DNA of 64,000 bases from an uncultured Eubacteriales bacterium (GCA_900548115.1 URJL01000003.1:4794-68793), one strand, 5' to 3'. Shown: positions 1 to 64,000, counted from the first letter of the stretch. Notes: generated from the letters alone by a model not told the origin. A program made the numbers and translations.

Positions 1-700
1 CCGCCGCCTTCAGATTGTATTTTTCGTAAAGCTGCTTTGCCACGCTCTCATATGCCTCTTGGGTGGAGGGCGCCGCGTTTTGCGGCTTTATGCCGAAGAT
101 AAAATCGGCATGTTCTTCGTTTGCGACCAAAACATTCACATACGGCATGATCTTTTTCATGGTTTCGGCGCACTTTTCGATCGACCAGAGCTTGCTGCGG
201 TAGTTGAGATCGCAGCTTACGATAATGCCGCGCTCGCGGCAATAGGAAAGAGCCTCGAGAAGCGCTTCGACGATGTTGTCGCCGAGCGCGGGCGTGATAC
301 CCGTGAAGTGGAACCAATCGGCGTCGCAAAGTGCCTTTTTCCAATCGTAATCGGACGGGGACGATGCCGAGAAGGAGGAATACTTGCGGTCGTAAATGAC
401 CTTCGAGCCGCGCTGGGATGCGCCCTTTTCAAGATAATAAACGCCGATCCGCTCACCGCCGCGAACGACATTCTCGGTGTGTACACCGTAGCGACGCAAT
501 GCGCCGATCGCCATCGAGCCGATCTCGTGATCGGGAAGCTTCGAAACATAATAAGAATCGACCCCGAGGATCGAAAGCGTGACGGCAACATTGGCTTCCG
601 CGCCTCCGAAGTTTGCGCAAAATTCATCCGCTTGCAAAAAGCGCTCGTAGCCGTGCGGATTCAACCGCAGCATGATTTCTCCGAAACTGACAGCCTTCAT
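1..700 (-). CDS. kdgK: 2-dehydro-3-deoxygluconokinase (PfkB-family sugar kinase); 3' end runs off the window
   Basis: My own reverse translation from ATG 700-698 gives MKAVSFGEIMLRLNPHGYERFLQADEFCANFGGAEANVAVTLSILGVDSYYVS..., a typical KdgK/PfkB N-terminus. GGAGAAG RBS (rc of 704-710). The frame stays open to the window edge, so it is absent from the ORF track. Confidence 0.75.
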   Translation of the reverse strand, partial: MKAVSFGEIMLRLNPHGYERFLQADEFCANFGGAEANVAVTLSILGVDSYYVSKLPDHEIGSMAIGALRRYGVHTENVVRGGERIGVYYLEKGASQRGSKVIYDRKYSSFSASSPSDYDWKKALCDADWFHFTGITPALGDNIVEALLEALSYCRERGIIVSCDLNYRSKLWSIEKCAETMKKIMPYVNVLVANEEHADFIFGIKPQNAAPSTQEAYESVAKQLYEKYNLKAA

Positions 701-718
701 ATACTTCTCCTTTTTTTG

Positions 719-747
719 TTGCAATAAAAGCAAAAATATGCTATAAT
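719..747 (+). promoter_or_regulatory. sigma-70-type promoter candidate for rlmH
   Basis: TTGCAA (719-724), 17-nt spacer, TATAAT (742-747), with TGc extended -10 at 739-741. It lies about 75 nt upstream of the rlmH ATG. Confidence 0.5.
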
Positions 748-822
748 AAACCGTTACGTCTATGATACACGCTTTTTTTGCGTGTGTCAATCCAATTTTG
801 CCAAATAATCGGAGAATGCCAT

Positions 823-1305
823 ATGCTCAGCGTTGATCTTTTGTATCTCGGAAACGAAAAAGACGAAAACTATAATAAAGCCGCCGAGGAATACGGAAAG
901 CGCCTGTCGGCTTTCTGCACCTTTCGCGGAAAGAACATCAAGGACGAGCGCCTTCCGGAAGATCCGTCCGAAAAAGAGATCGAGCGTGCGCTCGAAAAGG
1001 AAGCCGACAAGATCCGCACCGAATTTTCCCCGCGGCATTATAAGATCGCTCTGTGCGTCGAGGGGAAAAGCATGTCGTCGCCCGACTTTGCGCACCTTTT
1101 GGAAACGCTGCCCGACAAGGGATATTCGGGGGTGACGTTTGTCATCGGAAGCTCGTTCGGACTTTCGGAAAAACTGAAAAAAGAATGCGACTTTCGTCTT
1201 TCGGTATCGCCGATGACCTTTCCTCACAAGCTTTTCCGCGTTATGCTGCTCGAACAGATCTACCGCGCGTTTACGATTTCGGCGGGAACGCGATACCACA
1301 AATAA
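823..1305 (+). CDS. rlmH: 23S rRNA (pseudouridine1915-N3)-methyltransferase RlmH (SPOUT)
   Basis: ORF-track frame 778..1305; start moved to ATG 823 behind GGAGAA (811-816). The translation KIALCVEGKSMSSPDFA...VTFVIGSSFGLS...LSVSPMTFPHKLFRVMLLEQIYRA matches the RlmH pattern. Confidence 0.85.
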   Translation: MLSVDLLYLGNEKDENYNKAAEEYGKRLSAFCTFRGKNIKDERLPEDPSEKEIERALEKEADKIRTEFSPRHYKIALCVEGKSMSSPDFAHLLETLPDKGYSGVTFVIGSSFGLSEKLKKECDFRLSVSPMTFPHKLFRVMLLEQIYRAFTISAGTRYHK

Positions 1306-1385
1306 AGGATAAACGGAGAAAAACGGGAAAGCGTATTGTGACTTAAAAATGAATCGAATGTGTCCTATTTTTCACAATCGTTCTC

Positions 1386-1414
1386 TTGCATTTTGCGGCA
1401 AAATGTGGTAGAAT
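1386..1414 (+). promoter_or_regulatory. sigma-70-type promoter candidate for the ABC exporter operon
   Basis: TTGCAT (1386-1391), 17-nt spacer, TAGAAT (1409-1414), with TGg extended -10 (1406-1408). Confidence 0.45.
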
Positions 1415-1476
1415 GACAAGCGGTGTGTCGGGCAGCCGCAGCTGTTCCGACGCGGAGAATCTTATTACACAAAGGT

Positions 1477-1509
1477 GGTTTGCCCGTTTTCGGCAGACCT
1501 CTATTTTTT
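1477..1509 (+). promoter_or_regulatory. terminator-like hairpin in the 5' leader (candidate attenuator)
   Basis: 8-bp stem GGTTTGCC (1477-1484) / GGCAGACC (1492-1499, one G-U pair) with a 7-nt loop. It is followed by TCTATTTTTT (T-run 1504-1509) and ends 3 nt before the AAAGGAG RBS of the first ABC gene. Confidence 0.35.
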
Positions 1510-1523
1510 CGAAAGGAGACAAT

Positions 1524-3266
1524 ATGCTGAAAAAACTGACCGAAAGCATACGGGAATACAAGCTTCCGTCGATTTTGACGTTTCTGTTTATTCTGCTCGA
1601 AGCGATTATCGAATGCTTTATCCCGTTCATCACGGCAAGCCTTATCGACAAGATTGAAGCGGGGACCGATATGGAGACTGTCGTGAAGACCGGACTGTTG
1701 CTTTTCGTGATGGCGTGCGCCTCGCTTTGCTGCGGCGGCATCGCGGGGGTCACATGCTCCAAGGCATCGTCGGGCTTTGCCAAAAATCTGCGCAGGGACA
1801 TGTTTTACAACATTCAAAGCTATTCCTTCCAAAACATTGACCGTTTTTCCGCCTCGTCGCTCGTGACGCGCCTGACGACCGATATCACGAATGTGCAAAT
1901 GGCCTATATGATGGTCATCCGCACGGCGATCCGCGCCCCTTTGGTCATGATCTTTTCGATCGTAATGGCGTTCATCATGGGCGGAAAGCTGGCACTTTCC
2001 TTCGTTATTATCGTTCCCGTTTTGGGCTTCGGACTGTTTCTCATCAGCCGCAAGGCAATGCCCGCTTTCCGTCGGGTATTTAAAAAATACGACCGCCTGA
2101 ACGAATCCATCGAAGAAAATGTCCGCGGAATGCGCGTCGTCAAGGGCTTTTCGCGCGAGGAACACGAGAAGAAAAAGTTTGCCCTTGCCGCCGAGGATAT
2201 CTGTACCGACTTCACAAAAGCCGAGCGTATTGTTGCGCTGAATTCGCCTCTTATGCAGATCTGCGTTTACTTTAACATGGTATTTGTCCTTTTGGTCGGT
2301 TCGCGGCTCATCATCACGAGCGGCGGAAGTCTTATCAATGTGGGCGAAATTTCCGCCATGCTCAATTACGGCATGCAGATTATGATCCAGCTGATGATGC
2401 TGACCATGATCTATGTTATGATCACCATGTCGGGCGAATCGGCAAAGCGTATTTGCGAAGTGCTCGACGAAAAGACGGTTCTCGGCAACCCCGAGAACCC
2501 CGTGACCGAAGTAAAGGACGGCTCGGTCGATTTTTGCGGCGTTTCCTTTAAATATGCAAGCGACGCGGAAAAATTTGCCCTTGCCGACATCGATCTTCAC
2601 ATAAATTCGGGCATGACCGTCGGCATTATAGGCGGTACGGGCTCGAGCAAATCGTCGCTCGTTCAGCTCATCCCGCGTCTTTACGACGCGAGCGAGGGTG
2701 TCGTAAAGGTCGGCGGCGTCGATGTGCGCGATTATGATCTTGACACCCTTCGCGGCGCGGTCGCCATGGTGCTGCAGAAGAACCTTCTGTTTTCGGGTAC
2801 GATCAAAGAAAATCTCCGTTGGGGCAACGAGAACGCGACCGATGAAGAGATCGCCGAAGCGTGCAGGCTTGCACAAGCCGACGAATTTGTCCGCTCCTTC
2901 CCCGACGGGTACGATACCCACATCGAGCAGGGCGGAACCAATGTTTCGGGCGGTCAGAAACAGCGCCTTTGCATCGCGCGCGCCCTTCTGAAAAAGCCGA
3001 AGATCCTGATCCTCGACGATTCCACCAGCGCCGTCGATACCAAGACCGACGCGCTGATTCGTGCGGGATTCCGCGCCTATATCCCCGAGACCACCAAGAT
3101 CATTATCGCACAGCGTATCGCGTCGGTTCAGGACGCCGATCTTATTTTGGTCATGGACAACGGTAAGATTGAGCACGTCGGAACGCACGAGACGCTTTTG
3201 CGCGAAAGTCCGATCTATCGCGAAGTCTACGAACAGCAAACGAACGGAGGTGCGTCTCATGAATAA
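1524..3266 (+). CDS. ABC transporter permease/ATP-binding protein (exporter half-transporter, subunit 1)
   Basis: Frame of ORF 1386..3266; ATG 1524 behind AAAGGAG. N-terminal 6-TM-type region, then Walker A GGTGSSKSS, signature VSGGQKQR and Walker B ILILDDSTSAVD. Confidence 0.9.
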   Translation: MLKKLTESIREYKLPSILTFLFILLEAIIECFIPFITASLIDKIEAGTDMETVVKTGLLLFVMACASLCCGGIAGVTCSKASSGFAKNLRRDMFYNIQSYSFQNIDRFSASSLVTRLTTDITNVQMAYMMVIRTAIRAPLVMIFSIVMAFIMGGKLALSFVIIVPVLGFGLFLISRKAMPAFRRVFKKYDRLNESIEENVRGMRVVKGFSREEHEKKKFALAAEDICTDFTKAERIVALNSPLMQICVYFNMVFVLLVGSRLIITSGGSLINVGEISAMLNYGMQIMIQLMMLTMIYVMITMSGESAKRICEVLDEKTVLGNPENPVTEVKDGSVDFCGVSFKYASDAEKFALADIDLHINSGMTVGIIGGTGSSKSSLVQLIPRLYDASEGVVKVGGVDVRDYDLDTLRGAVAMVLQKNLLFSGTIKENLRWGNENATDEEIAEACRLAQADEFVRSFPDGYDTHIEQGGTNVSGGQKQRLCIARALLKKPKILILDDSTSAVDTKTDALIRAGFRAYIPETTKIIIAQRIASVQDADLILVMDNGKIEHVGTHETLLRESPIYREVYEQQTNGGASHE

Positions 3267-5175
3267 GCAAAAAGGCAAAAAGCCCTCGCTCGATATGCGC
3301 ACCTTAAAGCGCGTGCTTTCGTATCTTTTTAAGTTTTATCCCGTTATGGTGCCGCTCACGGGCGTTTGCATCGTCCTTTCGGCGATCGTTTCGGCAGTTC
3401 CCGCCGTCTTTTTGCAAAAGGTATTCGCCGTCATCGGCGACTGTCTTGCGCGCGGCGAGCTGAGCTGGGAGGTCGCAAAAGCGCAGATTCTTCCTAAGGT
3501 TCTTATCCTGATCGCACTGTATGTCGGCGCCATGCTTCTCATCACGCTGTATACCCAGCTCATGGCGTTTATCACGCAGGGCTTTCTTGACAAAATGCGC
3601 TGCCGTATGTTTGACGGCATGCAGAATCTTCCCATCCGCTATTTTGACACGCACAAGCACGGCGATATCATGAGCTATTACACCAACGATATCGACACGC
3701 TTCGCCAGCTCGTGTCCCAGGCGCTGCCGTCGCTTTTGCAGGCAGGCATCATCTCGTTCTCGGTGCTTTGCATCATGCTTTGGTACAGCATTCCGATGAC
3801 CTGTATCGTTCTGGTCGGCGTTGTCGCTATGGTCTTTGTCTCCAAAAAGGTCGGCGGCGGTTCGGCAAAATTTTTTATTCGTCAGCAAAGGACCATCGGT
3901 GAGACCGAGGGCTATATTCAGGAAATGATGAACGGGCAGAAGGTCATCAAGGTGTTCAGCCATGAACGTCGGGTCGAGAAGGATTTCGACGCGATCAACG
4001 ACGCGTTGTATGAAGACAGCTTCAAAGCGCATGCCTACGCCAACTGTCTCGGTCCGATCATTATGAATATCGGAAACGTTTTGTATGTTATCTGTGCTAT
4101 GATCGGCGGCCTTCTCCTTTTGTCGGGCGCGCCGAACGTGAGCCTTTCGGGACGGGTCGTCTTCACGATCGACATTATCGTTCCGTTTCTGAACATGACC
4201 AAGCAGTTCACCGGCAACATCAACCAGCTGTCCCAGCAGATCAACTCGATCGTCATGGGTATGGCGGGCGCCGCGCGTATTTTCGATCTGATGGATCAAA
4301 AGCCCGAGCCCGACGACGGCTATGTGACGCTGGTCAACTGCGAGCAGACGCCCGACGGCACAATGCGCGAGACCGAAAAGCGCACGGGACATTGGGCATG
4401 GAAGCATCCGCACGGCGACGGTACACTTACCTATACGCCGCTTCGCGGAGACGTGCGTATGCTTGACGTGGATTTCGGTTATGAGCCGGGCAAGGACGTT
4501 TTGCATGATGTGACGGTTTATGCGGAACCCGGTCAGAAGGTCGCCTTTGTCGGCGCGACGGGTGCGGGAAAGACAACCATCACCAATCTGATCAACCGCT
4601 TCTACGATATCGCCGACGGCAAGATCCGCTACGACGGAATCAATATCAACAAGATCAAAAAAGCCGATCTGCGCCGCAGTCTCGGCATCGTGCTTCAGGA
4701 TACCAACCTGTTTACGGGCAGTGTAATGGACAACATCCGTTACGGACGGCTCGACGCGACCGACGCGGAATGCCGCGAGGCGGCAAAGCTTGCGGGTGCG
4801 GACGATTTTATCTGCCGTCTTCCGAAGGGCTATGATACCGAGCTTACCAACAACGGCGCCAACCTTTCGCAGGGTCAGCGACAGCTGATTGCCATTGCCC
4901 GCGCCGCTGTTGCCGATCCGCCCGTTATGATTTTGGATGAGGCGACCTCGTCGATCGATACGCGCACCGAGGCGATCGTTCAGCGCGGTATGGATCAGCT
5001 CATGAAGGGGCGCACGGTGTTCGTTATCGCCCACCGTCTCTCGACTGTTATGAATTCGGATGTCATTATGGTGCTGGATCACGGCAGAATCATCGAACGC
5101 GGAAACCACGAAAAGCTGATCGCCGAAAAGGGCGTCTATTATCGGCTTTATACCGGCGCGTTCGAGTTGGAATAA
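3259..5175 (+). CDS. ABC transporter permease/ATP-binding protein (exporter half-transporter, subunit 2)
   Basis: Frame of ORF 3061..5175; ATG 3259 (MNKQKGKK...) overlaps the upstream stop by 8 nt. Walker A GATGAGKTT, signature LSQGQRQ, Walker B MILDEATSSID. The pairing suggests a heterodimeric exporter. Confidence 0.9.
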   Translation: MNKQKGKKPSLDMRTLKRVLSYLFKFYPVMVPLTGVCIVLSAIVSAVPAVFLQKVFAVIGDCLARGELSWEVAKAQILPKVLILIALYVGAMLLITLYTQLMAFITQGFLDKMRCRMFDGMQNLPIRYFDTHKHGDIMSYYTNDIDTLRQLVSQALPSLLQAGIISFSVLCIMLWYSIPMTCIVLVGVVAMVFVSKKVGGGSAKFFIRQQRTIGETEGYIQEMMNGQKVIKVFSHERRVEKDFDAINDALYEDSFKAHAYANCLGPIIMNIGNVLYVICAMIGGLLLLSGAPNVSLSGRVVFTIDIIVPFLNMTKQFTGNINQLSQQINSIVMGMAGAARIFDLMDQKPEPDDGYVTLVNCEQTPDGTMRETEKRTGHWAWKHPHGDGTLTYTPLRGDVRMLDVDFGYEPGKDVLHDVTVYAEPGQKVAFVGATGAGKTTITNLINRFYDIADGKIRYDGININKIKKADLRRSLGIVLQDTNLFTGSVMDNIRYGRLDATDAECREAAKLAGADDFICRLPKGYDTELTNNGANLSQGQRQLIAIARAAVADPPVMILDEATSSIDTRTEAIVQRGMDQLMKGRTVFVIAHRLSTVMNSDVIMVLDHGRIIERGNHEKLIAEKGVYYRLYTGAFELE

Positions 5176-5193
5176 TGTTTCCTTGATAAAAAG

Positions 5194-5228
5194 AAAATCG
5201 GGGAGAGCTTTAGCTCTCCCCGATTTTT
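5194..5228. terminator. bidirectional intrinsic terminator between convergent genes
   Basis: 12-bp stem ATCGGGGAGAGC (5197-5208) / GCTCTCCCCGAT (5213-5224), flanked by an A-run upstream and TTTTT downstream. Confidence 0.75.
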
Positions 5229-5953
5229 CATTTTTTGTCCCGCTTATTTCGCACCGCGTCTTTCAGCGCCGCAAGCGCGTCGGAAAGCGTACCCACTTTG
5301 TCGATCAGCCCAAGCTCCACCGCTTCGCGCCCGTCGATGACCGTTCCGATGTCGGCGACCAGCTCGTCGGTTTTGAGCATAAGTCCCGTCAGCGTCTCCT
5401 CTTTTACGTTTGAATTGCGCACGATAAAATCCACGATCCGATCCTGCATCCGCGTGAAATAGGTGAACGCCTGCGGCACGCCGATCACAAGACCGTTCAT
5501 TCGCACGGGGTGAATCGTCATGGTCGCCGACGGCGCGATGAACGATTTTTTCGCCGCGACGGCAAGGGGCACGCCGATCGAATGACCGCCTCCCAGAACC
5601 AACGAAACCGTCGGCTTTGTCATGCCCGAAATCAGCTCGGCGATGGCAAGCCCTGCCTCCACATCGCCGCCCACCGTGTTGAGCAGAATGAGCAGTCCGT
5701 CGGTCTCGTCGTCCTCCTCGACGCTGACAAGCTGGGGGAGAACGTGTTCGTATTTTGTGCTTTTGGTCTGTGCCGACAGCGCGTAATGCCCCTCGACCTG
5801 CCCCGCGATGGTGAGGGTCTGAAGGACGATGTTGTCCTTTTTGGTTTTGACACTGCCCGAGATCGCGATGTTTTGCAATTTTGCATTTTCGGCTTTCTCG
5901 GCGGTAAGCTCTTCGTTTTCGCCCGATTCCTCGGGCATTTTTTCTTCCGACAT
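5228..5953 (-). CDS. ClpP-fold serine protease-like protein (TepA / SDH-type Clp-fold family)
   Basis: ORF 5228..5977; preferred start is ATG 5953, 7 nt after GGAGG. Motifs LLILLNTVGGDVEAGLAIAELI and LVLGGGHSIGVPLAVA are ClpP/TepA-like. The N-terminus is acidic. Confidence 0.65.
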   Translation of the reverse strand: MSEEKMPEESGENEELTAEKAENAKLQNIAISGSVKTKKDNIVLQTLTIAGQVEGHYALSAQTKSTKYEHVLPQLVSVEEDDETDGLLILLNTVGGDVEAGLAIAELISGMTKPTVSLVLGGGHSIGVPLAVAAKKSFIAPSATMTIHPVRMNGLVIGVPQAFTYFTRMQDRIVDFIVRNSNVKEETLTGLMLKTDELVADIGTVIDGREAVELGLIDKVGTLSDALAALKDAVRNKRDKK

Positions 5954-6017
5954 AAAAAATCCTCCGATCATACTCATAAAAAAGAGTATTGCCGAAGGAT
6001 TTTTTTCTATTCAAAAT

Positions 6018-6881
6018 TCAGTTTTGAAAGAAAGCGGGATTGGGCTTTCCGAAGGGAACAAAGGGGCGCTTTTCGGTCAGCGCTTTGTAATTTTCGAAAA
6101 AGTCATGCCGCGTAAGCGGACGCTCGCGCACGATCGACGGCGGGGTCGCAAGGCTCACTTCATAAAGGAGCGGACCGCTGTACCCGACCTCTTCCAAAGC
6201 GCCGATCAGCGCGACCCAGTCGGTCTTTCCTTCGTACGGAATCCAGTGGCGCTCGTCGGTAAAATCATAATCCGACACGTGAAGCGTTACGATCTTGTCG
6301 CAAAGAGCGCGGACAAAATCGATGTTGGAATCGGTGAGAAGGTGATTTGTGTCAAAGCAGACGCGCAGCTTTTCGTGAACCGACGAAAGAAGCTTTATTT
6401 CCTCGATCGTATGCCCGAGACAGGTGCGGGGCAGATCCTCGACGCAAAGCGTACCGCCGCAGCGGGAAGCAAGCTCCGCAAGGGCAAAAAGGCTCTCCTG
6501 AGAGCGCTTTAAACGCTCGGGGCGTTCTTCGTCGGCGATCGGCTCTCCGCTCGGATGGATAATAAACCGTTCGATCCCGATGTCGGTGGCGCGGCGGATC
6601 AGCTCGGACTGAAGGTCGAGGCTGTTTTTTTGAACCGTTTTGTCGCACGAGGAAATGTCGTTTGTCTCAAACGGCGCGAAGGGCAGATGGAACGACCAAA
6701 GAGTGATTCCGTAACGGTGCGCAAAAGCTTCGGTCTCTTTAAAATTCAGAGTCGAAAATGATTCCTGACGCGGCGATATTTCCATATACTCCACGCCGTT
6801 TTCGGAGTAATCGCGAAAAGTGTCTTCGCAAAAATCGCCCGCAGTGGACATTCCGAATTTCCAATCGGTTGCATTTGTCAT
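6018..6881 (-). CDS. xylose isomerase-like TIM-barrel protein (sugar phosphate isomerase/epimerase / AP-endonuclease-2 superfamily)
   Basis: Motif series FHLPF, FIIHPSG, LCVEDLP, CFDTNH, LHVSDY...RHWIPYEGKTDW, LLYEVS. The ATG (6881-6879) overlaps the recG TGA (6880-6878) as ATGA, and an AAGGAGG RBS lies inside the recG tail. Confidence 0.75.
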   Translation of the reverse strand: MTNATDWKFGMSTAGDFCEDTFRDYSENGVEYMEISPRQESFSTLNFKETEAFAHRYGITLWSFHLPFAPFETNDISSCDKTVQKNSLDLQSELIRRATDIGIERFIIHPSGEPIADEERPERLKRSQESLFALAELASRCGGTLCVEDLPRTCLGHTIEEIKLLSSVHEKLRVCFDTNHLLTDSNIDFVRALCDKIVTLHVSDYDFTDERHWIPYEGKTDWVALIGALEEVGYSGPLLYEVSLATPPSIVRERPLTRHDFFENYKALTEKRPFVPFGKPNPAFFQN

Positions 6882-8998
6882 GATGTTTCCTCCTTGCTGT
6901 CCCTTTTATTTTGATTTGCTTTTTGTCGGCACAGTCGGTCGGCAAGCTCTTTTGTTTGTTCGATCAGCGTCATATCGGCGGCAAGATCGGCGATCTTAAA
7001 GCGCAGCTCCCCGTGCTGGCGCTGTCCGAAGAAATCGCCGGGGCCGCGGTTTTTCAGGTCGAATTCCGCAATTTTAAAGCCGCTTTCGTATTTGCACAGA
7101 ATGCCGAGCCGTTTTTCGACCTCGTTTCGATCCTCCGCCAAAGCGCCGTTGATAACGGGCGACATGAGAACGCAGAAAGACTTATCTTTGCCGCGTCCGA
7201 CCCGTCCGCGAAGCTGGTGAAGTTGGGAAAGTCCGAAGCGCTCGGCGTTTTCCACGACCATAAGCGTCGCGTTGGGAACGTTCACACCCACTTCGATCAC
7301 GGTGGTCGAGACCAGAATATCCGTTTCGCCGTCGGAAAAGGCGCGCATGATTTTTTCTTTCTCGGCAGGCTTCATCTTTCCGTGAAGAAAGGCGACGCGG
7401 CGGTGCGGAAAGACCTCCGCCTGCAATTTTTCGCAATAATCCTTGGCGGATTTCAGCTCGGTCTCGTATTCCTCGGGGACAAGCTCGCCCTCGGGCTTCT
7501 CGGCGAGCGGACAGACGATGTAGCATTGATGCCCCGCCGCGATCTGCTTTTCGATAAAGGCGTAAATACGCGCCCGCATCGGTTCGCCGACGGCGAAGGT
7601 ATCGACCTTTTGTCGTCCCGGCGGAAGCTCGTCCATAATGCTCAGGTCAAGGTCGCCGTACAGGATCATGGCAAGCGTGCGGGGAATGGGCGTCGCCGAC
7701 ATGACGAGCATATGCGGCACGGCGTTGTTTTCTCCCACCTTGCCCGAGAGCCTTTGCCGCTGTTTTACGCCGAAGCGGTGCTGTTCGTCGGTGACGGTAA
7801 GTCCGGGGCGGGCAAAGACGACGCTGTCCTCGATGAGGGCGTGTGTTCCGATGATAAAATCGATCTTCCCTTGCGCAAGGGCGGAAAGAATCTTTTTCTT
7901 CTCGGCGGATTTTGTGCTTCCCGTGAGAAGCGCCGTCGCGATCCGGTGCCCTTCCATGAGCGGAAGAAGCGACTTGTAATGCTGTTCCGCCAAAATTTCG
8001 GTGGGCGCCATGAGCGCTGCCTGCATACCGTTTTTCACGCAGACATACACCGCCGCCGCGGCAACAACCGTCTTTCCGCTTCCGACGTCGCCCTGCACCA
8101 GTCGGCGCATGGGCTCGGTGTATTCCTCCGTCGGAGAAATAGGGAAAGGCTCGGCGGCGTCCCGCCTTGTCATGTCGTACAGGATCTCGTCGATCGTCCG
8201 CTTTTGCGCGGACGTTAGCGCATAGGGGAGCGAATCGAAAAACGGATTCATGTCGGGACGGCGGAAACGAACCGCTTTGCCTTTTCTTCCGCGCTCCTTG
8301 AGCGCCCGAAGCCGAAGCTGAAAATTCAGAAGCTCCTCAAAGGCAAGTCTGCGCCGCGCGCTTTCCATGTCTTGCGCGTCGTTCGGGAAATGAATATCGT
8401 GCAAGGCGGGATACAGCGGACGGAGCGAGAATTCCGAAAGAATGCTTTCGGGAAGACTTTCGATCTTTTCGTAGGCGGGAAGCGCCCTTTTGATAAGCCC
8501 CGTTATCATCCCGCGCGTAATGCCCGCCGTGAGCGGATAGACCGGCACGAGGTTGTCGAGTTTTATTCCGTCGCGGTACGGCTCAAAGGCGGGCGAGGTC
8601 ATCTGCGGCGTGAGAAAACCGCCCGTGACGCTGCCGTAAAAACGAAATTTTCGCCCCGTGACCAGGGTGCTTTTTAAATAATCTTGATTGAAAAAAGTGA
8701 TCGCGACCGCGCCCGTTTCGTCGGACGCCGTGACCTTCTGCACGCTGAGCGGGCGCCCCGAGCGGGACGGAATGCGCGTGCTTTTTAAGGGGGAATCGAT
8801 TGTCAGGATCAGCGATGCCGTCTCGAAAGGGCTCAGCTCGCTCACCGTCTTTACATCGCCGCGGTTTTCGTAGGTGCGGGGATAGTGCCGTACCAGATCG
8901 TCGATCGTTTTAATATCGAGCTTTTCGAAAAGAGCGGCGCGGGAGTCGCTGATTCCGTACAAGACGGTGAGGGGACTTTGCGGGGTGATCTCGTTCAT
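6878..8998 (-). CDS. recG: ATP-dependent DNA helicase RecG
   Basis: 706 aa. Wedge-domain N-terminus, Walker A GDVGSGKT, DEQH box VTDEQHRFG, helicase C region LHGKMKPAEKE...VSTTVIEVGVNVPNAT, motif VI QLHQLRGRVGRG. Confidence 0.92.
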   Translation of the reverse strand: MNEITPQSPLTVLYGISDSRAALFEKLDIKTIDDLVRHYPRTYENRGDVKTVSELSPFETASLILTIDSPLKSTRIPSRSGRPLSVQKVTASDETGAVAITFFNQDYLKSTLVTGRKFRFYGSVTGGFLTPQMTSPAFEPYRDGIKLDNLVPVYPLTAGITRGMITGLIKRALPAYEKIESLPESILSEFSLRPLYPALHDIHFPNDAQDMESARRRLAFEELLNFQLRLRALKERGRKGKAVRFRRPDMNPFFDSLPYALTSAQKRTIDEILYDMTRRDAAEPFPISPTEEYTEPMRRLVQGDVGSGKTVVAAAAVYVCVKNGMQAALMAPTEILAEQHYKSLLPLMEGHRIATALLTGSTKSAEKKKILSALAQGKIDFIIGTHALIEDSVVFARPGLTVTDEQHRFGVKQRQRLSGKVGENNAVPHMLVMSATPIPRTLAMILYGDLDLSIMDELPPGRQKVDTFAVGEPMRARIYAFIEKQIAAGHQCYIVCPLAEKPEGELVPEEYETELKSAKDYCEKLQAEVFPHRRVAFLHGKMKPAEKEKIMRAFSDGETDILVSTTVIEVGVNVPNATLMVVENAERFGLSQLHQLRGRVGRGKDKSFCVLMSPVINGALAEDRNEVEKRLGILCKYESGFKIAEFDLKNRGPGDFFGQRQHGELRFKIADLAADMTLIEQTKELADRLCRQKANQNKRDSKEETS

Positions 8999-9045
8999 GC
9001 GGCGCTCCTTTCTTTTTGTTTTCGTTTGCTTTTTGTGTTATATAC

Positions 9046-10743
9046 TTATGCTTCCGCGAGCGTGACTTTTACGCCCTCGGGGGCGCGGTAGGTGGTATGA
9101 ACCTTTCCGTCCGCCGCTTTTTTACAGTGAATTTCAAGATCGCCGTGCGGTGTCGGATAAACGCCCGATACTTCGGCAAGATCGCCGAGCGAAGGGGCAA
9201 GCGTGATCTCGCGGCAGCCGGGCTTTGTGATCTTTACGCCCAAAACATACTCCGAAAGATAGGCGCAGACTCCTGCCGACCAGCCGTGGCACAGGCTGTG
9301 ACGGAATCCGACGTAGCAAAACGCGCCGCGGTCGCCGTGGATATCCTCAAGTCCCTCGGGCGTGAATTCGTCGATCCTTCCCGCGTTCTCGCACCAGGCG
9401 GGGTCGAAATCCTCCCAAAAAGAAGTCGCGCCGACCTTCAGCATGCCGCCGTATACGCCGCGCACATTGGAAAGAGCGCCCGCCGTGTCGTCCGCAAGGG
9501 TGCGGGCGGCGTAGGTGAACATTCCGAGAAAAGTGGAAATTCCGTGATCGCCGTTTTTCGAAAGCACACGTTCGTTTTCCGCCTTTGCGTCACGCAGTCC
9601 CGCAAGCACGTGTATCGCGGCGATCTGCTTGTAATCGTGATCGGGAACGGGACACGCGCGCAGTCTGCGCGCAATTTCGTCGCAGAACGCCGCCTCTTTT
9701 TTGTCCGACAATTCGCGCAGCAAAAACGCCGCCTCCTCATAGGCGAGAAGAAGGAGCGTATGCACGCCCGAGAGCGACAGCGACGGATCGGAGTTGGATG
9801 GCCAGTCGAACAACGCCCAGCCGTTCGGGGTCAAAACCCCGTTTTCGTCGATGTCGGCGGCATATTGATGCACAAGGCGGATAAGAAAATCCTTCTGCTC
9901 TTTCAGATACGAAATATTTCCGTTTTGCATATAAAGACGGTTCAGCACCCGTATCCACCAGAGCGAATAGGAATAGATTCCGTTGATATATCCGTCGGGC
10001 GCGGTGAGGTCGCGGGCAAAATCAAGGCTCTTTTCCGCCGCCTCGTTTTCGCCGAAAACGCAGCACATGGCGGCAATTTCGGGGTACATATCGCCGATCC
10101 AGACGGCGCGGTCGCGCTTGATCCCGTCCCACAGATAGTCCTGCATACAAAGGTGAAGCGTATAAGCCGCCGTGTCGAAAATGCGGTTCAATTCTTCGTC
10201 GTTCGAGATAAATTTCCCGCGATATTCGATGTCGCGGAAGGTCGCGGCGGCACAGACGCCGTCGAGAGCGATCGAGGCGGATTCGTCCGCATTGTCGATG
10301 CGCAGAAAGCGAAAGCCCGTGCGCCCGATGAGCGGCGCGCTCATGCCGCCGAGCGGCTCGACAAAATCGCGCAGACTGTGGTCGTTGGTCGCGTTTTTCT
10401 CGTAAAGCTCCGCCATGACTTCGCTTGCCGATTCGCCGAAACGAAAGCGAAGGCGGCATTTGTCCCTGCTTTTCTCGTCGCACAAAAAGCGGCCGAGCGA
10501 AAGCTTTACGCCGCCGCAAAGCTCGACGCCGAAATCCAACACCAGCGCGGCGCCGGGGCGCAAAAGACAGTCGGGACGCTTCACCGTCGCGTTGGCCCCC
10601 TGGATCGGGTGAGAGCCCAATAAAACCGACGCGTCATCGCAAAGCTCGTTTTGAAACAGAATGCGATGGATCGGAAGACAGACCGTGGAAAGAACGTCGG
10701 TCTCGGGAGAAAAGCGTCTGAGCGGTTCGGGTATGTAACGCAT
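9046..10743 (-). CDS. six-hairpin glycoside hydrolase, alpha-L-rhamnosidase (GH78)-like
   Basis: ORF 9046..10857; start moved to ATG 10743 (MRYIPEPL...) behind GGAGGTA. WDGIKRDRAVWIGDMYPE resembles the rhamnosidase six-hairpin motif, with a C-terminal beta-sandwich-like tail. Confidence 0.55.
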   Translation of the reverse strand: MRYIPEPLRRFSPETDVLSTVCLPIHRILFQNELCDDASVLLGSHPIQGANATVKRPDCLLRPGAALVLDFGVELCGGVKLSLGRFLCDEKSRDKCRLRFRFGESASEVMAELYEKNATNDHSLRDFVEPLGGMSAPLIGRTGFRFLRIDNADESASIALDGVCAAATFRDIEYRGKFISNDEELNRIFDTAAYTLHLCMQDYLWDGIKRDRAVWIGDMYPEIAAMCCVFGENEAAEKSLDFARDLTAPDGYINGIYSYSLWWIRVLNRLYMQNGNISYLKEQKDFLIRLVHQYAADIDENGVLTPNGWALFDWPSNSDPSLSLSGVHTLLLLAYEEAAFLLRELSDKKEAAFCDEIARRLRACPVPDHDYKQIAAIHVLAGLRDAKAENERVLSKNGDHGISTFLGMFTYAARTLADDTAGALSNVRGVYGGMLKVGATSFWEDFDPAWCENAGRIDEFTPEGLEDIHGDRGAFCYVGFRHSLCHGWSAGVCAYLSEYVLGVKITKPGCREITLAPSLGDLAEVSGVYPTPHGDLEIHCKKAADGKVHTTYRAPEGVKVTLAEA

Positions 10744-10914
10744 AAAAATGTACCTCCGATGAAAAAGATCGGCAGTCCTTGCCGCATGGAATGTAAATTT
10801 TTTCTTACCCATTGAACAGATTGACTGAATTGTACCACAAACCCCACCTGTTTTCAAGAGATATTGCCGTATTTTACAAATATTTTAAGAATGTGAAAAA
10901 TTGGATTATCCCCC

Positions 10915-10943
10915 TTGCAAAAATCAAAAAAATGTATTATAAT
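10915..10943 (+). promoter_or_regulatory. sigma-70-type promoter candidate for gap
   Basis: TTGCAA (10915-10920), 17-nt spacer, TATAAT (10938-10943). Confidence 0.5.
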
Positions 10944-10997
10944 AGTACAGAATGATAAGAATAACATCATATCTTACATTATCAGGAGGAAAAAATC

Positions 10998-12026
10998 ATG
11001 TCAGTTAAAGTTGCCATTAACGGTTTCGGTCGTATCGGCCGTCTCGCATTCAGACAGATGTTCGGCGCAGAGGGCTACGAAGTTGTTGCCATCAACGACC
11101 TTACCGATCCTAAGATGCTCGCTCAGCTTCTCAAGTACGATACCGCACAGGGCGGTTACTGCGGTAAGATCGGCGAAGGTCTTCACACGGTTGAAGCCGG
11201 CGAAGATTCCATCACCGTAGACGGCAAGAAGATCACCATTTACGCTATGAAGGACGCAAAGGATCTCCCTTGGGGCAAGCTCGGCGTTGACGTCGTTCTC
11301 GAGTGCACCGGCTTCTACTGCTCGAAGGAAAAGTCTCAGGCTCACATCGACGCAGGCGCTAAGAAGGTCGTTATCTCCGCTCCCGCAGGCAAGGATCTTC
11401 CCACCATCGTTTACAACGTAAACCACAAGACCCTCACCAAGGATGACACCATCATCTCCGCTGCATCCTGCACCACCAACTGCCTCGCTCCCATGGCAAA
11501 GGCTCTTAACGATTTCGCTCCCATCCAGAGCGGTATCATGAGCACCATCCATGCTTACACCGGCGACCAGATGATCCTCGACGGTCCTCACAGAAAGGGC
11601 GACCTCCGTCGTGCCCGTGCCGGCGCCGCCAACATCGTTCCGAACTCCACCGGTGCGGCTAAGGCAATCGGTCTTGTTATCCCCGAACTGAACGGCAAGC
11701 TCATCGGCTCTGCTCAGCGTGTTCCGGTTCCGACCGGCTCCACCACTATCCTTACCGCTGTTGTTAAGGGCAAGGACATCACTCCCGAAGCCGTTAACGC
11801 CGCTATGAAGGCTCAGGCTTCCGAATCCTTCGGCTACAACGAAGATCAGATCGTTTCCTCCGACGTTATCGGTATGCGTTACGGTTCTCTCTTTGATGCA
11901 ACCCAGACCATGGTTTGCAAGATCGCCGATGACCTTTACGAGGTTCAGGTCGTATCGTGGTACGACAACGAAAACTCCTACACCAGCCAGATGGTTCGCA
12001 CCATTAAGTACTTTGCCGAAATCTAA
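10998..12026 (+). CDS. gap: type I glyceraldehyde-3-phosphate dehydrogenase
   Basis: [12 protein letters not shown]-binding motif, active site [10 protein letters not shown]-terminal WYDNENSY; GGAGG RBS upstream. Confidence 0.95.
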
Positions 12027-12052
12027 GCGTTTCGCGTTCTTTCGGTAAGTTT

Positions 12053-12084
12053 TCCCGCGGAAATTGCTTCCGCGGGATTTTTTT
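12053..12084 (+). terminator. intrinsic terminator after gap
   Basis: Stem TCCCGCGGAA (12053-12062) / TTCCGCGGGA (12068-12077), followed by seven T. Confidence 0.8.
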
Positions 12085-12117
12085 ATCCCGTTTACGGTAT
12101 TTGCAAAAGATTGCGAC

Positions 12118-12146
12118 TTGAATTTTGAAAAGAATTGTGCTATACT
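12118..12146 (+). promoter_or_regulatory. sigma-70-type promoter candidate for the WG-repeat gene
   Basis: TTGAAT (12118-12123), 17-nt spacer, TATACT (12141-12146), with TGc extended -10. Confidence 0.4.
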
Positions 12147-12234
12147 GTATACGGTGAATTTTGTCGCGCGGACGCAAAGAGTTCGCTTATGCAAAAATGA
12201 TCGAATTCGAGTATTTTGAGCGAGGTGCAGATCC

Positions 12235-13623
12235 GTGAGCAGTCTTTCGAAACGCATTCTTTTATACCTCGGTCTTGCCGCCGTGTCGGCAGGGCTGATT
12301 CTTTGCGCCGCAAAGACTGTAAACGATACGAAAATTCACCCCGACATATCCGAAAAAAACGAGATTGACGGAAAAAATCAAAGCGGCGCGGACGACAGCG
12401 AAACGCCCGATGACACGAAAGAAAATGAAAATGTTCCCGAAAGGACGCGCACGGCAAAGGAATATCTCGCAAAAGCTCCGTTTTCTCCCGTTTCGGAGGA
12501 ATACGTTCTCTCCGACGGCGTGTATGACGACACCTACCGTCTTTCGCTCGTGACGCCGACCGACAAGACTTTTTTTGACAAAGCAAAATATGCCGTGACC
12601 TACGAAAACGAGGACGGCACGACTTCGACTTCTTATTATTTTACCATGTGGCCGCGCATGGGCTTTATCATTGCTGCCGACGAAAACGGGCGCGCGGCGC
12701 TCAACGCGAAGGGCGAAACCATCGTCTTCCCCGAGAACTACAGCATGGTCTTTCTCGGCATACGCGATGCCCAAAACCGCCCGATCTTCAAAGAGTGGCG
12801 GTCCGATACGCTTTTTGCCGTGGCGCAGGACGGAAGTATTACCGAGACGACCTACGATGAGCGGCTTGATTTTCGCGGTGTGAATTTCGATTATCCGTCG
12901 TATTACGGCGTGAGCGACGACGCGGAGTGCGAGGTCGTCTCGACCCGTTCGGGCTTCGGCTATCGGGTTCACGAGGGAAAAAGCGTCCCCGCCGCTTATG
13001 AAAAGGCGTTCGCCTTTTCCGAGGGGTACGGCTGTGCCTACGACGCGCAGAACCGCCTTTACTTCTATAACGCCGACGGTCGGCTTCGCGTCGGCGGACT
13101 TGCGTCGATTCTGTACGGCGCGGGCGAAGAAACGGGAGAGCGTGCGCTCGGGTATTACTATTTCGACGAGGGACTGACGCGCGCGGTCCGCCGCCGTTAT
13201 GTGCGGGGCGAGCTTCAGTCGGAATACGAGACCTTCGTCAACCGCAAAGGCGAGGAATTTCACGTTCCCGCGGATTATACCGTTTATTCCTACAGCTGCG
13301 GGCGCATTTTGCTGGAAAAGAACGGACTCGCGGGATACATGACCTCACGCGGGAAGTTCATTTGCGAGCCGACCTTTACTTATGCCCGCCCGTTTTTTGA
13401 GGGACTTGCCGTTGTGGGCGAAGAGGGCGGCAAAAAGGGCATGATCGACCGCGACGGAAATTACGTTATCGAGCCGCTTTTCGATGAGATAACCGATTGT
13501 TCGGGCGGCGTTATCTGCCTTTACGACAAAAGCTGCGGCTGGCAGATTATCAATAAGACCCATGCCGTGCCGACGGAGGAAGAAAACGCCGTAGTGTCGG
13601 ATACCGCGGCGGAAACAGAATAA
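12235..13623 (+). CDS. WG-repeat (KWG-type) protein, probable lipoprotein or membrane-anchored
   Basis: GTG start behind GAGGTG. N-terminal hydrophobic segment with lipobox-like GLILC. Repeated G(Y/L)..xxG..vi.P.f motifs, e.g. GLAGYMTSRGKFICEPTFTYARPFFEGLAVV and KKGMIDRDGNYVIEPLFDEI. Confidence 0.7.
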   Translation: MSSLSKRILLYLGLAAVSAGLILCAAKTVNDTKIHPDISEKNEIDGKNQSGADDSETPDDTKENENVPERTRTAKEYLAKAPFSPVSEEYVLSDGVYDDTYRLSLVTPTDKTFFDKAKYAVTYENEDGTTSTSYYFTMWPRMGFIIAADENGRAALNAKGETIVFPENYSMVFLGIRDAQNRPIFKEWRSDTLFAVAQDGSITETTYDERLDFRGVNFDYPSYYGVSDDAECEVVSTRSGFGYRVHEGKSVPAAYEKAFAFSEGYGCAYDAQNRLYFYNADGRLRVGGLASILYGAGEETGERALGYYYFDEGLTRAVRRRYVRGELQSEYETFVNRKGEEFHVPADYTVYSYSCGRILLEKNGLAGYMTSRGKFICEPTFTYARPFFEGLAVVGEEGGKKGMIDRDGNYVIEPLFDEITDCSGGVICLYDKSCGWQIINKTHAVPTEEENAVVSDTAAETE

Positions 13624-13708
13624 AACGAAATAATCAAAAAAACGATTCCCGAGAGAAACAGAAAAACGGAAACAGACAGATTAAAAAAAGCGAGAGGGGG
13701 AAAACGAC

Positions 13709-14332
13709 GTGGCATTTTTCGTCCGTAAAAAGCTTTCGACCGATGAGGCGAAGCTGAGCGGCGACGCCCTTTTGGTGGATCGGGCGAAGAACGGGGATTC
13801 CGAAGCGTACGGCGCTTTGGTGGAAAAATACAGCTCTTTTGTTTACCGCACGATCTTTTACGACATAAAAAAACATGAGGATGCCGAGGATATTGCGCAG
13901 GAGGTATTCATCAAAGCCTACGGCGCGTTGAATGTCTTTCGATACGACAGTGAGTTTTCGACATGGCTCTATCGCATCTGCAAAAATGCCGTATACGATT
14001 ATGTGCGGAAAACAAACCGAAACAAAACCGTTTCGCTTTCGGATATGACTTATGACGAAGAAGACGAAAAGGAAGCCGAAATTCCCGACCGTTCGGGAAA
14101 ATATGAGCCCGAAAAACAATTCATCACCAACGAGACGACGCGCCTTGTGCGCAAGGCGATTTACGAGCTTTCCGAAGAGCATCGCGAGGTAATCATCCTG
14201 CGCGAGCTGGAGGGTTACAGCTATGCGGAGATTGCCGAGCTTCTGTCTTTGGAGGAGGGAACAGTGAAATCCCGCCTTTCGCGCGCCCGAATCGCGCTGA
14301 AAAAGAAGCTGGAAGGTCAGGATCTTTTATAA
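13709..14332 (+). CDS. ECF-type RNA polymerase sigma-70 family factor
   Basis: GTG start behind GAGGGGG. Region 2 DAEDIAQEVFIKAY...WLYRICKNAVYDY; region 4 HTH GYSYAEIAELLSLEEGTVKSRLSRAR. An acidic linker separates them. Confidence 0.85.
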   Translation: MAFFVRKKLSTDEAKLSGDALLVDRAKNGDSEAYGALVEKYSSFVYRTIFYDIKKHEDAEDIAQEVFIKAYGALNVFRYDSEFSTWLYRICKNAVYDYVRKTNRNKTVSLSDMTYDEEDEKEAEIPDRSGKYEPEKQFITNETTRLVRKAIYELSEEHREVIILRELEGYSYAEIAELLSLEEGTVKSRLSRARIALKKKLEGQDLL

Positions 14333-14457
14333 GGTGAGAAACGTTAACCGAAATCTTCGAAAAAATGGGAACAAAATGAAAAAAACAACGTCTATACAGT
14401 ATGTAACGAAGGATATGTGCGGAAAGACCCGCACGATATCAGAAAGGAGAATGCGAC

Positions 14458-15633
14458 ATGAACAGTAAACTTTCCTGTCGGGACGCAAAAAAGCGGCTGA
14501 TTATGCTGGATTATGACGAACCTGTCCCGCAGGATTTGCAGGAGCATTTTGACACCTGTCCCTCTTGCCGAAAAGAGTATACCGATCAAAAGGAAATGCA
14601 CGATCTTTTGCGTGCCTACGCAAGAGAGTGTCGGGCTTCCGCCCCAAAAGAGCTGTCCGACTCGGTCATGAAACGCATTCGCAACGAAAAGGTCGAAATC
14701 AAAAAGGATAATACGGCAAAGCGTCTGCGTCTGCCTATCGGTACGATTGCCGCCGCGGCAGCCGTGCTGGCGGTTTATGTCGGAATTTATCAAAGCAAGC
14801 TTCCGATCTCTCTTTTTTCGGATGAGAAGGCGGACAGCGCACAAAGTGAAGACGTAAACGAAACGCAGTTGTTTTATATGAAGTCTGCCGGAGGCGACGC
14901 CTTGTTCGAGTCGGACGTTACCGATGATTCGGAAAATCTGCACGATGCGCAGGATAATACCGCCGATTCCGCATCCGAAAACGAAGACGCGGATTATCGT
15001 ATCGCCGACGCCGACGGTCTTGCCGACGATGCTTGCGGAGAAATTTCGCTTCCCCCCATGCAGAGCATAATGAAAGGGCCGAATACCCCCGACGATGCGG
15101 GTTCGCTTCTTTCGGGCGATGAAACGACGCAAATCAATTCTGCCGAATCGGGTGAGAGTGAAGACGAGAAGGAGAGCAAGAGCACGACGTATTTCGCTCC
15201 CATCGTTCCGAGTACCGAAAGCACTGCGGACGGTGCGGATGATCGTTCGCTTGACGGTGCTGAGTATTCCGATGATACCGTTGCGGCGAAAGCAAACGGG
15301 TTCACGAACGACATGTGCAGCTTACCCAAAGCGGAAAACGGAACCGGAGACGAAAACAAACGCGGAGGCGGCGGAGGGTCTTCGGGCGAAGGCGCGAGCG
15401 CGGGATCAAACAGCGGTGCAAGCGCAAGCGCAAACGCGATCGACTTTGAAACGCTTGCCGAGCGCCAGTTCGAAAAGCTTTCGGAGCAGTATCCCGACCG
15501 CATTTCCCGCGAACTTTTCGATTCGATCGGCGCGGAGAAATATCTTGCGTTCCTCTCCTCGCTCGAGGATTTCGACGCCGACTACAATGCCGAACGGTTC
15601 GCGGCTTTTGCGGCGGAGCAGAGTGCGGGCTGA
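14458..15633 (+). CDS. anti-sigma factor (zf-HC2 type) with one TM helix and a long acidic/Ser-Gly-rich extracytoplasmic region
   Basis: N-terminal C..(x)..H...C..C pattern (LSCRDAKKRL...LQEHFDTCPSCRKEY) and TM segment LPIGTIAAAAAVLAVYVGIY. About 260 low-complexity residues follow (DDSENLHDAQDNTADSASENEDAD..., GGGGGSSGEGASAGSNSGASASA). Confidence 0.75.
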   Translation: MNSKLSCRDAKKRLIMLDYDEPVPQDLQEHFDTCPSCRKEYTDQKEMHDLLRAYARECRASAPKELSDSVMKRIRNEKVEIKKDNTAKRLRLPIGTIAAAAAVLAVYVGIYQSKLPISLFSDEKADSAQSEDVNETQLFYMKSAGGDALFESDVTDDSENLHDAQDNTADSASENEDADYRIADADGLADDACGEISLPPMQSIMKGPNTPDDAGSLLSGDETTQINSAESGESEDEKESKSTTYFAPIVPSTESTADGADDRSLDGAEYSDDTVAAKANGFTNDMCSLPKAENGTGDENKRGGGGGSSGEGASAGSNSGASASANAIDFETLAERQFEKLSEQYPDRISRELFDSIGAEKYLAFLSSLEDFDADYNAERFAAFAAEQSAG

Positions 15634-15699
15634 GTTTCCGAAAGGCGGAAAAACAAATATAAAAAAAGACAAAGAGTCAAAATTTTCTTGCTTGCCAAT

Positions 15700-15730
15700 A
15701 AGCCCGGTGTGACCACCGGGCTTATTTCTG
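15700..15730. terminator. intrinsic terminator between convergent genes
   Basis: Stem AAGCCCGGTG (15700-15709) / CACCGGGCTT (15714-15723), then ATTTCTG. Confidence 0.65.
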
Positions 15731-15778
15731 TTATGGGTGCTTTTTATGAGCGTTTTTTGCCGACGGGGAAAAGAAGAT

Positions 15779-16609
15779 TCAGGACATCCGCGCGCTGAGA
15801 GGTGACACTCCGAAATAGGCGCGGTACGCGCGGTAAAAGGACGCGTAATCCTCGTATCCGACTTTTTGCGCGACCGAGGTTGCTTTTTCGCCGAGACGCA
15901 GCATTTCCTCCGCCGCCAGCATGCGGCGCGTGCGGATATAGCGCATGGGGCTCATGCCCAGCGCGTCCTTTAAAAGGCTGTGCAGATAGGCGGGGGAAAG
16001 ATAAAAGCGGCGGCAGAGAAGCTCGATCGAAAGCGGCTCAAACAGGTGCTCGTCGATATACCCGATAATTTCCTCCGCCGCTTGGGTGTGTCCGTCAAAT
16101 GCGACGCATTCGCGGTTTTCCTCGCACAGCGACAAAAGATAGATAAGCTCGGTCAAAAGAGCGGGATAAAGCGCGTCGCGCTCGCCCTTCGGAAAGGCGG
16201 TGCGGGCGTTTCGAAGCAGAGAAAAGACGTGAACAAGCGCCGTGTTTTCGGCACCGATGATTTTGGGCGACGAAAAGACCTTTTTCAAAAGAGCCGTCGG
16301 CGCGCCGCAGGTGTCGAAATTCAAAACCATGCGCTCATACGGGACGGAGGAAAGAATTTCCATTCGGTGACTGTACAGAGGAGGGATCAGAACCGTTTCG
16401 CCCGACTGCATCGCATGGCGCAGATTGCCCACGACGCAATGCACATCGCCGCGCAAAAAGTATAAAATTTCATATTTTCGATGAGTATGACTGCGAAATT
16501 CGTGAATTTTCGGCGCGTCGCTTTTCGAATCGGCAAAGCGAAAATCGCCGACCGTGACGATATGATCCGTAGAATCTCCCTCCCCATTTCCCGAAATGTT
16601 TTTCTTCAT
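15779..16609 (-). CDS. AraC-family transcriptional regulator
   Basis: ORF 15779..16762; start moved to ATG 16609 (MKKNISG...). Cupin-like N-terminal domain (HTHRKYEILYFLRGD) and C-terminal double HTH (...YLHSLLKDALGMSPMRYIRTRRMLAAEEML...GYEDYASFYRAYRAYFG). Divergent from the 16737 operon. Confidence 0.85.
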   Translation of the reverse strand: MKKNISGNGEGDSTDHIVTVGDFRFADSKSDAPKIHEFRSHTHRKYEILYFLRGDVHCVVGNLRHAMQSGETVLIPPLYSHRMEILSSVPYERMVLNFDTCGAPTALLKKVFSSPKIIGAENTALVHVFSLLRNARTAFPKGERDALYPALLTELIYLLSLCEENRECVAFDGHTQAAEEIIGYIDEHLFEPLSIELLCRRFYLSPAYLHSLLKDALGMSPMRYIRTRRMLAAEEMLRLGEKATSVAQKVGYEDYASFYRAYRAYFGVSPLSARMS

Positions 16610-16736
16610 TGTAGCATTTTTGCAGAGAAAATGCAATATAAATCGAGAATTTTGCCAATTCCCATTGTGTTTTATTCTGTTACAATGATAATACAAAGAG
16701 AAAAATGAAAACGAAAAGAAAAAGGAGCGTTGCTTT

Positions 16737-17843
16737 ATGGAAAAACTACGGGTTGCGATCATCGGGCAGGGACGGAGCGGACGGGATATCCACGGGCGTT
16801 TCTTCCGTTCGCCCGCGTGTGAAAAATTCCGCGTTGCGGCTGTGGTCGACGAGATAGAAGAGCGCCGCGCGCGGGCGCGGGACGAATATGGGTGCGCTTG
16901 CGAGACATTTGCTGACTATCGCGAACTTTTTCCGCTTCGCGAAAAGATCGATCTTATTGTAAACGCCTCGTTTTCCGATCAGCATTGCGCTATTGCACGG
17001 GAGCTTTTGGCGCACGGTTTTTCCGTGCTGTGCGAAAAGCCGTTTGCGGCGACCGACGCGGAATGCGGTGAGCTGATCGCCCTTTCGGAAAAGTACGGCG
17101 GAAAGCTTTTTGTCTTTCATCAGACGCTTTTCACGCCCGCTTTTGAAAAAGTGAAGGAAACCGCCGAGAGCGGAATCTTGGGGAAGCTTTCGCAAATTTC
17201 GCTCCGCTACTCGGGGCTTTTCCGCCGTTGGGATTGGCAGACTCTGCAAATGAGGGTCGGCGGAAGCCTTTACAATTCGGGTCCACACCCGATCGGGCAG
17301 GCGCTGTCTCTTCTCGATTGGGACGAAAATGTCCGTGTTTCGTTTGCGCGGCTCGGGCTTTTCAACACAAGCGGTGACGCGGAGGATTATGCCAAGGTGA
17401 TTCTCGAAGCGCCGAATAAGCCCCTTGTCGATATCGAGATCGCCTCGACCGACGCAAAACTAAAAAATCTTTTTGCCGACTGGACCTATAAGCTTGAGGG
17501 AAGCATGGGCACAATGCTTTCAAACGACGCCGAATACACCCTTCTTTTCCGCAAAGCGCCCCTTTCGCCGCGCCCCGTTCGGTTTGAGCCGCTGTCCGAC
17601 GCAAACGGTTTGCCCGCTTATTGCACCGAAACGGTGGAGGAACACATCGAAAACGGAACGTTTTCGGGTACGGCGTTTGACCGAGCGGTCGAAAAGTTTT
17701 ATGACGGCGTGTACGATTCGCTCGTAAACGGCCTTCCGCACCCCGTAACGCCCGAGATGGCAAGAAAGGTCATTGCGATCATTGCTGAATGTCACAAAAG
17801 ATGTCCGCTTGCGGTGCGGTACGAAAAAGAGGAGACAAGATGA
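16737..17843 (+). CDS. Gfo/Idh/MocA-family oxidoreductase
   Basis: N-terminal Rossmann motif LRVAIIGQGRSGRDIH and a CEKPFA motif typical of the family; AAGGAG RBS. Confidence 0.8.
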   Translation: MEKLRVAIIGQGRSGRDIHGRFFRSPACEKFRVAAVVDEIEERRARARDEYGCACETFADYRELFPLREKIDLIVNASFSDQHCAIARELLAHGFSVLCEKPFAATDAECGELIALSEKYGGKLFVFHQTLFTPAFEKVKETAESGILGKLSQISLRYSGLFRRWDWQTLQMRVGGSLYNSGPHPIGQALSLLDWDENVRVSFARLGLFNTSGDAEDYAKVILEAPNKPLVDIEIASTDAKLKNLFADWTYKLEGSMGTMLSNDAEYTLLFRKAPLSPRPVRFEPLSDANGLPAYCTETVEEHIENGTFSGTAFDRAVEKFYDGVYDSLVNGLPHPVTPEMARKVIAIIAECHKRCPLAVRYEKEETR

Positions 17844-18691
17844 AAAAAATCGTAATTTTGGGCTGTGAAAACAGCCACGCGGACGGGTTTTTGAACGTGA
17901 TCCGAGAAGAAGAGCCGCCGCTCGAGGTTCTCGGCGTATACAGCGACGAAAGCGACGCCGCAAAGCGTGTGTCGGAAAAATTCGGTGTTCCGATCCTTCC
18001 ACACTTTGACGACGCGGTCGGAAAGGCCGACGGCGTTATGATCACGGCGCGGCACGGCGGCCGCCATTTTCCGCTTGCCGCACCCTATCTTCCGTCGGGC
18101 GTTCCGCTGTTTATCGACAAGCCCTTTTCTTGCTCGCTCGCGGATGGGAGAGCGTTTTGCGAAGAATTGAAAAAATACAAAAACCCCGTTTGCGGCGGCT
18201 CGGTCATGCCGAAAATTCCCGATGTGCGCACGCTGCGCGATACGGTTGCCAGCTCGGGAATCGGGGAGATCGTCGGCGGGTCGCTTATCTTTCCGACCTT
18301 TACCGACAGCCCTTACGGCGGGTATAAATTCTACGTTGCCCATATGCTCGAAACGGCAATGTTTCTGTTCGGAAAGGATATCCGCGGGGTATCCGCCTCG
18401 ATCATGGAAAAAAATATGTACTGTGAGCTGATCTACGACTCTTTCCGCGTGCAATCGACCATGAGCGATCTTCGGTATTATTTTTCCGCCTGTGTTATCG
18501 GAAAACACGGGACGGTCGAAAAGAAACCGGTTTTGCCGTCGGATATGGGAAAATATGAGCTTGCGGAGTTTTCGGCGCTGCTGAGCGGAAAAGCGCCGAA
18601 GCAAACGCCCGACGAGCTTCTTTTCCCCGTGCGTTTGATCGACGCGATCGACCGTGCGCTCGAAAGCGGGAAGAGCGAGGCGGTTTTATGA
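17840..18691 (+). CDS. Gfo/Idh/MocA-like protein with an atypical N-terminal dinucleotide-binding motif
   Basis: ORF 17789..18691; ATG 17840 overlaps the upstream stop (ATGA) behind GAGGAGA. It has IDKPF (the family EKP-type motif), but the N-terminus reads VILGCENSHADGF instead of GxGxxG. Confidence 0.6.
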   Translation: MKKIVILGCENSHADGFLNVIREEEPPLEVLGVYSDESDAAKRVSEKFGVPILPHFDDAVGKADGVMITARHGGRHFPLAAPYLPSGVPLFIDKPFSCSLADGRAFCEELKKYKNPVCGGSVMPKIPDVRTLRDTVASSGIGEIVGGSLIFPTFTDSPYGGYKFYVAHMLETAMFLFGKDIRGVSASIMEKNMYCELIYDSFRVQSTMSDLRYYFSACVIGKHGTVEKKPVLPSDMGKYELAEFSALLSGKAPKQTPDELLFPVRLIDAIDRALESGKSEAVL

Positions 18692-19572
18692 AAAAGTTTT
18701 TGTTCAGCGGTTTTTCGGACGAGATCTGCACAGATTTTGAGGGGCAGATGCGCGCTTTTTCCGATTCCGAGCTGTCCTTTTCCTTTGCCGAGCTTCGGTT
18801 TGTCGACGGAAAAAACATTGCCGAGCTTCGAAACGATGAACTTTGTGCGGTGAAAAAAACCATGGAAAAATACGGAATCCGCGCGTCTGCGCTCGCTTCG
18901 CCCATCGGAAAGGTGCAGCTTTCGGACGATCTTTCGGAGCATTTCGAAAAAGCAAAGCGTGTTTTTTCTTCGGCAAGGGCGCTTGGCGCGGCTTTTGTTC
19001 GCATTTTTTCCTTTTATCCCGCGGACGGCGAGTGCTTTTGCGGCGGCGATGAGGAAAAAGTCCTTTCGGCGCTTTCGCACCTTTTGACCTTGGCGCGGGA
19101 GGAAAAAATAACCCTTTGCCTTGAAAACGAACACGGCGTATACGGCGAAAGCCCCGAGCGGGTCTTGCGGCTGCTTACCCGCTTCGGCGGGGAGCTGAAA
19201 AGCGTTTTCGATATGGGGAATTTTGTGCTCGACGGCTATGACCCGCTTGCGGCTTATGATAAGCTCGCGCCGTATATCGCCTATTTTCACGTGAAAGACG
19301 CGCGGCGCGACAAAACGATCGTGCCGCCGGGTGAGGGGGACGCGGAAGTCCGAGAGATATTGCGCGCCCATTCCGAAAAGAACGAAACGGTTCTTGTTTC
19401 GCTCGAACCGCATCTTGCGGATTTTGCGGGACTTTCGGCGCTCACAAAAGAAACATTGCACCGTGAAACGGTCGACCCGAAAACGGCGTTTTTCGATGCG
19501 GCAAAAAAGCTGTGCGCCATAACAAGAGCTTTGTCGGAGGAAGAAAAAGAAAAAGAAAATGAAAAAATATAA
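18688..19572 (+). CDS. xylose isomerase-like TIM-barrel protein (sugar phosphate isomerase/epimerase family)
   Basis: ATGA overlap with the upstream stop. Motifs FVRIFSF, LCLENEHG, FDMGNF, FHVKDA...IVPPGEGD, VSLEPH. Confidence 0.75.
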   Translation: MKKFLFSGFSDEICTDFEGQMRAFSDSELSFSFAELRFVDGKNIAELRNDELCAVKKTMEKYGIRASALASPIGKVQLSDDLSEHFEKAKRVFSSARALGAAFVRIFSFYPADGECFCGGDEEKVLSALSHLLTLAREEKITLCLENEHGVYGESPERVLRLLTRFGGELKSVFDMGNFVLDGYDPLAAYDKLAPYIAYFHVKDARRDKTIVPPGEGDAEVREILRAHSEKNETVLVSLEPHLADFAGLSALTKETLHRETVDPKTAFFDAAKKLCAITRALSEEEKEKENEKI

Positions 19573-20326
19573 AGTCGATTTATTGACGGTCAAGGTCGCG
19601 CCCACGCGCGGGGAAATGGGTGCGGAGGCGGCGCGGGATACGGCGCGGGCGCTCCGCTTTCTTCTCGAAAAAAAGGAGCGGGTCAACGTGATCTTTGCCG
19701 CCGCCCCCTCACAAAATGAGACGCTTTCGGCGCTTTGCCGCGAGGAGGGAATCGATTGGCGGCGCGTTTTTGCTTTTCATATGGACGAATATGTCGGGCT
19801 TCCGAAGGATTCGCCCGCGCGCTTCTCGGTGTACCTTGACGAGCATATCTTTTCGCGCGTCCCGTTCGGCGCAATTTATAAAATTCTGCCCGACGCGAAA
19901 GCGCCCGGGGAGACCGCGCGCTGTTATGAAGAGCTTTTGCGGCAAAATCCGCCCGATATTACGGTGCTGGGCATCGGGGAAAACGGACACATTGCCTTTA
20001 ACGACCCGCCCGTCGCCGATTTTTGCGACCCGCGTCTTTGCAAGATCGTGAGCCTTGACGAGATCTGCCGCAATCAGCAGGTACACGACGGCTGTTTTAA
20101 AAAGCTCGACGACGTTCCGAAACAGGCGCTCACCCTCACGGTTCCCGCTCTTTTGAAGGCGCAGTATCTCTTTTGCAGTGTGCCGGGAAAGACCAAGCGC
20201 GCCGCGGTGCGCGAGCTTTTGACGACCGAGCGCATCGACGCGCACTGCCCCGCCACGGCAATGCGTACGCACGGCGGAGCGGTCCTTTACTGTGACGCAG
20301 AAAGCTTCGGGGAGCTTGCGCTATGA
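19559..20326 (+). CDS. nagB: glucosamine-6-phosphate deaminase / 6-phosphogluconolactonase-family protein (NagB-like)
   Basis: FHMDEYVGL and LGIGENGHIAFNDP motifs; overlaps the upstream gene by 14 nt. Confidence 0.75.
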   Translation: MKKYKVDLLTVKVAPTRGEMGAEAARDTARALRFLLEKKERVNVIFAAAPSQNETLSALCREEGIDWRRVFAFHMDEYVGLPKDSPARFSVYLDEHIFSRVPFGAIYKILPDAKAPGETARCYEELLRQNPPDITVLGIGENGHIAFNDPPVADFCDPRLCKIVSLDEICRNQQVHDGCFKKLDDVPKQALTLTVPALLKAQYLFCSVPGKTKRAAVRELLTTERIDAHCPATAMRTHGGAVLYCDAESFGELAL

Positions 20327-21474
20327 TGAGAAAAATCGTGTGCGATAAAATTCTTTCCGAAAACGGATTTTTCGCGGGGACGGTCACGTTTGAAAACGGC
20401 ATTATCACGGAAATTTCGTCGAAAGCCGAGCCGAGCGCGGACGGAACGGAGGATTATACGGGCTGTATCCTTGCCCCGGGCTTTGTCGAATTGCATGTTC
20501 ACGGCGCGTGCGGGCATGATTTTGCCGCCTGCACGGCGAAAGAGGCGGCGCAGGCGTGCGATTATCATTTGCGGCACGGCACGACGACGATCTTTCCGAC
20601 CGTGACCTCGATGTCGGTTGAAAAGACCGAACGGGCGCTTTCGGTGCTGTCCGAGCTTATCGACCGCCGCCTTTCGCGCGCGGTCGTCACGGGGGTACAT
20701 TTGGAGGGACCGTATTTCAGCGCGGCGCAGTGCGGCGCACAAAACGCCGAGCGGATTACCCCGCCGATAAAAGAGGATTACGAGCGCATTCTTGCCCAAT
20801 ACGGGAAAATCATAAAGCGCTGGAGCTATGCTCCCGAACGGGATCGCGACGAAGCCTTTTGCCGCGCCCTTGTGCAGAACGGAGTGCTGCCTTCCATGGG
20901 GCATTCGGACGCGCGCTATGAGGACTGCGTACGCGCGTTCGCGGCGGGGTGTCGGCTCGTGACCCATCTTTATTCCTGCACCTCCACGGTCACGCGCGAA
21001 AACGGCTTCCGTCACGGCGGAATTGTCGAAGCGGCTTATGAAAACGACGAAATGTTTGTCGAGATGGTCGCCGACGGCTGTCATTTGCCGCCCGAGCTTT
21101 TGCGGCTGATCTATAAGATCAAGGGGGCAAAGCGTACCTGTCTCATCACCGATGCGATCGCCGCCTGCGGCACAAACGAAAAGCAAACGACGGTCGGAGA
21201 CGTCCCCGCAATCATAGAGGACGGCGTTGCAAAGCTTCCCGACCGCACGGCTTTCGCGGGCAGCATTGCAACGCAGGACCGACTGGTGCGCACCTGCGTC
21301 GATGCGGGAATCCCGCTGTGCGATGCGCTCCGAATGGCGTCCGAAACGCCGGGTACGCTTATGGGGCTTTCCGTCGGGAAAATTCAAAAAGGATACCGCG
21401 CGGACTTTGTTCTTTTAAACGGGGAACTTTTCCCCGAGGCGGTCTTTGTCGGCGGGAAAAAAGAAAAAGAATAA
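20323..21474 (+). CDS. nagA: N-acetylglucosamine-6-phosphate deacetylase
   Basis: Amidohydrolase motifs GFVELHVHGACGHDF, HLEGPYFS, MGHSDA and THLYS; ATGA overlap with nagB. Confidence 0.85.
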   Translation: MMRKIVCDKILSENGFFAGTVTFENGIITEISSKAEPSADGTEDYTGCILAPGFVELHVHGACGHDFAACTAKEAAQACDYHLRHGTTTIFPTVTSMSVEKTERALSVLSELIDRRLSRAVVTGVHLEGPYFSAAQCGAQNAERITPPIKEDYERILAQYGKIIKRWSYAPERDRDEAFCRALVQNGVLPSMGHSDARYEDCVRAFAAGCRLVTHLYSCTSTVTRENGFRHGGIVEAAYENDEMFVEMVADGCHLPPELLRLIYKIKGAKRTCLITDAIAACGTNEKQTTVGDVPAIIEDGVAKLPDRTAFAGSIATQDRLVRTCVDAGIPLCDALRMASETPGTLMGLSVGKIQKGYRADFVLLNGELFPEAVFVGGKKEKE

Positions 21475-21477
21475 AAT

Positions 21478-21530
21478 ACCCGCCGTGCGGTCTTTCGAGA
21501 AAAGGAAAGCGCACGGCGGGTAAATTTTTT
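21478..21530 (+). terminator. intrinsic terminator after nagA
   Basis: 12-bp stem ACCCGCCGTGCG (21478-21489) / CGCACGGCGGGT (21510-21521) with a 20-nt loop, then AAATTTTTT. Confidence 0.65.
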
Positions 21531-21838
21531 ATTCGGATGCCGAACGGAAGTCGGAATGAAATTTGCGGCGGTACATATCGTTGTCGGCGTTTTCGATCAG
21601 GTCGCCGATATCGTCGCCCTTTCGGTATCCGCTGCAGCCGACGCTCATGCGGATAGGATAGGGGAGAGCGGCTTCGACGGTCTTGCCGCACGACCTCGGC
21701 GATCAGCTACGCAGAATGAAGAAAACGACGCTTTTTACGATCCTTGCGCTCAAAATGAGAATAGGAGGTCACGGCGATGATTGCAATGACGGCGATACAG
21801 ATCGCATTGATCTCGGCGTACAAAACAAAGGTATTCAC
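21530..21838 (-). pseudogene. internally deleted diguanylate cyclase (GGDEF) remnant
   Basis: AAAGGAG RBS plus GTG 21838 opens VNTFVLYAEINAICIAVIAIIAVTSYSHFERKDRKKRRFLHSA, stopping at 21709-21707. A different frame then reads ...VEAALPYPIRMSVGCSGYRKGDDIGDLIENADNDMYRRKFHS to the stop at 21532-21530, which is the typical end of a GGDEF domain. Both pieces total about 100 aa and the GG(D/E)EF core is missing. Confidence 0.6.
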
Positions 21839-21861
21839 GCTTTTGCTCCTTTCTTCTTGTA

Positions 21862-21921
21862 TTTATACAGGCATTCATACAGGCATTCATGCAGGCATTC
21901 ATGCAGGTATTTATGCAGACA
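21862..21921. repeat. 12-bp tandem repeat, 5 copies
   Basis: TTTATACAGGCA / TTCATACAGGCA / TTCATGCAGGCA / TTCATGCAGGTA / TTTATGCAGACA, read directly. It lies just upstream (on the - strand) of the GGDEF remnant RBS. Confidence 0.9.
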
Positions 21922-21957
21922 ATTTGTGCTTGTCTTCGGTACCGCACGGATCGGACG

Positions 21958-21993
21958 GGAAAAAGGAAAAAGGAAAAAGGCAAAAGGCAAAAA
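21958..21993. repeat. 7-bp tandem repeat, about 5 copies
   Basis: GGAAAAA x3, then GGCAAAA and GGCAAAAA. Confidence 0.85.
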
Positions 21994-22227
21994 GCACACC
22001 TTTCCCTTATGAAAAAAGAGAAAAATGCGCCGAGATCATAGCTATAATGTGTATTTACGGCAGAAAGCGGCAAATATTCCATATATATGCTGTACAAAAT
22101 TGCAAATTCTTGCCATATTTTTCGCACATTTCAAAATATTTTGTAAACAACTATCGAGAATAAAACAGATGTCACAAAAAGTATAACACAGCCGTCGAAA
22201 AATTTCAAGAAAAAATATGAAAAGAGG

Positions 22228-22914
22228 TCACAGCGACTGCAAAAGCGCGGGGAGAGCATCAAGCGATTTTATCGTAAAATCGGGGACAATGCCGCCCGTG
22301 TTTTCGGTCGGAACGGGGCAGTACAGAATCGAGCGTATATGCGCATTTTTCGCGCCCGTGATATCGCTTGCGATACGGTCGCCGATCAGGATCGTTTCCT
22401 CGCGGGAAAAATTCGGAATTCTCTCGAAGCACCGTGCAAAATAGCGCGGGTCGGGCTTGTCAAAACCGATGTCCTCCGAGATGAAAATGCCGTCGAAATG
22501 CGATTCGATATACGTGCCTGCAAGGCGCGCGACCTGCGTGTTGTGAAAGCCGTTGGTCACAAGATAAAGACGGTATTTCCCGTAAAGCGCGGTCAGTGTT
22601 TCAAGCGCTCCCGGCATATAAAATTTTCCCTTTCCGAGCGCAACTTCGTAAAAGTCGGCGACCTCTTTCGGGATGATCTCGCGTCCCAATTCGGCAAAAA
22701 GAAGCCGAAACCGCTCTTCCCTCAGCGCCGTGCGGTCGATCTCGCCCTTTTCGAGCCTTTTCCATCCGGCAAGATTCAGCTCGGAGTACCGTTTCGCCAT
22801 CTCCTCGGTCGGGGATATGCCGAAATGCGCCAGCGTTTCGAAAATGGCGCTGTGTTCCGCTTTTTTAAAATCAAAAAGCGTTTCGTCCAAATCAAAAAGT
22901 ACGTTGCGGATCAT
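22228..22914 (-). CDS. HAD-superfamily hydrolase (YjjG-like nucleotidase/phosphatase subfamily IA)
   Basis: ORF 22228..22965; start moved to ATG 22914 (MIRNVLFDLDETLFDF, the DxD motif I). Motif II LVTNG and motif IV IGDRIASDI are present. Confidence 0.8.
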   Translation of the reverse strand: MIRNVLFDLDETLFDFKKAEHSAIFETLAHFGISPTEEMAKRYSELNLAGWKRLEKGEIDRTALREERFRLLFAELGREIIPKEVADFYEVALGKGKFYMPGALETLTALYGKYRLYLVTNGFHNTQVARLAGTYIESHFDGIFISEDIGFDKPDPRYFARCFERIPNFSREETILIGDRIASDITGAKNAHIRSILYCPVPTENTGGIVPDFTIKSLDALPALLQSL

Positions 22915-23000
22915 AATACCCTCTCTTACGGTGTCTTTGTTGTCGAATTTGTTCCGAGTTTGCAAAAAAGTTCTGCCTGATGGCGGGGAATGTTCCCTGT

Positions 23001-23040
23001 ATAAAGAAGCGCGGCGGCAAAGAAAAATGCCGCCGCGCCG
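23001..23040 (-). terminator. intrinsic terminator after the GH31 gene
   Basis: 11-bp stem GCGCGGCGGCA (23009-23019) / TGCCGCCGCGC (23028-23038); T-rich on the - strand afterwards. Confidence 0.6.
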
Positions 23041-23043
23041 ACT

Positions 23044-24573
23044 TTATCTTTTTTCGAAATAAGGCAATACCGAAAGCGGCGCGTCGACCGTGACGGTCGT
23101 TCCGCCGTTCATTATTTCCTCGCCGAGATATGCCCAGCGCCCCGCGGGAAGCTTTACCGTGCGGGTCACGTCGCCTTTGCGCACGACGGGCGCGACCAAA
23201 ATGCGGTCGCCGATCATGAATTGATCGGTCACGGTCTCAAAGCCCTCGTTCGGGAATTCGTATTCCATGTAGCGCACGATCGGCTCGCCGTTTTCGCCTG
23301 CATGCTCGGCAAGCGAGAGAAACGTGTGTCCGAACTGCGTGTGCAGCCGTGCGGCGCGGAGACAAAGCCGCGCGTTTTCTTCGGAAAGCACACGGAAAGG
23401 CGCCGCCGAAAACTGCATCATCGGCATGAGCGCCGCACACTGCGCATAACGTACGAACAGCTCTTCATCCAGACGCCCCGCCTGAGCCTCCGTTTGAAAG
23501 CACATATACTCGCCCCCGCCGATCATGTCGGGGCAGGTGTAAGCATAGCCGAGAATCCCCTGTGCGAGCGTGTTGGGAATAAGCGACGCCATGCCGTTTT
23601 CCTCCCAGCTGTGCAGTTTGTCGGCAAGGCGCTGTACCAGTGGATAGCCCTGCACGCCGACACAGGCGCGATACTCGTTGTAAGGGTAATTTAAACCGAA
23701 CTTTGCCCACAGCTCCGAGAAGGTGTTGGGGTCGGCGTCGCCCATGGATATCTTGTCGTTTTGATAAAAACGCGCGTCGCCCGCGTCAAACTTGAAGCCG
23801 TCAATGCCGTATTCGCGGCAGAGCTTTTGCAGCTTTTCGTTGTACCAGACCACGGCAATGGGATTGGAAAGATCGAGCGCCGCGGAATAACCGTCCCACC
23901 ACTCGTGAAGCGAGATCCTGCCGTCAGAGGTCTTTGTCAGACAATCCCGGTCGCGAAGCTCGCGAAATTCTATGCTGTCGGGCGAGACGTAGGGACAAGT
24001 CCAAAGCATGATCTTGAAGCCCAGCTCGTGAAGCTCGTCGCACATCGCCTTCGGATCGGGAAAACGCTCGCGCTCAAATTCCCAACAGCCGTAATATTTC
24101 TGCCACATGTCGTCGATCATGAAAATACCGGCGGGATAGCCGTTTTCAATGAGCTTTCGCGCATAGGAAAGAATGTCGGCTTGGTTTTGATCGTAAACAA
24201 GCTCGATCCACGTGTTGTATTGCGGCACCTCGAAAAATTCGCGGGGCGGAATGCCGCGCTGCGGCGGGAAATGCGACGAACAGGCGGCGAGAAACGCCTC
24301 TTTCAGCGTACTTCCCGCTTCGATCAGCTCGATCACACCGTCCGAACGGACGGTGATAGTGCCCTCTTTTACCGAAACGGCAAAACAGGCTTCGCCGTAT
24401 ATGTACCGTCCTTTGTTGGAAAGAAAAAGCGGCGCGACCTGATTGCCCGTCGGGTTTACGGTGAAATCCGCCTCATAAACCGACGGCGCGCCGAGCGGAA
24501 ATTTTGTGCCGTCGGCAACGCACAGCCCGTACCAATACTCGTTTTCCTTCATCTTGACCGTGTAGGTGTTCAT
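23044..24573 (-). CDS. glycoside hydrolase family 31 protein
   Basis: 509 aa. GIFMIDDMWQ, catalytic-nucleophile-like region GIDGFKFDAGD, and CPDMIGGGEY. Confidence 0.75.
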   Translation of the reverse strand: MNTYTVKMKENEYWYGLCVADGTKFPLGAPSVYEADFTVNPTGNQVAPLFLSNKGRYIYGEACFAVSVKEGTITVRSDGVIELIEAGSTLKEAFLAACSSHFPPQRGIPPREFFEVPQYNTWIELVYDQNQADILSYARKLIENGYPAGIFMIDDMWQKYYGCWEFERERFPDPKAMCDELHELGFKIMLWTCPYVSPDSIEFRELRDRDCLTKTSDGRISLHEWWDGYSAALDLSNPIAVVWYNEKLQKLCREYGIDGFKFDAGDARFYQNDKISMGDADPNTFSELWAKFGLNYPYNEYRACVGVQGYPLVQRLADKLHSWEENGMASLIPNTLAQGILGYAYTCPDMIGGGEYMCFQTEAQAGRLDEELFVRYAQCAALMPMMQFSAAPFRVLSEENARLCLRAARLHTQFGHTFLSLAEHAGENGEPIVRYMEYEFPNEGFETVTDQFMIGDRILVAPVVRKGDVTRTVKLPAGRWAYLGEEIMNGGTTVTVDAPLSVLPYFEKR

Positions 24574-24599
24574 AGGCTTCTCCTTGAGTCAAAAAAGCG

Positions 24600-25055
24600 T
24601 TATTTCTGCGCGTTTTCCTTCAAAAGGTCGCGAATTTCGGTGAGCAGAATTTCTTCCTTGGTCGGCTCGGGCTCTTTTTCGGGTTCTTCTTCCTTTTCGG
24701 GCTCGGGCTTTTTCACAAGCTCTTCCGCTTTTACGCGAACGGTGTTTACGATTTTAACCAGCAAAAAGACGCAAAGCGCGATGACGAAAAAGTCGATCAC
24801 GTTCTGAATAAACGTGCCGTAATTCAACGTTGCGGCGGGGACAAGCTCGGTTCCGTCTTCGGCAAGCTCGGCTGCCTTCAAAACGATCTTCAGATCGCTG
24901 AAGTTGGCGCTTCCCGTGATAAGACTGATGAGCGGCGTGAAAATGTCGGAGACGAGCGACGAAACGATCTTTCCGAACGCGCCGCCGATGATAACGCCGA
25001 CTGCCATGTCCATGACGTTGCCTTTTGCGATGAACGCTTTGAATTCCTTCCACAT
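24600..25055 (-). CDS. mscL: large-conductance mechanosensitive channel MscL
   Basis: ORF 24600..25088; ATG 25055 behind [49 protein letters not shown]. The C-terminal tail is E/P/K-rich ([20 protein letters not shown]). Confidence 0.9.
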
Positions 25056-25105
25056 GGTGAGAAAAACTCCTTTATGTTTTATTTGCATTTGCGCCCGTGC
25101 TCAGT

Positions 25106-25669
25106 TTATTTTTCGTAAATTTCGCGCTTCAAAACGCCGACATACGGAAGATTGCGGTAAAGCTCGTCGTAATCCAGTCCGTAGCCGATGACGAATTCGT
25201 CGGGAATGGTGAAACAGCCGAAATCGACCGAAACGGGCTTTTCGCGGCGGTCGGGCTTGTCAAGCAGAGTGCAGATCTTCACATCCTCGCAGTGATGCTC
25301 GGTCTTTAAAAAGTCCAAAAGCCAGTAAAGCGTGTTGCCCGTGTCGAGAATGTCCTCGACGATGAGAACGTTGTAATCGGAAAGATCTTTGCGTTCCAGT
25401 CCCGCTTTTACGACGATGTTGCCCGAGGAAACGGCGCTTTTTCCGTAGGAGGAAAGCTTCATGAAGTCGACCTCCAGAGGAAGGCGCAGTTCTTTCATGA
25501 GATCCGCCATAAAGACGACCGAACCTTTTAAAATGCCGAGCAGAAGAAGCTTCTTTTCGGAATTTTTGTAGTACGCTTCGATCTCGCGCGATACGCGGCG
25601 GACTTGTTCTTTGATGTCATTTTCGCTGCAAAGAATTTTCTCGACAGCCGATTCATACTGTAGATCCAT
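25106..25669 (-). CDS. hpt: hypoxanthine phosphoribosyltransferase
   Basis: PRPP-binding motif VLIVEDILDTGNTL and C-terminal FVIGYGLDYDELYRNLPYVGVL. Confidence 0.9.
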   Translation of the reverse strand: MDLQYESAVEKILCSENDIKEQVRRVSREIEAYYKNSEKKLLLLGILKGSVVFMADLMKELRLPLEVDFMKLSSYGKSAVSSGNIVVKAGLERKDLSDYNVLIVEDILDTGNTLYWLLDFLKTEHHCEDVKICTLLDKPDRREKPVSVDFGCFTIPDEFVIGYGLDYDELYRNLPYVGVLKREIYEK

Positions 25670-25719
25670 GATTTTTTCTCCTTAGAAGATAGCGTTTCGG
25701 ATAAATTTTCGGAACGGGT

Positions 25720-26481
25720 TCAGAGCGTTTCCCGTTTCAGTTTTTCGCTGCGCTCACGTTCCGCCTGCGAAAGGCGAAGGTAAGTCGGGGCGAGCGCTTC
25801 GCCCGTAAAGCGGGAAAGATCGACCCCCGAGCGCAGGATGCGCGCGGCGACGACCGCCGCGGAAAAAGCGTCCTCGTAAAGATCACGCGGAGTGCAAAGC
25901 GTGATGTGCGGCGGCTTTTTTTTCTCGTCGGAAAGAAGAGAGAAGAAAAGCTCGGCGCCGTCGCCGTTTAAAACGACGCGCCGTCTTGCGTACTGCCCGG
26001 AAAGCTCGGCGGAAAGCTCTTTCTCCGTGATGACGCGATCGGGGCAAAGCCGTTTTACGACTCCGCCCTTCACGGTGAAGAGCGCGTTGTAAAACTGGTT
26101 CCGCCGCGCGTCCATAAGCGGGCAGAGAATCGTGTTTTCGGCGCAGTGCGAAAGATTTTCGGCAAGGCATTCGAGCGTCGAAAGCGGAATGCACGGAACG
26201 TCTTTTCCGAGCGCGAAGGAAAGTCCCTTGAAGGCGGAAACGCCGATGCGCACGCCCGTAAACGAGCCGGGACCCGCCGGAAGCGCCAAAGCCGAAATAT
26301 CCGAAAGGGCAAGCGACGAGAGCGAGAGCGCGCGGTCGATCAGCGGAAGCAGGCTTTCGCTGTGTGTGAGCGTTCCGTTCTGCGTGAACTGCGCGACCGG
26401 GAGCACCCCGAAAAGGGGATGATCCCGCGCGATACAAACCGACGCGGTCTTGGCGGTGGTGTCGGCTGTCAGAAGATACAT
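25720..26481 (-). CDS. tsaB: tRNA t6A37 biosynthesis protein TsaB
   Basis: ORF 25720..26565; start moved to ATG 26481 (MYLLTADTTAKTASVCI...). GPGSFTGVRIGVSAFKGLSFA is the TsaB/YeaZ signature. Confidence 0.8.
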   Translation of the reverse strand: MYLLTADTTAKTASVCIARDHPLFGVLPVAQFTQNGTLTHSESLLPLIDRALSLSSLALSDISALALPAGPGSFTGVRIGVSAFKGLSFALGKDVPCIPLSTLECLAENLSHCAENTILCPLMDARRNQFYNALFTVKGGVVKRLCPDRVITEKELSAELSGQYARRRVVLNGDGAELFFSLLSDEKKKPPHITLCTPRDLYEDAFSAAVVAARILRSGVDLSRFTGEALAPTYLRLSQAERERSEKLKRETL

Positions 26482-26541
26482 AAAAGATTCATCCTTTTTG
26501 TTTAAAAACATACGGTATGCGCCGCAAAGCGGCACGCACCT

Positions 26542-26570
26542 ATTATACAATTTTTCGACAGGCAAATCAA
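26542..26570 (-). promoter_or_regulatory. sigma-70-type promoter candidate for tsaB
   Basis: On the - strand: TTGATT (rc of 26565-26570), 17-nt spacer, TATAAT (rc of 26542-26547). Confidence 0.4.
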
Positions 26571-26576
26571 GTACTT

Positions 26577-27671
26577 TTAAAGCGTTTCGTAACGGAACTT
26601 TTCGAAAACGCGCATTTCGCCCCTGTCGTTGATCAACGCACCGTAGCGCACGACCGAGACGGTCTTTTGTTCGTGGTCGATCACATAGGCGTTGAGCGCG
26701 TCTTCGGTGACGGTGTCGGGAATGCGGGGCAGATCGGAGATCTCCTCGCCGATGTTATGATAGCCCTCGGGGAAACAGCCCGTGCAGGTCATGCAGAAGA
26801 AAAGCTGTCCCGGATGATGCGCAAGCGTTCCGCAGAAATCGCCGTGGCGGTGTCCCGTGAGATAACAGATGAATTCACCGCGCCCCGAAAAGGCGTGTTC
26901 GACCGTGAAGCTTTCGCCCGTGCGGCTGTAGGTGTAGGTCTTTTCGATCTTTTCGCCGCGTCGGAAAGCCTCCACAATGTCCTCGACGACAAACGGATCG
27001 TGTTCCGCACGCCGCCCGCCCCACGGATGGGGATCGAAGCGCTGGCAGAAGCGGTTGTCGGCGTCGCACAGTTTCGGCTCGTCCGCAAGCTCATGCATCG
27101 CGATGAGAACACCGAAGCCTTTTTCTTTCGCTTCGGAAAGCGCACGGCACAAAAAGTCCGCCTGCTCTTTCTTTACGGCGTATTTGTCGCGGATCGAAGA
27201 ATCCGCCGACTCGAAATCATACGGGCAAAGGACGATGAGACGAAGCGCCTCCTTTTCGAAATCGACGAAATAATACGGCTTTTCGTCGCAGACGATGCCC
27301 GAGAGGGGCGAGACGAACATTTCGTACAGCTCTTTTTCGGAGAGGGTGCGCTCGTTGCGGAACGTGTCGTGATTGCCGATCGTGTTGAAGATCGGCACGG
27401 TCTCGTTTTCGATGCCGTCGTAGAAAAAGCGGCTGTCGTCGCTTGCGTTCCATGTCACGACGTCGCCCGTGTGGACGGCGAAGGTCGGTTTTATGTGACG
27501 GATGAGCGCAAGCGCGTTTTGAAAGGAGCGAAGATCGCCGTGCAGATCGGAGATCTGAACCAAAACGGTCTTATTGTCCGAGAAGGAAAGAGCGTCCTCA
27601 GTGCGGAAGGTTTTCTTCGCGGCACAGAGATACTGTTCGGAAAGCGTATTGCGCAAGATAACTTCGTTCAT
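26577..27671 (-). CDS. metallophosphoesterase (calcineurin-like)
   Basis: ORF 26577..27896; start moved to ATG 27671 (MNEVILRN...). Motifs ISDLHGD, HTGDVV, GNHD, and later MHE / GHRH. Confidence 0.75.
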   Translation of the reverse strand: MNEVILRNTLSEQYLCAAKKTFRTEDALSFSDNKTVLVQISDLHGDLRSFQNALALIRHIKPTFAVHTGDVVTWNASDDSRFFYDGIENETVPIFNTIGNHDTFRNERTLSEKELYEMFVSPLSGIVCDEKPYYFVDFEKEALRLIVLCPYDFESADSSIRDKYAVKKEQADFLCRALSEAKEKGFGVLIAMHELADEPKLCDADNRFCQRFDPHPWGGRRAEHDPFVVEDIVEAFRRGEKIEKTYTYSRTGESFTVEHAFSGRGEFICYLTGHRHGDFCGTLAHHPGQLFFCMTCTGCFPEGYHNIGEEISDLPRIPDTVTEDALNAYVIDHEQKTVSVVRYGALINDRGEMRVFEKFRYETL

Positions 27672-27685
27672 GTTTTTGCCTCGTT

Positions 27686-28708
27686 TTATTCGTTTTCGGC
27701 GCGCTTTAAGCGCGAGACCAAAAGGTCTTTTTCTTTGTTTTCCATGACCCGTAAAATGCCCTCGGCAACGCAGTCGAGAGGGGCTTTGGAAATATAAACG
27801 GGAAGATGGGTCTTTTCGGAGATCAGCGTGTCCAGCCCGCAAAGCTGTGCGCCGCCGCCCGTGAGGACGATCCCGTTGTCGTATATGTCCGAGCAAAGCT
27901 CGGGCGATGTGCCCTCAAGCGTCGCCTTGATGGCGTCCACGACCGCCGCGAGCGGTTCTTCGAGCGCTTCGCGGATGTCGCTGGAATAAACATTCATGGC
28001 GGCGGGAAGCCCCGTTAAAATATTGCGGCCCCGCACCTCGGCGACACCGATGTCGGTGGTGGGATGCGCCGAGCCGATGGCGATTTTAATGTCCTCGGCG
28101 GTGCCTTCGCCGATGACGACGTTGAATTTGCGCCGAATGTGCGACACGATCGCCTCGGTACAGCGATCGCCCGCCGTGCGCAGCGAGACCGATTTTGCAA
28201 TCCCGCCGAGTGAGATGACGGCGACCTCGGTCGTTCCGCCGCCGATATCGACGACCATACAGCCGCAGGCGGCGCGGATGGGAAGTCCTGCGCCGATCGC
28301 TGCCGCCATCGGTTCTTCGATCAGCGATACCGATCCCGCACCCGCCTCGAGCGTCGCTTCCTCGACGGCTTTTCGTTCGACGTCGGTGACGCCGTAGGGA
28401 ATACAGATAATAATATTCGGACGGGAGGCAAAAATGCTGTTTCCGAGCGCCTTTCGGATAAAAACGCGAAGCATTTCGCCCGTAAGCTCGAGATCGGCGA
28501 TAACGCCGTCGCGCAGGGGACGCATGGCGCAGACATACGGCGGCGTTTTGCCGTACATGGCTTTTGCCTCGTTCCCGACCGACAAAACGCGGTTGGTTCG
28601 CGTGTCGTAGGTTACATAGGAGGGCTCGCGGATGATAATGCCGCCGTGACGGGTGCAGACCAGCGTGTTTGCCGTTCCGAGATCGATGCCGATGGTGCCG
28701 CCGCTCAT
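27686..28708 (-). CDS. mreB: rod-shape-determining actin homologue MreB/Mbl (orphan paralogue; no mreCD downstream)
   Basis: IGIDLGTANTLV, RPLRDGVIAD, VVDIGGGTTEVAVISLGG, IVLTGGGAQLCGLD. The ATG (28708-28706) overlaps the stop of the upstream giant ORF. Confidence 0.9.
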   Translation of the reverse strand: MSGGTIGIDLGTANTLVCTRHGGIIIREPSYVTYDTRTNRVLSVGNEAKAMYGKTPPYVCAMRPLRDGVIADLELTGEMLRVFIRKALGNSIFASRPNIIICIPYGVTDVERKAVEEATLEAGAGSVSLIEEPMAAAIGAGLPIRAACGCMVVDIGGGTTEVAVISLGGIAKSVSLRTAGDRCTEAIVSHIRRKFNVVIGEGTAEDIKIAIGSAHPTTDIGVAEVRGRNILTGLPAAMNVYSSDIREALEEPLAAVVDAIKATLEGTSPELCSDIYDNGIVLTGGGAQLCGLDTLISEKTHLPVYISKAPLDCVAEGILRVMENKEKDLLVSRLKRAENE

Positions 28709-31700
28709 ACCGTGCCCTCCTTGTCTTTTTCGTTTTTGTTTTCTCCTAAAAGCGCTTCGACTTCAAAGAGCAGCTTTTGCGGATCGAGATATAAAGCCGC
28801 ACTGTCCAAATGCAGAAGCGCGGGATTCTTCGAAAGATCGGGGATCAGTCCTTCCGAATCGAAACGGCAGTTCTTGCGGTTTTGCCCTTCGCCGAACACA
28901 ACGCCGCGCCCGTCTCGCAAAAGCGCACAGGGAATTTTGTGCTTCGTAAGAAGACGGCAGAATTCGACGGCGCTTGCCTCGACGTTTCTCGTCGGGCGGT
29001 ACGGGTCGTAAAGGGCGTCGATCCCCTCGGATGCCGCCGTCGAAAGCGATGCGGCAAAGAGCGCCGCGCGCGAACCGAGAAGGTCGGGATAGCGGTGCGG
29101 AGCAAAGGTCGAGACGAGAACCGCGCGTTTTGTATCCGCCCCGCAAAGTGCGGACAAAAGAGAGGCAGGCTTCTCGGCGGGAACGTCGATGTCGCCGCCC
29201 TCCGCGCCGTAAGCGGCGCCGAGCAGAACCAGATCGTAATGCCGATAAAGCTTGACTTCGGCGGGAAGAATATCGATGCGGCGTTCCTTTACCGCACGGT
29301 CGGCGGCGGGGCTTTTTTCGCAAAGAATGCGCAAAACACCCCTCAGCGCGCCGAGCTGTCCGCGGTTTGCGGCAAGAAGTGCGATTTTTTGTTCGGGGTC
29401 TTTCTCGAGTGCCTTCAGAACCTCCAGCCCCACGGTCTGTGCCTCGGGAACGTTCTTTCCGCTCTCGCGGTCAAAGCCCGAAACGGGGGAGAGAAAATGC
29501 GAAAGAGCCTCGGCACGTTTCCCGTCCGAAGGTGCGGGCGAAAAGACCGCGATGCCGCCCCGCCGCAAAAGAGCCGCCGCCGAAGCCGAAAGCTCGGTCT
29601 GCGGATCGGACAAGAAAAGCTTGTGCTTGGCATGAGGAAGAGCGGACAGGATTCTTTCGGGGGTGAGCCGTCCCGCGTCGAGCACCGCGACGGTCTCAAA
29701 GCCCGACAAAAATCCCGTGCGGGAGGGCTGTGCCGTCACAATGGGGAAGAGGGTGCGCAAAAGGTCGCCGTGACGAAGAAGAATGTCCTCGGCGCAAACG
29801 CTCTCGCGCGAAAGATCGTCCGAAAAGGCCGCGGCTTTTTCGGGATTTTCGCGAAGGTAAGCGCCCACGCGGCGGAGATACAGCTCGCGCACGGCGCGGC
29901 GGTTGTCCCGAAGACGCTTTTCGTGAAGACCGCACAGACGTGCGGCGTCACGCCCGTAATCGGGATAAGAAAGAAGCTTTTTGCCGCACAGGGCAATTTG
30001 CTTTAAAATCAGGTGTAACTGGGAGCGAAGGAAGATCGCTTCGACCCCCGCCGTCGCCGCGTGCGTTTCGAGATAATCGACGAAAACCGAAATCCCGAGC
30101 TTGCGGCAGCGCGCCGCACAGCGGTTATATTCACAGACGCGCGGAAGAATATCCGCCGCGCTCTGCCAGTCGCAGAGAAGAGCATACAGCCCGTTATCCG
30201 AAAGAATGCCGTCTTCAAAGCAGAGCGCGTAAAGATCGACGCCGAGCATTGATGCGAGACGCAAAAAACTGCTCTCATCCGAGAACATGCGGTCGAAAAG
30301 CCCCGCCGCCGAAACGACGGCTCCGGAAAGCTCTTCGTCCGAAGCAAGACGGCTTGCCGCGTCGGGCAGAGCCTTTGCCGCTTTTTTTCGCGCTTCGGTG
30401 TCGGTGCCGAAGATCTTTTTCAGCAAAACGTCGGCGTTTTTGGCAAAATCCGAAAGGGCGAAAAGCTTTTGAAAATCGGTGCCCGTTCCGTTCCAGTACC
30501 CCGCAAAATACGGTGCGACTTCGTTGCTTTCTTCGTCAAAGCGGGCGCAAAGCTCGGACAGACGGTAAAGAGAGTGCAAAACCTCGGCAGTGCCTTTTTT
30601 CGCACTGTCCGAAAATGCGGGTTCGACCGTGCGGTAGGCGTTTACGGTTTTGGTGATATCGGATCGGGACAGGTCGTGTCCGCTCGCCCACTTGTCAAAA
30701 AGATCCTTCGCGTCGAGCGAAAAGATTCCCTCGTCAAATTCGCAAAGTCCCTCTTTTTCGCGCAGAATGTCCGCCGCAAGCTCCGAAAGAGCGCAGAGTT
30801 TCTGCGAGACCGCATAGACATCGCCCGCCAAAAGCTCGCCCGTTATGCCCGCGTCACAGCGCTTGAGCAAAAGGACGGAAAGTGAGAGAAGGGCGTACAG
30901 TGAGGGGAGCGAGAAAATGTCGGAGGGCACAAAGCCCATGCTTTCGGAGACCGTTCGGGCGGCGGGCAAAAATTCCTCGGCGGCAAGACGGCATTTTTCC
31001 AAAAGGTGCGCCACGGTGGGAAGCGCAAGTTCGTTCTCGGTCGTGCCGACCGAAAAAAAGGGATGTTCTTTATACGGTCGGTCGGGGAAAAGAGCGCGCG
31101 CCGCGCGGCACAGCTCATGCTGGGCTTCAAACAGCGCTTCGACCGACGCTTTGCCCATATCGGGATAGAAGATCGTTTCGGGTTCGATTCGGATCTCGCG
31201 TTCCTCTTCGGACAAATTTTCACCTGCGGCGGTGTAGGCGCGCGCGGCGTCGTAAAACGAAAAGGCAAAATCAAAGCGCTTCGCTTTGGCGTCGTGATAG
31301 GCAAAAAGACGGTCGCGCAAAAGAACGTATTCCTCCGCCTCCGCGTCGGAAAGAGTGCTCTCGTTCTTGCCTTCGACTTCGCCGCTTTCTCCGTTTTCGG
31401 CTTCGGAAAGAGCGGCGGAGGACAGCGCCGCAAGCTTTGTGCGGAGCACCTCCTTCGTCTCACAGCCGTCGTGCAGAGGGAGAACGCACTCGGAAAGCCC
31501 GCAGTCGTCAAAAGATGCTTCAAGCGCCGAGAGCGAAGACGTTTCTTCGGCGCAGATCAGCGTCGAAAAGCCGAGCCGCAGATTATTCTGCGCGGCGGCA
31601 AGCACCGCATCGGAAAAGAGCGCCGCGTCACCCGATGACAAAAGCAGATCTTCGTCGCGGCAAAGCGCGGCGGCAAGAAGAGCATCGCCGTCAAACGGTG

Positions 31701-33600
31701 AAAGAAGCGTTTCCGAAAGCTTTCGCACCGTTTCTTTGTTTGCGCGCACTCTCTCATCGGGGAGCGCGGGAGACGTTTTTTCTTCGTCGGAAAGCAGAAA
31801 AGAGGCGGTTTTGTCGGCGAGAATCTTATCGCTTTTATCGACGATATCAAAGGCGAGAACGCTGTTCCGATACGGAAAAGCGCCGATTGCCGCTTCTTTG
31901 ATAAAGGTATACCCGCTTTTTTCGCAGAGCGTTTCGAAGCAGGTCATGATGTCGGAAAAATCGTTCCCGGGCAGTCCGTAGCGCTCGAAAAACGCCCCGG
32001 CACCGAGACGCTTTACCGTCTCGCATAAAAGGCGGTTGACATACGGCACTTTCGCCGTAAAACGAAGAAAAAGACGGTTGCCCGACACGGCAAGATGAAC
32101 GGGATAAAGAGCGGCGGGCGCGAGCTTTTCGGAATAACGAAGAAAACCGCAGGCAAGATACAGTTCTTTTTCCCCGTCCTCGGTCGTGCCGAGAAGCGCT
32201 TCGGCTTCGGAGAGCTGCAGTGCGAGACTCTGCGGAACGCCGAGCGTATTTTTGCGCTCAAGCTCCGAAAGGGCGGCGCGGTAAGCGGCAATATGCCGTT
32301 CCAACTCATCTTTTTCCGCACGGTTCAGCTCCGACGTGCGGGACGGCGCGGGAAACAGAGCGCTTATGCCGTCGGAATACGGCGCGATCTTTTGAAGATC
32401 CGCAAGATCCGCCGTCCCCGCAAGGGCGTATTCGACCTCCTTTGCCGCAAGAGACGGCAGAAGGGAAAAATCGGAAAAATGAACGAAAATGCCGCCGTGT
32501 TCTTCGAACGAATAGGAAAGAAGCGGCGTTTTATCGGTGTGCGTCAGCGATTCCGCAAGGGACGAAAGCGTGTTTTTCTTGGTGTCGGGCGCTTTGCGGA
32601 GCGTTTCGAGAAACGCCTTTTCGTGCGGGGCGTCTTCGGGATACAGCCCGAAAAAGTCCGCGCCGCCCGCAAGGACCCGTCCGATATCGACGATGAAGGC
32701 GGGATTCAAGTCCCGAAGCTCCTCCTCCGCCTTGTGGCAGGCGTCGGAAAGATCCACGCTGTGTCCCGTGAAGAGGCAGGAGACATCAAAGACCGCCGCA
32801 CGGCGCGTGCCGAGAGCCGACAAAAGACGCGCGTGAGAAAGCCCGACCGCACGATCAAAAACGCCCTCTTCGGCAACGCCGCAGAAAAGATGCGGCGCTT
32901 TTCCGCCGCGAAAGGCGGCGACAATCGGCGAAAATCCGACGCGCAGAGCCGCACAGCAGAAAAGCTGTGCCATTTCAAGAGGCGACGCCATGCGGGCGCG
33001 CCCCGTGTACAGCGTTCGGATATCGTCGAAGGGCGTATTTTTGCGAAGAAAATCGCAGTCTTTTACGGAATAGATGATCGCTTCGCGCTTGAGAGAAGCG
33101 TAAAGCGCTTCGAGATCCCGAGGCGGCACTTTTTCGATGATGCGGGAGATTTCGGAATGAAACGGCGAAAGGCAAACGGCAAAATACGCGCTTGCCGCCC
33201 CGACCGGATAGGTGCGGGCAGGCAGCAGCGTGATCGGAGCGTCGCCCGAAAAGCGGACGCCGTCGATCAGCGCTTCCACGCAGATCTTGCCCGTGACGGG
33301 CGCCTTCAGATTGCGGAAAAAGTCTTTTTTCAGACGAAAGTCGGCGTTCTGAAGGTCAAAATGCAGATCGCCCTCGGTCTCGCGGAAGAAAAGCTCGCCG
33401 CCCGAAAAAACACATTTTTCCGAGAAAAAGCCCGATTTCGAGAGTCCGTATACCGAAAGCGACACGGAATGAGCCGAAAGTCCCGCAAGACCGCGTATTG
33501 TCACCGAGGAAAGAATCGGTGTGTGCAGTGCGCAAAAGCCGAGCGAATAAACGGGAGTCGCTGCGGGAATGATTTTTACGGATTCGGATTTTATCATCAT
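28705..33600 (-). CDS. very large (about 1,631 aa) protein of unknown function; DUF4011/SF1 (Upf1-like) helicase-like layout with degenerate ATPase motifs
   Basis: One uninterrupted frame (ORF 28705..33684); likely start at the ATGATG at 33600/33597. ELYLACGFLRY resembles the DUF4011 LYLxxGFLxW signature. SSGDAALF sits where Walker A is expected and VLDAGRL where DEASQ is expected. No GK[ST] occurs anywhere in the protein. The family assignment is from memory and was not searched. Confidence 0.8.
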   Translation of the reverse strand: MMIKSESVKIIPAATPVYSLGFCALHTPILSSVTIRGLAGLSAHSVSLSVYGLSKSGFFSEKCVFSGGELFFRETEGDLHFDLQNADFRLKKDFFRNLKAPVTGKICVEALIDGVRFSGDAPITLLPARTYPVGAASAYFAVCLSPFHSEISRIIEKVPPRDLEALYASLKREAIIYSVKDCDFLRKNTPFDDIRTLYTGRARMASPLEMAQLFCCAALRVGFSPIVAAFRGGKAPHLFCGVAEEGVFDRAVGLSHARLLSALGTRRAAVFDVSCLFTGHSVDLSDACHKAEEELRDLNPAFIVDIGRVLAGGADFFGLYPEDAPHEKAFLETLRKAPDTKKNTLSSLAESLTHTDKTPLLSYSFEEHGGIFVHFSDFSLLPSLAAKEVEYALAGTADLADLQKIAPYSDGISALFPAPSRTSELNRAEKDELERHIAAYRAALSELERKNTLGVPQSLALQLSEAEALLGTTEDGEKELYLACGFLRYSEKLAPAALYPVHLAVSGNRLFLRFTAKVPYVNRLLCETVKRLGAGAFFERYGLPGNDFSDIMTCFETLCEKSGYTFIKEAAIGAFPYRNSVLAFDIVDKSDKILADKTASFLLSDEEKTSPALPDERVRANKETVRKLSETLLSPFDGDALLAAALCRDEDLLLSSGDAALFSDAVLAAAQNNLRLGFSTLICAEETSSLSALEASFDDCGLSECVLPLHDGCETKEVLRTKLAALSSAALSEAENGESGEVEGKNESTLSDAEAEEYVLLRDRLFAYHDAKAKRFDFAFSFYDAARAYTAAGENLSEEEREIRIEPETIFYPDMGKASVEALFEAQHELCRAARALFPDRPYKEHPFFSVGTTENELALPTVAHLLEKCRLAAEEFLPAARTVSESMGFVPSDIFSLPSLYALLSLSVLLLKRCDAGITGELLAGDVYAVSQKLCALSELAADILREKEGLCEFDEGIFSLDAKDLFDKWASGHDLSRSDITKTVNAYRTVEPAFSDSAKKGTAEVLHSLYRLSELCARFDEESNEVAPYFAGYWNGTGTDFQKLFALSDFAKNADVLLKKIFGTDTEARKKAAKALPDAASRLASDEELSGAVVSAAGLFDRMFSDESSFLRLASMLGVDLYALCFEDGILSDNGLYALLCDWQSAADILPRVCEYNRCAARCRKLGISVFVDYLETHAATAGVEAIFLRSQLHLILKQIALCGKKLLSYPDYGRDAARLCGLHEKRLRDNRRAVRELYLRRVGAYLRENPEKAAAFSDDLSRESVCAEDILLRHGDLLRTLFPIVTAQPSRTGFLSGFETVAVLDAGRLTPERILSALPHAKHKLFLSDPQTELSASAAALLRRGGIAVFSPAPSDGKRAEALSHFLSPVSGFDRESGKNVPEAQTVGLEVLKALEKDPEQKIALLAANRGQLGALRGVLRILCEKSPAADRAVKERRIDILPAEVKLYRHYDLVLLGAAYGAEGGDIDVPAEKPASLLSALCGADTKRAVLVSTFAPHRYPDLLGSRAALFAASLSTAASEGIDALYDPYRPTRNVEASAVEFCRLLTKHKIPCALLRDGRGVVFGEGQNRKNCRFDSEGLIPDLSKNPALLHLDSAALYLDPQKLLFEVEALLGENKNEKDKEGTV

Positions 33601-33640
33601 AAACAAACTGTCCTGTTCCAAAAAATAAGAATACAAATAC

Positions 33641-33669
33641 AGTATAACAAATTTTCGGCGATATTTCAA
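33641..33669 (-). promoter_or_regulatory. sigma-70-type promoter candidate for the giant ORF-mreB operon
   Basis: On the - strand: TTGAAA (rc of 33664-33669), 17-nt spacer, TATACT (rc of 33641-33646). It lies about 40 nt upstream of the start codon. Confidence 0.45.
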
Positions 33670-33771
33670 CCTTTTTCGCGACACTTTCGCCTCTTTTTGC
33701 GAAAAGACGCGCGGGGCTTTTGCGTTTTGCCCGCGCGGCGGGAGAAATAATCCCGAAAAATGTTTTTTCTG

Positions 33772-33800
33772 TTGACAAACCGACGAGATTTTCTTATAAT
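33772..33800 (+). promoter_or_regulatory. consensus sigma-70 promoter candidate for the glucokinase gene
   Basis: TTGACA (33772-33777), 17-nt spacer, TATAAT (33795-33800). Confidence 0.55.
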
Positions 33801-33854
33801 AAAGAAGTACGCGGAAAATATTTCCGCAATTTACAAAAAAGCAAGGAGAAAGCT

Positions 33855-34811
33855 ATGTATTATATCGGTGTTGACCTCGGCGGTACCAACATTGCCATCG
33901 GTATCGTAAACGAGGAAGGTAAGATCCTGCGCAAGGGAAGCGTTCCCACCAAGGCGGACCGCGAAGCGGACGAGATCATCAAGGACATGGCGGCGCTGGC
34001 GAAGAAGCTGTGCGACGACCAAGGCATTTCGGTCGACGAAGTGGAATATGCCGGCATCGCAACGCCCGGAACGGCGGACAGCGTATCGGGCGAGGTGGTC
34101 TATGCCAACAACCTTCCGTTCCTTCATTATCCCCTCGCAAAGAAGCTGCGCGAATTCCTCGGCGTGAAGAAGGTTCTGATCGAGAATGATGCCAACGCCG
34201 CCGCCAAGGGTGAGGTTGCCTGCGGCGCGTCGAAGGGACACAAAAATTCGGTCATGATTACGCTCGGAACGGGTCTCGGCGGCGGTATCGTCATCGACAA
34301 CAAGATCTATTCGGGCTTTAACTTCTCGGGTGCGGAGCTGGGACACACCGTTATCGAATACAACGGCAGACCCTGCTCGTGCGGAAGACGCGGCTGCTGG
34401 GAGGCGTACAGCTCGGCGACGGGTCTTATCAATATGACCAAGGACAAGATGAAGGAATGCAAGGACACGATCATGTGGGAAATGTGCGGCGGCAAGCTTG
34501 AAAACGCCGGCGGCAGAACCGCTTTCGACGCCATGCGCAAGGGCGACAAGGCGGGCAAGGAAGTGGTCGATATGTATATCGCGTATCTTGCGGCGGGAAC
34601 GGTCAACATGATCAACATCTTCCAGCCCGAAGTATTGGTCATCGGCGGCGGTATCTGCAACGAGAAGGAATATCTCACGAAGCCCCTTCAGGAGATTATC
34701 GACCGCGAACAGTATTCGCGCAACAACCCCGAGGATCTGAAGACCAAGGTGCGCATTGCCGCCCTCGGAAACGACGCCGGCATTATCGGCGCCGCCATGC
34801 TCGGATTATAA
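33855..34811 (+). CDS. ROK-family glucokinase
   Basis: ORF 33720..34811; ATG 33855 behind AAGGAGA. IGVDLGGTNIA, ENDANAAAKGE, and zinc motif GHTVIEYNGRPCSCGRRGCWEAY. Confidence 0.85.
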   Translation: MYYIGVDLGGTNIAIGIVNEEGKILRKGSVPTKADREADEIIKDMAALAKKLCDDQGISVDEVEYAGIATPGTADSVSGEVVYANNLPFLHYPLAKKLREFLGVKKVLIENDANAAAKGEVACGASKGHKNSVMITLGTGLGGGIVIDNKIYSGFNFSGAELGHTVIEYNGRPCSCGRRGCWEAYSSATGLINMTKDKMKECKDTIMWEMCGGKLENAGGRTAFDAMRKGDKAGKEVVDMYIAYLAAGTVNMINIFQPEVLVIGGGICNEKEYLTKPLQEIIDREQYSRNNPEDLKTKVRIAALGNDAGIIGAAMLGL

Positions 34812-34848
34812 TTCTTGCGGCGTAAACGGCGCAAAGTGAGAAATTTAT

Positions 34849-34893
34849 CCGATGACCCCGTGAAAACGATTCGCGGGGTCATCGGCGTATTTT
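34849..34893 (+). terminator. intrinsic terminator after the glucokinase gene
   Basis: 12-bp stem CCGATGACCCCG (34849-34860) / CGGGGTCATCGG (34874-34885), then CGTATTTT. Confidence 0.7.
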
Positions 34894-34935
34894 CGATGAA
34901 TTTGTAACAAAAACCGAAAAATGAATATTTTCCTA

Positions 34936-34964
34936 TTGAAATTTGCAAAAATGTGGTGTATAAT
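34936..34964 (+). promoter_or_regulatory. sigma-70-type promoter candidate for asnS
   Basis: TTGAAA (34936-34941), 17-nt spacer, TATAAT (34959-34964). Confidence 0.5.
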
Positions 34965-35045
34965 AGTTGGGTGTTCCGAATTTGAAGGATTTTTGCATTT
35001 TTACAATTGAAAATTATTCATTTGGAAAGCGAACAGGAGAAAACC

Positions 35046-36440
<1,395 letters not shown>

Positions 36441-36481
36441 TACGCTGTTCGCGCTCCCGTTGCAAGAAGGAGTTTTGTTCC

Positions 36482-37759
36482 ATGAAGTATACGACCCTTA
36501 CAAAAGACGAGCTTTCGTCGCAGAAAAAAGCACTGGAAGAAGAATACAAAGCCCTGTGCGAAAAGCACCTTTCGCTCGACATGTCGCGCGGAAAGCCCGA
36601 AAAGCGTCAGCTTGAGCTTTCCGAGCAGATGCTCACCACCATTTCCCGCAACGAGGACTGTTATGCCGACAACGGCACCGACTGCCGAAATTACGGACTG
36701 GTGGACGGCATTGAGGACGCAAAGAAGCTTTTTGCCGATATTTTGGAAGTCCGCCCCGAAAACGTCATTGTCGGCGGAAACTCCAGCTTGAATCTGATGT
36801 ATGACGCGATGGTTCGCTGTCTTCTGTACGGCGTAAACGGCGGCAACGGTCCGTGGGTGAAAAACAAGATCAACAAATTTCTCTGTCCCGTCCCCGGTTA
36901 TGACCGCCATTTCGGTATCTGTGAATCGCTCGGAATCGAGATGATCAACATTCCCATGACCGAAAACGGCCCCGATATGGACGAGGTGGAAAAGTGGGTG
37001 AAGGATCCCGATGTGCGCGGCATTTGGTGCGTTCCGAAGTATTCCAACCCCGAAGGATACACCTATTCGGACGAGACGGTGAAACGCTTTGCGGCGCTCA
37101 CACCCGCCTCGAAGGATTTTCGTATTTTCTGGGATAACGCCTACTGCATTCACGACCTTTACGACGAGGGCGACACCCTTCTCAACATCATCGACGAATG
37201 CGAAAAGGAGGGTCATCCGAATCTTCCGTATGTGTTCATGTCGACCTCCAAAATTACATATCCCGGTTCGGGCGTTTCGGTAATGGCGTCGTCGGTCGGC
37301 AACATCGAGCATATCAAAAAGGTCATGGCGTATCAGACCATCGGACACGATAAGATGAACATGCTTCGTCATGTGAAATATTTTAAAGACGCCGACGGTA
37401 TGCGCGCTTATATGAGGAAGCACGCCGAAATTCTGCGCCCGAAATTCGAAACCGTTCTTTCGGTACTGAACGAAAACCTCGGTGAGAGCGATATTGCGGC
37501 GTGGACGAATCCGCGCGGCGGGTATTTTGTCAGCTTTAACACCCTGCCCGACTGTGCGAAGCGCACGGCGGAGCTGTGTGCAAACGCGGGCGTAAAGCTC
37601 ACGGGCGCGGGCGCGACCTTCCCGTATCGCAAGGATCCGGAGGATAAAAACATCCGAATCGCACCGTCCTTCCCGACATGCGAGGAGCTTCGCGAGGCAA
37701 TCGGCGTTTTGTGCGTTTGCACAAAGCTTGCCGCTGTCGAAAAATTGCTTCAAAAATAA
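36482..37759 (+). CDS. PLP-dependent aminotransferase (class I/II fold, aspartate-aminotransferase-like)
   Basis: 425 aa; AAGGAG RBS, 41 nt after asnS. MSRGKPEKRQLELS..., YSNPEGYTYSDE, and FMSTSKITYPGSGVS (candidate PLP lysine). Confidence 0.7.
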   Translation: MKYTTLTKDELSSQKKALEEEYKALCEKHLSLDMSRGKPEKRQLELSEQMLTTISRNEDCYADNGTDCRNYGLVDGIEDAKKLFADILEVRPENVIVGGNSSLNLMYDAMVRCLLYGVNGGNGPWVKNKINKFLCPVPGYDRHFGICESLGIEMINIPMTENGPDMDEVEKWVKDPDVRGIWCVPKYSNPEGYTYSDETVKRFAALTPASKDFRIFWDNAYCIHDLYDEGDTLLNIIDECEKEGHPNLPYVFMSTSKITYPGSGVSVMASSVGNIEHIKKVMAYQTIGHDKMNMLRHVKYFKDADGMRAYMRKHAEILRPKFETVLSVLNENLGESDIAAWTNPRGGYFVSFNTLPDCAKRTAELCANAGVKLTGAGATFPYRKDPEDKNIRIAPSFPTCEELREAIGVLCVCTKLAAVEKLLQK

Positions 37760-37767
37760 AAAAATCA

Positions 37768-37805
37768 CGCCGCAAAGCTTATTCTTTGCGGCGCGACGTG
37801 TTTTG
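37768..37805 (+). terminator. intrinsic terminator after the aminotransferase gene
   Basis: Stem GCCGCAAAG (37769-37777) / CTTTGCGGC (37784-37792), followed downstream by GTGTTTTG. Confidence 0.5.
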
Positions 37806-37895
37806 ACGATAAAAAGACCGCCTGTCGGCGCGATCGGAACGACCGAAGGGATCGGAAGGAATAAAAACACGGTACGACGAGAAAGGAAAAGAAGA

Positions 37896-39332
37896 ATGAA
37901 CGCAAACGAGATCTACGAAAGCCCGTTTTCCGCCCGCTATGCTTCGAAAGAGATGCAATATCTTTTTTCGGCGCAGAAAAAGTTTTCCACATGGAGAAGA
38001 CTGTGGGTCGCTCTTGCCAAAGCCGAAAAAGAGCTGGGACTTGACATCACCGACGAACAGATAAACGAAATGGAATCGCACGTGGACGATATCAATTTCG
38101 ACGTGGCAAAGGCGCGCGAAAAAGAGGTGCGTCACGACGTTATGTCGCACATTTACGCCTACGGAAAGCAGTGCCCCAAGGCGGCGCCCATCATTCATCT
38201 CGGCGCAACCTCCTGCTATGTCGGCGACAACACCGATGTGATCATCATGCGCGACGCGATGCACCTTATTTTGAAAAAGCTGGTCGGCGTGATCGCCAAT
38301 CTTTCGGATTTTGCCTTGCAATACAAAGATATGCCCTGTCTCGGATATACGCACTTGCAGCCGGCGCAGACGACGACGGTCGGCAAGCGCGCGACCCTTT
38401 GGATAAACGAGCTTTACTGCGACGTAAAAGAGCTTCGCTTCCGTCTTGCGGAGCTGAAGCTTCTCGGATCGAAGGGAACAACGGGCACGCAGGCAAGCTT
38501 TATGGAGCTTTTCGGCGGCGACGGCGAAAAGGTCAAGAAGATGGAGGAGCTGATCTGCCGCGAATTCGGCTTTGACGCCTATGTTCCCGTTTCGGGACAG
38601 ACCTATTCCCGCAAGGTCGACGCGGGAATCCTCTCGACTCTTTCGCAGATCGCGCAGAGCGCGTATAAATTTTCGAACGATATGCGCCTTTTGCAGTCGT
38701 TCAAGGAAATGGAGGAACCCTTTGAAAAGAACCAGGTCGGTTCGTCCGCCATGCCGTACAAGCGCAACCCCATGCGCTGCGAGCGCATTTCGGCGTTGGC
38801 GCGCTATATCATCACCGATTCGCTGAACCCCGCTTTCACCGCCGGCACGCAGTGGTTCGAGCGCACGCTCGACGATTCCGCCAACAAGCGTATCGCCGTT
38901 GCCGAAGCGTTTTTGGCGTGCGACGGCATGCTCGATATTATGCTGAACGTCACCGACGGGCTGGTGGTATACCCCAAGATGATCCGTGCGCGGCTGATGA
39001 ACGAGCTTCCCTTCATGGCGAGCGAAAACATCATGATGGACGCGGTGAAAAAGGGCGGCAACCGTCAGGAATTGCATGAGCGCATCCGCGTTCATTCGAT
39101 CGCGGCAGGCAAGAACGTCAAAGAAGAGGGCGGCAAAAACGACCTCATCGAACGAATCCTCGCCGACCCCGCTTTCGGACTTTCCGCCGAGGAAGTGGAA
39201 AAATCGCTCACGCCCGAGCATTACGTCGGCCGTGCCCCGCAGCAGGTCGAGGAATTCATCGCGGAGTATATCCGCCCGCTGCTCGAAGAGTTTTCGGGTG
39301 ATATCGAACGCAAGGCGACGCTTGCGGTGTGA
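37896..39332 (+). CDS. purB: adenylosuccinate lyase
   Basis: ORF 37728..39332; start moved to ATG 37896 (MNANEIYESPFSARYASKEM...). Lyase-1 signature GSSAMPYKRNP. Confidence 0.9.
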   Translation: MNANEIYESPFSARYASKEMQYLFSAQKKFSTWRRLWVALAKAEKELGLDITDEQINEMESHVDDINFDVAKAREKEVRHDVMSHIYAYGKQCPKAAPIIHLGATSCYVGDNTDVIIMRDAMHLILKKLVGVIANLSDFALQYKDMPCLGYTHLQPAQTTTVGKRATLWINELYCDVKELRFRLAELKLLGSKGTTGTQASFMELFGGDGEKVKKMEELICREFGFDAYVPVSGQTYSRKVDAGILSTLSQIAQSAYKFSNDMRLLQSFKEMEEPFEKNQVGSSAMPYKRNPMRCERISALARYIITDSLNPAFTAGTQWFERTLDDSANKRIAVAEAFLACDGMLDIMLNVTDGLVVYPKMIRARLMNELPFMASENIMMDAVKKGGNRQELHERIRVHSIAAGKNVKEEGGKNDLIERILADPAFGLSAEEVEKSLTPEHYVGRAPQQVEEFIAEYIRPLLEEFSGDIERKATLAV

Positions 39333-39356
39333 TATATCGTGTTGTTTTTATAAAGA

Positions 39357-39390
39357 AAAGCTCCCGCCGAGAGGCGGGAGCTTTGTCTGC
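39357..39390 (+). terminator. intrinsic terminator after purB
   Basis: 12-bp stem AAAGCTCCCGCC (39357-39368) / GGCGGGAGCTTT (39373-39384) with a GAGA loop; the U-tract is weak. Confidence 0.55.
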
Positions 39391-39582
39391 CGATGCGTTT
39401 TTTTCGTAGGATTGGTCATAAAGCAGGCGATCAAAAGCGTTTCGCTTTTGACTGAATATAAAAATCATATCATCAGGAGATTCTTAAGGGCACAGCCCCT
39501 GAGTTTCCTTTCTTTTTGGTTACTTTTTCTTTCCGAAAAGAAAAAAAGTAACTTTGCCCGAAAAAGGGACAGACGTGTTGCA

Positions 39583-39904
39583 TTACGGTTTGTTACAACG
39601 CCAACGAATCGGATTTTCATATATGTAGTTTCGGTGTTCTTCATAATCCGCTGCGTTTCGGATGATGTGGTTGTAAAATGATTTTTGCCAAACGGTTGCG
39701 TCCACTCGTCTTGATACATATCCTTTCAATTGATTGACAACCCGCGACATTGTAGGGGCGACCATCGGTCGCCCCTACACTCTTCCCAAAACGGTTTTGT
39801 TTTCCTAAAGTGCAAATTGTGATAAAATAGGTGCCGCAGGTGCTGTAATCGTAATTTTCCAAACGATTTTTCATTCGCACAGGAAATTCTTTTTTCTTTT
39901 CCAT
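39583..39904 (-). pseudogene. internally deleted, frameshifted Y1 (IS200/RAYT-like, COG1943-type) transposase remnant
   Basis: Frame A (39904 down) reads MEKKKEFPVRMKNRLENYDYSTCGTYFITICTLGKQNRFGKSVGATDGRP... Frame B (to the stop at 39583) reads GRPMVAPTMSRVVNQLKGYVSRRVDATVWQKSFYNHIIRNAADYEEHRNYIYENPIRW. Both ends look like this family, but the central HUH-containing portion is absent and the frames differ. Confidence 0.6.
39751..39779. repeat. perfect palindrome (13-bp stem, 3-nt loop) at the deletion/frameshift junction
   Basis: TGTAGGGGCGACC (39751-39763), ATC, GGTCGCCCCTACA (39767-39779), read directly. Confidence 0.95.
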
Positions 39905-39935
39905 TTGTCACTGTCCCGTTACGCAAAGGCGGAAG

Positions 39936-40736
39936 TTACTTTTCCCCCGCCGACTTCCGATACTCTTTCGGCGTTTTTCCCGTGACGCGCTTAAAGACCT
40001 TGCGGAAGTATGCCGCCGACTCGAAGCCCAGCTCTTCGCTGATCTCTTCGATCGTTTTATCCTCCGACACAAGACGCAGCATGGCGCGGTTTATGCAGAC
40101 GGAGTTTTTGTATTCGATGGGCGACATTCCGACGGCGTTTTTGAAGCAGGCGTAAAAATGCGAGGTACTCATGTGGCAAACCTCGGCAAGCTCGTCCACC
40201 GTGACGGGGAGTGTGTAGTGCATTCCGATATATTCGAGCGCCTTTTCGACGCGGTTGTCGCGACTTTGCATATCCTTGTACCGAAGCCGCGGCACAACCT
40301 CGGACAGAACCTCATAAAAAGCCCCCAGTGCGCGAAGCTGTTCCGATTCATCGCCGCCGCAGTTTTGATACGCCGTCTCGAAAAGCGTCCGCATGCGCAC
40401 AAAATCGATTCCTTCGACCTTTTGCACGGGAAAATCCCGTTTGGACGTGAAAAGATTATACCCCTCAAACGAAAAATGAAAGCTTGTGTAGTGAATTTCG
40501 GGGTCGCCCTCCCACTCGGAAAGATAACGCGAGGTGACGGGGACAAAGATGATATCCCCCGGAACGAGGCTCACACAGTCTTTTTCCCGATAAAAACACG
40601 CTTTTCCGCGCAAGGTCAGCCCCATGCAGTAATGCGGGCGGGGATAGTGGCGGAAATCGCAGATCTCATGCGTTTTGTAATGATAATCGCCGACCTTGAA
40701 AAACGAAAGCTTGGTTAAGGACGCGACGTCGGACAT
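39936..40736 (-). CDS. AraC-family transcriptional regulator
   Basis: ORF 39936..40811; start moved to ATG 40736 behind GAGGTGAAAG. Cupin-like N-terminal domain and C-terminal double HTH (VDELAEVCHMSTSHFYACFKNAVGMSPIEYKN...GFESAAYFRKVFKRVTG). Confidence 0.85.
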   Translation of the reverse strand: MSDVASLTKLSFFKVGDYHYKTHEICDFRHYPRPHYCMGLTLRGKACFYREKDCVSLVPGDIIFVPVTSRYLSEWEGDPEIHYTSFHFSFEGYNLFTSKRDFPVQKVEGIDFVRMRTLFETAYQNCGGDESEQLRALGAFYEVLSEVVPRLRYKDMQSRDNRVEKALEYIGMHYTLPVTVDELAEVCHMSTSHFYACFKNAVGMSPIEYKNSVCINRAMLRLVSEDKTIEEISEELGFESAAYFRKVFKRVTGKTPKEYRKSAGEK

Positions 40737-40767
40737 TTCTTTCACCTCGAATCTTTTGCTTTTTCGG

Positions 40768-41883
40768 TCAGGAAAGCGGAACTCCGTTGACCTCGATCTC
40801 TTCGTCGGCACGAATTAAAATATATTTTGTCCCGCCGATGATCTGAGTCGAAATAAGATCGGTGCGGTCGGGATTGACCTTGATCGAAACATCGGGGGTT
40901 TTGACGCTGAAAGTCTTCAAGTCGAGAAGATTCTGCGGAGGAATCTCCGCGTGTTCGCCGAAGCTTTCGTCAAATTTCGCGCAAAAAGCTTCGGTTTGCT
41001 TTTCGTCCGCGCCGCCCGATTGCAACGCTTCGGTCAAAACGCGCTTATTTAAGAAAAGCGGTTCTTCGGTTTTCTCGTTTTTGTGTTCTTCGACCATTTC
41101 GCAGATCTGACTGTGTACCGAGCGCAGAATCTCGAAATCGCCGCTCACCGTCTCGGCAAGACAGCCGTCGAAATTTTCTCGCTGCTGCGCCGCCGGCATA
41201 GGGAGCGAGAGTCCGAAAAGCCGCTCGGCAAGCGCTTCGCCGCCGCCCGTGATGTCGCGAGTGTAAAAGAGCGTGTTGTAAATGTTTTCGTTTCGGTTGT
41301 CAAAGGCGGGGAACAAAAATCCCACCTCGGGCGCACCCAGAACCGCACCGCCCGTCAGCGTGTGAAAGGCGTTGTCAAAAGCGTTGAAGGTCAACTGCGG
41401 TTTTAAGTCCTTTATCGGACAAACGCAGGCGACGATATAGGAGTAAACCGATTCCGACACTTCTTTTCGCTCGCCGTCGCGGTGGCGGGTGAATACGTCA
41501 TAGGTGTCGCTCGCAGCCAAAAGCACATGATTGCCCTCGCCCGAAATATTCTCGGCGACGCGCGTATAAAACGTTTCGAGCGCTGTTTCATCCTTGAGCG
41601 CCGAGCGTTTGAGCGCCATGAGCAGACGGTGTTCGTCGGAGTTTTCGACCTGGTGCGTCGAAAAAGCAAGATCCAATAGGTTCGTGCCGAGACCGCCCGA
41701 AAGGGTGCGTTTTAAGAGCGAAAGCAGCTTTTCGGTCTCGCTCGATTCCGAAAGCTCGGTCGATTGCCGAAACCGTGCGACGATCTCGCGGCGATCGTTA
41801 ATGAGACAGCCGTATACGGCGGTGATATTGGTTTTTTCGGGATTGAAATGGCGGCGTATCTCCCGCAGTTCACGTTCGGTCAT
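40768..41883 (-). CDS. conserved hypothetical protein (probably the clostridial DUF4317 family)
   Basis: 371-aa clean ORF beginning MTERELREIRRHFNPEKTNITAVYGCLIN..., with no recognisable catalytic motifs. The DUF4317 assignment is from memory only. Confidence 0.5.
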   Translation of the reverse strand: MTERELREIRRHFNPEKTNITAVYGCLINDRREIVARFRQSTELSESSETEKLLSLLKRTLSGGLGTNLLDLAFSTHQVENSDEHRLLMALKRSALKDETALETFYTRVAENISGEGNHVLLAASDTYDVFTRHRDGERKEVSESVYSYIVACVCPIKDLKPQLTFNAFDNAFHTLTGGAVLGAPEVGFLFPAFDNRNENIYNTLFYTRDITGGGEALAERLFGLSLPMPAAQQRENFDGCLAETVSGDFEILRSVHSQICEMVEEHKNEKTEEPLFLNKRVLTEALQSGGADEKQTEAFCAKFDESFGEHAEIPPQNLLDLKTFSVKTPDVSIKVNPDRTDLISTQIIGGTKYILIRADEEIEVNGVPLS

Positions 41884-41927
41884 AGTATTTTTCGCCGCAC
41901 AAAAGACGGCTTGTCCTTTCCGTTTGA

Positions 41928-42464
41928 TTATGAAAACGCTTCTCCCGCGCGCGGGGGCAGACAGTCGAACCCCCGCGAGGCAAGACGAAGCCAGCTTTTT
42001 TTCGATTTTTCGTATTCTCTTTTTTCCCGGCGAAGGTGCGCGGACGCTCTTCTCTTATCCGAAAGCTTGGCGGCGTACCCCGCAAGAAGGTGCAGAGGGA
42101 ACAGCAATGCTTGTACGACGTGCCGAATAAGGGAAAGAAGAAAAGAGAGTATTTTTTGCACGCTCGGCGAAAAAAGCGTGCGGTACAGCCGAAAGCCGAT
42201 GATGGCAAGCACGGCGTGATACCATCGCAGGATCCCGTTTTCTTCGTTCAGCGCGCAGACGAAAAGCGCGCTGTAACAAAACAGAACCGAAAACAGATCG
42301 GCAAAAAATACGGCGGCTCGGTTTTTGCCGACAAGGCGGCAAAAAAGATCGAGAAGATCGCGCAGAAAGCCCGAGAGTCCCCCGACCGCAAGCGACATGA
42401 GCAGAAGCGGCAGGGGATTCGCCGAAAAGAATACCGTGCCTTTGAAAAACTCGTTTTCCATCAC
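41928..42464 (-). CDS. yabQ: spore cortex biosynthesis protein YabQ-like membrane protein
   Basis: Hydrophobic multi-TM N-terminal two thirds. The start overlaps the yabP stop by 4 nt, and the position after yabP matches the Bacillus yabP-yabQ order. The C-terminal basic tail is unusually long. Confidence 0.6.
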   Translation of the reverse strand: MMENEFFKGTVFFSANPLPLLLMSLAVGGLSGFLRDLLDLFCRLVGKNRAAVFFADLFSVLFCYSALFVCALNEENGILRWYHAVLAIIGFRLYRTLFSPSVQKILSFLLSLIRHVVQALLFPLHLLAGYAAKLSDKRRASAHLRREKREYEKSKKSWLRLASRGFDCLPPRAGEAFS

Positions 42465-42775
42465 GTATCGTCACGCCCGCCGAGGCGGCGAAAGAACCCG
42501 CCGCGTCGGGACTTTGCGGCACTTTCGGAATAATAAACGGAATCGGTCCTTCCCGTGATCTCCACCTCGCCCGTATCTTTGCCGAAGCAGTCGATTACCA
42601 GCCCTTCGCCCTCGAGACAAAGGCTTTTTTCGCCGACATCCAAAACGACGCATTCGTCGTCAAAGCGCAAAATGCCGTAAACACCTGTGATACGGGCTTT
42701 TTTCCGATCGGTGAGCAAAAGGGTATGCGCGGTCTTGACCGGGCGCGTTTCCTCCGTTTTTTCCATGTTTCCCAC
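42461..42775 (-). CDS. yabP: sporulation protein YabP
   Basis: HTLLLTDRKKARITGVYGILRFDDECVVLDVGEKSLCLEGEGLVIDCF...GEVEITGRTDSVYY matches the YabP pattern. Confidence 0.8.
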   Translation of the reverse strand: MGNMEKTEETRPVKTAHTLLLTDRKKARITGVYGILRFDDECVVLDVGEKSLCLEGEGLVIDCFGKDTGEVEITGRTDSVYYSESAAKSRRGGFFRRLGGRDDT

Positions 42776-42850
42776 ACTCCTCTCGCAACATCTATATGTC
42801 GTGCGGCGGGAGAAAATGCGGTTTGCAGGCGTACCGTGCGAATTTTCGAT

Positions 42851-43093
42851 TTATTCGAGTGCCTCGTACATCAGCGCCGCGTCTTTTTTCAGCGCATGCT
42901 CGCTGACATCAAGTACGCGGATTTTTACGGTGCGGCTCCCGAAGGTGATTGTCAGAACGTCGCCGACCTTCACGTCATAGGACGCTTTGGCGGGGCGGTC
43001 GTTTACCGTCACAAGCGCGTTGTCGCAGGCGTCGTTGGCGACCGTGCGTCGTTTTATTATGCGCGAAACCTTTAAATATTTATCGAGTCTCAT
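42851..43093 (-). CDS. yabO: S4-domain RNA-binding protein (YabO-like)
   Basis: MRLDKYLKVSRIIKRRTVANDACDNALVTVNDRPAKASYDVKVGDVL is an S4 fold; synteny between mazG (yabN) and yabP. Confidence 0.8.
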   Translation of the reverse strand: MRLDKYLKVSRIIKRRTVANDACDNALVTVNDRPAKASYDVKVGDVLTITFGSRTVKIRVLDVSEHALKKDAALMYEALE

Positions 43094-43107
43094 TTTTTAT
43101 CCTTATT

Positions 43108-43144
43108 TTATCCTCAGAAAATAAAAAATGTCCCATGCGCTTAG
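43108..43144 (-). terminator. intrinsic terminator after hup
   Basis: 11-bp stem ATGTCCCATGC (43118-43128) / GCATGGGACAT (43134-43144); on the - strand it is followed by TTTTTTATTTT. Confidence 0.8.
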
Positions 43145-43167
43145 CATGGGACATACGGAAAAAATTC

Positions 43168-43449
43168 TTACTTAGCCTTTGCTACAGCGTCTTTGAGAGC
43201 CTGTCCGGCGGTGAACTTCGGACGCTTGGTGGCGGGGATCATTTTCTTTTCGCCGGTTGCGGGAATTCTTGCTTCTTTTGCGGCGCAATCCTTAACGCTG
43301 AAGGTGCCGAAACCGATAACCTGAACCTTTTCGCCTGCGGCGAGAGCCTCGGTCATGGAAGCAAAAACGGCGGCAACGGCCTTGGAAGCCTGATCCTTAG
43401 TCAAATTTGCGCTCTGCGCAACGGAAGCAATCATTTCTGTCTTGTTCAT
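43168..43449 (-). CDS. hup: HU-family DNA-binding protein
   Basis: MNKTEMIASVAQSANLTKDQASKAVAAVFASMTEALAAGEKVQVIGFGTFSVK... is typical of HU. Confidence 0.9.
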   Translation of the reverse strand: MNKTEMIASVAQSANLTKDQASKAVAAVFASMTEALAAGEKVQVIGFGTFSVKDCAAKEARIPATGEKKMIPATKRPKFTAGQALKDAVAKAK

Positions 43450-43546
43450 TGGAAAAAATCTCCTTTAAGAATTTGGTATGGTCTTATTATACTCAATTTT
43501 TGCCGAAATTGCAATAACTTCTTGGGTAAAATCGCGTACCTTTTTG

Positions 43547-44374
43547 TTATTTTGCGCTGTTTTTCGGCTCTTTTTTCGCAATTTTCCACGCGGCAAGCCA
43601 TTTATTTACATCTCGTTCACATGCCGCGCATTTTTCCTTTTCGAGAAGCTCTTCGGCACGGGCAAAGCGGGAAAGAAACTTTTCGTTGGTGCGACACAGC
43701 GCTTCCTCGGCGTCCACGCCGTTCATGCGGGCGAAGCACGCCGCCGCGAAGAGCAGATCGCCGATCTCCTCGGAGAGGTTTTCCGCGTCCTTTTTCTCGT
43801 GCGCCGCGCACAGCTCGGAGAATTCCTCCCGAAGCTTTTCGAGCGCTTCGTCATCGGTCTGAAAGGCAAAGCCGACCTTTGCCGCTTTCTTTTGCAGTTT
43901 TTGTGCCCGCACGAGCGACGGCAGTGCGACCGAGACACCGCGCAGGGTGTCGGCGGCGGAGCTTTGGCGCTTTTCGACCTTCTTGATCTCGTCCCAATTT
44001 TGGAGGACCGCATCGGAATTTTCACAGACCGTTTCGCCGAAGACGTGCGGATGGCGCAGGATCAGCTTTTTGCAGATCCCGTCGGCAACGTCGTCCAGAT
44101 CGAAAACGCCCTCTTCTTCGGCGATACGGGCGTGAAAAACCACCTGCAAGAGAACGTCGCCAAGTTCTTCCTTCAAAATGGCGTCGTCGCCCTTGTCGAT
44201 TCCCTCGACCGCCTCGTAGGCTTCTTCAAGGAAAGAATTCCGAATGGATTTATGCGTCTGCTCCCGATCCCACGGACAGCCGTCTTCGCTTCGCAAAAGG
44301 CACATAATGGTGCGAAGATCGTCGACGGTGTAGGCGCTTTTCGAAAGAAGCTCTCGCTTTTTTGTCAGTTCCAT
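43547..44374 (-). CDS. mazG: nucleoside triphosphate pyrophosphohydrolase MazG (YabN-like)
   Basis: ORF 43547..44413; start moved to ATG 44374 (MELTKKREL...). Two MazG repeats: EEAYEAVEGID...LGDVLLQVVFHARIAEE and EEFSELCAA...EEIGDLLFAAACFARMNG. Confidence 0.85.
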   Translation of the reverse strand: MELTKKRELLSKSAYTVDDLRTIMCLLRSEDGCPWDREQTHKSIRNSFLEEAYEAVEGIDKGDDAILKEELGDVLLQVVFHARIAEEEGVFDLDDVADGICKKLILRHPHVFGETVCENSDAVLQNWDEIKKVEKRQSSAADTLRGVSVALPSLVRAQKLQKKAAKVGFAFQTDDEALEKLREEFSELCAAHEKKDAENLSEEIGDLLFAAACFARMNGVDAEEALCRTNEKFLSRFARAEELLEKEKCAACERDVNKWLAAWKIAKKEPKNSAK

Positions 44375-44413
44375 ATTTATTCTCCGAATTTTCTTTTTGT
44401 TTTTTCGTTTCAC

Positions 44414-46081
44414 TTACCCGAGAAGGTGCGCTTTTTTCAGAACGCGCAGAATCGTCTCGGATTTGGGAAGCATTTTGATATCCTCTTCGTTCAGTCCGCG
44501 AAGCAGTAAAAGAGCGGCACAGTAGACCACGCCCGCAAGGCCGATGGCAAGAATTGTCAGAAGCTTTGCCGAAAAATGATCGTACAAAAGTCGATAGACC
44601 CCGAGACAGGGAACTACACAGATGAGCGCGGCGAGAAAGGGCTTTAGGAAGGTCGTGCGGATGCGCGGAAAATATCCGACCTTTTTCACGATAAAGAAGA
44701 TGTTAAACAGCATAATGACGGCATAGCAAAGAGCTGTTCCGACGGCGGCGCCGGTAAGTCCCACGGCGGGAATGCCGAGAAGGATATACGAAGCGATAAA
44801 TTTAATGATGATTCCGCAGACCGTCGAAACGATGGTCAGATTCTGCTGATGATACGCCTGCAAAACCGAATTGGATACGGCGATCATGCCGAGGAAAAAG
44901 ACCGAAAGTCCCAAGATCGCGAGGCACGGAGCGGCAACGTCGAGGTTGGTGACGGTCGTCGTGTCGGAAAGCGCCTTTTCATGATACAAAAGCGAAAGAA
45001 TGGGGCGCGCCATTGCCGACATGCCGAGCGCACAGGGAAAAGCGACGATCGAGGCGACGCGGAAGGAGGAATCCATCAGCGTGTGCGCTTTCTTCGTGTC
45101 ACCGGCGGAAAAGCAGGTGGCAAGCGCGGGAAGCGCGCTGATCGCAAAGGGATAAATGAGGGTCGTCGGCATATTAAAGAGCGTTTTTGGCATGGCATAA
45201 GCGCCGTAGCTTGTCGTCGCAATATCGTTTGCGGCGGCGATGAGAGAAGCATCGGTGATTCCGGCGGTCGCCCCCTCGGTGAGACGGCGCACGACCAAAA
45301 CGGCGTCCAGCGAGCTTGTAAGCCCCATGATGGACGAGGCGAGCGAGATCGGAATCGAGATGATGATCAGCTCATATAAAAGGCTTTTGGTGCTTCGGAC
45401 GGGCATGGAGGGCGTTTCGGCTTCCTTGAAGCTTTGCGCAAACATCTTTTTGAATACGATGATGTAAAGGGTCGCCGCCGCAACGCCGATGGTGACGCCC
45501 GAGATCGAAAAGGCGGCAACGACCGCGATCGGATAGCCTCTTTTCAGCATGACCCAACCGACAATAAGACCGATCGAGAGCTTTCCGAGCGATTCAATGA
45601 CCTGAGAAACCCCGGTCGGGATCATGTTCTGAAGACCTTGAAAATAGCCGCGGTAAGCGGAGGAGAGACAGATAAAGAAAAGTGTCGGCGCAATGGCAAG
45701 CATAGCGTAAAAGGCGTTATCTAACTTTGCAAAGGAGGCGTACGGCTTGGCGATCGCCATCATAATGGCCGTTGCGGCGATACCGATGACAAAAAACGCC
45801 CAATAGGAAATGCGGAAGATCTTCTGAACCTCGCGTTCGTTTCCCGCCGCATTGCTCGAGGCGATCATACGCGAAATGGCGACCGGGATACCCGCCGTCG
45901 AGATCATGTAAAACGAGACGTAAATGTCATATGCCGCCTGAAAATATGCCATACCCTCGTCACCGAGAATGTAGTTTTGAAGCGGAATTTTAAACAACGC
46001 ACCGATGAGCTTGACCGTTATGTTGGAAATCATAAGGATCACGGCGCCGAACATAAAGGTTTGTCCTTTGGATTTTGCCAT
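44414..46081 (-). CDS. MOP-superfamily polysaccharide/lipid II flippase-like protein (SpoVB/YabM-like)
   Basis: 555 aa, about 14 predicted TM segments. N-terminus FGAVILMISNITVKLIGALFKIPLQNYILGDEGMAYF. Its position upstream of mazG matches Bacillus yabM. Confidence 0.75.
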   Translation of the reverse strand: MAKSKGQTFMFGAVILMISNITVKLIGALFKIPLQNYILGDEGMAYFQAAYDIYVSFYMISTAGIPVAISRMIASSNAAGNEREVQKIFRISYWAFFVIGIAATAIMMAIAKPYASFAKLDNAFYAMLAIAPTLFFICLSSAYRGYFQGLQNMIPTGVSQVIESLGKLSIGLIVGWVMLKRGYPIAVVAAFSISGVTIGVAAATLYIIVFKKMFAQSFKEAETPSMPVRSTKSLLYELIIISIPISLASSIMGLTSSLDAVLVVRRLTEGATAGITDASLIAAANDIATTSYGAYAMPKTLFNMPTTLIYPFAISALPALATCFSAGDTKKAHTLMDSSFRVASIVAFPCALGMSAMARPILSLLYHEKALSDTTTVTNLDVAAPCLAILGLSVFFLGMIAVSNSVLQAYHQQNLTIVSTVCGIIIKFIASYILLGIPAVGLTGAAVGTALCYAVIMLFNIFFIVKKVGYFPRIRTTFLKPFLAALICVVPCLGVYRLLYDHFSAKLLTILAIGLAGVVYCAALLLLRGLNEEDIKMLPKSETILRVLKKAHLLG

Positions 46082-46096
46082 GCCACACCTGCTTTC

Positions 46097-47587
46097 TCAA
46101 GAATCAAGGGCGGAATACTCTTCCGCATAAAAGCGCAGAATTTCCTCCCTGTTTTTCAGCATATACGTGTTGTCTTTCAAATATTCGTAGGGGTATTTCG
46201 GGTTGTGGAGCTTTTTTACGGTTTTAATGTCTTTTCCCACAAGCTTTGACGACGCGCCCGCGCCCGCCGCGAGAACCGTTCGGAATTCCTCCATCATGTC
46301 GATGTTGTAACGGCAGATTGCGTCCTTTGTTTTGGCATATCCGACGTTTTCGAGGTTGCCTCCCGTGTTTTTTTGACGGTACATATAGTACGGAAAATAC
46401 CCGTTTTGCCGCATTTTTTCCTCGGTGAAGGAGAGCATGCGCAGGACCGTTGGGTCGGAGGGCGAAATGGTCTTTCCGCCGACGGTGTATTCCGACGAGC
46501 GCTTCAGGGTAAAAGCGTGAACCGTTATATTTTCCGGCTCGAGCGACAGAACATCGCAAAGGCTCTTTTCAAAGCTTTCGACGCTCTCGCCCGGAAGCCC
46601 CGCGATAAGATCGGTGTTGATCGATGCAAAGCCCGCTTTTCGCGCTTTTTCAAAGGCGGAAAAATAATCGCGCGCGGTGTGACCCCGTCCCACGGCGCAA
46701 AGAATCGCGTCGTTGGTGGTCTGCGTGTTGATGCTTATGCGACCGATGCCCGCGCCGCGAAGAATTTTCAGTTTTTCCTCGGTCACCGTGTCGGGGCGTC
46801 CCGCTTCGAAGGTGAATTCCGAAAGAGTCTCGGACGAATAAGAAAGAAGAGGAAGAAGCTCCGAAAAAAATTGCTCCAGCTGTTTCTCGCTCAAAACCGA
46901 CGGCGTTCCGCCGCCGATGTAAAGTTCGCAAAGCGAAAGCGAAAGCTCTCTTGCCGTTTTTAAATAAAGCCGTACCTCCTCGCACAGGCACGCAAGATAG
47001 TCGGGCAGCAGCGCCGCAAGCGACGGCGTTGCATAAGAGGTGAACGAACAATAGCGGCAGCGCGTCGGGCAGAAAGGAATTCCGATATAAAGCCCGAAGG
47101 TCTTTTCTTTTCGGTATTTCAGATGGTCAAGGTCGATATCCGCCACCGAAAGAGAGAGCGCCGCTTTTTCGGGGCGAACCTTGTAAATCTCCGAAAGAAT
47201 TTTTGCCGTTTTTTCGTGCGAAAAGCCTTTTTGCAAAAAATCAAGGGCAAAGCGCGCGGGGCGAACCCCTGTGAGAATGCCCCACGGCGGGGCGTATCCG
47301 TCGTGTTCGGAAAAAAGCGCGACAATGAGATTCCCCGCAAAGACCTTGGCGGGATTTTCGCAGGTGGCGTAGTCGCCTGCCTTGGCGCTTGCCGCTTTTT
47401 CGAATGTTTTTCCATTTTCGAAGAGGGTTGCTTTCCCGAAAAACGTCTCGTTTTCCTCGTAAAGAGTGAGGGAAAGCGTCGAGCGGTCGTCGCCCGCTCC
47501 GAATTTTTCAACGGGGCGGAAGAGCAGGACCAGCGTCGAAAGATAGTGAGCGCTCACGGGAAGCGCGGTCGAAAGAACAATCTTCAT
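46097..47587 (-). CDS. hemZ: radical SAM coproporphyrinogen dehydrogenase-like protein HemZ
   Basis: ORF 46097..47593. ATG 47587 forms an ATGA overlap with the dtd stop (an alternative GTG lies at 47593). Radical SAM cluster [16 protein letters not shown], long HemZ-type N-terminal extension. Confidence 0.8.
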
Positions 47588-48051
47588 TTCCACTCATCCG
47601 TATCCATAAGGATGGTCACGGGTCCGTCGTTTAAGAGCGAGACCTTCATATCCGCGCCGAAAATGCCGTTTTCGACCGGAAGCGAAAACGTTTCGCGCAG
47701 ATACTTCGAAAAATATTCGTAAAGCGGCTCTGCAAGCGCGGGCTTTGCCGCGCCGAAAAAGTCGGGACGGTTGCCGCGGCGCGTGTCGGCGCACAGCGTA
47801 AACTGCGAAACGACCAAAACGCCGTACGGCTCGGGGATATTTTGATGATCGAGAAGCGAACGGTTCATTTTTCCGTTTTCGTCGCAGAAAACGCGAAGAC
47901 GTGCGATTTTTTCGGCGAGCTTTTGCGCCGTTTTTTCGTCGTCGTCGGGGCATACGCCCAAAAGCACCAGAAATCCGTTCCCGATTTTGCCGCAAACGCT
48001 TCCGTCGACCGTGACCGAAGCACTTGTTACTCGTTGAATGACCGCTTTCAT
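47584..48051 (-). CDS. dtd: D-aminoacyl-tRNA deacylase
   Basis: MKAVIQRV...LVLLGV...VSQFTL...[16 protein letters not shown]. Confidence 0.92.
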
Positions 48052-48066
48052 ATCGGCTCCTTTTTC

Positions 48067-50298
48067 TTATGAAAAACCGCGGGTTACGTCGGAAACATCG
48101 CTGATCTTGCGGATTCTTTGCACGATGGTCGTGACGTGTGTCGTGTTTTTGCAGGTAATGTTGATGGTGATCTTTAAAGTCTTTCCCGCTTGGATCGCCT
48201 TGGAATTCAAGGAATTTACCTGAACCTTCAGATCGTTTAAAAGATTTGAAAGCTCGGCAATGACCGTGAGGGAGTTTTTCGCGTAGATCTGCAAAACCGT
48301 TTCAAACCCGTTTTCGGAATTGCTGCGGTTGATCGAATACTGTGACCAATGCACCTTGACCCAACGGTCTTTTTCCTCTTCCTTTTGCTGACCCGAAACG
48401 GCGTTGGGACAATCGGCTTTGTGAACCGAAACGCCGAAGCCGCGCGTGACAAATCCGACGATGGCGTCGCCCGGAAGCGGGTTGCAGCAACGAGCAAAGC
48501 GGATCTGACAATTGTCGATTCCGTCGACGATGATGGTTTGATTTAAATTCTTCGGAGCGCCCTTCTGTGCGTTTTGCGAATAGGAGACCTCGCCGTTTTC
48601 GTCGGGAATGTTTTTCGGTTCTTCCTCCTGAACGGGGGTCACCACGCGGTCGAATTCGCTCTTTAGTTTAGAGGAGATTTTGGAGATCGACAGTCCGCCG
48701 TAGCCGAGACTGTTATAAAAGTCGTCGACGTCCGCCATGCCGATGCGGGCGGTGATGTTGGCGACAATTTCGCTTATCTGCGCGTCGGTGCAGGCGCGGC
48801 CGAACGACTTGATCTCGCGCTCGACCATGCTCTTTCCCTCCGCAATATTTTCGGTGCGTTTTTCGCGCTTATACCATTGACGGATTTTGTTTTTTGCTTC
48901 GCTGGTGCGGACGATCTTCAGCCAGTCCTTGCTCGGTCCCTTCGGGGTGGGGGAGGTGATGACCTCGACGATCTGTCCCGTTTGCAGAACTGTGCTGATG
49001 GGCACGATCATGCCGTTGACTTTGGCACCCGTCATGCGGTTGCCGACCTCGCTGTGAATGGCAAAGGCAAAGTCGATGCACGTCGCGCCGTTTTGCAGGC
49101 TGATAACGTCGCCCTTCGGCGTGAAAACGAAAATTTCGTCCTCGAATATGTCGATCTTCAAGGGCTTCAAAAATTCGTCGCTGTCGGCGTCGCCCTTTTC
49201 GGTCTCAACCAGCGTTCGGATCCATTTTAATTTTTCGGCGATGTTTTCCTTGTCCTGCTCGCCCGATTTATACTTCCAGTGCGCCGCCACACCGTATTCC
49301 GCCACCGTGTGCATTTCCCATGTGCGGATCTGCACCTCGAAGGGAATTCCGTGCCGCCCGATGACCGTCGTATGGAGCGAACGGTAAAGATTGGGTTTCG
49401 GCGTGGAAATATAATCCTTGAAGCGTCCGGGGATCAGGTTGAACATTTCGTGGATGATGCCGAGCACCGTGTAGCATTCAAGCTCGGTGTCGACGATAAT
49501 GCGGATGGCGTAAAAATCGTAGATCTCGTCAAAGCTTTTGCCCTGATTGTACATTTTTTTATAAATGCTGAAGATCGATTTTACGCGCCCCGACATGGAG
49601 TACGGAATTTTTTCTTCGGCAAGCTTTTCGCGGATCTGCGTCTGTGCGTTTTCTAAGAAATCGCGGTTTTCGCCGTAGCGGTGCTCAATGTCCTTTTTGA
49701 CCTCTTCGTAGCCGATCGGGTCGAGGTATTGCAACGACAGATTTTCAAGCTCGCCCTTGATTTTCTGAATACCGAGACGGTGGGCAAGCGGTGCGTAGAC
49801 GTGCATGGTCTCGAGCGCGATGCGGCGCTGTTTTGCGTCGGGCTGTGCCGAGAGAGTGCGCATGTTGTGCAGACGGTCGGCAAGCTTGATAAAGATGACG
49901 CGGATGTCTTTGGACATGGCAAGAAACATCTTGCGCAGGTTCTCGACGCTTTCCTCTTCGCGGTTTTCAAAGTGAATGTTGACAAGCTTTGTAAGCCCGT
50001 CGACCAGCTCGCAAACCTCGTCGCCGAACATTTTGCGGATAGTCTCGCTGTCGGTTTTGTCCTTGCAGTCCTCGAGCGTGTCGTGCAAAAGGGCGGCGCA
50101 CACCGAGTCGGTGTCCAGCTCCAGCTGCGCGACGATGATGGCGACGGCTACGGGGTGCGAGATATATTCCTCACCCGAGCGGCGAAATTGCCCTTCGTGC
50201 AGCGTATGCGCATAATCATAAGCTTTTTTGATCTTATCAAAATCGTATTGGGTGCTGATGGCGATCAGCTTTTCATACAATTCGGCGTAATAATCCAT
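48067..50298 (-). CDS. relA: bifunctional (p)ppGpp synthetase/hydrolase (RelA/SpoT homologue)
   Basis: HD domain (HPVAVA...LHDTLED), synthetase motif RFKDYISTPKPNLYRSLHTTV, TGS region (FVFTPKGDVISL) and a C-terminal ACT-like domain. Confidence 0.93.
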   Translation of the reverse strand: MDYYAELYEKLIAISTQYDFDKIKKAYDYAHTLHEGQFRRSGEEYISHPVAVAIIVAQLELDTDSVCAALLHDTLEDCKDKTDSETIRKMFGDEVCELVDGLTKLVNIHFENREEESVENLRKMFLAMSKDIRVIFIKLADRLHNMRTLSAQPDAKQRRIALETMHVYAPLAHRLGIQKIKGELENLSLQYLDPIGYEEVKKDIEHRYGENRDFLENAQTQIREKLAEEKIPYSMSGRVKSIFSIYKKMYNQGKSFDEIYDFYAIRIIVDTELECYTVLGIIHEMFNLIPGRFKDYISTPKPNLYRSLHTTVIGRHGIPFEVQIRTWEMHTVAEYGVAAHWKYKSGEQDKENIAEKLKWIRTLVETEKGDADSDEFLKPLKIDIFEDEIFVFTPKGDVISLQNGATCIDFAFAIHSEVGNRMTGAKVNGMIVPISTVLQTGQIVEVITSPTPKGPSKDWLKIVRTSEAKNKIRQWYKREKRTENIAEGKSMVEREIKSFGRACTDAQISEIVANITARIGMADVDDFYNSLGYGGLSISKISSKLKSEFDRVVTPVQEEEPKNIPDENGEVSYSQNAQKGAPKNLNQTIIVDGIDNCQIRFARCCNPLPGDAIVGFVTRGFGVSVHKADCPNAVSGQQKEEEKDRWVKVHWSQYSINRSNSENGFETVLQIYAKNSLTVIAELSNLLNDLKVQVNSLNSKAIQAGKTLKITINITCKNTTHVTTIVQRIRKISDVSDVTRGFS

Positions 50299-50330
50299 GG
50301 CGGTTATATCCTTTCAAAAGGGACTTTTCG

Positions 50331-52433
50331 TTATTTTCCCGCGTTTTGCCGCAGGCGCGAAAGGAGGGTGCTTTCCTCGAGATTGACTTTTCCCTCCACC
50401 GCGCAGAGCGATACCTCGGCATCGTTCAGTCCGTCGCGCGAGAGGGTTATCAGCCCGCGCTCGGCAAAGACATCCAGCATGATATTGACCATGCACGGGG
50501 TCGACGGAACGCCGCCCGCGCGCAGCTTTTGCGAAAAAGAGCAAATGTCGATGTGCGGCGAGGTCTGAAGCGCGTTTCGCAAATAGACGAAGGTCTTGCG
50601 GAAGACCGTGATATCGGGAAGGTTTTCCGCGCTTACGGTAAAGGTCGCGATGGCGCGGAGATATTCTTTTGCCTGACGGTTTATGTAGGTGAGCGTTTCG
50701 CTTGACGGGCGAAGATCGCGCAGATGCAGCTGTACCGAGCGCGCTCCGCGGAATTCGTTGATCTCGAGCGAAAAAGCCGCGTCGACGTGCGCGCCCTTTT
50801 CAAAGGTGAATTCAGCCGGCGTTTTGTTGAAATAAAGCGCCGTGAAGCTGCATTCCCCGCGTGAGAGCAACAGCCGCAGATGTTTGTCGTTTCCGATCGG
50901 CGTTACCGATTCGATTACCGCGTCGCGCAGAGCGAAGACGGGCGAGGGATTCCCGTTGCCGTACGGCTCGAGCACTCCGAGCATTTCGGCATGGCGCGTG
51001 TCCAGCTCGTTTTCCGAAAGCTCAAGGTCGATGGCAAGCTCGGGCAGGCGCATCTCCTCGGTGATTCTCTCGGCGGCGTAGGCGTTGATCGCCTCGCGGA
51101 AAGCGCCGATTTTCTCTTCCTCGAGCGAAAGTCCCGCCGCAAGCTCGTGCCCGCCGCATTTCAAAAGCAGTTCGCGGCAGGCTCCGATCGCTTCGTTGAT
51201 GTTAAAGCCCTTGATACTGCGTGCCGATCCTTTTCCCACGCCGTTGTGGGTGGTAATGAGAATACAGGGGAGATTGCAGCGCTCGACAAGACGCGAAGCG
51301 ACAATGCCGATAACGCCTTGGTGCCAATGATCGCTCGACAGCACCAAGACCCGATCTTTTTCAAAATCGACGGTCTTGTCGATCTGTTCGAGCGCTTCGG
51401 CGAGAATCTGCGCTTCAATCGCCTGACGTTCGCGGTTGAGCGCGCAAAGCTCCTCGGCGACGGCAAGGGCGCGGTCGGGGTCGCGGGTGATCAAAAGCTC
51501 CGCCGCGTGCTTTACCTCTCCGATGCGTCCCGCCGCGTTCAGGCGCGGCGCGATAATAAAGCCGACGGTCGTGGCGGTGATATTCTTTTTCGTTTCGGCG
51601 TTTCCGCCCTGCGCCGCATACAAAAGCGCCCGAACGCCGAGATTGGCGCCCTTGCGATTATTTAAGACCGAAAGCCCGTGCGATACGATCGTTCGGTTTT
51701 CCCCGTGCAGGGGCATGACGTCGGCGACCGTACCGAGCGACACGATGTCGAGATATTTTTCGCACAGAGCGGGAAGATTCTGCTCCCCCTCCAGCGCGCA
51801 CAGAAGCTTGAACACCACGCCGACGCCCGCAAGCTCGGTGAAGGGATACACGTTGTCGGGGCGTTTGGGATTGATCACGGCGAGCGCGTCGGTTGGAAGC
51901 GCTCCGCGGCATTCGTGGTGGTCGGTGATGATAAGGTCGATCCCTTTTTGCTTTGCATACGCCGCTTCTTCGACGGCGGTAATGCCCGTGTCGACCGTGA
52001 TGACAAGGCGTATTTTCGCGGCGGCAAAGCGGTCGATGGCGGCGGTGTTGAGTCCGTAGCCCTCCGAAAGGCGCTCGGGAATGTAATAACAGACCTGCGC
52101 CTCCTTGGAGGAAAGATAGAGGTACAGCGCCGCGACCGACGAAATTCCGTCGACGTCATAGTCGCCGTAGATCAAAATACGTTCGCCGTTTTCGACGGCG
52201 CTCTTTATCCGCGCGCACGCTTTTTCCATGTCCGCAAGCAAAAAAGGGTCGTGAAAGGAAAGCGCGTCGCCGCTCAAAAAATCCGCCGCCTTTTCGGGCG
52301 TGTCGATTCCGCGGGCACAAAGTATGCGCGCAAGAAAAAGAGGAATTTCCGTTTCCCGCGCCACTTTTTCGGCGCTTTCGGTATTATAGGGACGCACTGT
52401 CCACTTTTTTTCGTTTTTCAATCGTATATTCAT
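50331..52433 (-). CDS. recJ: single-stranded-DNA-specific exonuclease RecJ
   Basis: DHH motifs ILIYGDYDVDGISS, VITVDTG, IITDHHE; DHHA1 motif GGHELAAGLSL. Confidence 0.92.
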   Translation of the reverse strand: MNIRLKNEKKWTVRPYNTESAEKVARETEIPLFLARILCARGIDTPEKAADFLSGDALSFHDPFLLADMEKACARIKSAVENGERILIYGDYDVDGISSVAALYLYLSSKEAQVCYYIPERLSEGYGLNTAAIDRFAAAKIRLVITVDTGITAVEEAAYAKQKGIDLIITDHHECRGALPTDALAVINPKRPDNVYPFTELAGVGVVFKLLCALEGEQNLPALCEKYLDIVSLGTVADVMPLHGENRTIVSHGLSVLNNRKGANLGVRALLYAAQGGNAETKKNITATTVGFIIAPRLNAAGRIGEVKHAAELLITRDPDRALAVAEELCALNRERQAIEAQILAEALEQIDKTVDFEKDRVLVLSSDHWHQGVIGIVASRLVERCNLPCILITTHNGVGKGSARSIKGFNINEAIGACRELLLKCGGHELAAGLSLEEEKIGAFREAINAYAAERITEEMRLPELAIDLELSENELDTRHAEMLGVLEPYGNGNPSPVFALRDAVIESVTPIGNDKHLRLLLSRGECSFTALYFNKTPAEFTFEKGAHVDAAFSLEINEFRGARSVQLHLRDLRPSSETLTYINRQAKEYLRAIATFTVSAENLPDITVFRKTFVYLRNALQTSPHIDICSFSQKLRAGGVPSTPCMVNIMLDVFAERGLITLSRDGLNDAEVSLCAVEGKVNLEESTLLSRLRQNAGK

Positions 52434-52521
52434 TCGATTCGAATCGGTCCAATCTGTAATATAGGTCGGGTATCGCTTTAACGATACGTTATTTCGTGTT
52501 TTACAAAAAATGAGAGAATAA

Positions 52522-52953
52522 TCAGCCCTGCGCTTTTTCGACGATACGTTTCAGCATGACGCACGGGCGTTTTTTTACATAACGGTTCATTCCGTAAAGC
52601 AGTCCCGCAAAGGGAATAACAAACCCCGCCGCAGCGCCGAGAAGACAAGCCGTTTCGGAAGCGCCGTTTTGCGACAGAAGACCGCAGAGAAAGAAAGCGA
52701 AAAGCAAGGGAAAAATAAAGATTAAAAAGGTCGTTCCGAGAACAAAGCGGTTTTCGGAATAAAGTTCTACACGGTCGCCGACTGCGGCACCGAGCGTGTT
52801 TTTCACTTTGATCATGATCGGCTTTTCGTGAGTCGCATCGCACCCGCCGCCGCAAAAAGCCTTTTGCTTACAGCCCTCGCAGGCGCTTTGCCGCATGACG
52901 CGGACGTTTATTTTGCCGTCGTTTTCGGAGACGACAAGTCCCGATTGTACCAT
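52522..52953 (-). CDS. RseC/MucC-family (SoxR-reducing-system) membrane protein
   Basis: The N-terminal Cys-rich soluble part (CEGCKQKAFCGGGC) followed by two TM helices is typical RseC architecture. Confidence 0.65.
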   Translation of the reverse strand: MVQSGLVVSENDGKINVRVMRQSACEGCKQKAFCGGGCDATHEKPIMIKVKNTLGAAVGDRVELYSENRFVLGTTFLIFIFPLLFAFFLCGLLSQNGASETACLLGAAAGFVIPFAGLLYGMNRYVKKRPCVMLKRIVEKAQG

Positions 52954-53010
52954 AAAGTTTCTCCTTTGAAATCGGAAAGCTTAAAAAACCGACAAAGACC
53001 GAAAGAGCGG

Positions 53011-54648
53011 TCAGACGGTTTCGAGATAGGCAAGCGCACAGCGGATCCCGTCGACTGCGGCGCTGGTAATGCCGCCCGCGTAGCCCGCTCCCTCGCCGCA
53101 GGGGTAAAGCCCTTTGTGCGAAAGCGCCGACAGCGTGTCCTTTTCACGCAAAATGCGGACGGGCGACGAAGTTCGGGTCTCGGGCGCGGTCAGGATCGCG
53201 TCGGGCGAAGAAAAGCCCGAAAGCTGTTTTTCGAAGCACAAAAAGCCCTTTTTCAAATATTCGCCGACAAACGGCGGAAAGAGCGTTTCGACCGCGCATT
53301 CCTCGGTTTTTCCGGTGTAGGTGGGAAGCACTTTTCCCGAGGCGGCTCCGTTTTTCAAAAAATCACCCATGGTTCGGATCGGTGCGTTTCCGTGCGCTGC
53401 TTCGAACGCTTTTTGCTCGATGGTGTGCTGAAAGGCGATGGCGGAAAACACGTCGCCGCCGAAGTCTTTTTCGTTTATCGAAACGGCGATGGCGGAGTTT
53501 GCGTTCTGCCCGTCGCGGGCGTGAAAGCTCATGCCGTTGGTGACGATCGTGCCGCGCTCGGAAGCCGAGGCGACGACCGTTCCGCCGGGACACATGCAGA
53601 AGGAATAGACCGCGCGGTCGCCGTCAAAGCGGTGCGAAAGGGCGTATTCGCCGTGCGGCAGGGCGGGATGTCCCGCCTTTTCGCCGTAGAGGGCGCGGTC
53701 AATGTCGGCTTGCAGATGCTCGACGCGAACGCCCACCGAAAAGGGCTTGGCGCAGAGAGAGACTCCTTCTGAAACAAGCGTTTTGAAGGTGTCGCGCGCA
53801 CTGTGTCCGACGGCGAGAAACAGCGCGTCGGTCTCGATCTCGCCGTTTGTCGTTACCGCGGCGCGGACGCGCCCGTCCGAGAAAAAGCGAATACCGCAAA
53901 GAGCGGTCTCGAACCGTACCTCGCCGCCCAGCGAAAGGATCGTCTTTCGAATGTTTTTGACAATGGCACGAAGCTTGTCCGTCCCGACGTGCGGCTTTGC
54001 CGAGATGAGAATATCCTCGTCGGCTCCGTTTTGATAAAAAGTCTCGAGAACACTTTGACAAAGCGGATCGTTGATTCGGGTCATAAGCTTCCCGTCCGAA
54101 AAAGTGCCCGCGCCGCCCTCGCCGAACTGAACGTTCGATTCGGGGTCGACGACGCCGCTTTCCCAATAGCGCGCAACGTCGTCCGCCCGTCGGTCGACCT
54201 CCCGCCCGCGCTCGAGAACGATGGGGCGAAGCCCCGCCCGCGCAAGGGTGAGGGCGCAAAACATACCGCCGGGACCGAAGCCCGCGACGACGGGGCGAAG
54301 AGCACTTTTCTTTTCGGGAATAAAAAGCGGATCGTCGCAAAGAACCGAGAGCGAATGCTTTGCCGCAAAGGCGGAAAAGCGCGCATATTGCTCTTCGTTC
54401 AAAAATTGCGCTTCGCAAAGGCAAAAGGCGATCGAGTAGACAAACCGAATGTCCTCTTTTTTTCGCGCGTCGACCGATTTTTTGAACACCCGAAAGGAAT
54501 TCTCCTTTACGGGATAGCGAAGAGAGGCGGCGCGCACCTTTTTGCGCGCCGCCTCCTTTGCCGCTTCATCGCACAAAAACGCACTTTTTTGCAGCGGCAC
54601 GGAGACGCTTCGCACAAGAAGCGTCTCGATTTTGCGTATGTTATTCAT
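53011..54648 (-). CDS. FAD-dependent oxidoreductase-like protein (COG2509-type)
   Basis: ORF 53011..54726; start moved to ATG 54648 (MNNIRKIE...), overlapping the cdaR stop by 8 nt. Dinucleotide motif VVAGFGPGGMFCAL and C-terminal GLYPCGEGAGYAGGITSAAVDG. Confidence 0.7.
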   Translation of the reverse strand: MNNIRKIETLLVRSVSVPLQKSAFLCDEAAKEAARKKVRAASLRYPVKENSFRVFKKSVDARKKEDIRFVYSIAFCLCEAQFLNEEQYARFSAFAAKHSLSVLCDDPLFIPEKKSALRPVVAGFGPGGMFCALTLARAGLRPIVLERGREVDRRADDVARYWESGVVDPESNVQFGEGGAGTFSDGKLMTRINDPLCQSVLETFYQNGADEDILISAKPHVGTDKLRAIVKNIRKTILSLGGEVRFETALCGIRFFSDGRVRAAVTTNGEIETDALFLAVGHSARDTFKTLVSEGVSLCAKPFSVGVRVEHLQADIDRALYGEKAGHPALPHGEYALSHRFDGDRAVYSFCMCPGGTVVASASERGTIVTNGMSFHARDGQNANSAIAVSINEKDFGGDVFSAIAFQHTIEQKAFEAAHGNAPIRTMGDFLKNGAASGKVLPTYTGKTEECAVETLFPPFVGEYLKKGFLCFEKQLSGFSSPDAILTAPETRTSSPVRILREKDTLSALSHKGLYPCGEGAGYAGGITSAAVDGIRCALAYLETV

Positions 54649-55984
54649 TCGTGTTTTCCGCTTTCGTGATAATAAGATCGGCGGTGCAGTCCGATGCATT
54701 TTTAATGAAGACATTGCGCACCTCATCCGAGCCGAACACCACCTCGACGGGATAATCGTAATAGGTTCCCTCGGAGAGTCCGTCGGCGGAGATATAGGCT
54801 TTTATATCGGAGGCGGACAGCTGCGAAACAACGTCGTAAGTGCCGCAAACCGTGAGAAACAGAGGGCTTGCCGCTTCGGCGGCGAGACCGTCCTCGACCC
54901 CTTCGACCGTAATGCGGCGGGCAATGAAGGTGATCTGCCGCTCGCGGTAATTTTTGATCGAAAGCTGCATGGAACATTTGGTGCGCGTCCCGGCAAGGCT
55001 TACGCCGTCGGGCAGTTTATAATCGAGCTGCAAAGTCTGCGACGAGCCGATGAGCGTCTCGTCGACGGGCGTTGTGCCGATCTCGGTGAGATTTTCGATG
55101 TCCTCAATCTCCCCCCGCACCGTGACGGTGGAGGGCTTTGCCGTATATTCGATGACATCGGCGTCGAAATATCCGTGCTGGAATTCGGGCACGACGGGCA
55201 GTTCTTTTTCCATGTTGACGGGAACATACACGTCGATCTGCTTGTCTAAGATCGAAACATACGGGTTGTCGATCTCGTTTCCGCTCTCGTCCAGCAAAAT
55301 CGGCGTCACGCCCTTGATGTTGACCGAGCGGTTGATCTGCGAAAGCTCGACGGTCACTTCGGCTTCGGCAATGGTGGCAAGAACCTCTTCGGGTCCCTGC
55401 ACCGTGACATAGCTGCGGGAGGTCTCGAGCGTGCCGATCTTCAAGGTCTTGTCGTCGCTCGTGCCGCCCGTATATTCCGCCCGAACCCGCACGCTGCGGC
55501 TCGAGGGCTTGTCAACGTAAACATAAAGGCTCTTCGGCAACACCTCTTCGATCGAGGCGTCCTTTGCCGTGACGACCGAAATGTTCAGAGGATATTCGCC
55601 CGCCTCGGTGATCTGGGAAATGTCGACATAGGCGGTGATATCGGAGGAGCGGATGCCCGAGAGCACGCTTCTCTTTCCCGAAAGAACCACGTCGACGGTG
55701 TAGCGGTCGCTCGACATGACCTCCAGCCCCTTGCGGTTCGTTCCCGTGTTACGGAAAGTCACCTCAACGCCGCTGTAGGTCTCACGGTACGTGGTGCTCT
55801 GCGTGTCGATAACATACGACCATAAACAGACGGCGGCGAAAACGCATAGAATCTTGGCGATGATATCGTGCGTGAAAAACGTCTTGACCGCATTCCAAAA
55901 TTTTGTGCGCGAAAAACCCGTGTCCGAGCCGTCCTCGTTCTTTTTTCCGAAATTTTTGAAAAACGGCATGTTGATCTTTTTCAT
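54641..55984 (-). CDS. cdaR: YbbR-domain protein CdaR (diadenylate cyclase regulator)
   Basis: N-terminal TM segment followed by repeated YbbR-like beta-rich modules; ATGA overlap with the cdaA stop. Confidence 0.8.
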   Translation of the reverse strand: MKKINMPFFKNFGKKNEDGSDTGFSRTKFWNAVKTFFTHDIIAKILCVFAAVCLWSYVIDTQSTTYRETYSGVEVTFRNTGTNRKGLEVMSSDRYTVDVVLSGKRSVLSGIRSSDITAYVDISQITEAGEYPLNISVVTAKDASIEEVLPKSLYVYVDKPSSRSVRVRAEYTGGTSDDKTLKIGTLETSRSYVTVQGPEEVLATIAEAEVTVELSQINRSVNIKGVTPILLDESGNEIDNPYVSILDKQIDVYVPVNMEKELPVVPEFQHGYFDADVIEYTAKPSTVTVRGEIEDIENLTEIGTTPVDETLIGSSQTLQLDYKLPDGVSLAGTRTKCSMQLSIKNYRERQITFIARRITVEGVEDGLAAEAASPLFLTVCGTYDVVSQLSASDIKAYISADGLSEGTYYDYPVEVVFGSDEVRNVFIKNASDCTADLIITKAENTNE

Positions 55985-56823
55985 TTCGTCCCTCCGTTTT
56001 CCCCGTTTTTGTCGTTATCGTTTTCCGACAGCATAAGGCGTAAAAGAAGCCTGCGCAGCTGTGCGCCGTCGTAATGGCGGGTCAGATGTCCGTCGAGCGC
56101 GACCGAGATCACGCCCGTTTCCTCCGATACGATCACCACGACCGCGTCGGAGTTTTCACTCATGCCGATGCCGGCGCGATGGCGCGTTCCGAGATCCTTG
56201 ATGATCTCGGGATTGGTGGAAAGCGGAAGAAAACAGCCTGCCGAATAAAGGCGGTTGCTGCGGATGATGAGCGCGCCGTCGTGCATGGGCGCTTTGTTGA
56301 AGAAAATATTTTTGATCATATACGCGACGGGAAGCGCGTCGATAACCGTTCCCGTTTTAATGACGTCGCCGAGCTTGGTCGAGCGCTCGAAAATGATGAG
56401 AGCACCCGTCTTTTCGGCGGAAAAGTCGGTCACGGCTTCGACAACCGCGTCGATGCACTGCACGGTCTGCGACATGTATTTTTTGTCCTTTTTACGGTTG
56501 CGCGAAATAAAAGAGGGTCCGCCGACCTTTTCGAGAAAGGCGCGAAGCTCCGACTGGAACAAAATGACGACGCCGATCATGCCGACCTGCACGATGTTGC
56601 CGATAAGAAAGCTCAAAACCGACATGCCGAGAAGGTTGCTGACCATCATGGCGACGAATACGAGAAGAATGCCGACGGCAAGCTTTCCCGCGCGGCGGTC
56701 GCGTACAAAACGGTATATGTAATAGAAAATGACCGATACGATGGCAATATCTAAAACATCAAAGAAGCCGATCGAGGAAAATTGCGTGAGAAAACCCGAA
56801 AAAGCGTCATACAGCGTGCTCAT
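55981..56823 (-). CDS. cdaA: diadenylate cyclase CdaA
   Basis: Three N-terminal TM helices and a DAC domain with MHDGALII and GTRHRAGIGMSE. Confidence 0.92.
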   Translation of the reverse strand: MSTLYDAFSGFLTQFSSIGFFDVLDIAIVSVIFYYIYRFVRDRRAGKLAVGILLVFVAMMVSNLLGMSVLSFLIGNIVQVGMIGVVILFQSELRAFLEKVGGPSFISRNRKKDKKYMSQTVQCIDAVVEAVTDFSAEKTGALIIFERSTKLGDVIKTGTVIDALPVAYMIKNIFFNKAPMHDGALIIRSNRLYSAGCFLPLSTNPEIIKDLGTRHRAGIGMSENSDAVVVIVSEETGVISVALDGHLTRHYDGAQLRRLLLRLMLSENDNDKNGENGGTK

Positions 56824-57721
56824 CGTTTGCTTCCTCCTTGTTCTTCATATTTTCCTCGTTTTCTTCGTTTCCGTTTTCTTCGTCTTCGTCCTCTTCGCCG
56901 CGTACAAGACGGGTGCTGACCTCGCCCGTGCGGAGAATGTCGGTGGTTCCGTCGGCGTATTGGACATAAAGCGCCGCGTCGTCGTCTATCCCCAAGACCT
57001 TTGCGCGCCGAACCGTGTCGCCGCGGAGAACGTCGACCTCCTTGCCGATGATGACCGAGAGCGAGCGGTATTCGTTCAGCAGTTCCTCCCGTGCGTTTTC
57101 GTCCTTGTCGGCAAGGCATTTTTCAAGCTGATTGAGTATTTCGGCGCACAGCTCGTTTTTGGAGAAGGCAACCTTCGTAAAGTCGGAAAGCGAGGCGGCA
57201 ATTTCGGATACGTCGCCCGAAAAACCGCCCTTGGGGGAGGATACGTTGATTCCGATGCCGAGAACGGTAAAATCTGCTTTCCCTTTCAAAACGACCCGCT
57301 CCGCCAGAATGCCGCAGAGCTTTTTGCCCTCGTAATAAATGTCGTTGACCCACTTTACACCGACGGCAAGACCCGTAAGCGAGCGGATCGCACGGGCGAC
57401 CGCCACGGCAGCGCGAACGGTAAGCCCGATGGGATCGCAGGCGACGCGCCGGTCGAACAGGAGCGTGCTCATATAAAGTCCGCCCTTGGGCGAGAGAAAC
57501 GTGCGCCCGAGCCGTCCGCGCCCCGAAAGCTGTGTTTCGGAAACGACGGTAAAGCCGTCGTCCAGAATTTCGCTGCGTTGTTTGATATAGAGATTGGTGG
57601 AGCCGACCGATTGCAAAACGGCAAGGGTCGACCCGATGACGACCGTATCGAGCTGCGAGGATATCGCCGCAACGGAAAGCGGCATGCCCGCCGCAATGCA
57701 GTTTTTCGGTTCTTCAGCCAT
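56807..57721 (-). CDS. birA: biotin--[acetyl-CoA-carboxylase] ligase (no N-terminal HTH) with an acidic C-terminal tail
   Basis: GRGRLGRTFLSPKGGLYMS and KWVNDIYYEGKKLCGIL. The tail EEDEDEENGNEENEENMKNKEEANDEH overlaps the cdaA start by 17 nt. Confidence 0.85.
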   Translation of the reverse strand: MAEEPKNCIAAGMPLSVAAISSQLDTVVIGSTLAVLQSVGSTNLYIKQRSEILDDGFTVVSETQLSGRGRLGRTFLSPKGGLYMSTLLFDRRVACDPIGLTVRAAVAVARAIRSLTGLAVGVKWVNDIYYEGKKLCGILAERVVLKGKADFTVLGIGINVSSPKGGFSGDVSEIAASLSDFTKVAFSKNELCAEILNQLEKCLADKDENAREELLNEYRSLSVIIGKEVDVLRGDTVRRAKVLGIDDDAALYVQYADGTTDILRTGEVSTRLVRGEEDEDEENGNEENEENMKNKEEANDEHAV

Positions 57722-57771
57722 GGGATCACCTCATCTTTTTTTGGATTTGTCGTTCGGTTTGCGCGCGTCCT

Positions 57772-58932
57772 TTACGCGCCGGGTATGGTCATATCAAAGT
57801 CGATGATACGGGCGAGAATAAAATTCGAAACATACATGCCCTCGGGGGAGAAGGCGTAGCCCTTCTCGGTTCGGCGAATGTGCCCCGAGCGGATGAACGG
57901 TTCCATTTTGGGAAGATACAACGTCTCGAAATCCCGTCCGAAAAGCTTGTGGAAGGTCTCGAGATCGACGCCGTCGCTCAGCCGCATGCGCAGCATGACA
58001 TATTCGCCGATGCGCGAGGCGCGGGGAATGTCGATCATTTCGTCGATGATGCTCTCGGCTGCCCCCTTTTCGGAAAAGGAGTCGATGTAAAGACGCAAGT
58101 CTTTTTTAAACGAAAAGCGCTTGCCCGCAAAATACGAGTGCGCCGCGGGACCGATGCCGAGATACTCGTCGCCGTTCCAGTATTTGATGTTGTGGCGGCA
58201 GTAACGGTCCTTTTTGGCAAAATTGGAAATTTCATAATGAAAATAACCGTTTTGCAAAAGCATTTCGCGCGAGACGAAATACATATCGCGTTCCGTGTCC
58301 TCGTCGGGCAGAGGAAGCGTGTCCCGTCGCTCGAAAAAGGGTGTTCCCGGCTCGACCTTCAGCCCGTAAAACGAGATGTGCTCCGCGCCCAGCTTGAGCG
58401 CGGTATTAAGACTGCCGATGAGATCGGCGGGCGACTGTTCGGGAAGCCCGAACATAAGGTCGAGATTGATGTTGTCAAAGCCCGCTTTGCGCGCCGCGGA
58501 AAAGGCGGCGATATTTTCTTTCACATCGTGTACCCGCCCGCAGACCTTCAGGTCGCGGTCGCAGAAGCTCTGCGTGCCGAGACTCAGACGGTTCACGCCC
58601 GCCTTGCGAAAAGCTTTCAGCTTTTTCGGGTCAACCGTTCCGGGGTTTGCCTCGACCGTGACTTCGGCTTTTTTTGTGACATTGAAATCCCGATACAGCT
58701 GATGAAACAGACGGTCGATCTGCTTTTCGTTCAAAAGCGAAGGCGTCCCGCCGCCGAGAAAAACGGTGTCGACCGCATAATCGGCGGTTTGCAGACCGTA
58801 TTCGTCGAGCTGTGCGAAAAGCGCATCAAGATATTCGTTCGGAACTTCGCCTTGCGGGAGCGAATAGAAATCACAATAGAGACATTTTTTCAGGCAGAAC
58901 GGGATGTGAATATATAATCCCAGTTTTTTCAT
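57772..58932 (-). CDS. hemW: radical SAM heme chaperone HemW (HemN-like)
   Basis: IPFCLKKCLYCDF, FLGGGTPS, and a C-terminal HemN_C-like region. Confidence 0.88.
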   Translation of the reverse strand: MKKLGLYIHIPFCLKKCLYCDFYSLPQGEVPNEYLDALFAQLDEYGLQTADYAVDTVFLGGGTPSLLNEKQIDRLFHQLYRDFNVTKKAEVTVEANPGTVDPKKLKAFRKAGVNRLSLGTQSFCDRDLKVCGRVHDVKENIAAFSAARKAGFDNINLDLMFGLPEQSPADLIGSLNTALKLGAEHISFYGLKVEPGTPFFERRDTLPLPDEDTERDMYFVSREMLLQNGYFHYEISNFAKKDRYCRHNIKYWNGDEYLGIGPAAHSYFAGKRFSFKKDLRLYIDSFSEKGAAESIIDEMIDIPRASRIGEYVMLRMRLSDGVDLETFHKLFGRDFETLYLPKMEPFIRSGHIRRTEKGYAFSPEGMYVSNFILARIIDFDMTIPGA

Positions 58933-58955
58933 AATATCCTCGATTTTTGTAAAAA

Positions 58956-60764
58956 TCAGTCTTCATCAAATTTCAAGACTGCCATGAACGCCTCCTGCGG
59001 CACTTCCACGCTGCCGAAGGAGCGCATGCGCTTTTTGCCTTCTTTCTGCTTTTCAAGAAGCTTTTTCTTTCGGGTGATATCGCCGCCGTAGCATTTGGCA
59101 AGCACGTCCTTGCGAAGGGCTTTTACCGTTTCGCGGGCGATGACTTTTCCGCCGATCGCCGCCTGAATCGGAATTTCGAAAAGCTGGCGCGGGATGTTGT
59201 CCTTTAATTTTTCGGCAATGCGGCGGGCGCGCGCATAGGCTTTGTCGGTGTGGACAATGAAGGAGAGCGCGTCGACCGCCTCGCCGTTTAAAAGAATGTC
59301 GAGCTTGACAAGGCTCGAGCGCTCGTAGCCGTTCAGCTCATAGTCGAGCGAGGCATAGCCCTTGCTTCGGGATTTGAGCGCGTCGAAAAAGTCGTAGACA
59401 ATCTCATTTAAGGGGAGAAAATAGTGAAGCTCCGCGCGGGTCGGGTCGAGATATTTCATGTCCTTGAAGGTGCCGCGGCGATCCTGACAAAGCTCCATGA
59501 TACCGCCGACATATTCGGTCGGCGTGATGATGCTCGCCTTGACGATCGGTTCGCTTGCGAATTCGCATTCGTCGGCGGCGGGGAAATTGGCGGGGTTGTC
59601 GATATAGTATTCACTTCCGTCGTGGCGGGTGATCTTGTAAATAACGCTCGGTGCGGTGGTGATGAGGTCAAGGTTGAATTCGCGCTCCAGGCGCTCTTCG
59701 ATGACCTCCATGTGCAAAAGCCCCAAAAAGCCGCAGCGGAAGCCGAAGCCCAGCGCAACCGATGTCTCGGGCTCGAAGGTGAGCGAAGCGTCGTTGAGAC
59801 AAAGCTTTTCGAGCGCGTCGCGAAGATCGCCGTAGCGCGCGCCGTCGGCGGGATAAATACCGCTGAACACGACAGGCAGCGCCTTTTTAAATCCGGGCAG
59901 CGCTTCCGAGGCGGGATTGTCGCGCAGCGTTACGGTATCGCCGACGCGCGTGTCCGAAACGGTTTTGATGGCGGCGGTGATATAGCCGACCTCGCCCGCA
60001 TACAAGACGTCGGTCTTCGAAAGACCGAAGGGGCGAAGAAAGCCGACTTCGTTTACTTCGTAGGTGATGCCGTTCGACATCATTTGAATGACGTCGCCCG
60101 CTCTTACCGCACCGTCGTACAGACGGATATAGACGACGACGCCGCGGTACGAGTCGTAATAGGAGTCGAAGATCAAAGCCTTTAACGGCTTGTCGGAATC
60201 ACCCTTCGGCGCGGGGATCGTTTTTACGACCTGTTCGAGCACCTTGTCGATGTTGATGCCCGCCTTTGCCGAAACGCAGGGCGCTTCGTCGGCGGGAATG
60301 CCGATGACATCCTCCACCTCTTTTTTCACCTTTTCGGGATCGGCGGAGGGAAGGTCGATCTTGTTAATGACGGGAACGATCTCAAGATCGTTGTCGAAGG
60401 CAAGATAAGCGTTCGCCATGGTCTGCGCTTCGATGCCCTGCGTCGCGTCGATGACGAGCAGTGCGCCTTCACACGCTTTGAGCGAGCGCGACACTTCGTA
60501 GTTAAAGTCGACGTGACCGGGGGTGTCGATCAGGTTGAGAATATAGTGTTCGCCCTCGTAGGTGTAATCCAGCTTTACGGCGCGCGCCTTGATGGTGATG
60601 CCGCGTTCGCGCTCGAGATCCATGTTGTCGAGAAGCTGATCTTCCATCTCGCGCTTTGCCACCGTGTCGGTAAGCTCCAGAATGCGGTCGGCAAGCGTCG
60701 ATTTTCCGTGGTCGATGTGGGCGATGATACAGAAATTGCGAATATGCGATAAATCCTTGGACAT
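58956..60764 (-). CDS. lepA: translation elongation factor 4
   Basis: [27 protein letters not shown], and the LepA-specific C-terminus ...[27 protein letters not shown]. Confidence 0.95.
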
Positions 60765-60922
60765 TGTCGTTCGGGAATCCTTTCGGTCATTTTTTCTGCG
60801 GTGAACAAAGGGCGGGAAAACGAAAGAATCGCCCTTTTACAAATAACTATATAATTATATACCAAAACCCGCGTTTGCGCAAGGGGAAAGAGGATATTTT
60901 TTGACACTTTTTCAAAATTCTC

Positions 60923-60951
60923 TTGCATAAATACGGGAATTGTTTTATAAT
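60923..60951 (+). promoter_or_regulatory. sigma-70-type promoter candidate for the cysteine desulfurase-murE unit
   Basis: TTGCAT (60923-60928), 17-nt spacer, TATAAT (60946-60951). Confidence 0.5.
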
Positions 60952-61014
60952 GGTCGCATAGAATGGCGGTGAGGAATATCAAACAACGCCGCCCTTAAAA
61001 CCGAGGAATTTACT

Positions 61015-62151
61015 ATGATTTATTTGGATAACGCCGCCACGACCCGTGTTTCGGAGGCGGCGGCACGAGAGGCTGTGCGCGTCATGCGCGACGCCTACGG
61101 CAACCCTTCGAGCGTGCACGACTTCGGATACGAATCGGCAAAGGCGTTAAAGAGCGCGCGCAAAGCGGTTCTGTCGGCACTCGGCAGTAACGATCGGGGG
61201 GACGAACTGTTTTTTACATCGGGCGGAACCGAGTCGAACAATCTTGCGATTTTTGGAGCGCTCAAAACCCACCGCCACGGTGGGAAAACCGTTTTCTTCT
61301 CCGATTCGGAGCATGCGTCGAATTACCGTATCGCACAGACGCTTGCCGAAAACGGGTATAACGTGCGCTTTATCCCCACAAGGGGCGGAAAGCTCGACCT
61401 TGATTTCTGCCGCGAAAACTTTTCGAAGGATACCGTTTTGATCTCCTGCATGTGCGCCAACAACGAAACGGGCGCACTTTACGATATTGCGGCGCTGAAT
61501 GAGCTTCGAAACGCGCTTTGCCCCGCGACGATTCTGCACACCGACGGCGTCCAGGCTTTCTGCAAGACCGACTTTTCGCTCTGCTCGACGGGCGCTGACC
61601 TCATTTCGGTCAGCGGGCACAAGATCCACGCGCCGAAGGGCGTGGGCGCATTGTACGTAAAAAAAGGAGTGCGCATTGCGGGCATTCTTTGCGGAGGAGG
61701 GCAGGAAAAGGACATCCGCCCGGGAACCGAAGCACTGCCATCGATCTGTGCGACGGCGGTCGCGGCGGAGGAGGTAAACCGCGCCGAAAACCGCGCGCAT
61801 GTTGCGTACCTTGCACGGTATCTTTCCGAAAGGATTGCGGCGGAATTGCCCGAGGTGACGGAAAACCGTCCCGCGGCGGCACTGCCGTATGTCGTTTCGC
61901 TGACGCTTCCGTCCGTAAAAAGCGAAGTGATGCTGCGCTATCTTTCGGCAAAAGAAATTTACGTCTCGGCAGGCTCCGCCTGCTCATCCAAGCATCGCGA
62001 AAACCGTGTTCTTTCTGCGTTCGGACTGGATCCGAAAAGTGCTGACTGCACGATTCGCGTAAGCTTTTGCGAAACCAACACGACCGAAGAGATCGACACC
62101 TTTGTCGGGGCGCTGCGCGACGGGATCCGCTCGCTCGCGTCGCTTCGGTAA
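61015..62151 (+). CDS. cysteine desulfurase (class V aminotransferase, NifS/IscS-like)
   Basis: IYLDNAATT, SGGTESNN, PLP-lysine motif SVSGHKIHAPKGVGALY, active-site loop SAGSACSS. Confidence 0.85.
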   Translation: MIYLDNAATTRVSEAAAREAVRVMRDAYGNPSSVHDFGYESAKALKSARKAVLSALGSNDRGDELFFTSGGTESNNLAIFGALKTHRHGGKTVFFSDSEHASNYRIAQTLAENGYNVRFIPTRGGKLDLDFCRENFSKDTVLISCMCANNETGALYDIAALNELRNALCPATILHTDGVQAFCKTDFSLCSTGADLISVSGHKIHAPKGVGALYVKKGVRIAGILCGGGQEKDIRPGTEALPSICATAVAAEEVNRAENRAHVAYLARYLSERIAAELPEVTENRPAAALPYVVSLTLPSVKSEVMLRYLSAKEIYVSAGSACSSKHRENRVLSAFGLDPKSADCTIRVSFCETNTTEEIDTFVGALRDGIRSLASLR

Positions 62152-62169
62152 AGCGAAAAGGAGAAAAAT

Positions 62170-63663
62170 ATGACGCTTGATTCGGCAAAAACAGCGCTGG
62201 GAGCGCTCCTAACCAAAGAACATATCGGTGGGAAACCCGAATTCACATCACTTTGCTATGATTCAAGAAAGGCGACCGACGGTGCGCTTTTCGTATGCCT
62301 TGTCGGAGCGCTTTCCGACGGACACAAATTCATACTCTCCGCCGTCTCGGCGGGCGCTTCGGGACTGGTCGTTTCGGACGAGGGGGCATATGACGCGGCG
62401 GTGCGGGAACATCCCGAATGTACGGTGCTGCTCGTATCCGACACACGGCGCGCGCTTGCGCTCCTGGCGGCGTTGTTTTTCGATTATCCCGCAAAATCCC
62501 TCTTTACGGTAGGAATTACGGGAACAAAGGGAAAGACCAGCACCTCGTTCATGATTCGTGCCATACTGAAAAACGCCGGCTTTTCGGTCGGTGTTATCGG
62601 AACGACGGGAATCTATTACGGCGATCGATACGAATACATCGACAATTCCACACCGGAAAGCTATGAATTGCACCGTATATTCCGTGAAATGGTAAATAAC
62701 GGCATTACGCATGTCGTTATGGAGGTCTCATCGCAGGCGCTGATGATGCACCGAACCTACGGGATCGACTTTGACATCGGCGTTTTTACCAACATTTCGC
62801 CCGACCATATCGGGCAGCACGAGCACTCCGATTTCGAACAATATCTTGCGTGCAAGCTCATGCTTTTTGCGCAGTGTAAAAAAGCGGTGATCAACGCGGA
62901 TACCGACCGCGTCTCCGACGTAAGGAACGCAATCGGAAAGGCGAATATTCCGTATGTAACCTATGCCGTTCATGATGAAAATGCCGATTTCTTCGGAGAA
63001 AACGCCTCCTTCGAAATTACCGACTGCCTGTCGACTTCGTTTGATATACGCGGACTCGGACGGGTTCATGTCAACACGCCCGGCGAGTTTTCGGTGTACA
63101 ACGCCCTTGCGGCGGCAAGTGTTTCCATGACGGCGGGCGCCGCTTTTTCCGATGTGCAAAGCGGTCTTCGGGAGGTTCATGTCTTCGGAAGGGTCGAACC
63201 GGTGCGCCACCCGCGCTGCCCCTTCGCCGTCATCATCGACTATGCGCATAATGCGCTGAGCCTTGAAAGCCTTTACCGCTCGATCATGAGCTATCATCCG
63301 AAGCGCATTCTCACCGTGTTCGGTTGCGGCGGCGACCGTTCCAAGCTTCGCCGCTACGATATGGGCGAGATCGCGGGAAAATACTCCGATCTTTCGTTTA
63401 TCACGTCGGACAATCCGCGCACCGAGAAAGTATCGGATATAATTTCCGACATTTTAGTAGGAATAAAAAAAACAAGCGGCGCGTACGTCATTATCGAAGA
63501 CCGAAAAGAGGCGATCTGCCGCGCACTTTCCGAAGCCAAGACGGGTGACATTGTTCTTTTGGTCGGAAAGGGCAATCAGCTTTATGAGGAGATCGGACAC
63601 GAAAAGATCCCGTTTGATGAACGTGAGGTTGTGAAGGAGTATTTTGATTCGCTCAAAAACTAA
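62170..63663 (+). CDS. murE: UDP-N-acetylmuramoyl-L-alanyl-D-glutamate--2,6-diaminopimelate ligase
   Basis: GITGTKGKTST, Mur ligase middle domain, GCGGDRSKLRRY, and the DAP-type DNPRTE motif. Confidence 0.9.
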   Translation: MTLDSAKTALGALLTKEHIGGKPEFTSLCYDSRKATDGALFVCLVGALSDGHKFILSAVSAGASGLVVSDEGAYDAAVREHPECTVLLVSDTRRALALLAALFFDYPAKSLFTVGITGTKGKTSTSFMIRAILKNAGFSVGVIGTTGIYYGDRYEYIDNSTPESYELHRIFREMVNNGITHVVMEVSSQALMMHRTYGIDFDIGVFTNISPDHIGQHEHSDFEQYLACKLMLFAQCKKAVINADTDRVSDVRNAIGKANIPYVTYAVHDENADFFGENASFEITDCLSTSFDIRGLGRVHVNTPGEFSVYNALAAASVSMTAGAAFSDVQSGLREVHVFGRVEPVRHPRCPFAVIIDYAHNALSLESLYRSIMSYHPKRILTVFGCGGDRSKLRRYDMGEIAGKYSDLSFITSDNPRTEKVSDIISDILVGIKKTSGAYVIIEDRKEAICRALSEAKTGDIVLLVGKGNQLYEEIGHEKIPFDEREVVKEYFDSLKN

Positions 63664-63683
63664 AACACAGTAAAACAATAGGA

Positions 63684-63716
63684 AAAGTCCCGTCTTTCGG
63701 CGGGACTTTATTTTTG
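63684..63716. terminator. intrinsic terminator between convergent genes
   Basis: Stem AAAGTCCCG (63684-63692) / CGGGACTTT (63701-63709), then ATTTTT. Confidence 0.7.
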
Positions 63717-63731
63717 AATAAAAAGAACCGG

Positions 63732-64000
63732 TCAATACAGGCGGTTTCCTCCCGAATTTTGCTTTTCTTTGCAGATCTCGAAAAGCTCCTCCATGCGTTT
63801 TCCGCCGCGGGAATATCCGAGGTCAAGCTCCAGCGCGGGAACAATCAGGTCGCGTGTCTCCTGATTCGGCGAACCGAGAACGTGCTGGGCGTAATAGACC
63901 GAGTATTCGTGTTCGATCGACGTCGCACAGTAAGCGCCCGCCGCTCCGCCCCAACCGAAGTCATACACTTCGGAACCGGCAAGCGGACAGCGCACACCCA
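63732..64000 (-). CDS. serine hydrolase / beta-lactamase-family protein, C-terminal part (5' end outside the window)
   Basis: The frame is open to the window edge. ...YDFGWGGAAGAYCATSIEHEYSVYYAQHVLG... resembles the C-terminal region of class C beta-lactamase-like esterases. Confidence 0.55.
   Translation of the reverse strand, partial: GVRCPLAGSEVYDFGWGGAAGAYCATSIEHEYSVYYAQHVLGSPNQETRDLIVPALELDLGYSRGGKRMEELFEICKEKQNSGGNRLY

Follow-up and report, generated by a model that had tools for sequence, protein, structure and literature searches.

A giant ProA-like protein with its catalytic residues replaced, encoded directly upstream of mreB in an uncultured Eubacteriales bacterium and its relatives

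The closest described relatives of the giant protein analysed here are antiphage proteins: ProA (NCBIfam NF058533, equal to the PADLOC family PDC-S37), which has the same domain order and a first RecA-like domain (RecA1) likewise split by a helical insertion of ~550-600 aa, and Hhe, a single-gene system joining a DUF4011 helicase to a Vsr endonuclease, which belongs to the same DUF4011/Upf1-like superfamily. The Upf1-like SF1B helicases (UPF1, IGHMBP2, Sen1/SETX, Aquarius and DNA2) have a two-RecA core like the one predicted here, whereas the giant protein lacks the motifs for ATP binding and hydrolysis. MreB is encoded with, or acts with, the small membrane proteins MreC, MreD and RodZ. By its position the giant gene is likewise an operon partner of mreB, whereas its product, a soluble 180-kDa protein without predicted transmembrane segments, is unrelated to these three in sequence and fold. 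RecC of RecBCD (PMC1185551) and AddB of AddAB (PMC3321194) offer an analogy only: in them an SF1 helicase fold and a nuclease-like domain, with helicase and/or nuclease inactivated, are reused without catalysis for DNA recognition and scaffolding, but they come from another helicase lineage (SF1A, UvrD-like) and are complexed with an active helicase-nuclease, whereas the conserved partner of the giant gene is mreB.

The giant gene was found in a window of 64,000 nt (the whole stretch of DNA analysed) from an uncultured Eubacteriales bacterium (GCA_900548115.1 URJL01000003.1:4794-68793), of which positions 27,686-33,600 are shown. The two genes and the promoter are as follows:

27686..28708, minus strand: mreB, 340 aa (Pfam MreB_Mbl, E 3e-127; passes NCBIfam PRK13927 and TIGR00904)
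28705..33600, minus strand: coding sequence of the giant protein, 1,631 aa, stop codon included
33641..33669, minus strand: sigma-A-type promoter with extended -10, TTGAAA-17-TGnTATACT (promoter scan and sequence reading)

A sequence-only reading of the stretch had proposed a frame of about 1,631 aa with its own promoter-like element, and both could be located. With a GTG extension the open frame covers 28705..33684 (minus strand; 1,659 codons without the stop), but the true start is ATG 33600, since the promoter (33669..33641) falls inside the GTG-extended frame and an equivalent Met begins every homologue. The promoter lies 41 nt upstream of this ATG. The form TTGAAA-17-TG-TATA[CA]T recurs in each of the eight close-family loci tested, 66-83 nt ahead of the start codon, and three distant loci carry TTGCAA-17-TG-TAT[AT]AT; to judge from this conserved predicted promoter, the gene is apparently expressed. 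The domains of its product were delimited as follows:

33226..33576, minus strand: N-terminal beta-sandwich, aa 9-125 (AlphaFold, pLDDT ~90)
32596..33189, minus strand: transglutaminase-like alpha/beta domain, aa 138-335 (ProA alignment, model, Foldseek)
31741..32535, minus strand: DUF4011-like domain, aa 356-620 (ELYLACGFL, AP.ALYPV, NRLLCE; hhalign)
31411..31740, minus strand: RecA-like domain 1, first half, aa 621-730 (hhalign; modelled beta-alpha-beta core)
29746..31410, minus strand: all-helical large insertion, aa 731-1285 (hhalign, model; present in ProA too)
29566..29745, minus strand: RecA-like domain 1, second half, aa 1286-1345 (hhalign and family block)
29026..29565, minus strand: RecA-like domain 2, aa 1346-1525 (hhalign, family block, Foldseek)
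28708..29025, minus strand: remnant of a Vsr/MTES_1575 nuclease module, aa 1526-1631 (hhalign against the ProA nuclease)

The giant protein is a descendant of a ProA/DUF4011 antiphage helicase-nuclease. It matches NF058533 collinearly (aa 466-1211 against profile positions 465-1204; E 4e-31) with 107 bits, short of the 1,500-bit cut-off of this equivalog, on which true ProA proteins score 1,864-2,078 bits, and it matches PDC-S37 with E 1e-15. A search of 5.8 billion sequences with the family profile retrieved proteins with DUF4011, AAA_11, AAA_12, MTES_1575 and DUF3320 (E 4e-18), which score above 1,500 bits as true ProA and are also PDC-S37. These active relatives match Hhe models as well, below the cut-offs, and the giant protein gave no match to the Hhe model. 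When the family was aligned profile to profile with the active relatives by hhalign (100% probability, E 9e-52, 1,208 columns, Q358-1617 against T35-1396), the block-by-block DUF4011/Upf1-like layout that the sequence-only reading had proposed was reproduced. At the N-terminus, residue 6 pairs with residue 9 of ProA (E 9e-22), and the two proteins are collinear from there to the nuclease module. The likeness to DUF4011/SF1 helicases is significant by Foldseek too: the AlphaFold models (pLDDT 85 and, for the two-RecA core, 81) contain two tandem RecA-like domains, as in Upf1-like SF1 helicases, and the best matches are SETX, Aquarius, UPF1, IGHMBP2, Sen1 and DNA2 with probability 1.0, the core aligning with Upf1-like SF1B proteins over 300-420 columns (E 1e-6 to 1e-4). 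A PDB search by sequence alone returned no match, and none of 20 family members reaches the Pfam threshold of any family. For DUF4011 (PF13195) the giant protein scores 14.9 bits (E 0.027), below the gathering threshold of 22.2 bits, and a sub-threshold signal is present in 11 of the 20 members (best E 0.004), although the hhalign alignment shows this region to be homologous; it is the best-preserved part relative to active helicases. AAA_11 and AAA_12 are matched by no member at E <= 1. A C-terminal DUF3320 region is absent, the giant protein ending just past the nuclease-like module, ~270 aa short of the end of ProA.

In comparison with ProA, substitution or lack of conservation affects the Cys and His of the triad, Walker A and B, the nuclease residues and helicase motifs III, V and VI; with respect to Hhe, no catalytic motif is left. 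The hhalign alignment pairs GPPGTGKS (Walker A) with SSGDAALF (nt 31615-31638), VLFVAEK..LELHS with STLICAEE..LPLHD, FDxVVFDEASQ (Walker B) with FETVAVLDAGRL, where LDAG (nt 29671-29682) takes the place of DEAS, VVVGDxKQLPP (motif III) with KLFLSDPQ, SDPQTELSA (nt 29584-29610) standing for GDxxQLPP, and GDERD with RHYD (nt 29233-29244). Those at Walker A, Walker B, motif III and GDERD are the substitutions called in the sequence-only reading, whose positions were recomputed without change, as was its observation that GK[ST] occurs nowhere in the protein. ELYLACGFLRY was likewise recovered exactly where it had been placed (aa 507-517 in the numbering of the 1,659-aa ORF, nt 32134-32166), and two longer quoted peptides had correct letters and slightly wrong ranges, running in fact over aa 681-740 and aa 1330-1367. 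At the Walker A place the sequence reads LLSSGDAALFSD, without a P-loop, and GxxGxGK[ST] was found neither by hhalign nor in the family alignment, where this place varies freely among the 20 members. Where these motifs align, neither Walker A nor Walker B is intact in any orthologue. DE[AS]xQ and GDxxQLPP, which occur in no member, are represented by VLDAGR and LSDPQ; of motif V (QGxExD), the last Asp alone is retained, with RHYD for DERD; and the arginine finger of motif VI (TRAR) has no equivalent. Upf1-like helicases contact nucleic acid through residues of motifs Ia, III, IV and V, and these too are replaced in the giant protein. Subclade B retains GxxGxGK[KME], so nucleotide binding may persist in some members.

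The N-terminal transglutaminase-like region, also proposed from sequence, finds some support in the model, in which a beta-sandwich with Foldseek matches to Ig-like sandwiches and to the N-terminal sandwich of transglutaminases precedes an alpha/beta domain weakly resembling factor XIII, TG3, TG2 and 3kd4 (E 1e-3 to 1e-2, TM <= 0.21), and in the intact Cys-His-Glu triad that ProA relatives carry there. The signature TC[LI]D...GH.F.G.W...vE.T, present in seven of seven ProA sequences, has become SPLE...[RHS]ILCG...FD[IV]S in the giant family: Pro207 stands in place of the Cys, six residues occur at the His position (H, R, S, V, L, K), and most of the family retains the Asp/Glu. In the module resembling Vsr/MTES_1575 nucleases of the PD-(D/E)xK type, the catalytic acidic residues (IDL...ECDG...) are not conserved over the aligned region, and MTES_1575 is matched faintly by one of the 20 members (E 0.087). 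In the giant protein the catalytic sites for peptidase, ATPase and nuclease chemistry are all lost.

The gene is nevertheless under purifying selection. Twenty full-length homologues were found with 99-30% identity, and full-length orthologues make up at least 20 clusters when grouped at 90% identity, and ~34 representative clusters. The dN/dS ratio is 0.116 (28 synonymous and 10 non-synonymous changes) and reaches 0.20 against an orthologue at 66% identity, with constraint in every domain; within the protein, pN/pS peaks at 0.59 in the nuclease remnant (aa 1526-1631). The dead proteins are monophyletic: all 34 dead representatives, compared with 30 live helicases, lie on the same side of one bipartition. 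With its dN/dS of 0.12-0.20 and its place in a single inactivated clade, the gene is not decaying, in agreement with the sequence-only reading. Since just ~30 positions are conserved over the entire dead clade, a common binding surface, if any, would be small. That reading was, in all, largely right; beyond it, ProA (PDC-S37) is the nearest active family, the transglutaminase-like and nuclease sites are dead too, the inactivation is clade-wide and the pairing with mreB is invariable.

This pairing is new. Among the loci gathered starting from the giant protein, the giant gene lies directly upstream of mreB in 18 of 18 informative cases from four subclades. In the close family, mreB comes next in all 15 loci with downstream DNA, and a 4-nt overlap of stop and start was seen in 12 of the 13 loci examined; at the locus studied, the two codons share the sequence ATGA (ATG of mreB, TGA of the giant gene), and the stretch for the E/K-rich tail of the giant protein contains the mreB Shine-Dalgarno sequence. 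In the distant subclades mreB is next in three of three loci, with gaps of 21-54 nt and identities of 50-61% for MreB and 22-23% for the giant protein. A scan for close MreB orthologues recovered none. The neighbours in the window are mreB, tsaB, hpt, mscL, a ROK kinase and a class II aminoacyl-tRNA synthetase gene, and the locus is the same in all relatives; the genes flanking the pair vary across loci, one distant locus having other genes on both sides. No defence genes, integrases or transposases were found near the giant gene, which is located in the core chromosome and not in a defence island, whereas transposases are the neighbourhood of active ProA. Pairwise distances of the giant protein and MreB are correlated (r = 0.94), the former evolving ~3 times faster (maximal distance 0.69 against 0.22).

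Several explanations of these data were weighed. If the gene were a decaying pseudogene, or an active helicase gene that degenerated in this strain only, the loss of every catalytic motif would be explained; this is rejected as extremely improbable in view of the spread of full-length orthologues, the purifying selection and the single dead clade, to which the 4.9-kb open frame and the conserved promoter can be added. A cryptic enzyme, still a motor, whose ATPase or other active site was rebuilt from non-canonical residues, might be seen in the GxxGxGK of subclade B and in the polar residues invariant in the close family, namely H280 (in LFTGH), E1428-K1429-S1430 and D1456. However, these residues are not kept over the wider dead clade, the Walker A Lys/Thr, Walker B Asp/Glu, motif III Gln and motif VI Arg are jointly missing, and the P-loop place is free to vary, all of which makes such an enzyme highly improbable.

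The protein might also have kept a role in immunity with its own effector domains dispensable, either as a sensor, decoy or guard of MreB, as phage target and host factor, or by titrating the inhibitors that phages direct at ProA-type defences. In favour are its closest relatives, the antiphage proteins ProA (PDC-S37) and Hhe, its rapid evolution in comparison with MreB, and the frequency of inactivated domains within defence systems (PMC12458937). Nevertheless, the disappearance of its three presumed activities as effector or motor, the vertical inheritance at one core locus with distances that track those of MreB, the neighbourhood unlike that of active ProA, the sigma-A-type promoter in common with an essential-type gene and the lack of any homologue found on phages or plasmids make this role rather improbable. 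A non-catalytic nucleic-acid-binding factor of the RecC/AddB kind, acting for instance in nucleoid organisation or repair and merely transcribed together with mreB, fits with the two-RecA fold being kept, with those precedents, and with the residues most conserved clade-wide being common with active helicases: Y481, G485, P495 and N522, shared by dead and live proteins, and N1383, E1386-A1387 and Q1415, retained in RecA-like domain 2. Yet the contact residues of motifs Ia, III, IV and V are replaced, every domain is acidic (family median pI 5.2), and RecC and AddB act with an active helicase partner encoded nearby, while the conserved neighbour here is MreB alone; this factor is unlikely, with a real chance of being correct.

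Since the catalytic sites are lost and selection is retained, the giant protein probably works by binding and not by enzyme activity. The best explanation of the whole, evenly poised between being right and wrong, is a domesticated non-catalytic scaffold made alongside MreB. One ancestral inactivation would have given rise to a clade of ~1,500-1,750-aa proteins in uncultured gut Clostridia, with the gene fixed in the chromosome as promoter-proximal member of an mreB operon and the series of folds kept in ProA order: beta-sandwich, transglutaminase-like domain, DUF4011, RecA1 split by the ~550-aa helical insertion, RecA2 and nuclease-like tail. From one sigma-A-type promoter the giant protein and MreB would be produced, translationally coupled in the close family, and the former would most likely act from the cytoplasm, as a large protein that scaffolds or regulates the MreB cytoskeleton and whose preserved DUF4011 and RecA surfaces may hold a ligand, possibly nucleic acid. 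It is gene order that points to MreB as a physical or functional partner, and co-expression and any ligand are likewise to be taken as predictions. Gene adjacency can endure without direct interaction, which counts against a partnership, and the small number of clade-wide conserved positions counts against the scaffold, as does the difference in rate, because tight partners of slowly evolving proteins do not usually change so much faster. More tentatively, and with somewhat greater risk of being mistaken than correct, a single domestication may have turned an antiphage helicase-nuclease, with its three activities lost, into a giant MreB accessory protein, the first of a class of MreB partners not yet described. 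In a deep clade of uncultured gut Clostridia it would be translated together with MreB, which would depend on it for normal organisation of its filaments or for coupling to the nucleoid.

If the scaffold reading is true, a three-enzyme defence protein would have lost its sites while its 1,600-residue architecture stayed under selection across lineages whose MreB proteins are 50-60% identical, a clear example of immunity machinery reused for housekeeping, and the giant protein would be a candidate new MreB partner in bacteria of unstudied cell biology. Proteins of the dead clade should be named neither helicases nor defence genes in annotation. As a natural 'all-dead' control, they may also help to show what ProA/Hhe-type defence proteins do with their non-catalytic parts, namely DUF4011, the N-terminal domains and the helical insertion, which at aa 1122-1137 carries the clade-specific motif D.Y..F..G.[LF]S..G.

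The giant protein is, with high probability, a catalytically dead descendant of ProA (the active helicase-nuclease that NCBIfam names 'anti-phage protein ProA') kept under selection, and its gene has a fixed place as the first one behind the promoter of an mreB operon. The minus-strand frame 28705..33684 runs for 1,659 codons without a stop, and the start codon is the ATG at 33600, as the promoter falls inside the GTG-extended frame and the homologues all begin at the equivalent methionine.

28705..33600 (-): giant gene, 1,631 aa
33669..33641 (-): promoter with extended -10, TTGAAA-17-TGnTATACT

Recomputation of frame, start and promoter agrees with the sequence-only reading, which had described a single frame of roughly 1,631 aa with its own promoter-like element. 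The peptides that it quoted were recovered exactly (ELYLACGFLRY, nt 32134-32166; SSGDAALF, nt 31615-31638; LDAG, nt 29671-29682; SDPQTELSA, nt 29584-29610; RHYD, nt 29233-29244), as was the absence of GK[ST] from the entire protein; for two longer residue ranges the strings were right and the end positions off by a few residues, the true spans being aa 681-740 and aa 1330-1367. Residue numbers from this point on count along the 1,631-aa protein. A membrane protein was ruled out, as the top Kyte-Doolittle 19-residue mean, which falls in a helix of the insertion, is 1.79.

Among DUF4011/Upf1-like helicase-nucleases, ProA is the closest lineage of the giant protein. Matches of the single protein were a sub-threshold DUF4011 as the only Pfam hit (14.9 bits, threshold 22.2), NCBIfam ProA (E 4e-31, with aa 466-1211 collinear with profile positions 465-1204 of 1,903) and a partial match to PADLOC PDC-S37, the same family under another name (E 1e-15). 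These are too little alone, and profiles were therefore compared with profiles. A first database search had returned 20 full-length relatives (1,567-1,636 aa, 99-30% identity), none with a Pfam domain or a name; these and the window protein form the close family. In a search of 5.8 billion sequences, the profile of the family alignment reached proteins with DUF4011, AAA_11, AAA_12 and MTES_1575 (and DUF3320) at E 4e-18 to 7e-5, the best of which pass the NCBIfam ProA cut-off (1,864-2,078 bits) and fall in PADLOC class PDC-S37. Compared with an alignment of live helicases, those with intact motifs, the family profile matched with 100% probability and E 9e-52 over 1,208 columns that start in DUF4011 and take in the nuclease module to its end, which bears out the DUF4011/SF1 homology and the block-by-block layout that had been proposed from the sequence. 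The N-terminal 355 residues align with ProA N-termini from residue 6 (E 9e-22). AlphaFold models (pLDDT 85.4 for aa 1-460 and 80.9 for aa 440-1631) are in line with the structural expectation of the sequence-only reading, since the best 38 PDB matches of the C-terminal model are all Upf1-like SF1B helicases (probability 1.0, E 1e-6 to 4e-4), among them SETX, Aquarius, UPF1, IGHMBP2, Sen1, DNA2 and ZNFX1. In the N-terminal model, a beta-sandwich precedes an alpha/beta domain, and factor XIII, TG3 and TG2 are matched weakly. A PDB sequence search with the family profile gave no match, and an exact look-up of P0032 gave no record. No primary description of ProA or PDC-S37 was found in the literature, so the mechanism of ProA is left out of the interpretation.

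As judged from the alignments, every catalytic site is lost across the whole close family. The replacements of Walker A, Walker B, GDxxQLPP and GDERD that had been read by eye reappear in the profile-profile alignment.

Helicase motifs of active enzymes and their counterparts in the giant protein
Walker A: GPPGTGKS in active helicases, SSGDAALF in the giant protein
Walker B: FDxVVFDEASQ in active helicases, FETVAVLDAGRL in the giant protein
Motif III: VVVGDxKQLPP in active helicases, KLFLSDPQ in the giant protein
WHYRS: in active helicases, a gap in the giant protein
Motif V: NVQGDERD in active helicases, ..YRHYD in the giant protein
Motif VI: RRLNVAxTRAR in active helicases, no arginines in the giant protein

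Likewise, the nuclease residues IDL/ECDG/RDRDR face positions that are not conserved in the close family. The N-termini of ProA carry TC[LI]D...GH.F.G.W...vE.T, invariant in 7/7 sequences, a pattern that we take for a transglutaminase-like Cys-His-Glu triad; its cysteine corresponds to Pro207 in the giant-protein family, its histidine to H, R, S, V, L or K, and the acidic residue, the sole survivor of the three, is mostly kept. The close family also lacks the last roughly 270 residues of ProA, which hold DUF3320. What survives in the giant protein is the hydrophobic framework and the non-catalytic signature residues, both of DUF4011 (Y481, G485, P495, N522) and of RecA2 (N1383, E1386, A1387, Q1415).

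Such a protein could be a decaying gene, but a 99%-identical metagenomic copy differs by 28 synonymous and 10 non-synonymous changes (dN/dS 0.116), and a 66%-identical orthologue gives 0.20; in this latter pair all domains are constrained (pN/pS 0.27 to 0.59, the nuclease-like tail being loosest), and MreB has a dN/dS of 0.028. Together with the breadth of the clade without catalytic motifs, these ratios rule out a pseudogene or strain-specific decay, whose probability we consider negligible, and they indicate purifying selection, in agreement with the earlier view of a full-length pseudo-helicase as opposed to a decaying gene.

Run exhaustively against 1.84 billion representatives, a profile search yielded 2,459 matches at E <= 1e-3, of which 34 reach E <= 1e-30. 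The best 150 matches include 24 further full-length proteins (1,510-1,746 aa) in which Walker A, Walker B and motifs III and V are all missing, and 109 with Walker A and Walker B both intact. In a neighbour-joining tree (64 sequences, 1,598 columns), a single bipartition sets 34/34 dead representatives apart, a topology that fits inactivation in one ancestor whose descendants then split into four or five subclades. Among these, subclade B (P0073, P0075-P0077, P0079, P0081-P0083 and P0125), keeps a P-loop of the form GxxGxGK[KME], has lost the Ser/Thr and has no Walker B; its members might bind nucleotides without hydrolysis. All dead-clade proteins come from metagenomes or MAGs and are unnamed in every source. 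Across GTDB, taking one genome per species, the giant gene occurs in at least 9 species, a lower bound given by a scan with two exact peptide patterns; these are labelled as uncultured Oscillospiraceae, Eubacteriales or Clostridia. Two have a source on record, which is water-buffalo colon in both cases.

In the window, the giant gene ends in a TGA that shares the sequence ATGA with the start codon of the next gene, which encodes MreB (340 aa; Pfam E 3e-127, passing NCBIfam cut-offs). In the close family, mreB follows the giant gene in 15/15 loci with downstream DNA, all sampled starting from the giant gene, with an overlap of 4 nt in 12/13 and 1 nt in 1/13, and with variable genes upstream. 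JGI metagenome contigs scanned with MreB for loci chosen independently of the giant gene returned only MreBs of <= 66% identity. In three distant subclades, represented by one member each, mreB lies 3' of the giant gene in 3/3, with gaps of 21-54 nt; identity to the window proteins is there 22-23% for the giant protein and 50-61% for MreB. In one such locus (L037, encoding P0084), mreB is followed by genes for phosphoglycerate mutase and an iron alcohol dehydrogenase, not by tsaB-hpt-mscL; flanking genes differ from those of the window on both sides, and the only common gene order is the giant gene and then mreB. Pairwise distances of both proteins correlate (Pearson 0.94, Spearman 0.82, 78 pairs), and thus the pair has been inherited together. 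In 8/8 close-family loci, the best promoter match upstream of the giant gene is of sigma-A type with extended -10, 66-83 nt from the start; TTGAAA-17-TG-TATA[CA]T is preserved near letter-for-letter in the window and in loci L001, L003, L004, L005, L007, L017 and L018, though the upstream genes differ, and three distant-subclade loci show a similar TTGCAA-17-TG-TAT[AT]AT. A terminator between both genes was discarded, as they overlap and the sole nearby terminator-like match (28815..28797) is weak; such matches over the whole region are about twice the shuffle expectation. Every family member has a C-terminus rich in E, K and G (..KEGTV, ..EEEKA, ..MEESL, ..PEEKV; window 28708-28740 (-), last columns of family alignment A1). 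The purine-rich codons of this tail also form the Shine-Dalgarno of the overlapping mreB, whose translation signal thus constrains it.

The presumed working mode is unlike that of any described helicase, and the descent is from the ProA/DUF4011 lineage. The giant protein shares with SF1 helicases the fold alone and with the ProA equivalog the collinearity, and lacks the functional sequence signatures of both, as well as those of Vsr-type nucleases and transglutaminase-like peptidases. Single inactivated domains within defence proteins are well known (e.g. PMC12458937); our literature search found no description of an entire multi-enzyme defence protein that has lost all its active sites, persists as a clade and is associated with mreB.

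A full-length pseudoenzyme would work through binding. The explanation that we favour, with an even chance of being right as a whole, is that this dead ProA descendant acts as a soluble 180-kDa scaffold co-produced with MreB and, in the close family, translationally coupled to it. It would most likely organise or regulate MreB filaments or, alternatively, link them to another ligand on the preserved DUF4011/RecA surfaces. As a candidate MreB partner, its prospects are even at best, the weak points being its fast evolution and the few positions conserved clade-wide, with E209/A218 and aa 1122-1137 among them. The main rival, rather unlikely in our view, is a non-catalytic nucleic-acid binder linked to mreB by transcription only, for which RecC and AddB are precedents of dead helicase or nuclease folds that can be reused (PMC1185551, PMC3321194); the isoelectric point per domain, a clue to nucleic-acid binding, is alike in dead and live proteins.

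Residual immunity, a cryptic active site and a pseudogene are all less likely than such a binder. A residual role in immunity seems improbable: an active ProA copy sits among IS elements, whereas the giant gene lies in core chromosome (TsaB, HGPRT, MscL, ROK kinase, class II aminoacyl-tRNA synthetase, RecG, RelA/SpoT, RecJ and LepA in the rest of the window), and tblastn against phage and plasmid collections found no relatives of the giant protein. Another DUF4011 protein at a fixed chromosomal position is encoded by a large gene of Pseudomonas aeruginosa, which is reported to be a conserved core gene flanking the defence hotspot cDHS1 (PMC10250203). A cryptic rebuilt active site is very improbable; the place of the P-loop is among the most variable stretches of the close family.

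Some other features of the window deserve mention.

26577-27667 (-): calcineurin-like metallophosphoesterase gene, between mreB and tsaB
33772-33800 (+): predicted consensus promoter TTGACA-17-TATAAT, 12/12 match, for the divergent ROK-family glucokinase gene
1365-3302 (-) and 1386-3266 (+): first pair of overlapping opposite-strand ORFs
3304-5109 (-) and 3061-5175 (+): second pair of overlapping opposite-strand ORFs
40768-41883 (-): full-length DUF4317 protein (E 7e-113), adjoining an AraC-family regulator

The metallophosphoesterase gene is likewise found between mreB and tsaB in the 66%-identical relative L018 (10871-11962), and is missing from more distant loci, where tsaB is directly 3' of mreB; with its listed start, TTG 27896, the ORF would run into mreB, and the real start probably lies further downstream. 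The minus-strand ORFs 1365-3302 and 3304-5109 have no Pfam match, and the DUF4317 protein is unrelated to the giant-gene finding. The divergent promoters of the giant gene and the glucokinase gene share an intergenic region of ~250 bp.
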